A stretch of 26,710 bases of DNA from a virus (IMGVR_UViG_2974578326_000001:1-26710); one strand, 5' to 3'. Positions 1 to 26,710 are shown, counted from the first letter of the stretch. The notes: a model not told the origin generated them from the letters alone. Numbers and translations: made by a program.

Positions 1-35
1 GATAGACGTATTCAATGAGGATATCCGGAGGAACT

Positions 36-1526
36 ATGGATTTCGATTTAGATAATATTGACATCGATAGTCTCCCAGAATCTGTGAAATGGGAAATAAT
101 TGATTTACTTGAAGAAAGAGAAAAAGTAATAATGTATAATCAAGTAGATAAATTTAAACCATACCCATTTCAGAAAGAGTTTTATGCTGCCAGTAAGAAG
201 TATAAAAGGCGTTTCCTGTGCGCGGCTAACCGTGTTGGTAAGTCGTTCTCGGAAGCAGTAGAGGTGTACTATCATTTGTCAGGACTTTATCCAGATTGGT
301 GGGAAGGCCATCGCTTTAATAAACCCATTCTTCTATGGGCTGTAGGTATTACAGGTGATTCAACAAGGAAGGTACTACAAAAGGAACTATTTGGAACACC
401 GATGGGGAAAGATAAGGATGCATTGGGAACAGGCGCAATCCCTAGAGAACTGATTGACATTGAGAGCTTAGAAAAAGACGGGAACATCATCAAAATTGCT
501 AAGATCAAGCATTTTGACGCGAATGGTGATTTCGACGGTTGGTCTACGCTGGAATTCCGCTCAACTCAACAGGGTGAACACGTCCTTATGGGAGCCACGG
601 TTGATTACATTTGGCTAGATGAAGAAGATCCGTTTAAGTCCATGCAAATATATGCTCAGTGTGTAACTCGTACAGCCACTACAGGTGGTTTGATTACGAT
701 TACTGCTACACCTGAGAATGGACTTACATCGCTTGTTGATTTATTCATGAAGAATGACAAGGGTTATTTATATTTTCAGAATGCTACTTGGGATGATGCA
801 CCGCACTTAGACGAAGAAACTAAAAAAGAATTGCTTGCAAGTATTCCAGAATGGCAACATGAAATGAGGAGCAGAGGTATTCCTATGATGGGTGAAGGTT
901 TAATTTATGACATAAATGAGGCTGAAATTACTGTAACACCGTTTGATATTCCTTCACATTGGAAGAGAGTTTGTGCAGTGGATATTGGTATCAGTCACGA
1001 TACAGCAGCAGTTTGGTCGGCATATGATGCCGCAGCTGATACAGTCTATATTTATGATTGCTATCATGCACAAGCAGGTGTACCATCGTTACATGCTACA
1101 GCAATAAATTCTAGAGGAACGTGGATACCTGTTATTTTACCACACGATGCAGACAATACTGAAAGAGGATCAGGGCGTTCAGTTGCTTCATACTATAGAG
1201 AAGCATCTGTAAATGTTATGCCAGAAACATTCTATAATCCTATTGATTGGGATGGAAACAAAAATAACTTTGTTGAACCAGGGATTATGAATATGTTACA
1301 AAGAATGAAGACTGGACGTTTAAAAGTGTTTAGCACATGTGGTCGATTCTTCGAAGAAATGAGAAGATATCACAGAAAAGACGGTAAGATTGTTAAGAAG
1401 TTTGATGACACCATGGACGCAGCTAGATACTCTGTCTTATCAGTGGTTCATCGTGGTGTAAGTGAAGGTGAAGCTAACGCTGGATACAAAGCATCCTTTA
1501 ATGATGGATGGAATTGGAACTACTAA
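36..1526 (+). CDS. terL: Terminase large subunit (496 aa)
   Basis: Walker A AANRVGKS, Walker B YIWLDEE, coupling motif ITATP, RNase H-like nuclease acidic motifs (AVDIG; DDTMDAARY). Start moved from ORF-track 15 to ATG 36, which follows SD GGAGG at 27-31. Confidence 0.96.
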   Translation: MDFDLDNIDIDSLPESVKWEIIDLLEEREKVIMYNQVDKFKPYPFQKEFYAASKKYKRRFLCAANRVGKSFSEAVEVYYHLSGLYPDWWEGHRFNKPILLWAVGITGDSTRKVLQKELFGTPMGKDKDALGTGAIPRELIDIESLEKDGNIIKIAKIKHFDANGDFDGWSTLEFRSTQQGEHVLMGATVDYIWLDEEDPFKSMQIYAQCVTRTATTGGLITITATPENGLTSLVDLFMKNDKGYLYFQNATWDDAPHLDEETKKELLASIPEWQHEMRSRGIPMMGEGLIYDINEAEITVTPFDIPSHWKRVCAVDIGISHDTAAVWSAYDAAADTVYIYDCYHAQAGVPSLHATAINSRGTWIPVILPHDADNTERGSGRSVASYYREASVNVMPETFYNPIDWDGNKNNFVEPGIMNMLQRMKTGRLKVFSTCGRFFEEMRRYHRKDGKIVKKFDDTMDAARYSVLSVVHRGVSEGEANAGYKASFNDGWNWNY

Positions 1527-1543
1527 AGATAAGGGGTTTACTT

Positions 1544-3724
1544 ATGACTTATGATGTCATCACAGGAAATGTGCAATTAGACGAAGATACGTTGTCAACA
1601 CTTCAGGCACAGCTTTCTATATACTTTAATTCCGCTATAGGTTATCACGAAGGAGAATTAGGTGTCAGAGCTCGTACTGGGTGGGAATATTATTATGGTA
1701 ATCTACCGGAGCCAGTAACTGTTGGCTCTTCTAAATGGGTAGATCGCAGTGTATGGGAGAGTTGTAACGGGGTACTACAAGAATTAATTAGTGTTTTCAC
1801 TAGTTCAGAAAATGCTGTACGCTTCTCTCCTATGTATGCTAAAGATGCTGTACATGCTATGGCATCTACAAAGATGGTTAATCAGATTTTGTTACGAGAT
1901 AACGAAGGTTATAACGTTCTCCACGACGCTTTTAAAGAGTGTCTAGTTACTCGTAACTCTTTTATTAAAAGATATTGGAAAACTACAAAACAAATGTTCA
2001 CTGAAGAATTTGAGGGTATGACTAAGGATGAATTAGACACATACTTGGCAGGTTTGGATGGTGACATTATAGAATTCTCTTCTGAAGTGGTCAAAGATAT
2101 AAAAATAAAAGAAGACGGATCAGAACAAGAAGTCGAAGACTCCGAAGAAGGTGAATTTGAAGAAGAACAAGATTATTTTAAAGGTTATGTAGTTTATGAG
2201 AAGACTAAAGAGGGTGTTTGTGTAGAATATGTACCTTTTGAACAAATTCTTATTGAACCAACTGCTAAGTCTTTACATGATGCTAACTTTATTGCACATC
2301 GTGTTCGTAAAACAAAAGATGAGTTGTTAATTATGGGGTTTGATGAAGATATTGTAGAAGAGATTACTTCTGCATCTTCAGACATTGATGCGGGTGTTAT
2401 TGCTAACTCACGTGTTAATAATATGAACCCAATTAACGTAAGTGATGTAGTTATGGCTGGTGATAATAAAGCTGATAAGCTTTGGTTACACGAAAACTAT
2501 ATTAAAACATCATTAAGCGATAATAGATTACAAATTTTACAAGTATTTACTTTGAATGGTCAAATTTTGGAAGTAAATAGGGTTAATGAGTTTCCATTTG
2601 ATACCTTTACACCTTTCCCTATACCTGGTTCTATTTGGGGTGAATCTGTTTTTGATATCACTAAAGATATCCAAGATTTAAATACCTCACTTATTCGTGG
2701 TATGATTGATAATATTATGAATGCTAACTTCCGTAGGTATGAAGCTGTTAAGGGTCAGTATGATCGTGAATCCTTGCTTAACAACAGACCTGGTGCTGTT
2801 ATCGAAGTAATGACTCAAGGTGCAGTTACTCCTTTCCAACACCATCAATTGCCTAATGGTATTGAAGGGTTGTTAGAATATGTCAATTCTAAGAAGGAAG
2901 AAAGAACAGGAGTTAGTAGGGTTGGTCAAGGCTTAGATCCAAATGTATTTAAAAATGACAACTCAACAGCCACTGTTAACATGGTAATGTCTGCTGCTCA
3001 AAATAGACTAAGAATGGTTGCTAGAAATATCGCACAACGTGGTATGATGTCATTAATGATGTCAATCTATAACCTTGTTCGTATGAATGGAACAGAATCG
3101 ATTTATATTGAAACAGCAACTGGCCCTGTAGAATTAGATCCTAGGAAATTACCAGTTCGTAATGAAATGATTGTTAGTGTTGCTGTTGGTGATGGTGAAA
3201 GAAGAGAAAGGGCTGCGGCTTTACAGAGTGTTCTTATGGCTATGACCTCAGTTCCACAACTTTCACAATTTATGCAACCACAGAATGCCTATTATCTTGC
3301 AACTCAGCTGTTTGAGTCTATGGGTATTTATGATACAGAGAATTATATAACTCCTCTGGATCAAATTCCACCTCCACAGCCTGATCCAATTCAAGAGTTG
3401 ACAATTGATCAAATGAAGAAATCAAATGAGCAAATTGCTGTACAGACTCAGAAGATTCTTACTGATGTTACTGAAGGTCTTAAACGTTTAGAGTTTGAAC
3501 AGATGAAAACTGCTGATGAAATCTCAATCCGTAAAGAGGAATCAAGATCTAATCAAGATGCTCAAGCAGATAAGATGGATTTGGAAGCACAGAAAGTTTC
3601 ATTAGAACGTGCTAAGATTGAACTTGAAAGGGAGAAGTTAGAGTTGGAAAAACAAAGACTTTTACTCGAAGCTCAGATGGAAGCAAGACAAGAGAGGGCT
3701 GTTGCCCTAGATAGGAGACACTAA
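1544..3724 (+). CDS. Portal protein, P22/phiEco32-like, with C-terminal coiled-coil barrel (726 aa)
   Basis: Directly follows terL. Motifs such as KWVDRSVWE, LHDAFKECLVTRNSFIKRYW, ERTGVSRVGQGLD and RLRMVARNIA resemble P22-type portals; long E/K/Q-rich helical C-terminus. Start set at ATG 1544 after SD AAGGGG (1531-1536). Confidence 0.92.
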   Translation: MTYDVITGNVQLDEDTLSTLQAQLSIYFNSAIGYHEGELGVRARTGWEYYYGNLPEPVTVGSSKWVDRSVWESCNGVLQELISVFTSSENAVRFSPMYAKDAVHAMASTKMVNQILLRDNEGYNVLHDAFKECLVTRNSFIKRYWKTTKQMFTEEFEGMTKDELDTYLAGLDGDIIEFSSEVVKDIKIKEDGSEQEVEDSEEGEFEEEQDYFKGYVVYEKTKEGVCVEYVPFEQILIEPTAKSLHDANFIAHRVRKTKDELLIMGFDEDIVEEITSASSDIDAGVIANSRVNNMNPINVSDVVMAGDNKADKLWLHENYIKTSLSDNRLQILQVFTLNGQILEVNRVNEFPFDTFTPFPIPGSIWGESVFDITKDIQDLNTSLIRGMIDNIMNANFRRYEAVKGQYDRESLLNNRPGAVIEVMTQGAVTPFQHHQLPNGIEGLLEYVNSKKEERTGVSRVGQGLDPNVFKNDNSTATVNMVMSAAQNRLRMVARNIAQRGMMSLMMSIYNLVRMNGTESIYIETATGPVELDPRKLPVRNEMIVSVAVGDGERRERAAALQSVLMAMTSVPQLSQFMQPQNAYYLATQLFESMGIYDTENYITPLDQIPPPQPDPIQELTIDQMKKSNEQIAVQTQKILTDVTEGLKRLEFEQMKTADEISIRKEESRSNQDAQADKMDLEAQKVSLERAKIELEREKLELEKQRLLLEAQMEARQERAVALDRRH

Positions 3725-3960
3725 TGAGTAAGGAAATTAACATTGGTCTACTAAAACAATTACATGGGGGAGGACATCTCTCCCAAATTATTGAAGATAT
3801 AAAAACTGATATAATTAAACAGATGATGGCTACTAGAGTTGAAGATACTAATAAAAGAGAGGAACTCTATCAATTAAACCGTGCTATGGATAAAGTTGAA
3901 GCCCAAGTTATCAGTTATATAAATGATGAAATTAGAAAGCAGGAGAACGTTAATGGATAA
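3724..3960 (+). CDS. Small conserved protein between portal and scaffold (78 aa)
   Basis: TAATG stop/start overlap with portal; helical sequence with TRVEDTNKREELY; a gene of this size sits at this position in related podophages. Confidence 0.75.
   Translation: MSKEINIGLLKQLHGGGHLSQIIEDIKTDIIKQMMATRVEDTNKREELYQLNRAMDKVEAQVISYINDEIRKQENVNG
3728..3753 (+). promoter_or_regulatory. Candidate phage-sigma late promoter GTAAgg-N16-ACTA
   Basis: GTAAGG 3728-3733, 16 nt, ACTA 3750-3753; matches the GTAAtg-(16)-aCTA consensus recalled for the phage 7-11 sigma factor; 200 nt upstream of the scaffold start. Confidence 0.5.
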
Positions 3961-5017
3961 TGTAGAACAAGTAGCACAAACAGAGGATATGTTTATTGAT
4001 ACTGAGAATTTTGATTTTACTCAACTAGATGATATTGTTTCTGATTCTAATGAATTAGGTTACAACACAAAACAAACTGGTAAAGATTTAATGAGTAAAG
4101 AAGAAATCTCTGACTTAGAATCTGAGGGTGAAGAAGAGGTTGATGACTTACCTGACTATGAAGATGATGAAGGTGAAGAAGATACTGATGATTTACCACA
4201 TGAAGATGAAGACGAAGATGAAGTCGACGAATCAGATGAAGATGAAGAGGGTGAAGTTGAAGGGGAAACCGAAGAACAAACTGATGAAGAAGTGGATTAT
4301 GAAAATTATGAATTAACACTTCCAACAGGTGAAACAGTTGTCCTTAGTGAACTTGTTAATGGGTATAAAGATCGAAAAGCTTTGGAGGAAGAGCGTGCTC
4401 AGTTTGAACAAGTTCGTGAAGAGTTTACAGCTAAATCAGCTGACATTACTTCCAAACTTGAATTATCAATCCTAGAAGCTGATAAAGTTATCGAAGATTA
4501 TAAAGATTTTGATTGGGAGGATTATCGTAAGAATGACCCAGTTGGATATGTTGAAAACCGTGAATTCTTAGACCGTTATATCAAACGACGTGAAGAGATT
4601 GTTAATGAATATAATGAAACTAAGAAAGCTGAAGAAGAACGAGCTGCTGCTGAGTTCCAAGCTAAAGCTAAAGAAGCTAATACAATTTTAGCACGTGATA
4701 TCCCTGGATGGAACAATGAACTTTATCAACAATTAATGATGTATGCTGTCGAGAATGGTGCAGAAGCAAGTGATATTGCAAACACTGTTGATCCTATGGT
4801 ATTTAAATTACTTCATAAAGCTATGCAGTTTGATAAAGGTAAAAGTGTAGTTAAGGCTAAGGTTCGTAAATTAGGTGCTCCTAAGAAAGTTGTTAAGGCT
4901 GAAGGAAAAGCTACAACAGCTGTTAAACCTGGTAAAACTGCTTTAATTAAGAGATTAGACTCTGCAGATGTGTCAGAACGTGATATTTCTAATGCGTTTT
5001 CTTTCTTAGAAGACTAA
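3953..5017 (+). CDS. Capsid scaffolding protein (354 aa)
   Basis: Lies between portal and capsid genes; very acidic D/E tract, coiled-coil middle, basic C-terminus; DWEDYRKNDP motif. Start set at ATG 3953 after SD AGGAG (3941-3945). Confidence 0.88.
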   Translation: MDNVEQVAQTEDMFIDTENFDFTQLDDIVSDSNELGYNTKQTGKDLMSKEEISDLESEGEEEVDDLPDYEDDEGEEDTDDLPHEDEDEDEVDESDEDEEGEVEGETEEQTDEEVDYENYELTLPTGETVVLSELVNGYKDRKALEEERAQFEQVREEFTAKSADITSKLELSILEADKVIEDYKDFDWEDYRKNDPVGYVENREFLDRYIKRREEIVNEYNETKKAEEERAAAEFQAKAKEANTILARDIPGWNNELYQQLMMYAVENGAEASDIANTVDPMVFKLLHKAMQFDKGKSVVKAKVRKLGAPKKVVKAEGKATTAVKPGKTALIKRLDSADVSERDISNAFSFLED

Positions 5018-5027
5018 TAATGATGAA

Positions 5028-5059
5028 ATAGTGTAATGTAAATTAACACATTGCACTAT
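5028..5059. repeat. 12-bp inverted repeat overlapping the capsid promoter
   Basis: ATAGTGTAATGT (5028-5039), 8-nt loop, ACATTGCACTAT (5048-5059); 11 Watson-Crick pairs plus one G-T. Confidence 0.9.
5033..5058 (+). promoter_or_regulatory. Phage-sigma late promoter GTAATG-N16-ACTA for the major capsid gene
   Basis: Exact match to the recalled 7-11 consensus: GTAATG 5033-5038, ACTA 5055-5058, in the intergenic gap before the capsid gene. Confidence 0.8.
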
Positions 5060-5081
5060 ATTAATATGTTGACACAAGATG

Positions 5082-5115
5082 ATTGACCTTGAGATTACAA
5101 GGTCTTGGGGTCAAT
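5082..5115 (+). other. RNA hairpin in the capsid mRNA leader
   Basis: 5082-5096 pairs contiguously with 5101-5115 (15 bp, 5 G-U, ACAA loop); alternative perfect 7-bp stem GACCTTG/CAAGGTC (5085-5091 / 5098-5104). Confidence 0.65.
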
Positions 5116-5152
5116 AAATAAAATATGTTTAATTACAGAGGGGAATTCTCTA

Positions 5153-6109
5153 ATGGCTGATAATACTTTAATTTCTTATGATTTGAATGGTAAAAAACTA
5201 TCATTCGCTAACTGGATTTCTAACCTGTCTCCAACTGAAACACCTTTCGTTTCAATGACTGGTAAAGAAGCAATTAATCAGACTCTGTTCCAATGGCAGA
5301 CTGATACATTAGGTCAAGTAGACCTTAACAACGCAGTAGCGGAAGGCTCACCTGCTGAAGATAAAGAACGAAAATCAACAACTGTGTTAAGTAATATCAC
5401 ACAGATTCTTCGTAAGGTAGTAAAAGTTTCTGATACAGCTAACGCATTAGCTAACTATGGTCGTGGTAAAGAACTACAGTACCAAATGGAAAAAGCTGGT
5501 AAAGAAATTAAGCGTGACTTAGAAGCAATCTTCCTGAACAATGGTGCTCGTGTTGATGGTACTGGCCCAGGTTTAGGTGATGCAGGTACTGCTCGTAAAA
5601 CTGCTGGTTTCAAAGCTTTAGTTGCTGCTAAAGATGCAGCTGATACTGATACTGGTGCAGTTGTTCACAAAGAAGCAGAATTAAATGAAGAATCACTATT
5701 TGATTTAACTTACAACTTGTACTTATCTGGTTCTAATGCTAATATCATCATGTTCCACCCTAAACACGCTAGCTTCTTCGCTTCGTTGATGGAAACATCT
5801 GCTGCTGGTTCAAACCGTATGAAGATGTTTGATGGCCCAGAAACACGTTTCAAAAAATATGTTTCTAGTATTGTAGACCCATTAGGTCAAGAGTACAAAT
5901 TGATTCCTAACCGTTTCATGCCACAAGATGCGATTTACTTCTTCGCTCCTAGTGATTGGACTCAAATGGTGTTACGTGCTCCACAACGTACTAAGCTTGC
6001 TAAAGATGGTTCATATGAGAAATGGATGGTTGAAATGGAAGTAGGTCTTCGCCACCGTAACCCATATGCTTCTGGTATCTTAGCTGTTAAGGCTGGTGAG
6101 GGAAAGTAA
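5153..6109 (+). CDS. Major capsid protein, phiEco32/SU10 family (318 aa)
   Basis: Follows scaffold. Motifs SYDLNGKKLSFANWISNLSPTETPF, FQWQTDTL, NITQILRKVVKVSDTA and GKELQYQMEKAGKEIKRDLE are typical of this HK97-fold family. Start set at ATG 5153 after SD GAGGGG (5138-5143). Confidence 0.93.
   Translation: MADNTLISYDLNGKKLSFANWISNLSPTETPFVSMTGKEAINQTLFQWQTDTLGQVDLNNAVAEGSPAEDKERKSTTVLSNITQILRKVVKVSDTANALANYGRGKELQYQMEKAGKEIKRDLEAIFLNNGARVDGTGPGLGDAGTARKTAGFKALVAAKDAADTDTGAVVHKEAELNEESLFDLTYNLYLSGSNANIIMFHPKHASFFASLMETSAAGSNRMKMFDGPETRFKKYVSSIVDPLGQEYKLIPNRFMPQDAIYFFAPSDWTQMVLRAPQRTKLAKDGSYEKWMVEMEVGLRHRNPYASGILAVKAGEGK
6100..6106 (+). other. -1 programmed ribosomal frameshift slippery site G GGA AAG
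   Basis: X XXY YYZ heptamer identical to the lambda G-T slip site, immediately before the capsid stop TAA (6107-6109). The -1 frame has TGA at 6097-6099 just upstream and is then open to 6615. Confidence 0.88.
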
Positions 6110-6615
6110 CAAGCCAGCCCAAAGACGTAACGATTGAGGTTGGTGACTCACTCACTCTGAGTGCAGACGCTGATAAGTATAATAGTGTTCAGTGGTTCAA
6201 GGATGACAAGGAAGTCTCCGGTGCCACTGGCACTACTTATACAAAAGAGAACGTTACTCTCGGTGACGCAGGTAAATACAAAGCTGTGTTTACAGGCTCC
6301 TATGGTAAGTTAGAAACCAATACTGCTACTGTAACGGTTAACGAAAAAACTGTAGAAGTTGAATCAGTTGAGTTAGATACGATTACGGCTGAGGTTAAGA
6401 TTGGTGAAACCATTGATTTAAAAGCAACTGTTAAACCAGATGGTGCAACTGATAAAAAACTTACTTGGAAGTCCTCTGACAATAAACTAGCTACTGTAAC
6501 ACAGACTGGTAAAGTTAAGGGCGTTTCTGAAGGCGAGGTTAAGATTACTGCTACAAGCTCAAACGGTAAATCCGCAGAAGCTACTGTAACAGTTAGTAAA
6601 CCAGATACAGAGTAA
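6106..6615 (+). CDS. Frameshift extension of the capsid protein: I-set-like Ig domain plus Big_2 Ig domain (169 aa; fusion about 487 aa)
   Basis: -1 frame reads VTSQPKDVTIEVGDSLTLSADADKYNSVQWFKDDKEVSGATGTTYTKENVTLGDAGKYKAVFTG (W-x-K and D-x-G-x-Y Ig hallmarks) in frame with ORF 6286-6615, which carries Big_2 signatures (LKATVKPDGATDKKLTWKSSDNKLATV, GKVKGVSEG). Confidence 0.88.
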   Translation, partial: VTSQPKDVTIEVGDSLTLSADADKYNSVQWFKDDKEVSGATGTTYTKENVTLGDAGKYKAVFTGSYGKLETNTATVTVNEKTVEVESVELDTITAEVKIGETIDLKATVKPDGATDKKLTWKSSDNKLATVTQTGKVKGVSEGEVKITATSSNGKSAEATVTVSKPDTE

Positions 6616-6640
6616 TTTGAAATACTCTTTCTGATAAATG

Positions 6641-6674
6641 CCGATAAGCTCGAAAGGGTTTATCGGTTTTTTTT
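6641..6674 (+). terminator. Rho-independent terminator after the capsid module
   Basis: 11-bp stem CCGATAAGCTC/GGGTTTATCGG, GAAA tetraloop, T8 tract at 6667-6674. Confidence 0.92.
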
Positions 6675-6697
6675 GATCAAAATATAAGGGGTATCTT

Positions 6698-6970
6698 ATG
6701 TTCAAACTAAACTACCCAATAGAAACAGAAGAGGCTCAAAAATTCTGGGCTTCAAATCACAAATGTAATAGAGTTAAAGCTATAGTAGCTTTCTCTTTGA
6801 ATGAATCCAATGCAAATGATAATCTTCGTAGGTTTGGTTATCCTAGGGCTTTTAGGAAGAGGGTTTTAGATAATTTTTCACAATACATAAACCAACCAGA
6901 TATGAAGAACATCCCAATGAGTGATATGAAAGATTTCTGGTGGGAGGAAATGCCTTATAAAGGAGAATAG
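6698..6970 (+). CDS. Hypothetical protein (90 aa)
   Basis: SD AAGGGG upstream; coupled to the next gene; no recognisable motif. Confidence 0.7.
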   Translation: MFKLNYPIETEEAQKFWASNHKCNRVKAIVAFSLNESNANDNLRRFGYPRAFRKRVLDNFSQYINQPDMKNIPMSDMKDFWWEEMPYKGE

Positions 6971-6972
6971 TT

Positions 6973-7164
6973 ATGTGGGGATTAATTATAAAAGGTATAA
7001 CATTGTTCTTCTCTAATCTTATGATTGTTCTTTTTGGAGAACCTATGGTTAGGTGGATCTTCTTTAAGTTCATGAATTGGTTTGTTAATATAACACCAAC
7101 AGATATTGATAACAAAATATTGAGTAAAATAGAAGAAGAATATAAAAAGAAACACGGAGAATAG
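6973..7164 (+). CDS. Small membrane protein, holin-like candidate (63 aa)
   Basis: SD GGAG at 6962-6965; hydrophobic or amphipathic N-terminal ~38 aa and charged tail (TPTDIDNKILSKIEEEYKKKHGE). The function is inference. Confidence 0.6.
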   Translation: MWGLIIKGITLFFSNLMIVLFGEPMVRWIFFKFMNWFVNITPTDIDNKILSKIEEEYKKKHGE

Positions 7165-7188
7165 TGTAAATTAATCTCAGGAGGATTT

Positions 7189-7884
7189 ATGCAATTTATT
7201 AAGAATTATAAAGATTTGAAAGATTCTGTAAAGCTGTGGCTAAATCGTAGGGATAATGCCACATTAGACAATATTCCAATGTTTATAAACTTTGCAGAAA
7301 AACAATTTACAAGATTAGTCCCTATGCCATATTATGAAGCTAATCTGGAATATAAAGTAGAAGAAGGTAATGGTACATTAATTATACCAAAGGATTTATT
7401 AAAGATAAAACACATAATGGTAAATGGTCAACCATATAACAGATCTGATGTTGAGACATTTATGAGAATGACAAAAAGTGTTAGTTCTAAGAATTCTAAG
7501 AATGAACACTCGGTTGATAAAGATGATGCTATAGCTCTTTCCAATCAATCAGGGTCAACTAGTACAAAAAGTTATTTCTTCACTAGGATTGGAAGTACAT
7601 TACATTTTACACCAACTCCTGTTGATGGAGATGTTATACAACTAATTTACTATAAAGACATACCAGAAATGAAAGATGATGAAGATCAACCTTATTCATT
7701 ACTAATTGCACCTGATGTAATGTTATACTTATCCTTAAGACATGCTTCTATTTGGTTAAGAGATAATGAACAGGAACAATATTGGATGGCTAAAGCACAG
7801 GAAGCTTCTGATTCACTTAAATCACAACTTGATGATGCTGAGTGGTCTGGTTCTGCTCTTGTTGTACCTTACTTTGGAGAATAA
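7189..7884 (+). CDS. Head-tail adaptor (tail tubular protein A-like, 231 aa)
   Basis: SD AGGAGG; N-terminal LKDSVKLWLNRRDNATLDNIPMFINFAE and C-terminal PDVMLYLSL pattern resemble podovirus adaptors; position after the capsid module as in SU10/phiEco32. Confidence 0.8.
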   Translation: MQFIKNYKDLKDSVKLWLNRRDNATLDNIPMFINFAEKQFTRLVPMPYYEANLEYKVEEGNGTLIIPKDLLKIKHIMVNGQPYNRSDVETFMRMTKSVSSKNSKNEHSVDKDDAIALSNQSGSTSTKSYFFTRIGSTLHFTPTPVDGDVIQLIYYKDIPEMKDDEDQPYSLLIAPDVMLYLSLRHASIWLRDNEQEQYWMAKAQEASDSLKSQLDDAEWSGSALVVPYFGE

Positions 7885-7886
7885 TT

Positions 7887-8303
7887 ATGGATGAGTTACA
7901 AGATTATGAATTGAATAAATCAGGTATACCTAATGTTGGTCAGTTTGGCTGGACTTCAACTGATTTAACTGGTGTTACTGATATGATGGTATGGGTTCTT
8001 GAATCACAGAAAGCTGCTAAATCAGCAAGTGATGATGCACAAGTATGTCAAGACATTTCTAAAAATATAGCTAATATTGAAAACGTATTTAACTATAAGA
8101 TAGATGAAGTTGATATGAAGATTGCATTACTAAATCAATCAATTTCAAATCTACAACCACAGTTAGATTCTTTTAATAGAAAATATGATGATTTTAATAA
8201 TAAATATTCTGACTTCTTATTTAAATATGATCAATTCCTGCAGAAACTTCAGGAGTTCCTAGATAAATTAGATGAAGATTTTCCAGAGGGTTTTCCTGAG
8301 TAA
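7887..8303 (+). CDS. Short tail-fibre anchor / coiled-coil stub (138 aa)
   Basis: Occupies the long-fibre position after the adaptor; ends in five heptads (KYDDFNN KYSDFLF KYDQFLQ KLQEFLD KL); no receptor-binding domain. Start set at ATG 7887 after SD GGAG. Confidence 0.6.
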   Translation: MDELQDYELNKSGIPNVGQFGWTSTDLTGVTDMMVWVLESQKAAKSASDDAQVCQDISKNIANIENVFNYKIDEVDMKIALLNQSISNLQPQLDSFNRKYDDFNNKYSDFLFKYDQFLQKLQEFLDKLDEDFPEGFPE

Positions 8304-8309
8304 CAAAAT

Positions 8310-8333
8310 ACTCCACACTTTGTGTGGGGTTTA
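8310..8333 (+). terminator. Probable terminator hairpin after the fibre stub
   Basis: Stem ACTCCACAC/GTGTGGGGT with TTT loop, followed by a short interrupted T-rich tail. Confidence 0.55.
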
Positions 8334-8407
8334 TCATTATATGAATGGATATTTAAAAAATAAACTATCCTATAGTGTTAATAGTTATATATGATTACAA
8401 TTCTTAC

Positions 8408-8433
8408 GTAAGTTTTAGACCTCTAGAGAACTA
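8408..8433 (+). promoter_or_regulatory. Phage-sigma late promoter GTAAgt-N16-ACTA
   Basis: GTAAGT 8408-8413, ACTA 8430-8433, in the intergenic gap 37 nt before the next start. Confidence 0.72.
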
Positions 8434-8470
8434 TTATAAATTGTATTGTTATTTTTAAAGGGGTATTAAA

Positions 8471-8707
8471 ATGGGGGAAATCGCAAGGAATGTTATTTCA
8501 ACACTAGCTGGTACTATTTCCATGGCTGCTTTAGGATTATGTATAAACACTTATGTTGATGTACAGATTCTAAAACAAAATCAAATAGAGTTATCTACTA
8601 TAGTTAAGACTTCTCAGGATTTACTAACTAGGATAGATAAGACACAAGCGGTTCAGGAAGAAGTTGTTAAAACTTTATCTGAAATAGTTAATGATTTAAG
8701 GAGGTAA
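8471..8707 (+). CDS. Putative holin / single-pass membrane protein (78 aa)
   Basis: SD GGGG; one N-terminal hydrophobic helix (ISTLAGTISMAALGLCINTYV) followed by a coiled coil; position resembles the putative holin of phiEco32-like phages. Confidence 0.55.
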   Translation: MGEIARNVISTLAGTISMAALGLCINTYVDVQILKQNQIELSTIVKTSQDLLTRIDKTQAVQEEVVKTLSEIVNDLRR

Positions 8708-8709
8708 TA

Positions 8710-9603
8710 ATGGCTGTTGAAACTGTAGCACAATTTATAACACAGCTAGAACCTTCTTACCCTAGAAAGAATGACTTATTAAAAGAAGGTGATGATCACA
8801 TTAGACTTATTAAACGTATTATTCAAAATACTTTTCCTAAGTTTAATAGTTTTCTATCTATTACCTCTGATAAGTTAAACGATTTAGATAAGAAGTTGGA
8901 GGTTGATGAGACTACACTGAAGGTTACTTCTGGTTTATCATTGACTGGTAAAAGGAAGACTGTAAACTTTAATCCACAGGGTGTTTCAACGAATCAGAAT
9001 ATTGTAACAGGTATTCCAGATCCAAGGAAAGGTAGTGATGGTTTATATGATGCTGTCAATGTTAATTGGTTAACTACATCTGGTGTTATACTTGATAAAG
9101 CTTATCCTGTAGATTCTATCTATATTACAGTTTCTGATTTAAACCCAAAAGACTCTCTAGGTTTTGGTAAATGGGAACCTTTCGGTGAAGGAAGAGTACT
9201 AATGGGTGTTGGTACTGGTAATGATGGGACTAATGTTCGTAAGTTTGATAAACCACTTGTTAAAGGTGGCGAGTATATGCACAAGCTTACAGAGAAAGAA
9301 CTTCCGCCACATAACCATAAAACAGAATTCTCAGTGGAGATGAAGGAAGCTGGTGATCATTATCATGGTTTTGGTGGGGATGACCAATTAGTCTGGGGTA
9401 ATGAATTGTATAATGATGAACACTTTGGTTATGATGCACAATCAAAATCAAATGGTAGATCTAATTATTATAAGACCACTTCAGATGGTAGACATAAACA
9501 TGAAATGAATATTAAATATGAAATGGAAAAAACCGGAGGTGGTGAAGCACATAATGTAATCCAACCTTATATAACTGTGTTTATGTGGAGACGAATTTCA
9601 TAA
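8710..9603 (+). CDS. Short tail fibre with T4 gp10-like C-terminal domain (297 aa)
   Basis: N-terminal GDDHIRLIK motif; YPVDSIYITV...GFGKWEPFGEGRVLMGVG and final IQPYITVFMWRRIS resemble the T4 gp10 C-terminus; three HxH motifs. Confidence 0.82.
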   Translation: MAVETVAQFITQLEPSYPRKNDLLKEGDDHIRLIKRIIQNTFPKFNSFLSITSDKLNDLDKKLEVDETTLKVTSGLSLTGKRKTVNFNPQGVSTNQNIVTGIPDPRKGSDGLYDAVNVNWLTTSGVILDKAYPVDSIYITVSDLNPKDSLGFGKWEPFGEGRVLMGVGTGNDGTNVRKFDKPLVKGGEYMHKLTEKELPPHNHKTEFSVEMKEAGDHYHGFGGDDQLVWGNELYNDEHFGYDAQSKSNGRSNYYKTTSDGRHKHEMNIKYEMEKTGGGEAHNVIQPYITVFMWRRIS

Positions 9604-9612
9604 GGAGTAATG

Positions 9613-11376
9613 ATGGCTATTTTTCATTTAAGAGGGGTTGGTAATAAGGGGGTGATATCTGATATACCCCCATTTGACTTATCCCCTGATACTTGGTCTA
9701 ATGCTAATAATGTTAGATTCCAAGCAAATAGAGTTCAGAAGATAGGTGGTAACAACCCAACTATAATGGAAGGTATGCCTAATGTTAAACCATTGGCTGT
9801 TGTTCAAAGACCTATGAAATCTGAAATGATTTATGGAACAGGAGATCCTTTTACTAATAAGGGTAAGCTATATAGAACTGAGGGTGGTGTTCATGAGGAT
9901 ATAAGCAGATGGGTAGATCCAGATGATCATGACAAAGGAACAGTTGATTATAACAGCAGTCCAACTACACCTTGGAGTTATTCCATTTTATCAAACACTA
10001 TAGTTATGAGTACTAAGTTTGAAGATCCACAAGGAATAACACCTTTCACAGATAGATTTGACACAATACCTGGATGGGGTAAGCCAAAGAAAGACAGTGA
10101 TGTTACCGTCAACTGGAAGACTAACAGGATTAGAGCTTATAAAAACTACTTAATTTGTTTAGGTATGATTGAGAATGGTGTTGAATATGCTCAACGTGTA
10201 AGATGGTCTGATATTGCATTCGTTGATGAGTTGCCTCAGAACTGGTGGGAGGATAGTGAAGATCATGACGGTGGTTTTAACGATTTATCTGATTCTCTTT
10301 CTTATATTATTGATGGTGCTCCTCTTCGAGATTCATTCGTAATATACACTAACAGAGATACATTCTTAATGGATTACGTTGGTGGTGCTTTAGTTTTTAA
10401 CTTTAGGAAGATATTCTCTGATTCTGGTATACTGACTGATGGTTGCTGCGTTGAGTTTGAAGGTAAGCACTTTGTCATTAGTGAGGATGATATTTTTGTT
10501 CATAATGGTTCTACAAGAAAATCAATTGTTACTGGTCGTGTAAAAGATAAACTAATTCAAGAGATTTCTTCTGTAAACCCTAATGCTACGAAGGTATATA
10601 GTTATCCAACCAGAAAAGAAATATGGGTAACTTATGTTAGACCTGGTTCTACAAATCCAGATGGTTTAGACAATTATGCATGTAACAGAGCTGCAGTGTG
10701 GTCTTGGGAATACGACACTTGGTCTTTCTATGATATCCCAGACATTTATGATATTGGACTTGGTATCCCTCCAGATGTAGACAATAGAAGATGGGATACT
10801 ATGTGTGGTACAGAGGGTGAACCTGTTCCAGAAGGTTGTGATGACACTTGGGACGGTAAATCTCATTCTGAAGAAACTTGGGAACCTTATTCTAAGACTT
10901 TCAATAAATTATATATGTATGCAGCTTCTGATGATAATTGCTTTTATACACTTGATACAGGTTTCTTCTTCTATCGATGGGATCATAAAAAATATTGGGA
11001 AGATTTTAAATCAGATGAAACAATAAAGAAAACAGATCCTAAATACCTAAGTAAGTATCCAGTAGTTTGTGAAGTTGAAAGATTATCTTTAGATTTTGAT
11101 GAACAAGAACAAGATATATCATTCTATAAATGGTGGAGATCTATCTATCCACAAATGACTGGTGAAGGAACAGCTAGGTTCTTTGTTGGTGGATCGGATA
11201 ACCCATATAAAGCTCCTATTTGGACTGAGGTTCAGGATTTTGTTATTGGTGAGGATTGGAAAGTTGATTGCTTTAATAACTTTCGTTATCCTGCAATAAA
11301 GATACAGAATTTTTCTGAAGGTGAGTGGGATTTCACTGGTTTTGATATAGAATACTTCAAGGAGGGTAACAGATAA
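9613..11376 (+). CDS. Tail nozzle (tail tubular protein B / P22 gp10-like, 587 aa)
   Basis: GVISDIPPFDL...WSNANNVRF N-terminus, RVRWSD and IIDGAPLRDSFVIYT beta-propeller-type motifs. The second ATG (9613) gives better spacing from SD AAGGAG. Confidence 0.82.
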   Translation: MAIFHLRGVGNKGVISDIPPFDLSPDTWSNANNVRFQANRVQKIGGNNPTIMEGMPNVKPLAVVQRPMKSEMIYGTGDPFTNKGKLYRTEGGVHEDISRWVDPDDHDKGTVDYNSSPTTPWSYSILSNTIVMSTKFEDPQGITPFTDRFDTIPGWGKPKKDSDVTVNWKTNRIRAYKNYLICLGMIENGVEYAQRVRWSDIAFVDELPQNWWEDSEDHDGGFNDLSDSLSYIIDGAPLRDSFVIYTNRDTFLMDYVGGALVFNFRKIFSDSGILTDGCCVEFEGKHFVISEDDIFVHNGSTRKSIVTGRVKDKLIQEISSVNPNATKVYSYPTRKEIWVTYVRPGSTNPDGLDNYACNRAAVWSWEYDTWSFYDIPDIYDIGLGIPPDVDNRRWDTMCGTEGEPVPEGCDDTWDGKSHSEETWEPYSKTFNKLYMYAASDDNCFYTLDTGFFFYRWDHKKYWEDFKSDETIKKTDPKYLSKYPVVCEVERLSLDFDEQEQDISFYKWWRSIYPQMTGEGTARFFVGGSDNPYKAPIWTEVQDFVIGEDWKVDCFNNFRYPAIKIQNFSEGEWDFTGFDIEYFKEGNR

Positions 11377-12938
11377 TGGCTACTACTGATGCTAGGAATA
11401 GAATAAGACAACCTTATCGTTTCTATAAGCCTCAGTTTCTAGATGAGAATAGATTGAAGATGGATCTTGATAGGGAGTTTGAGGATATTTCTCAAGCCCT
11501 CTTGAAAGTATCAGAGAAATTCAATATGATTGATCTTACTCTAGATTTTGATGCTGGTGAGGTTATGGATGAGTTGAATAAGATTAAATCAACCATCGAA
11601 GTTACAATAAAAAGATTAGGTAATTTAGAGGAGGCTAACTCTGAGTTATCATTTAAACTTACTGCACAATATAACGAAATGATGGGATCATTGAGGCATG
11701 TTAACAGGGTTATCTCTAATGCTCAAAGAGCTTTAGCTGAAGCTACACTACAACTGGATGCTGAAACAATTTCTATTCAGAATGATAATGCAAGAATGTC
11801 TGCACATATATCGAGACAAGATATTGTTATTACTGACCACGAACAAGCTATTGCAAGGACTAATGAGAAATTAGATGCAGCTGTTGAGACTATAAACAGC
11901 GATATATTGGCATCTATAGAAACGACGAAAGAAGCAATAGCAACTTTAGAAGAGTCCGTTGCTAGTGTTGAAACTAATATGAATAGTAAATATGATTCAT
12001 TAAGTAAAGTAGTTGATAGTAATAAGAAAGATGCTGATGGTAAATTAGCCGGATTAGATGGTCGTATGGTAACAGCTGAAGCTAATATTAAAACAGTACA
12101 GAAAACATCCGCTGATAATACTAAAGCCATTTCAGAAATGAGTACCGAAATGAGCTCCAAGTTTACTTCTGTGAACAATAGTATTAATTCCACGAATCAG
12201 ACTGTTTCCACAAATAAGAAAGACGCTGACAATAAAATCAATAATACTAACAATACTGTAGCTGCTAATAAAAAGGATGCAGACGGAAAAATAAGTAATG
12301 TTAATGGCAGAGTAGACACTATAGAAGGTAGGGTTAATACTGCTGAAGCCAATATCAAGACTAACGCAAAAACTGGAGCAGATAATAAACAAGCTATAGC
12401 TTCTATGGAAACAAAGATGAATGCCAAGTTCAATGAACAAGAAGCTAAAATTAATACAAAAGCTGTTACACAATTTGATCACTCAGGAACTGGTTCTGCT
12501 ACTTATGAAGTTAACGCTGGTATTAAATGGAATGGCAAAGTTACATCTGCTGGTATGAGAATTGAAGCCTCTGTATCTGGTGGAGTTATGCATTCTGGTG
12601 TTATTTTTGATGCTGATAAATTCAAAGTTCGTAATCCATCTAATGGTACATTTCAAACAGCTTTTGAGGTTAAAGGTGGTAAAACTTACATCAGATCAGC
12701 TTTAATAGATAGTGCTGAAGTTATCACAGAGTTTAAATCTCAGAATTTTGTATCTGGTAAATCTGGTTTTAGATTTGATGCTAAGACCGGTAATGCTGAA
12801 ATGAATGATGCAACTTTTAGAGGAACACTTGATGTGAAATCTGGATCTAGTGGTGGTAGAATGACCATTTCTAATAATCAAATTCTAGTGTATGATGAAA
12901 ATAATAAACTGGTAGTTAAGATAGGATATCTGGGGTGA
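11376..12938 (+). CDS. Tail needle: long coiled coil ending in a J-type (DUF1983-like) tip domain (520 aa)
   Basis: TAATG coupling to nozzle; heptad-rich region of ~330 aa; C-terminal ~146 aa (AGMRIEA...FDADKFKV...TYIRSALI...SQNFVSGKSGFRFDAKTG...ISNNQILVYDENNKLVVKIGYLG) resemble the end of lambdoid/T1 J proteins. Confidence 0.78.
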   Translation: MATTDARNRIRQPYRFYKPQFLDENRLKMDLDREFEDISQALLKVSEKFNMIDLTLDFDAGEVMDELNKIKSTIEVTIKRLGNLEEANSELSFKLTAQYNEMMGSLRHVNRVISNAQRALAEATLQLDAETISIQNDNARMSAHISRQDIVITDHEQAIARTNEKLDAAVETINSDILASIETTKEAIATLEESVASVETNMNSKYDSLSKVVDSNKKDADGKLAGLDGRMVTAEANIKTVQKTSADNTKAISEMSTEMSSKFTSVNNSINSTNQTVSTNKKDADNKINNTNNTVAANKKDADGKISNVNGRVDTIEGRVNTAEANIKTNAKTGADNKQAIASMETKMNAKFNEQEAKINTKAVTQFDHSGTGSATYEVNAGIKWNGKVTSAGMRIEASVSGGVMHSGVIFDADKFKVRNPSNGTFQTAFEVKGGKTYIRSALIDSAEVITEFKSQNFVSGKSGFRFDAKTGNAEMNDATFRGTLDVKSGSSGGRMTISNNQILVYDENNKLVVKIGYLG

Positions 12939-12941
12939 ATT

Positions 12942-13202
12942 ATGAAATGGGGAATACAAACTCTTCAAAATGGTGTTTTACAATCTGCTGTTAGTAGTGC
13001 ATATATAATTGATTCAATTTATGTTGATAGAAATTTATCAAAGACGTATGATTTTGTTGGAGATAATGTTGAATTAATAACTACATCAATGAATAGAACC
13101 CATGGTGGTGGATTAGCTAAAGTTACTGGAAAAACAGTTGAGGCTTTCTATGAAGACAGATGGGGGCCTTACGAATTAGTTATAATTGGAGTTGCTAAAT
13201 GA
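12942..13202 (+). CDS. Small J-associated tail-tip protein (86 aa)
   Basis: MKWGIQTLQNG start resembles the 'YGI.T...G' starts of the small proteins directly downstream of J in T1-like and lambdoid phages; beta-rich. Confidence 0.62.
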   Translation: MKWGIQTLQNGVLQSAVSSAYIIDSIYVDRNLSKTYDFVGDNVELITTSMNRTHGGGLAKVTGKTVEAFYEDRWGPYELVIIGVAK

Positions 13203-13813
13203 GTAAATATGGAATTATTGTAATTGATGATGGTATACCATTGACATTAGCGCCTTATTCGACTTATACTTTTTATAAAAAGTTTATCTTTAATTCTAAC
13301 TTAATGAGCATTGGTATAAGTGATCCTAAGTCTATACCACTTATGTTTACTAGAACCCTTGGACGAAGACCAGATTATACACCTAGATTGTCATATCAAA
13401 ATGGAGCTTGGAGGATAATAGGTGACACAAGTAATGACTTCATATGTTATATTTTTGTTAAAACAGCAGATTTTCCTAATAAAAGTAAATGGGGAATAGA
13501 AGTTTATAATGAAAAAGGTGAGATTGTTCAAAAATCAGGACAAGAATATTTAAAGATTTATTTCCAAAATCACCCAATAAATAAGACTGGATCTTTTGAT
13601 GTTGGTTTTCCATGTGCCAGTATGGATAGACCTGTTGGTAGATTATCTATAAGAGGGCCTGAAGGTTGGGATTTATTCCAATTTGGAACAGTTGGTCAAG
13701 GTAATAGTGTAATATTAACCAGGGCTCAGATAGGTGGCCGATTACCAGGCCCAGGTGGTGAGTACGTTGGAGATATGAACCATTTATTCATAGATGTACG
13801 AGATTATGACTAA
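13199..13813 (+). CDS. Second J-associated tail-tip protein, candidate receptor-binding protein (204 aa)
   Basis: ATGA overlap; MSKYGIIVIDDG start and internal KWGIEVYNEKGEIV repeat typical of the second post-J protein. Confidence 0.62.
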   Translation: MSKYGIIVIDDGIPLTLAPYSTYTFYKKFIFNSNLMSIGISDPKSIPLMFTRTLGRRPDYTPRLSYQNGAWRIIGDTSNDFICYIFVKTADFPNKSKWGIEVYNEKGEIVQKSGQEYLKIYFQNHPINKTGSFDVGFPCASMDRPVGRLSIRGPEGWDLFQFGTVGQGNSVILTRAQIGGRLPGPGGEYVGDMNHLFIDVRDYD

Positions 13814-13824
13814 GGAGTCTAATA

Positions 13825-16452
13825 ATGTCAATGATATATAAAGAAGGTACAGCATCCTTAACAAAAGGTTCTCCTGTGCTAAAAGGTAAGGATACTTATT
13901 TCCTTAATCCTATATTCAATGTAGGTGTTGGTCAGATTGTTCAAGTAAAAACTGGTGATAACGTCTACGTAAACTCAATCAAAGAAGTTATTGATAATGA
14001 AACATTAATCTTATCTTTTGACTCATTAGAAGATGTTACAGATGGTGAAATTGTTATTATGATAACAATGGTTGATTCAATCTCTGATACAGCCAATAAA
14101 CTCCTTGGTATGACACGAGGTTTAGTACAGTTTGAAACAGAGATGACCAAATGGTTCACATCAATGGATAAGAAGATTACTATAACCTTACCTGATGGAA
14201 CCAAAAAAGAAGTTTATACTTTACAAGCTATCATGGAACAAGTTGCTCAGAATGAGAAAGAAATGCAAGAATTACTACAAAATTCTGAGAAGAAAGTAAA
14301 TGACATGGTTGACAAGGCTCAAACAGATGTAAACCAAGTAGTGACAGATGGTACCAATAAGATCAATCAAGCTGTTGATAAGGCTGATAAAGAGATCGGA
14401 GAGGCTATCACATCTGGTACTGGTAAAATTGATACAATGCTTACTGAAAGTCAGAAAAAGATTGATAAAACTATCGAAGATACTGAAGTAAAGGTTGACA
14501 CAGAGCTCGGCAAGATTGATGAGAAGATTGGAAACCGAATAGATGGTAAGGTTGATAAATCTGGTGATAGGATGACAGGAAGTCTAGGTATTGATTCCAA
14601 AGAGTTTAGTCAAAGTATTGAGATTAATGCAGATGCTGAACAAGATCGTACATCTATTGGTAATAAGTTTAAAGATGGATCATTAGCGGTGCTTTCTTTC
14701 TATAAAGATAGATTAAGGTATTCAGGTAAAGATATTATAAGAGATGGTGATTATGGAGTTGGTTACAAAGCCAATAATAACAATAATCCACCACAAAACA
14801 TTTTTAATGATGCGAATGAAATAACATATTCGGGTTTTGGTGCTGGTAATGCTAAATCAACAAACTTTTTTGATTATGGTGCTCCATTAATATCCGCAGC
14901 AAGATTTGGTGGTTCAGATTCTACTGGTCAGGTTTTTCAACTTCAATCTAGAGTATCAAAAACTAATAATGAGATTGCATACAGGACAAGAAATACTAAT
15001 GAGTGGACTGATTGGTTAAAACTTGCTGTTCTGGATACTGTACAAACTCAAACTTTTAAAGGTGCTATAAAGGCTAGAATATTAGATGTTGAAAGTGGTA
15101 ATGATTATTTTGGTATAAGGATTCATGCTAATGGTACACCAGCTTTTTACTCTTATAGAAGTGGTAAAGGGTATGATTATATGCTCCCAAACATTTCCCA
15201 AGGAGGTTATTTATGGGTTAATGCAACCCCAGCTACTCTTGCTTGGGGGTCTTATACAGATGGACAGAATATTGCTAGATTAACCTTTAAAATAACATCA
15301 ACAGGAGATCAGGCACACTTCGGAACTGACAAAACTAATATGTTCCTACAGGCAGTAAACAAGGACGGATCAACGGCTGATATCAAATTTCCAAGAAACT
15401 CTGGAGATTCGTGGGGTGGGGTTTTTAAGAAATCTGGGAGTAGCTATACAATGTATGAACCTAATGGTTCACCTATAATTGAGAACAACGGAAATTTTGA
15501 AACAAGATTTTATGGGTTAGGAAGTAAACCTTCTCAAGATCACTTAATGGTTTTTATGAGAAACTCTGATAAGATGTTCGGTGTTAATTATAGAGGGACT
15601 GACAATAAGACAGCTACTGTTTTTCGTGTGGATTGTGCTAATAAGGTTGCAAAAATTAATGAAGTACCAGTTATGGTTGAGGGAGATTTTGGATTAGGAA
15701 GAGCTGGTATGGGGAAACCCCAAAATATTTCATGCTTCCAAGGAGTTCCTAGTGCTTCTGTTCAAGGTTTCCCTACTAATGGTGCCGGTTTTCAATCTAC
15801 CTATCAAACCAATAGAAGGGCTCAGATGTTTATGAGCACACAGGGGATAGTTTTTACAAGGTTTAGCTTAAGAGATGAGCTTGTAGACGTGACAACTCCC
15901 TGGAATACAGTTTATAGCTCTAAAAATACAACAGTTGATAGTAATGGTTTTATCAAGAGGGCCTCACCTATTATAAAGGTATTTGGAGATGGTTCTTTTG
16001 AGGTAAATGATGAATCAGAAGGTTCTAGTGTTGAAAAAATTAGTAATGGTGTTTATAGAATAAATAATGTTTTAGGTCTAAACTCTGATGATTCTGGGGG
16101 TGGATCGAGTGGTGGTTTTGAAATACCTATTGATAATAATAAACTTCCAATGATTTGGTTAGATTATGAAGTTGAGTCCGATGGGTCTATTATACTAAAA
16201 ACATACCACAGGGAGCATAAAGATGTACCACCTTTTGCTCGTAATCTAAAAAGAGGTTATAGTGATGGAGATCCTTGTGATATCCCAAATGGAAGATTTG
16301 TATCAGTAAGGGTTAATATGCCAGAGGGTTCTATATTTAATCAAATGATGAATAAAGTCGAACAAGAAGATAAAGAAATGGAATCTAATCCTTTCTATAA
16401 AGAGGAAAGGGCTTTTCCAAATATAATCTTTAATAAGAAAGGAGATTTGTAA
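13825..16452 (+). CDS. Long side tail fibre, mosaic (875 aa)
   Basis: N-terminal GTASLTKGSPVLKG anchor, 11-residue coiled-coil repeats, KVDKSGDRMTGSL, two GD(Y/F)G.G-introduced knob-like units ending in W..W/PW motifs, and C-terminal GFIKRASP...DGDPCDIPNGRFVSVRVNMP domain common in enterobacterial fibres. Confidence 0.88.
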   Translation: MSMIYKEGTASLTKGSPVLKGKDTYFLNPIFNVGVGQIVQVKTGDNVYVNSIKEVIDNETLILSFDSLEDVTDGEIVIMITMVDSISDTANKLLGMTRGLVQFETEMTKWFTSMDKKITITLPDGTKKEVYTLQAIMEQVAQNEKEMQELLQNSEKKVNDMVDKAQTDVNQVVTDGTNKINQAVDKADKEIGEAITSGTGKIDTMLTESQKKIDKTIEDTEVKVDTELGKIDEKIGNRIDGKVDKSGDRMTGSLGIDSKEFSQSIEINADAEQDRTSIGNKFKDGSLAVLSFYKDRLRYSGKDIIRDGDYGVGYKANNNNNPPQNIFNDANEITYSGFGAGNAKSTNFFDYGAPLISAARFGGSDSTGQVFQLQSRVSKTNNEIAYRTRNTNEWTDWLKLAVLDTVQTQTFKGAIKARILDVESGNDYFGIRIHANGTPAFYSYRSGKGYDYMLPNISQGGYLWVNATPATLAWGSYTDGQNIARLTFKITSTGDQAHFGTDKTNMFLQAVNKDGSTADIKFPRNSGDSWGGVFKKSGSSYTMYEPNGSPIIENNGNFETRFYGLGSKPSQDHLMVFMRNSDKMFGVNYRGTDNKTATVFRVDCANKVAKINEVPVMVEGDFGLGRAGMGKPQNISCFQGVPSASVQGFPTNGAGFQSTYQTNRRAQMFMSTQGIVFTRFSLRDELVDVTTPWNTVYSSKNTTVDSNGFIKRASPIIKVFGDGSFEVNDESEGSSVEKISNGVYRINNVLGLNSDDSGGGSSGGFEIPIDNNKLPMIWLDYEVESDGSIILKTYHREHKDVPPFARNLKRGYSDGDPCDIPNGRFVSVRVNMPEGSIFNQMMNKVEQEDKEMESNPFYKEERAFPNIIFNKKGDL

Positions 16453-17681
16453 TGGGTAAGAAGAAAAATGAAAGTAAAACCAATTCAACAACTGAAACTA
16501 GTCCTTGGGCACCTGCCCAGGATCAGTTAAAGGATATTTTAAACTTAGCTAAAGAACAGTTTGAGAAGACTGGAGGACTGGATGGTAACTGGTTCGACAG
16601 AGAGCTTCCTGATTTATCTCCTGATATGCGTGAAGCCCTTTCTAGCATGGCTGAATCTGGTAAACTAGGAGATGTTGCCAGTAAATTGGATCAAATGACA
16701 GATTCTGGAATGCAGAACACTGATCTTGCATCTAAAGGATTAGGTCAATTAGCACAAGGAGGTATTTCTGGTGAAGATATTACTGGTCTAGCTTCTCAAT
16801 TGTACGATAACAAACTTGTTGACTCTCAAAAGGATCAATTAGCTAAGGATATTAATAAACAATATGAAGGACAAGTCCACGGATTAAACCAACAAGCTGG
16901 TGCCACTGGTAACATGGGATCTTCTAGGGCTGGTGTTACTCAGGGTGTTATGGCTGGTAAAGCAAATGAAGCAATGGCTAGAGGTGGTGCAGAGATTGAG
17001 AATGCAGCTCGTCAGAATGCATACAATCAATCCCTAGCCACTTTACAGGGTAATCAGGGTACTAACCTTGCTGCCTCACAAGGTCTTGGACAACTGGGTA
17101 TGGGTCAAGCTGGGCTTGGTGCAACAAGTGGTAATCTATATCAACAGATGCTTGGTAATAAATTAAATGCAGCCGGTATTGACCAAAGTAGGCAAGACCA
17201 ACAAGCTGCTAATAATTGGTTTAATCAGATGGGTAATGCTAATGCTGGTTGGGATAATTTATCCAAATACCTTGGAATGACTGGAGCTATTGGTGGTATG
17301 GGAGGTACTTCACATACTCAAGGGACTGTATCACAAGGTGGTGGTGGCGGTATGATGGGTGGATTGAATACTGCTCTTGGTATTGGTTCTACTATTGCTG
17401 GTATGGGTGGTCAAGGTGGTTTTGGTTGGTGGTCTGATGCTTCTATGAAGAAGAAAGTCAAGAAGAAAGGTAAAACCAAAGGTGGTGTATCTAAGTATGA
17501 TTGGGAATGGAATGAGAAAGGTAAAGAGAGGGGTATGAAAGGTAAAGCCTCTGGTGTTCTAGCTCAACAGGTTGAGAAAGAGAAACCTGGAAGTTCCAAG
17601 GCAGATACTAAATCTGGAGCACTTATGGTTGATTACGACAAAGCTGGTGTAAAACCATCAAATAGTAAGAAAAAGAAATAA
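16452..17681 (+). CDS. Core / DNA-ejection protein (P22 gp7-like) with C-terminal S74-like autocleavage domain (409 aa)
   Basis: TAATG coupling; SPWAPAQDQL N-terminus, Gly/Ala/Gln-rich body, C-terminal SD...K...YDWEW...GVLAQQV...P...G.LMVDY. Confidence 0.75.
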   Translation: MGKKKNESKTNSTTETSPWAPAQDQLKDILNLAKEQFEKTGGLDGNWFDRELPDLSPDMREALSSMAESGKLGDVASKLDQMTDSGMQNTDLASKGLGQLAQGGISGEDITGLASQLYDNKLVDSQKDQLAKDINKQYEGQVHGLNQQAGATGNMGSSRAGVTQGVMAGKANEAMARGGAEIENAARQNAYNQSLATLQGNQGTNLAASQGLGQLGMGQAGLGATSGNLYQQMLGNKLNAAGIDQSRQDQQAANNWFNQMGNANAGWDNLSKYLGMTGAIGGMGGTSHTQGTVSQGGGGGMMGGLNTALGIGSTIAGMGGQGGFGWWSDASMKKKVKKKGKTKGGVSKYDWEWNEKGKERGMKGKASGVLAQQVEKEKPGSSKADTKSGALMVDYDKAGVKPSNSKKKK

Positions 17682-17690
17682 GGAGACACT

Positions 17691-18173
17691 ATGGCTGGTA
17701 ATAGAGAGACAACAAATTCAGGATCAAGTTCTATTACCGGAGCAGGTATCAGTACAGCGATTGCCCCCTCTTCTGTGGGGGTTAATCCTACATCTCGTGG
17801 TGAACTGATACTAAATGGTGCTCTGGGTAATGCGGCTATGGGCGGTATGAGTGGCCCTAATATGATTGGATCAAGTGGTGCTGGTTATAATGCTCCAAGT
17901 TTTGGAGGAGGATCTGGAGGTGGTATTCCATCTCAAAGGGATAGGATTCATGCATATATGGGTGGATCATTATTTGATGAAAATGAAGATGAAGAAGAGT
18001 TGATGAAAAAATTCAAACAAATGATGGAGATTATGCAGGGTAAATTAGGGTCTATGCAGCCACAATTATCACCTCAGTTCCAAAACACAAATCAACCTAA
18101 TATGTTTGGTTCTGTACAAAGCCCAAATCTTTTCAATCAATCTGGTGTTTTAAATATGAATAAAACTTTATAA
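17691..18173 (+). CDS. Probable core / ejection protein, Gly/Ser-rich (160 aa)
   Basis: SD AAGGAG; low-complexity composition; lies within the ejection cluster. Confidence 0.65.
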   Translation: MAGNRETTNSGSSSITGAGISTAIAPSSVGVNPTSRGELILNGALGNAAMGGMSGPNMIGSSGAGYNAPSFGGGSGGGIPSQRDRIHAYMGGSLFDENEDEEELMKKFKQMMEIMQGKLGSMQPQLSPQFQNTNQPNMFGSVQSPNLFNQSGVLNMNKTL

Positions 18174-18182
18174 GGGGTTACA

Positions 18183-19046
18183 ATGGCTAATTTTTTAGGA
18201 AGTCTATGGGATTCTGCTATGGTTCCCGTTAACAGTGCTATAGATACTACAAAAGATTTGTTTAAAGGAGATACCAAAGGTGCTTTAAGTAATATTAAAC
18301 ACCTCCCTGGTGATTCAGAAAGAGCTAATAGTAAATTACTAAACAGTTTAGGTGTTAGGGGTTGGGTAGGTGATCACCCTAATGAGACAGCGGCAGCTGT
18401 TATAGCTGCTACTTTAGGTGGGCCTGCGTTATTAAGTGGTTCGGCTGGAGCTGGAGGAACTGGTGCTTCTACAGTAGGTGGTACAGGTATGAGTGCCTAT
18501 TTAGGGCCTAGTGTTGGCTCAGGTGCTCCTACAACGACTTTCCCAGGACTTTTGAATGCTGGTACAGCTTCTAGTACACAAGCCGCCTCCATGGCTCCTG
18601 CAGCCTCTTTTGCTTCACCTCAAGCAGCTTATGCAGCTGGTCAGGGTCAAGGTTTAGGGGCTACTAATGCCATATTGAATGCAGGTAATGCTGGAATTGG
18701 TAATCCTCTGAGTACTGGTGGTGCTTCTAAGTTTACCCCTGCTATGTTGCAACAATCCGGGGCTGATGCAGCAGCTAATGCTGGGCCTGGTGTACAATCT
18801 GTTTCTACAGAGGGTTTTGGAAAACTACCATCAGAAGTTACTAATTCTGGTAAGCCTTTTGATTATGAATTACTTATGAAAACTCTTCAGTCTGTTATAC
18901 CAAGTGAAGAAAGATCACCTTCTAGTATGCCTGTTTCTAGTGGTGGAGTTAGAACTGGTTTTAACTTTGACCGTAAGATTTACGAAAATCCACTACTAAC
19001 TAGAGCATATGGGGAGCTTTATATGAACCCTACTAGTTATAAATAA
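18183..19046 (+). CDS. Probable core / ejection protein, Gly/Ala-rich with hydrophobic segment (287 aa)
   Basis: SD AAGGGG; hydrophobic TAAAVIAATLGGPALL segment; composition typical of internal virion proteins. Confidence 0.68.
   Translation: MANFLGSLWDSAMVPVNSAIDTTKDLFKGDTKGALSNIKHLPGDSERANSKLLNSLGVRGWVGDHPNETAAAVIAATLGGPALLSGSAGAGGTGASTVGGTGMSAYLGPSVGSGAPTTTFPGLLNAGTASSTQAASMAPAASFASPQAAYAAGQGQGLGATNAILNAGNAGIGNPLSTGGASKFTPAMLQQSGADAAANAGPGVQSVSTEGFGKLPSEVTNSGKPFDYELLMKTLQSVIPSEERSPSSMPVSSGGVRTGFNFDRKIYENPLLTRAYGELYMNPTSYK
18973..18998 (+). promoter_or_regulatory. Candidate phage-sigma late promoter GTAAga-N16-ACTA
   Basis: GTAAGA 18973-18978, ACTA 18995-18998, 61 nt upstream of ATG 19060. 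Confidence 0.55.
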
Positions 19047-19059
19047 CAAGGAGAATTAG

Positions 19060-19575
19060 ATGGCCACTAATACTTACTTGGAACGAATGAAAGAATTAGA
19101 AATGGAGAACAATCCAAATAGGGGAATCCAAGAGTCCCCTTCTTTACCTCTTCATCGTCCTCAAGAAAACAAAGGAAATATAATGGCAAAAGGTCTTAAT
19201 GAAGACCAGCCAGAAGAAGATAACTCTTACCAAGATTCATTCTTTTATCAGAATGTAAAAAATTTCCAAGATAATGATGAACACTTTGGTGGAATGTTTA
19301 ATGAATTAGTTGATTTAGCCTCTGCATTGAGGGCTCAGGTTGAACAAGGTTTTATGCCTCAGCCAATAGCTGAACAAAGGATTAGGTCTTTTATAGAAGA
19401 TAGTAATAAACAATATATGAGAGAATTACCTAAGATTAAAAAACAAAAAGAACAACAAGAAACTGAGCAGAAAATGTTGGCACTTTTGGGAGCTTTAGGT
19501 CAAGAAGAACAAGCACCACAAGATAATCTTGATGTTCCAGAAGAAATTATGGGAGGTCAAGATGGCAGTTACTAA
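19060..19575 (+). CDS. Hypothetical core-cluster protein (171 aa)
   Basis: SD AAGGAG; helical, Q/E-rich; overlaps the next gene. Confidence 0.7.
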   Translation: MATNTYLERMKELEMENNPNRGIQESPSLPLHRPQENKGNIMAKGLNEDQPEEDNSYQDSFFYQNVKNFQDNDEHFGGMFNELVDLASALRAQVEQGFMPQPIAEQRIRSFIEDSNKQYMRELPKIKKQKEQQETEQKMLALLGALGQEEQAPQDNLDVPEEIMGGQDGSY

Positions 19576-21235
19576 ATTCCAACAAGATTACTGGGGTAAT
19601 CAGTTTGACAGTATACCAGCTCCCGCTGATAGTGATATCCCTTACGGAACAGGTGTGAGTTTTAAATCTACTCCAGAGTTTAAGCAGGGTATTGACAGAG
19701 ATACTTATATAAGATTAATGGCTGAGAGAAATCCAAATGTTGATGCTAAGACACCACAAGCCAGACAGATAGAAGGAGCTCTAATGAATAGAGGTGGATC
19801 TTCTTCTGGCGATGACAGTTTCTTATCATATGCTACAGCACCTTTCTTAGCACCAATTAAAGGAGCAATTGGAATGGCTGCAGATGCTTACGTAGACAGT
19901 GAAGTAGAAGATCAGTATTTCAGAGAAACTGGTGAACATTTACCAGCTCAGCAAATATATCAAATGATGGAAAATAAAGATCCATCCATGGATACTAATC
20001 AGGCTTTGGGTCTTGAGAGAACTGAAGAGCAACTAAGAGAAGGTGCAGAACCTGTTGGTGATCCATCGGTTTCCCCTTCTGGTACACTAGCTACAATGAA
20101 TAAGAATATCATCTCTGGTGTAGGTACAAGTACTGGTTCTGTTAGTCAACCAACGCTTCCTAAGCCGCCTGATCCGAAACAAGTAGAAAAGAAAGCTTTT
20201 TCAGAATATGGTAAAGCTGTATCTTTTGATCAGAATAAAATACCTGAGTGGTATAATTCTCACTCTTTCAGTGCAGGTTTAATTTCTTTTGGGTTGAATT
20301 TACTTAGTGGAAATGATCTAGCAACTTCTTTTAACGCTGCATCTAATCTTTTCATGAACACTTATGGTGAAGAGAAAAGAAGCATTTGGGCTCAAGATTT
20401 AGCAGCTCAAGGTTTTGATGCCACTGAGATTGAACAATGGGTAAGGACTGGCGATAGTAAAGTGTTAACGAAACCAGAAGAAAAACGCATGAAGCAAATC
20501 CAAATGGAAACTAGTTTAGCTCAGTTAGATAATTTACAATATGCTAATAGTCCTGAAATGAGGCAGTATAAACTTGATCAAGATCAGTTTGATAGAGGGT
20601 TGAAACTAGAAGGTCTTAACCTTCAAAGACAACAGCTTGCTCAAAATGCTGCTAATCAGCGTGCTATGTTAGCTCTAAGACAAGAGGCTGCTCAGAATAA
20701 AATGTCAATGACTGAATTCAAGCTAAGGGGTGAGTTAATACAGTCACAAGCAGTAGCTGCTCAAAGGGCTGAAACAATTGCTGCTGGTAGAGACTTACTA
20801 AATGATCCAGATTTAGAACTAGTTGGTTCAACTGTTGATCGTAAAGTTGCTCGTGGTGCCTCTGATATGTTTGGTGATAGTAGGGGTGTTAATCTTAACT
20901 CTAAGATTGATCACTATAATAACAAACTTACTAACTTAGGTAACGCCAACTTGTACTTAGAAGCAGGTGGTAACAGAATCTTTGCTAAAGAAATGGAGAA
21001 TGCAGCTAAAAACTTCGTTAAGATTAGTGTTGATATGACACCTACTCAGATAAGAAATGCTCTTGCTAAGAATGAGCAGGTTACATCAAGATTAGATCAA
21101 ATGGCTAGATCTATGGCTGAAACAGGTCAGCATCTTAAAGCTAGTGAGGTATCTTATGGTACTCCACAATATGCTACAGCTGCTCCAACACAGTATTACA
21201 GTTTTGATCCAAGTCAAGTTAAGATTAGTCGTTAA
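19562..21235 (+). CDS. Probable DNA-injection / core protein (557 aa)
   Basis: SD GGAGG at 19552-19556 favours ATG 19562 over 19529; hydrophobic FSAGLISFGLNLLSG segment followed by long helical Q/A-rich region; position in ejection cluster. Confidence 0.72.
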   Translation: MAVTKFQQDYWGNQFDSIPAPADSDIPYGTGVSFKSTPEFKQGIDRDTYIRLMAERNPNVDAKTPQARQIEGALMNRGGSSSGDDSFLSYATAPFLAPIKGAIGMAADAYVDSEVEDQYFRETGEHLPAQQIYQMMENKDPSMDTNQALGLERTEEQLREGAEPVGDPSVSPSGTLATMNKNIISGVGTSTGSVSQPTLPKPPDPKQVEKKAFSEYGKAVSFDQNKIPEWYNSHSFSAGLISFGLNLLSGNDLATSFNAASNLFMNTYGEEKRSIWAQDLAAQGFDATEIEQWVRTGDSKVLTKPEEKRMKQIQMETSLAQLDNLQYANSPEMRQYKLDQDQFDRGLKLEGLNLQRQQLAQNAANQRAMLALRQEAAQNKMSMTEFKLRGELIQSQAVAAQRAETIAAGRDLLNDPDLELVGSTVDRKVARGASDMFGDSRGVNLNSKIDHYNNKLTNLGNANLYLEAGGNRIFAKEMENAAKNFVKISVDMTPTQIRNALAKNEQVTSRLDQMARSMAETGQHLKASEVSYGTPQYATAAPTQYYSFDPSQVKISR

Positions 21236-21240
21236 TAACT

Positions 21241-21262
21241 AGGGAGCGATTTGCTCCCTTTT
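21241..21262 (+). terminator. Weak terminator-like hairpin before the large core gene
   Basis: AGGGAGC-GATTT-GCTCCCT stem-loop with only four T; directly followed by SD AGGAG. Confidence 0.55.
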
Positions 21263-21272
21263 AGGAGATAAT

Positions 21273-24200
21273 ATGTCTGTAAAAGCAGAATACAACGGTT
21301 TTAAGTATGAGTTTCCAGATGGATCAACTGATGCTGATATTAATAATTATATACAAAATCATCAAATTCAACTTCAGAATCAGAATTCACAAAAAGATAA
21401 AAGCTATATGAGTCAAGATCCATACTCAACTATTGACAGTATGTCACCTGAATATCAAAATGTTCCAGTTCAACAGAACCAACCAGGGTTCTTTTCTGGT
21501 ACTGAAGACTCAAGTATTGGAAAAACAATTTCCTCATCATTAGATCGTAGGTTTCAAAATACACTTGCATCACTTACAAATGGTGAGAACCAATCTCGTT
21601 ACCAGCGCAGAAAAGCGGAATTAGCTAACAAAACTTACGCTGAAGAGGCTTCAAAACTAAGTACATTAGGTCATTTGGCAGCTGGTGCTGTGGATATTGC
21701 ACCTGTTATGGCGGCTACCGCTATCACAAGAAACCCAGCAGCTGGTGCTGCAATGATGGGTGGTTTAACTACAGCAGACACATTGGCGTCCCAATTAGAA
21801 ACACAAGGTGATTATAACTGGGGTGATGCAGCTGAGGCTGGTGCTGGTGCAGCAGCTTTTGATATGGCTACAATGGGTATAGCTGGTAAAGGTTTGAATC
21901 TAGCAAGACAATTATCAACACCTGTTCGTAGAGTTGCTGGGGAAGTTGGTACAATGACAGGCCAGGGTGCTGTATCAGCTGGCGGTTCTAATACACTAAT
22001 GAACTTAGCGTCAGGTCGTCCTTGGGATCAGAATCTAGGCGAATCTATGGCTATGGGTGGTTTAGCAGGTGGTACTATTCATGGTGGTTCAATGGGTTTC
22101 AATAGATTAACAGGTGCTAACCAAGGTTTAGGAATTCAACCTAATGAATCTGGTACAACCTCTATCGATAGACAAACAAGATTGAAAAACGATGGATTTA
22201 ATATCCCAGAAGATGTTTCAAGAACTGCTGTTGAATACGATAACTTATCTCGTCACTTTAATGAAGAGTTAATGGAAACACCTGCTTATAGTCAGGAAGC
22301 TTTTAATCATATCGAAGGAATGATTAATAACTCATTAGAAAATGGCTCTCCATCAGCTATTTCAAACGCTTATGATACGTTACTAAACAACGGAATGCCA
22401 TTGACTGCAAAAGGATTAGATATTGAATTTGGTACTGGCTATGGGAGTGAAGGTATACATAATTTAGCTGAACTTCAAGGTTACAGTAGAACTGATATTG
22501 AACGAGCTGGATCTGCACTACATAGATTAGTCCCTCGTAGAAGTACTCTGAAATCTGGGTTAAGTCCACAGGGTCAGTTAAAAAGTATACAGGATGCATA
22601 TAATAAGAGTATTAATGAGGTGATGTCTCCAATTAAGGAAGGCTTATCTCATCTTGACAGATTAATTGCTGAGAATAGTACCCTTACTGGTGGGCCAGTC
22701 ACTTCCCTAAAGACTGCACGTAATTCAATGGAAAGATTGAATAAACTAGCTAATAATTTATACAGAGAAAGTACTATACCTACTAAGGATGAATTAAGAG
22801 ATGTATCTATCTCCTTAATGAGATCTTTAAATGAAGCTGGTGAATTAGGTAACATGAAAGGTCTCGATGGAAAACCTGGATCTTTTAATCCTGTTGATAT
22901 CATCAGTACCTTAAATTTTGTACATAAAGCTGCCAGCCAAGCATATCCGAGTGTTCGTGAAGGTAAACCTGATGTTTCTAAAGAGTCTTCTAAAACATTA
23001 GATATGACTCCTATAGATGCAGTCATTGACGCCAGCCTAATAGCTGCCCATTTACCACCTGTTAAAACTATTGGTGGAATGGTGAAGAAAATCATGAGCG
23101 GTGGACATCGTGAAAGACAGTACAAAAGAGCAACTAGTCGTGCAGAAGAGTCAATGCGTAAGTGGTCAGAAGAAGTGGCTCAGAGATCCAATGATTCTCA
23201 TGTTGTGAGAAATGAACCTTTAGAGAGAGGTGATCTTGATGGGGGTGCTAGTAAAGCAGCAGATGACTTAGCAGAAATGGGTTACTCTGTAAAAGAATCA
23301 ACTTCTCCAAAGATAACTGATGACTTACCTCCTGTAGAACCGTCTACAAAAGCTACTGAATCAGCACAGGAACAATCTTCTAGTGATAAAGGTACAACTG
23401 GTCAGGAACCGTCTAAGACTCCAGAGCAACAGCTTAGAGAGTTTATAGAAGCAATGCCTAAAGCAGATGCTGAGAAATTTTCTAAGATTATGGATAAGCT
23501 TTCTAGCGAAAACACTAAACCATCAAAAGAAGATTTAACTTTTGTTGCTGAGATGACAAACCGTTATGGTAAACAACCAGAAACAGAATTCCCAGTAGAA
23601 GGCCCTACAATTCCTGAATCTGTCCTTAAAGAAAGATCTGGTACAAGTGATCCTAACTTAGCCAGTGATTATATGAGAAGTCAGAGAAATCGTAAACCTA
23701 AAGAGGATTCTGTAGTACCTGAAGAGAATAAACAATCTGTTGACAAAACAGATCTTATTGACGATGGTCATAAAACTGGTCAATTAGCTGATGATGTTTT
23801 TACAGCTCAAGAGTTGATTGATGGTGTTACTAAAACAGACATTAGTGAATTTGCTAGTAAACCTAAGAGAAGGGAGAAAAAAGTTGAGGAACCTAAAGAA
23901 GAAGCTAAAGAATCTCCTAAATCAACTGTGGATTCCAAGGATCTAGCCTCTAAACCAGAAAGAAAGGTTAAAGAAGAGCCTAAAGAAGTAGAACAACCTA
24001 AGAAAGAAGAGAGTAAAAAAGAAGAGACACCTGTTGAAGATGTTGAACCTAAAAAGAAATCTTCAGTTGATTCTAAAGACTTAGCTTCTAAACCTGAGCA
24101 ACGTGTTAAAGAAGAACCTAAGCCTAAAGAGATTGAGAAGCCTCAAGATGTAAAAGAATCAAAACCATCTGAACCTAAAACTAAAGCTTTTGAATTAGCT

Positions 24201-25862
24201 ATGAAACCTTTAAATGAGAAGATTTCCGAACTAAATCAAGTTAAGGTTAAGGACAGTAATATAAAACTGCAAACTGAGCGTGTTAAACAGATTGATTTGA
24301 AGAAAAAAATTGAACAAGCTGTTACTAACTATGCTAATGATTTTAGGAATAATGTTACTAAAAATGAGGTTGGTCAAATAATCTTAGATATGGGTGGTGT
24401 TTCCAAATTAACAGAAGGTGGTAGGACTCCTGCTCAGAATCTTAAATTGATAATGGATGAGCATAAAGCTAAGGTTGCAGAACAAGCTTCTAAAGATGTT
24501 GAAAACATTAAGAAACTTTCTGATGAAGAGATTCGTAAAATTGAAGAATCTAAGAAAGAAGAGTTTGAAAGAACAGTAACTGATACTCTTAAAGCTAAAG
24601 GTATTGAAGATTCTGTTATTTCCGAGGCCTTTTCTAGAGCTAGAAGTGAGCTTGAAGGTGATATTAAACCTTCTCATATACTGGATTACTCTAAAAGGAT
24701 TATGAAAGAAAACTCTGAAGCTGCTAAAGCAGAAGCTCTTAAAACATCTGAATCATTGAAAAGTAAAGAGAAAGATTTATCTAATCTTAAATCTGGTGAA
24801 ATGAAAACCATAACCAGGACTTTACGTGATAGTAAGAATGATTTGAGAGAGTATGCTGAAAGACTTGGTATGGGATCAGATAAAGATGTTAGGAATATCA
24901 TAGAAAGAGCAACTCGTAGTTTAAGTGGGAAAGGAAAAGCACTTACAGAGTCACAAGAAAGATCTGTAATCAACAAAATCCATGACCACATTGATGCTCA
25001 GACTAAAGCTTACGAAGAAGCTCTATCGAAACCTATGACGGATCAACCTGTTGAACTGGCTAGATACAAAGCTACTTTATCAAGCTTAAAAAGAGCTCAG
25101 GGTCTAAAAGATTCTGCTCAATCTAATTTGGACAAGAAGATTGATAGTAGAAAGAAAGATGCTGAAAGATTAGCTCATAGATATGAGAAAAGGGATGCTG
25201 AAATTGAATCACTAAATAAGGAGATTCAGGATCTGAGGAAGGAATTGGATAAATCTAATGAAGTACTGAAAGATGCTACCGATTCTATTTCTAAATTAGA
25301 AAGTATTTCTAAATCAGATATTGATAATGTTAATGTTGACACATCTAAGATGCACGATAAAATTATTAATGAAGTTAAGAAGATGTTAAAAGATATCCCT
25401 TCTTCAGATGTAATGGAAAGAACAAATCGTGTTGTTGAAGATATGCCAGCTACATTAGAAAGTATCAATGATCCTAGGTTTATAGCATATAAAGCAACAC
25501 TAGAAGGTGTGTCAGATGCATTGAGAAGGTCTGGTAAGACACAAGAAGCTAAAGCTACTAATGCTACCTTAAAAGCTCTTGAGAACGCATTGAAGCGCAA
25601 AGAATTGACTGATAATCCAGAGTTGTGGGTGTCAGTTGAAGATAGGAATATGATAAACAAAAAACTTAGTGAAGATAAACCAAGTATTGCTCCTTATTAT
25701 GGTACTCTTTACCAGAAATTAAGAGCTGCTGTATTTGGTGATGAATCTACTAAGCACTATGTTCATTATACTGAAGGAAGGATTAATTCTGAAATTAGGA
25801 AGTTGAAGGAGAAAAACATCGACCCAGGAGAAGCAGGAATTAATTCACCTAATATCAAATAA
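21273..25862 (+). CDS. Large internal virion / ejection protein (1529 aa)
   Basis: SD AGGAG; YKFEFPDG-type N-terminus (FKYEFPDGS), Gly/Ala-rich hydrophobic segments, central E/K/P low-complexity linker, long helical C-terminus; last gene of the late arm as in phiEco32-like phages. Confidence 0.8.
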   Translation: MSVKAEYNGFKYEFPDGSTDADINNYIQNHQIQLQNQNSQKDKSYMSQDPYSTIDSMSPEYQNVPVQQNQPGFFSGTEDSSIGKTISSSLDRRFQNTLASLTNGENQSRYQRRKAELANKTYAEEASKLSTLGHLAAGAVDIAPVMAATAITRNPAAGAAMMGGLTTADTLASQLETQGDYNWGDAAEAGAGAAAFDMATMGIAGKGLNLARQLSTPVRRVAGEVGTMTGQGAVSAGGSNTLMNLASGRPWDQNLGESMAMGGLAGGTIHGGSMGFNRLTGANQGLGIQPNESGTTSIDRQTRLKNDGFNIPEDVSRTAVEYDNLSRHFNEELMETPAYSQEAFNHIEGMINNSLENGSPSAISNAYDTLLNNGMPLTAKGLDIEFGTGYGSEGIHNLAELQGYSRTDIERAGSALHRLVPRRSTLKSGLSPQGQLKSIQDAYNKSINEVMSPIKEGLSHLDRLIAENSTLTGGPVTSLKTARNSMERLNKLANNLYRESTIPTKDELRDVSISLMRSLNEAGELGNMKGLDGKPGSFNPVDIISTLNFVHKAASQAYPSVREGKPDVSKESSKTLDMTPIDAVIDASLIAAHLPPVKTIGGMVKKIMSGGHRERQYKRATSRAEESMRKWSEEVAQRSNDSHVVRNEPLERGDLDGGASKAADDLAEMGYSVKESTSPKITDDLPPVEPSTKATESAQEQSSSDKGTTGQEPSKTPEQQLREFIEAMPKADAEKFSKIMDKLSSENTKPSKEDLTFVAEMTNRYGKQPETEFPVEGPTIPESVLKERSGTSDPNLASDYMRSQRNRKPKEDSVVPEENKQSVDKTDLIDDGHKTGQLADDVFTAQELIDGVTKTDISEFASKPKRREKKVEEPKEEAKESPKSTVDSKDLASKPERKVKEEPKEVEQPKKEESKKEETPVEDVEPKKKSSVDSKDLASKPEQRVKEEPKPKEIEKPQDVKESKPSEPKTKAFELAMKPLNEKISELNQVKVKDSNIKLQTERVKQIDLKKKIEQAVTNYANDFRNNVTKNEVGQIILDMGGVSKLTEGGRTPAQNLKLIMDEHKAKVAEQASKDVENIKKLSDEEIRKIEESKKEEFERTVTDTLKAKGIEDSVISEAFSRARSELEGDIKPSHILDYSKRIMKENSEAAKAEALKTSESLKSKEKDLSNLKSGEMKTITRTLRDSKNDLREYAERLGMGSDKDVRNIIERATRSLSGKGKALTESQERSVINKIHDHIDAQTKAYEEALSKPMTDQPVELARYKATLSSLKRAQGLKDSAQSNLDKKIDSRKKDAERLAHRYEKRDAEIESLNKEIQDLRKELDKSNEVLKDATDSISKLESISKSDIDNVNVDTSKMHDKIINEVKKMLKDIPSSDVMERTNRVVEDMPATLESINDPRFIAYKATLEGVSDALRRSGKTQEAKATNATLKALENALKRKELTDNPELWVSVEDRNMINKKLSEDKPSIAPYYGTLYQKLRAAVFGDESTKHYVHYTEGRINSEIRKLKEKNIDPGEAGINSPNIK

Positions 25863-25890
25863 AAAATAGGCTCCTTTATTGGAGCCTTTT
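25861..25890. terminator. Bidirectional terminator between convergent gene blocks
   Basis: A-tract, AGGCTCC-TTTATT-GGAGCCT stem-loop, T-tract; located where plus- and minus-strand genes converge. Confidence 0.85.
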
Positions 25891-26145
25891 CTCTTTCTGG
25901 AGTTTTATTATAACCTTTTGTAGTTGAACTAACCGATAATAACTATCCATAAGTTTTAAATTATTAGATACTATACCACTAAGTATTTCATGATTTGTTT
26001 TTCCTGTCACAGTAGTAGGAGGATCAGGGTGTACTAACAGGTCTTTTGGAATTACTGGAAGTGTTCTCGTCTCTAATACTGGAGTTGTAGATTCGCAACC
26101 ACTCAGAATCAATAGACTCAGAGTTACTATTAGGGTTTTGAGCAT
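25876..26145 (-). CDS. Outer-membrane spanin (o-spanin, Rz1-like lipoprotein, 89 aa)
   Basis: Signal peptide with lipobox LSG-C17, Pro-rich segment, SD GAGGT upstream on the minus strand; overlaps the 3' end of the i-spanin in another frame. Confidence 0.88.
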   Translation of the reverse strand: MLKTLIVTLSLLILSGCESTTPVLETRTLPVIPKDLLVHPDPPTTVTGKTNHEILSGIVSNNLKLMDSYYRLVQLQKVIIKLQKEKRLQ

Positions 26146-26413
26146 ATTTAATTACCTCTTTAATTACTACTTCTTTTTCTTTTTCTTTTAATTTATATAA
26201 TTTAAGATAATCTTTGTGCATGTCTTCTATTAAACCCTGCACTCTTATATTATCATCTATAATATCTTTCAATACTTTATTTTCATTCTTAGAGTGTAAT
26301 AGCTCTGATTTATCATAACCCCTTAAGTACCCTATATTATAGGTAACAAAAAAGGATGTTACAACACCTGATAAGAGTAGTATTGAAATAAAAGCAAGTT
26401 TGAAGTTTATCAT
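26024..26413 (-). CDS. Inner-membrane spanin (i-spanin, Rz-like, 129 aa)
   Basis: N-terminal TM helix, coiled coil, EVVIKEVIKY and IDSEWLRIYN motifs typical of Rz; SD GAGGA; 122-nt overlap with the lipoprotein gene. Confidence 0.86.
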   Translation of the reverse strand: MINFKLAFISILLLSGVVTSFFVTYNIGYLRGYDKSELLHSKNENKVLKDIIDDNIRVQGLIEDMHKDYLKLYKLKEKEKEVVIKEVIKYAQNPNSNSESIDSEWLRIYNSSIRDENTSSNSKRPVSTP

Positions 26414-26709
26414 AAGAGTTCCTCATTGAATTGATCCTGAACCCAGTGTCTAAATCCTTGCTTGTCAGCCCATTCTTGGTGAGTCGCTTTAGTCCCATCT
26501 TTCCTTTTCTTTGCGAATGGAAAGACTGTACCGTTCTTTTCCCAAATAAAAACTAACTCGGAGTTTTCTGGTAAAAAATCTCTAATAAATAAATATTTTC
26601 TAGCCTCTGTACTATCTCTAAACCTTCCTTTTGTTTCAATAAAATAGGTGATTCCATCTTTTTCTATTACAAAATCTGGTTCATATGTATGCGGTACTTC
26701 ATAATAGAT
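26410..26709 (-). CDS. T7 endonuclease I-like Holliday junction resolvase, 3' part (99 aa visible; not in ORF track)
   Basis: Manual minus-strand translation: IYYEVPHTYEPDFVIEKDGITYFIETKGRFRDSTEARKYLFIRDFLPENSELVFIW...HQEWADKQGFRHW...ELL*, with PD...ExK catalytic motif as in T7 gp3; TGA overlaps the i-spanin ATG (ATGA). Truncated by the window edge. Confidence 0.9.
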   Translation of the reverse strand: MYYEVPHTYEPDFVIEKDGITYFIETKGRFRDSTEARKYLFIRDFLPENSELVFIWEKNGTVFPFAKKRKDGTKATHQEWADKQGFRHWVQDQFNEELL

Positions 26710-26710
26710 T

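Follow-up and report, generated by a model that had tools for sequence, protein, structure and literature searches.

The 26,710-nt stretch of DNA analysed here (the window) is the structural module of a podophage of the genus Privateervirus (Grimontviridae), probably Proteus phage Privateer. The initial annotation had described a needle gene, an 86-aa gene, a 204-aa gene and an 875-aa fibre gene, and all four are found where it put them, on the + strand (Table 1). From the nozzle through to the ejection protein, the genes called on this strand are tightly coupled, each adjoining its neighbour: the nozzle stop and the needle start have one base in common, as do the fibre stop and the ejection-protein start, while the needle stop lies 3 nt before the 86-aa gene, which itself overlaps the 204-aa gene by 4 nt. 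The needle gene consists of three parts: a 55-aa plug, a predicted coiled coil of ~310 aa and a J-type tip.

Table 1. Features of the nozzle–fibre region and of the adaptor-proximal fibre slot (positions within the window).
Feature	Position (nt)	Strand	Basis or context
138-aa coiled-coil protein, adaptor-proximal fibre slot	7887-8303	+	phrog_27560, phrog_24774
Nozzle gene, 588 aa	9610-11376	+	PDB 7z47_G (SU10 gp17), 7-11 gp018
Tail needle gene, 520 aa	11376-12938	+	directly after nozzle
Plug domain, needle residues 1-55	11376-11540	+	phrog_28154, 7-11 gp019, GAP52
Predicted coiled coil, needle residues 56-365	11541-12470	+	L015 J alignment
J-type tail-tip domain, needle residues 366-520	12471-12938	+	PF09327, 23gd_D
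86-aa gene	12942-13202	+	transitive family link
204-aa gene	13199-13813	+	fold match 9rpt_C, phrog_425
875-aa side fibre gene	13825-16452	+	PF25670, prophage-type N-terminus
Candidate side-fibre N-terminal dock domain, residues 1-150	13825-14274	+	prophage side-fibre homology
PF25670 domain of fibre, residues 701-834	15925-16326	+	E = 1.4e-56 (Pfam)

The nozzle protein is the channel plugged by the needle. The nozzle encoded in the window matches SU10 gp17 (7z47_G, E = 9e-71) as well as the nozzle chains 8zkm and 8zkk, and is 56% identical to 7-11 gp018. The start of the needle had been described as podovirus-needle-like, a description supported by family homology and by synteny with SU10 gp18. 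Residues 8–52 match phrog_28154 (1.1e-15), residues 8–57 are 56% identical to residues 5–54 of 7-11 gp019, and the plug is 56–60% identical to the 7-11 gp019/GAP52 89-aa proteins and 40% identical to the N-terminus of a 535-aa Lahexavirus protein. Homology and gene position thus place it in the post-nozzle mini-needle group (phrog_28154), and it is common to all Grimontviridae examined. The likeness did not extend to the solved needles: a profile of five plug sequences found no PDB chain below E 0.1, and Kuravirus is absent from the tblastn matches of needle residues 1–110. A place among podophage tail needles of the P22 gp26/SU10 gp18 type is suggested only by synteny and by the layout of coiled coil plus PF09327 in common with SU10 gp18. 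Judged from these sequences, the N-terminal domain appears to be family-wide and the plug to have been retained from the Grimontviridae mini-needle.

At the other end of the needle, the Pfam domain Phage_Tail_Tip (PF09327, formerly DUF1983) is found at residues 359–491 (E = 3.2e-26; 92.2 bits for a cut-off of 22), i.e. at nt 12450–12848 (96.5 bits in the genome scan), close to nt 12498, from which a J-type C-terminus had been claimed. The tip is likewise matched by J-like gp24, a tail tip protein of solved structure (23gd_D; 1.5e-29), and by J genes in ~1,300 phage records. The domain is of the beta-prism/beta-helix type and ends in a conserved motif (...VYDENxxLxVKIGYLG), through which it also aligns with DEV gp56 (9ze4_N). 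It is nearer to prophage J than to other podophage needles: the tip is 44–48% identical to Morganella prophage J, but only 25% identical to the Kuravirus needle (119 aa, E = 0.02), and the distal needle of Privateervirus found no match in the J-like part of the Lahexavirus protein.

The resemblance to J is not confined to the tip: residues 56–520 of the needle (465 aa) match, end to end, the distal ~530 aa of J from a lambdoid prophage (L015 J residues 838–1368; 29% identity over 550 columns, 4e-48), the stalk pairing with J residues 838 to ~1200 within this match. The ~310-aa coiled coil is assigned from the way this stretch aligns with the coiled-coil region of J proteins; a Fourier test of hydrophobic periodicity gives only a weak peak near 3.6 residues. 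The stalk is predicted to be a long trimeric coiled coil, the counterpart of the J central-fibre stalk, and may be where the side fibre docks. It differs in length by 18 aa from that of Cronobacter phage 009 (needle residues 283–300, with an NKKDAD repeat at the bounds). Note that Pfam detects PF09327 but none of the N-terminal hub or FNIII domains of J (PF13550 Phage-tail_3, PF24801 and others) in the 520-aa protein. Since only the part equivalent to J ~838–1368 is present, the needle carries a distal J module and is not itself a J protein.

The 86-aa protein belongs to a family whose members are linked transitively (Cs009_87 to L014_86 at 3e-5, L014_86 to JenP1 gp22 at 3e-6, and further to L015_91, L020_84 and Vib_89), pairwise homology between the protein and its family being weak (E 0.004–0.1). 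The family member is always encoded directly upstream of a ~205-aa gene, and its N-terminal hairpin motif also occurs in the 204-aa family, as judged by hhalign. It is a candidate small tip subunit, adaptor or second receptor-binding subunit. The AF2 model of the 204-aa protein (pLDDT 78) has 9rpt_C as its best fold match (Foldseek probability 1.0; VIA Z 9.4, rmsd 3.1, 144 aa), the next-best reaching Z 4.4; the low-confidence stretches of the model (residues 1–20 and 95–120) coincide with the positions of the hairpin motif found in common with the 86-aa protein. The 204-aa protein also matches phrog_425 (JenP1 gp21; 4.4e-9), and its homologues are located after J in prophages. The pair thus has the gene arrangement of a post-J pair of receptor-binding proteins (RBPs), i.e. 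two small coupled genes right after a J-like gene, as in prophages, together with the corresponding fold and sequence links (9rpt_C, phrog_425 and JenP1 gp22), and the modelled fold makes the 204-aa protein a candidate RBP on the needle tip.

The 875-aa protein combines the two sequence features of a side fibre, an N-terminal domain common to such fibres and a C-terminal PF25670 domain, separated by a variable shaft. Its residues 3–150 match the side-fibre N-termini of L014, L022, L015, L016, L019 and six Morganellaceae loci (E 3e-15 to 3e-8). A monomer model of this N-terminal domain (pLDDT 73) gave only unspecific matches to small beta-barrels, tailspike N-termini among them, and no F7 pyocin chain was among its structural matches. 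In the adaptor-proximal slot, the 138-aa protein matches the 7-11 gp015 family (phrog_27560, 1.7e-29), and its N-terminal part is common to 7-11 gp013 (phrog_24774, 1.7e-8). There is no gp013 or gp014 homologue within the window, and the 138-aa protein appears to be the sole remnant of the slot that holds gp013, gp014 and gp015 in 7-11. With these adaptor-proximal long fibres lost, host range is likely determined chiefly by the needle cassette.

The order J tip, optional lipoprotein, ~86 aa, ~205 aa and PF25670 fibre recurs in prophages L015, L016, L019/L020 and L022, which are lambdoid (M-L-K-I-J tail genes present), as well as in Vibrio siphophage 83AMN and six Morganellaceae loci. The genome matches to the tip all fall in Morganellaceae (six of six), each with a side-fibre N-terminal domain of the same type 1.2–1.7 kb downstream. 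Together with the J alignment, this conserved order upholds the claim that the distal needle, two small genes and fibre form a siphovirus-type cassette. By contrast, in 7-11, GAP52, pSal-SNUABM-01 and PKM.Lu.22.1 a plug of 72–89 aa is followed directly by the ejection protein. As these four other Grimontviridae have the plug only, the cassette is confined to Privateervirus, the genus to which all tblastn records above 60% identity to the tip belong, and the architecture is not the standard of the family. The SU10-type needle, on the other hand, had been said to end simply, which is wrong: SU10 gp18 (322 aa) contains PF09327 (3.7e-27). The domain is also found on Kuravirus Bas87_0014 and on the plug-bearing, needle-like 535-aa protein of Aeromonas Lahexavirus, which consists of a homologous plug N-terminus, a coiled coil and PF09327. 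A J-type tip is thus an old and common feature of podovirus needles across the phiEco32-like supergroup; the fused architecture may be ancestral, the distal part alone having been exchanged.

Within the genus, the tail proteins of the Proteus phage and of Cronobacter phage 009 are 94–100% identical, save the 86-aa protein (45%), the 204-aa protein (39%) and the fibre shaft. Sister contig L021 has a different 204-aa gene, and the final ~70 aa of its needle have been exchanged. The hot spot of divergence at the two small genes and the fibre shaft reads as a host-switch signature.

We consider it probable that the needle is chimeric, a Grimontviridae plug having been combined with the distal part of a lambda-type J from a Morganellaceae prophage, along with the 86-aa, ~205-aa and side-fibre genes. 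The analysis establishes the domain composition, the homologies, the synteny, the restriction to the genus, the hot spot of divergence and the modelled 204-aa fold. Residues 1–55 would be the family's own plug, seated in the nozzle channel, and residues 56–520 the complete protruding part of a J central tail fibre, a ~310-residue stalk with its PF09327 tip. Recombination with a lambdoid prophage from the Morganellaceae, the family of the host, would have brought in the distal part or replaced an earlier one, together with the three post-J genes (~86-aa subunit, ~205-aa RBP and side fibre). As to stoichiometry, docking sites, receptor class and trigger, we infer that the needle would be a trimer whose conserved C-terminus is capped by one 86-aa and one 204-aa protein, which would bind an outer-membrane protein receptor, while side-fibre trimers would dock on the coiled coil by their N-terminal domain and bind a surface glycan. 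Receptor contact at the tip would then be relayed down the stalk, freeing the plug from the nozzle, so that ejection proteins and DNA can pass through the opened channel. The hybrid adsorption device proposed in the initial annotation stands as regards its siphovirus- or prophage-type module; it has, however, precedents in DEV gp56-gp55-gp54 (PMC12892993) and the F7 pyocin (PMC12874032), and what is new here is confined to the extended fibre, the accessory gene pair and the side fibre. The locus would illustrate a natural module swap between phage body plans, with parts already known in other short-tailed phages.

The presence of PF09327 on SU10 gp18 and Bas87_0014, and the union of homologous plug, coiled coil and PF09327 in the Lahexavirus protein, could also be explained by vertical inheritance: an ancestral phiEco32-like needle of this composition would have been kept and lengthened in Privateervirus and cut to a mini-plug in the 7-11/GAP52 lineage, the accessory genes being old podophage genes lost elsewhere. 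We regard this as quite improbable, since the distal needle is much closer to Morganellaceae prophage J (44–48% in the tip, 29% over 465 aa) than it is to the needle of Kuravirus, with its marginal match, or to the unmatched J-like part of the Lahexavirus protein. Furthermore, all relatives of the three downstream genes come from cassettes of siphophages or prophages with an identical gene order, and no accessory pair or side fibre follows the needle in Kuravirus or Lahexavirus.

The 875-aa protein might be a relocated long tail fibre sitting on the adaptor like SU10 gp12, possibly via the 138-aa protein, which is encoded after the adaptor and shares its N-terminal part with 7-11 gp013. Its PF25670 domain has 66% identity with the C-terminal domain of adaptor-bound SU10 gp12, the adaptor is conserved (61% identity to that of 7-11; PF24175 SU10_adaptor in L021) and the usual partners gp013 and gp014 are missing. 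This is nonetheless unlikely: the first ~150 residues of the fibre are homologous to the N-termini of post-J prophage side fibres and resemble neither the N-terminus by which SU10 gp12 binds the adaptor (hhalign probability 0.3%) nor 7-11 gp013/gp014, and the F7 pyocin side fibre, likened to it by gene position, docks on the coiled coil of the central fibre. The 86- and 204-aa proteins, for their part, could be chaperones of assembly, such as fibre chaperones, or non-structural proteins, such as exclusion factors, as small genes beside fibre genes often encode chaperones and PHROG labels the nearest family, phrog_425, 'membrane associated protein; moron'. That seems highly improbable given the match of the 204-aa fold to a solved receptor-bound RBP (9rpt_C), the structural, essential RBP subunits at the homologous position in DEV, the F7 pyocin and small siphoviruses, and the divergence between the Proteus and Cronobacter phages, which peaks at exactly these genes. 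Both proteins lack a signal peptide and a lipobox, which sets them apart from the genuine exclusion lipoproteins found beside prophage cassettes (L014_84, L020_85 and Vib_93).

Among known systems, SU10 offers a parallel in needle position and layout: its gp18, also encoded after the nozzle and also a coiled coil with a C-terminal PF09327, is a 26-nm trimeric coiled coil that plugs the nozzle and detaches at infection (PMC9509320). Its identity to the Privateervirus needle is marginal (25% over 119 aa), the 322-aa SU10 needle is followed by no accessory pair or side fibre, and the SU10 fibres gp12 and gp13 are adaptor-bound. Counting against a long needle in this phage, published micrographs of Privateer describe a stubby ~10-nm tail and do not mention a long needle or fibres.

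The needle and its downstream genes also resemble the F7 pyocin (CFP-PyoF11-PyoF12-SFP) and the lambdoid cassette, which have the same four-part order and domains. [quoted passage not shown] With the lambdoid cassette, the J stalk and tip align end to end, and the ~205-aa family and side-fibre N-terminal domain are common to Privateervirus, Morganellaceae prophages and the Vibrio siphophage. In Privateervirus, however, the 55-aa podophage plug takes the place of the first ~840 aa of J (hub, FNIII), with no tape measure, hub or tube behind it and no exclusion lipoprotein. RBP loci downstream of gpJ determine the terminal receptor in small siphoviruses (BASEL, PMC8594841), and such a locus next to gpJ encodes the RBP of the siphophage Oekolampad (Dhillonvirus), solved on LptDE (9rpt_C), the one structure that the 204-aa model matches strongly; the Oekolampad RBP has 254 aa and is 17% identical, and the receptor of the 204-aa protein need not be LptD.

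The Pseudomonas podophage DEV (Schitoviridae), finally, is likewise short-tailed and has a J-like trimeric fibre made of a coiled coil and a C-terminal beta-helix (PDB 9ze4), although it belongs to a different virus family and has no close sequence relation to Privateervirus (E 0.13). Its gp56 trimer, with a single copy each of gp55 and gp54, binds LptD and regulates how the tail is sealed (PMC12892993). These two small tip proteins, the larger of which binds the outer-membrane protein LptD, are encoded directly downstream of gp56, an arrangement like that of the 86- and 204-aa genes. The DEV operon has no side fibre, whereas that of Privateervirus does, and gp56 is a separate fibre beside a distinct plug, gp74, whereas the Privateervirus J-type fibre is fused to the plug and should be axial.

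The window is 93% identical in DNA sequence to Proteus phage 3H10_20, and it is also close to Vb_PmiP-P59, J3S and Cronobacter phage vB_CsaP_009 (hereafter 009), all four of which belong to the genus Privateervirus of the Grimontviridae. Its gene order is of the phiEco32/SU10-like prolate podophage type, with the needle gene and the three genes that follow it lying between the nozzle gene and those for the ejection proteins. The 138-aa coiled-coil protein encoded next to the adaptor is the orthologue of gp015 of phage 7-11 (phrog_27560, 1.7e-29), and its N-terminal part is common to 7-11 gp013. The 7-11 long-fibre genes gp013 and gp014 are absent from the adaptor-proximal slot of the window, where the gp015 orthologue alone remains; the 138-aa gene is therefore a retained separate gene and not a truncated long fibre. 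Elsewhere in the window, an Ig-like (Big_2) ORF adjoins the major capsid gene downstream, the two being joined by a GGGAAAG programmed frameshift according to the Privateer genome paper, and a 160-aa ORF, 91% conserved within the genus, is found between the first ejection protein gene and the next conserved gene. This 160-aa ORF has no counterpart in 7-11 and no match in Pfam or PHROG.

Features of the window, in gene order
Feature	Position	Remark
Portal, scaffold, capsid		first in gene order, before the adaptor
Ig-like (Big_2) ORF	5105-6615 (region of the major capsid gene and this ORF)	
Adaptor	7189-7884	
138-aa protein	7887-8303	followed by a 78-aa protein
Short fibre	8710-9603	with Gp10_C
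Nozzle	9610-11376	match to SU10 gp17 (PDB 7z47_G, 9e-71)
Needle, 520 aa	11376-12938	plug 1-55, predicted stalk 56-365, J-type tip 366-520
86-aa protein	12942-13202	
204-aa protein	13199-13813	
Fibre, 875 aa	13825-16452	
Ejection proteins	16452 onward	phrog_4287
160-aa ORF	17691-18173	

The needle gene starts at the last base of the nozzle gene. The initial annotation had described its product as a podovirus-needle-like start followed by a coiled coil and a J-like end, with two small proteins and a fibre encoded behind it, and this description holds. Indeed, residues 8-52 match phrog_28154 (a 74-residue family), residues 359-491 match the Pfam Phage_Tail_Tip family (PF09327, 3.2e-26), and the needle is matched by the solved J-like tail tip protein 23gd_D (1.5e-29, residues 939-1131 of the 1148 of that chain) and by the T1-size fibre 9l9p_S. 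The plug residues are 56-60% identical to the small post-nozzle proteins of 7-11 (gp019, 74 aa), GAP52 (89 aa), pSal-SNUABM-01 (72 aa) and PKM.Lu.22.1 (74 aa), and the plug profile found no match in the PDB. The architecture is thus not standard in the family: it is specific to the genus, and these four other Grimontviridae have a plug of 72-89 aa. When residues 355-520 were used as a tblastn query, 1,321 phage records were matched, at less than 60% identity except in eight Privateervirus records; among the matches listed, those outside Privateervirus were all siphophage J-type fibres, from Dhillonvirus, Drexlerviridae, HK97-like phages, Webervirus, Queuovirinae, and Burkholderia and Ralstonia phages.

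The last ~530 residues (838-1368) of the J protein of a lambdoid prophage (L015) align in one block with needle residues 56-520 (29% identity, 4e-48), and the J protein of a second prophage-type locus (L016) likewise gives a one-block alignment with this region. Since the J block begins at residue 56 and the plug match ends at residue ~55-57, the needle is a clean two-part protein; by these alignments, it consists of the family plug joined to all of the J fibre that protrudes, and the J hub and FNIII domains are absent. An 18-aa segment at residues 283-300 (window 12222-12275), bounded by a repeated NKKDAD motif, is absent from phage 009 and from a sister metagenomic contig (L021), from which it follows that stalk length varies by slippage between short repeats (needles of 520, 509 and 502 aa).

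When the 204-aa protein was used as query in an exhaustive HMMER search, only nine cluster representatives out of 1.84 billion were matched, so that the family is either rare or fast-evolving; a word-index homologue search returned the protein itself alone. The homologues with a readable context (L015, L016 and L019/L020) sit in lambdoid prophages, in the order tape measure, M, L, K, I, J (with PF09327), a protein of ~85-91 aa, a protein of ~205-223 aa and a ~500-aa PF25670 fibre. The same order recurs in a Morganella morganii contig (L022: J, lipoprotein, 86 aa, 205 aa, 498-aa fibre) and, behind a 993-aa J, in Vibrio siphophage vB_VibM_83AMN (Queuovirinae), which bears out the earlier proposal that the small proteins and the fibre form a siphophage cassette. 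By transitive links, the 86-aa family takes in the 93-aa protein encoded at the JenP1 RBP locus, and phrog_425, which has the 204-aa neighbour of J in JenP1 as its prototype, is the family matched by the 204-aa protein; PDB sequence searches with either protein gave no match. The extra small ORFs of the prophage and siphophage cassettes start with lipoprotein signal peptides and are expected to be Cor/Llp-like exclusion proteins; the window cassette has no exclusion-type ORF with a lipoprotein signal.

Over its first ~150 residues, the 875-aa fibre shows homology to the N-terminal regions of the side fibres of these prophages (3e-15 to 3e-8). A fold search with a model of the side-fibre N-terminus returned generic beta-barrel matches alone, headed by a phage tail tube chain (9e-4), with endosialidase N-termini and ATPase barrels further down. 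Reference genomes were scanned with patterns from tip alignment A3, alignment A1 being too divergent, and six loci were found (four in Morganella, the others in Photorhabdus and Moellerella). All six carry, 1.2-1.7 kb past the J tip, a side fibre that shares both the N-terminal domain and PF25670. The six loci are all in Morganellaceae, a restriction that is indicative only, since A3 patterns favour close relatives.

The AF2 model of the 204-aa protein (pLDDT 78, pTM 0.76) is all-beta with two domains and has one strong structural neighbour, the LptDE-bound receptor-binding protein of siphophage Oekolampad (9rpt chain C; Foldseek probability 1.0). VIA-align gives this match a Z of 9.4, with an rmsd of 3.1 A over 144 aligned residues, and the next-best match a Z of 4.4. 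According to hhalign, the 86-aa and 204-aa families share a ~22-residue N-terminal hairpin alone, with probabilities of 86% (residues 96-118) and 45% (residues 1-27). The sites of this motif coincide with the two stretches that are modelled at low confidence (residues 1-20 and 95-120), which are candidate docking strands. The reading of the pair as three copies of one domain forming a pseudo-trimer was dropped in view of this limited likeness, and remains as a hint.

Between the window and phage 009, the tail proteins are 94-100% identical, with the exception of the 86-aa protein (45%), the 204-aa protein (39%) and the fibre shaft; within the pair, identity peaks at the N-termini, as well as at the C-terminus of the 204-aa protein, and is lower between. 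Phage 009 has an extra 158-aa gene (L002:7776-8252) between its 206-aa gene and the fibre gene. The product of this extra gene is paralogous to the 204/206-aa protein over the C-terminal half of the latter (26% identity, 1e-6), and the gene is absent from the Proteus phages. In L021 (Logan SRR31800931, 10001-12148), the needle is ~97% identical to that of the window up to residue ~443 and divergent over its last ~70 residues; directly behind it lies an unrelated 204-aa gene (start MYGVYI..., no PHROG match), the 86-aa gene being absent. This arrangement looks like a natural swap of tip and RBP alleles within the genus, and direct contact between the extreme needle tip and the accessory gene products predicts just such a joint replacement.

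The initial annotation had set this device against an SU10-type needle said to end simply, which is wrong. SU10 gp18 (L029:19088-20056, 322 aa), annotated 'putative tail tip fiber protein', bears a full PF09327 domain (3.7e-27), and the needle of Kuravirus-like Bas87 (Bas87_0014, L024:7485-8453) bears PF09327 as well; the tip of the SU10 needle is thus a J-type domain, which the SU10 structure paper called a beta-prism like those of myophage central spikes, and no more (PMC9509320). The 535-aa product of gene 068 of Aeromonas Lahexavirus 4_4572 (L023:9400-11007) opens with a plug of the Grimontviridae kind, which is followed by a coiled coil and PF09327, and ends in an additional C-terminal domain of ~130 aa; its gene lies two genes off the nozzle, past the first ejection protein, and an unrelated 148-aa gene fills the needle slot. 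The occurrence of PF09327 on the SU10, Bas87 and Lahexavirus proteins therefore makes the plug-stalk-J-tip needle old in this supergroup, the 7-11/GAP52 lineage having a reduced form of it. Even so, the Privateervirus stalk and tip lie much nearer to Morganellaceae prophage J, at 44-48% identity in the tip, than to the Kuravirus needle, at 25% over 119 aa (E 0.02), and no counterparts of the three downstream genes were found behind the Kuravirus or Lahexavirus needle. From these comparisons, the most economical history is that a prophage cassette took the place of the distal needle, an exchange that the common architecture made easy.

In the mechanism that we propose, the needle would be a trimer with its 55-aa plug seated in the nozzle and a ~310-residue stalk spanning roughly 45 nm if fully helical. 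The PF09327 tip would be capped by one 86-aa and one 204-aa protein, which would bind an outer-membrane protein, the side fibres would sit on the stalk and bind glycan, and tip engagement would lead to plug release. Counting against the model are the published micrographs, which describe a stubby 10-nm tail alone; negative staining can easily fail to reveal a coiled coil 2 nm wide, but this lends the model no support. It is also conceivable, if unlikely, that the stalk is an F7-pyocin-type fold-switching element whose collapse pulls the plug from the nozzle or draws the virion onto the membrane. The fold-switch motif SxSxxMxxLxS has 7 matches in the stalk versus 3.2 +/- 1.7 in shuffles (p about 0.05), too weak a result for a claim of fold switching, and this variant of the trigger is only weakly hinted at by the sequence. 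If it were true, a short-tailed phage would owe its ejection to an energy-storing trigger of siphophage type, and the last ~465 J residues plus three genes would be a transplantable module sufficient in itself for adsorption and triggering.

Replacement of the distal needle is also a natural experiment that marks the boundary of a portable host-recognition module: because the rest of the siphophage tail is absent, the last ~465 J residues must suffice to carry the RBP pair and the side fibre. The podophage needle offers a small, axial, symmetric system for studying how J-type tips hold a cap that is asymmetric (1+1) and how the binding of a receptor is passed on so as to open the channel. On this reading, tail-tip modules pass between siphophage prophages and virulent podophages with a common host family, a mobility that bears on the prediction of receptors and host range for the Proteus and Cronobacter phages considered for therapy.

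Finally, of the hybrid device initially put forward, the prophage-J stalk and tip and the three cassette genes stand; the concept itself has precedents in podophage DEV and F7 pyocin. In DEV, the J-like fibre is a gp56 trimer whose C-terminal beta-helix holds a single copy each of gp55 and gp54; gp54 is the LptD-binding subunit, and the fibre governs the sealing of the tail (PMC12892993). In F7 pyocin, the PyoF11 and PyoF12 genes follow the central fibre gene and their products are the predicted central-fibre cap, three side-fibre trimers use their N-terminal domains to attach to the coiled coil of the central fibre, and this coiled coil converts to a beta-prism on receptor binding (PMC12874032). 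In small coliphages, RBP loci adjoining gpJ set the terminal receptor (PMC8594841). The Privateer genome paper makes no mention of fibres, needle or J, and the Privateervirus module is a genus-specific, previously undescribed form of an adsorption module known elsewhere. Its 875-aa fibre has a PF25670 domain 66% identical to that of SU10 gp12, whereas its prophage-type N-terminus bears no detectable likeness to the adaptor-binding N-terminus of gp12 (hhalign probability 0.3%). While the J-like fibre of DEV stands beside the plug, the J-type fibre of Privateervirus is fused to the plug, which would be axial. New in this genus, besides the fusion, are the full set that comes with the fibre (stalk, tip, accessory pair and side fibre), the prophage-type N-terminus of the side fibre and the absence of the adaptor-proximal 7-11 long-fibre genes.
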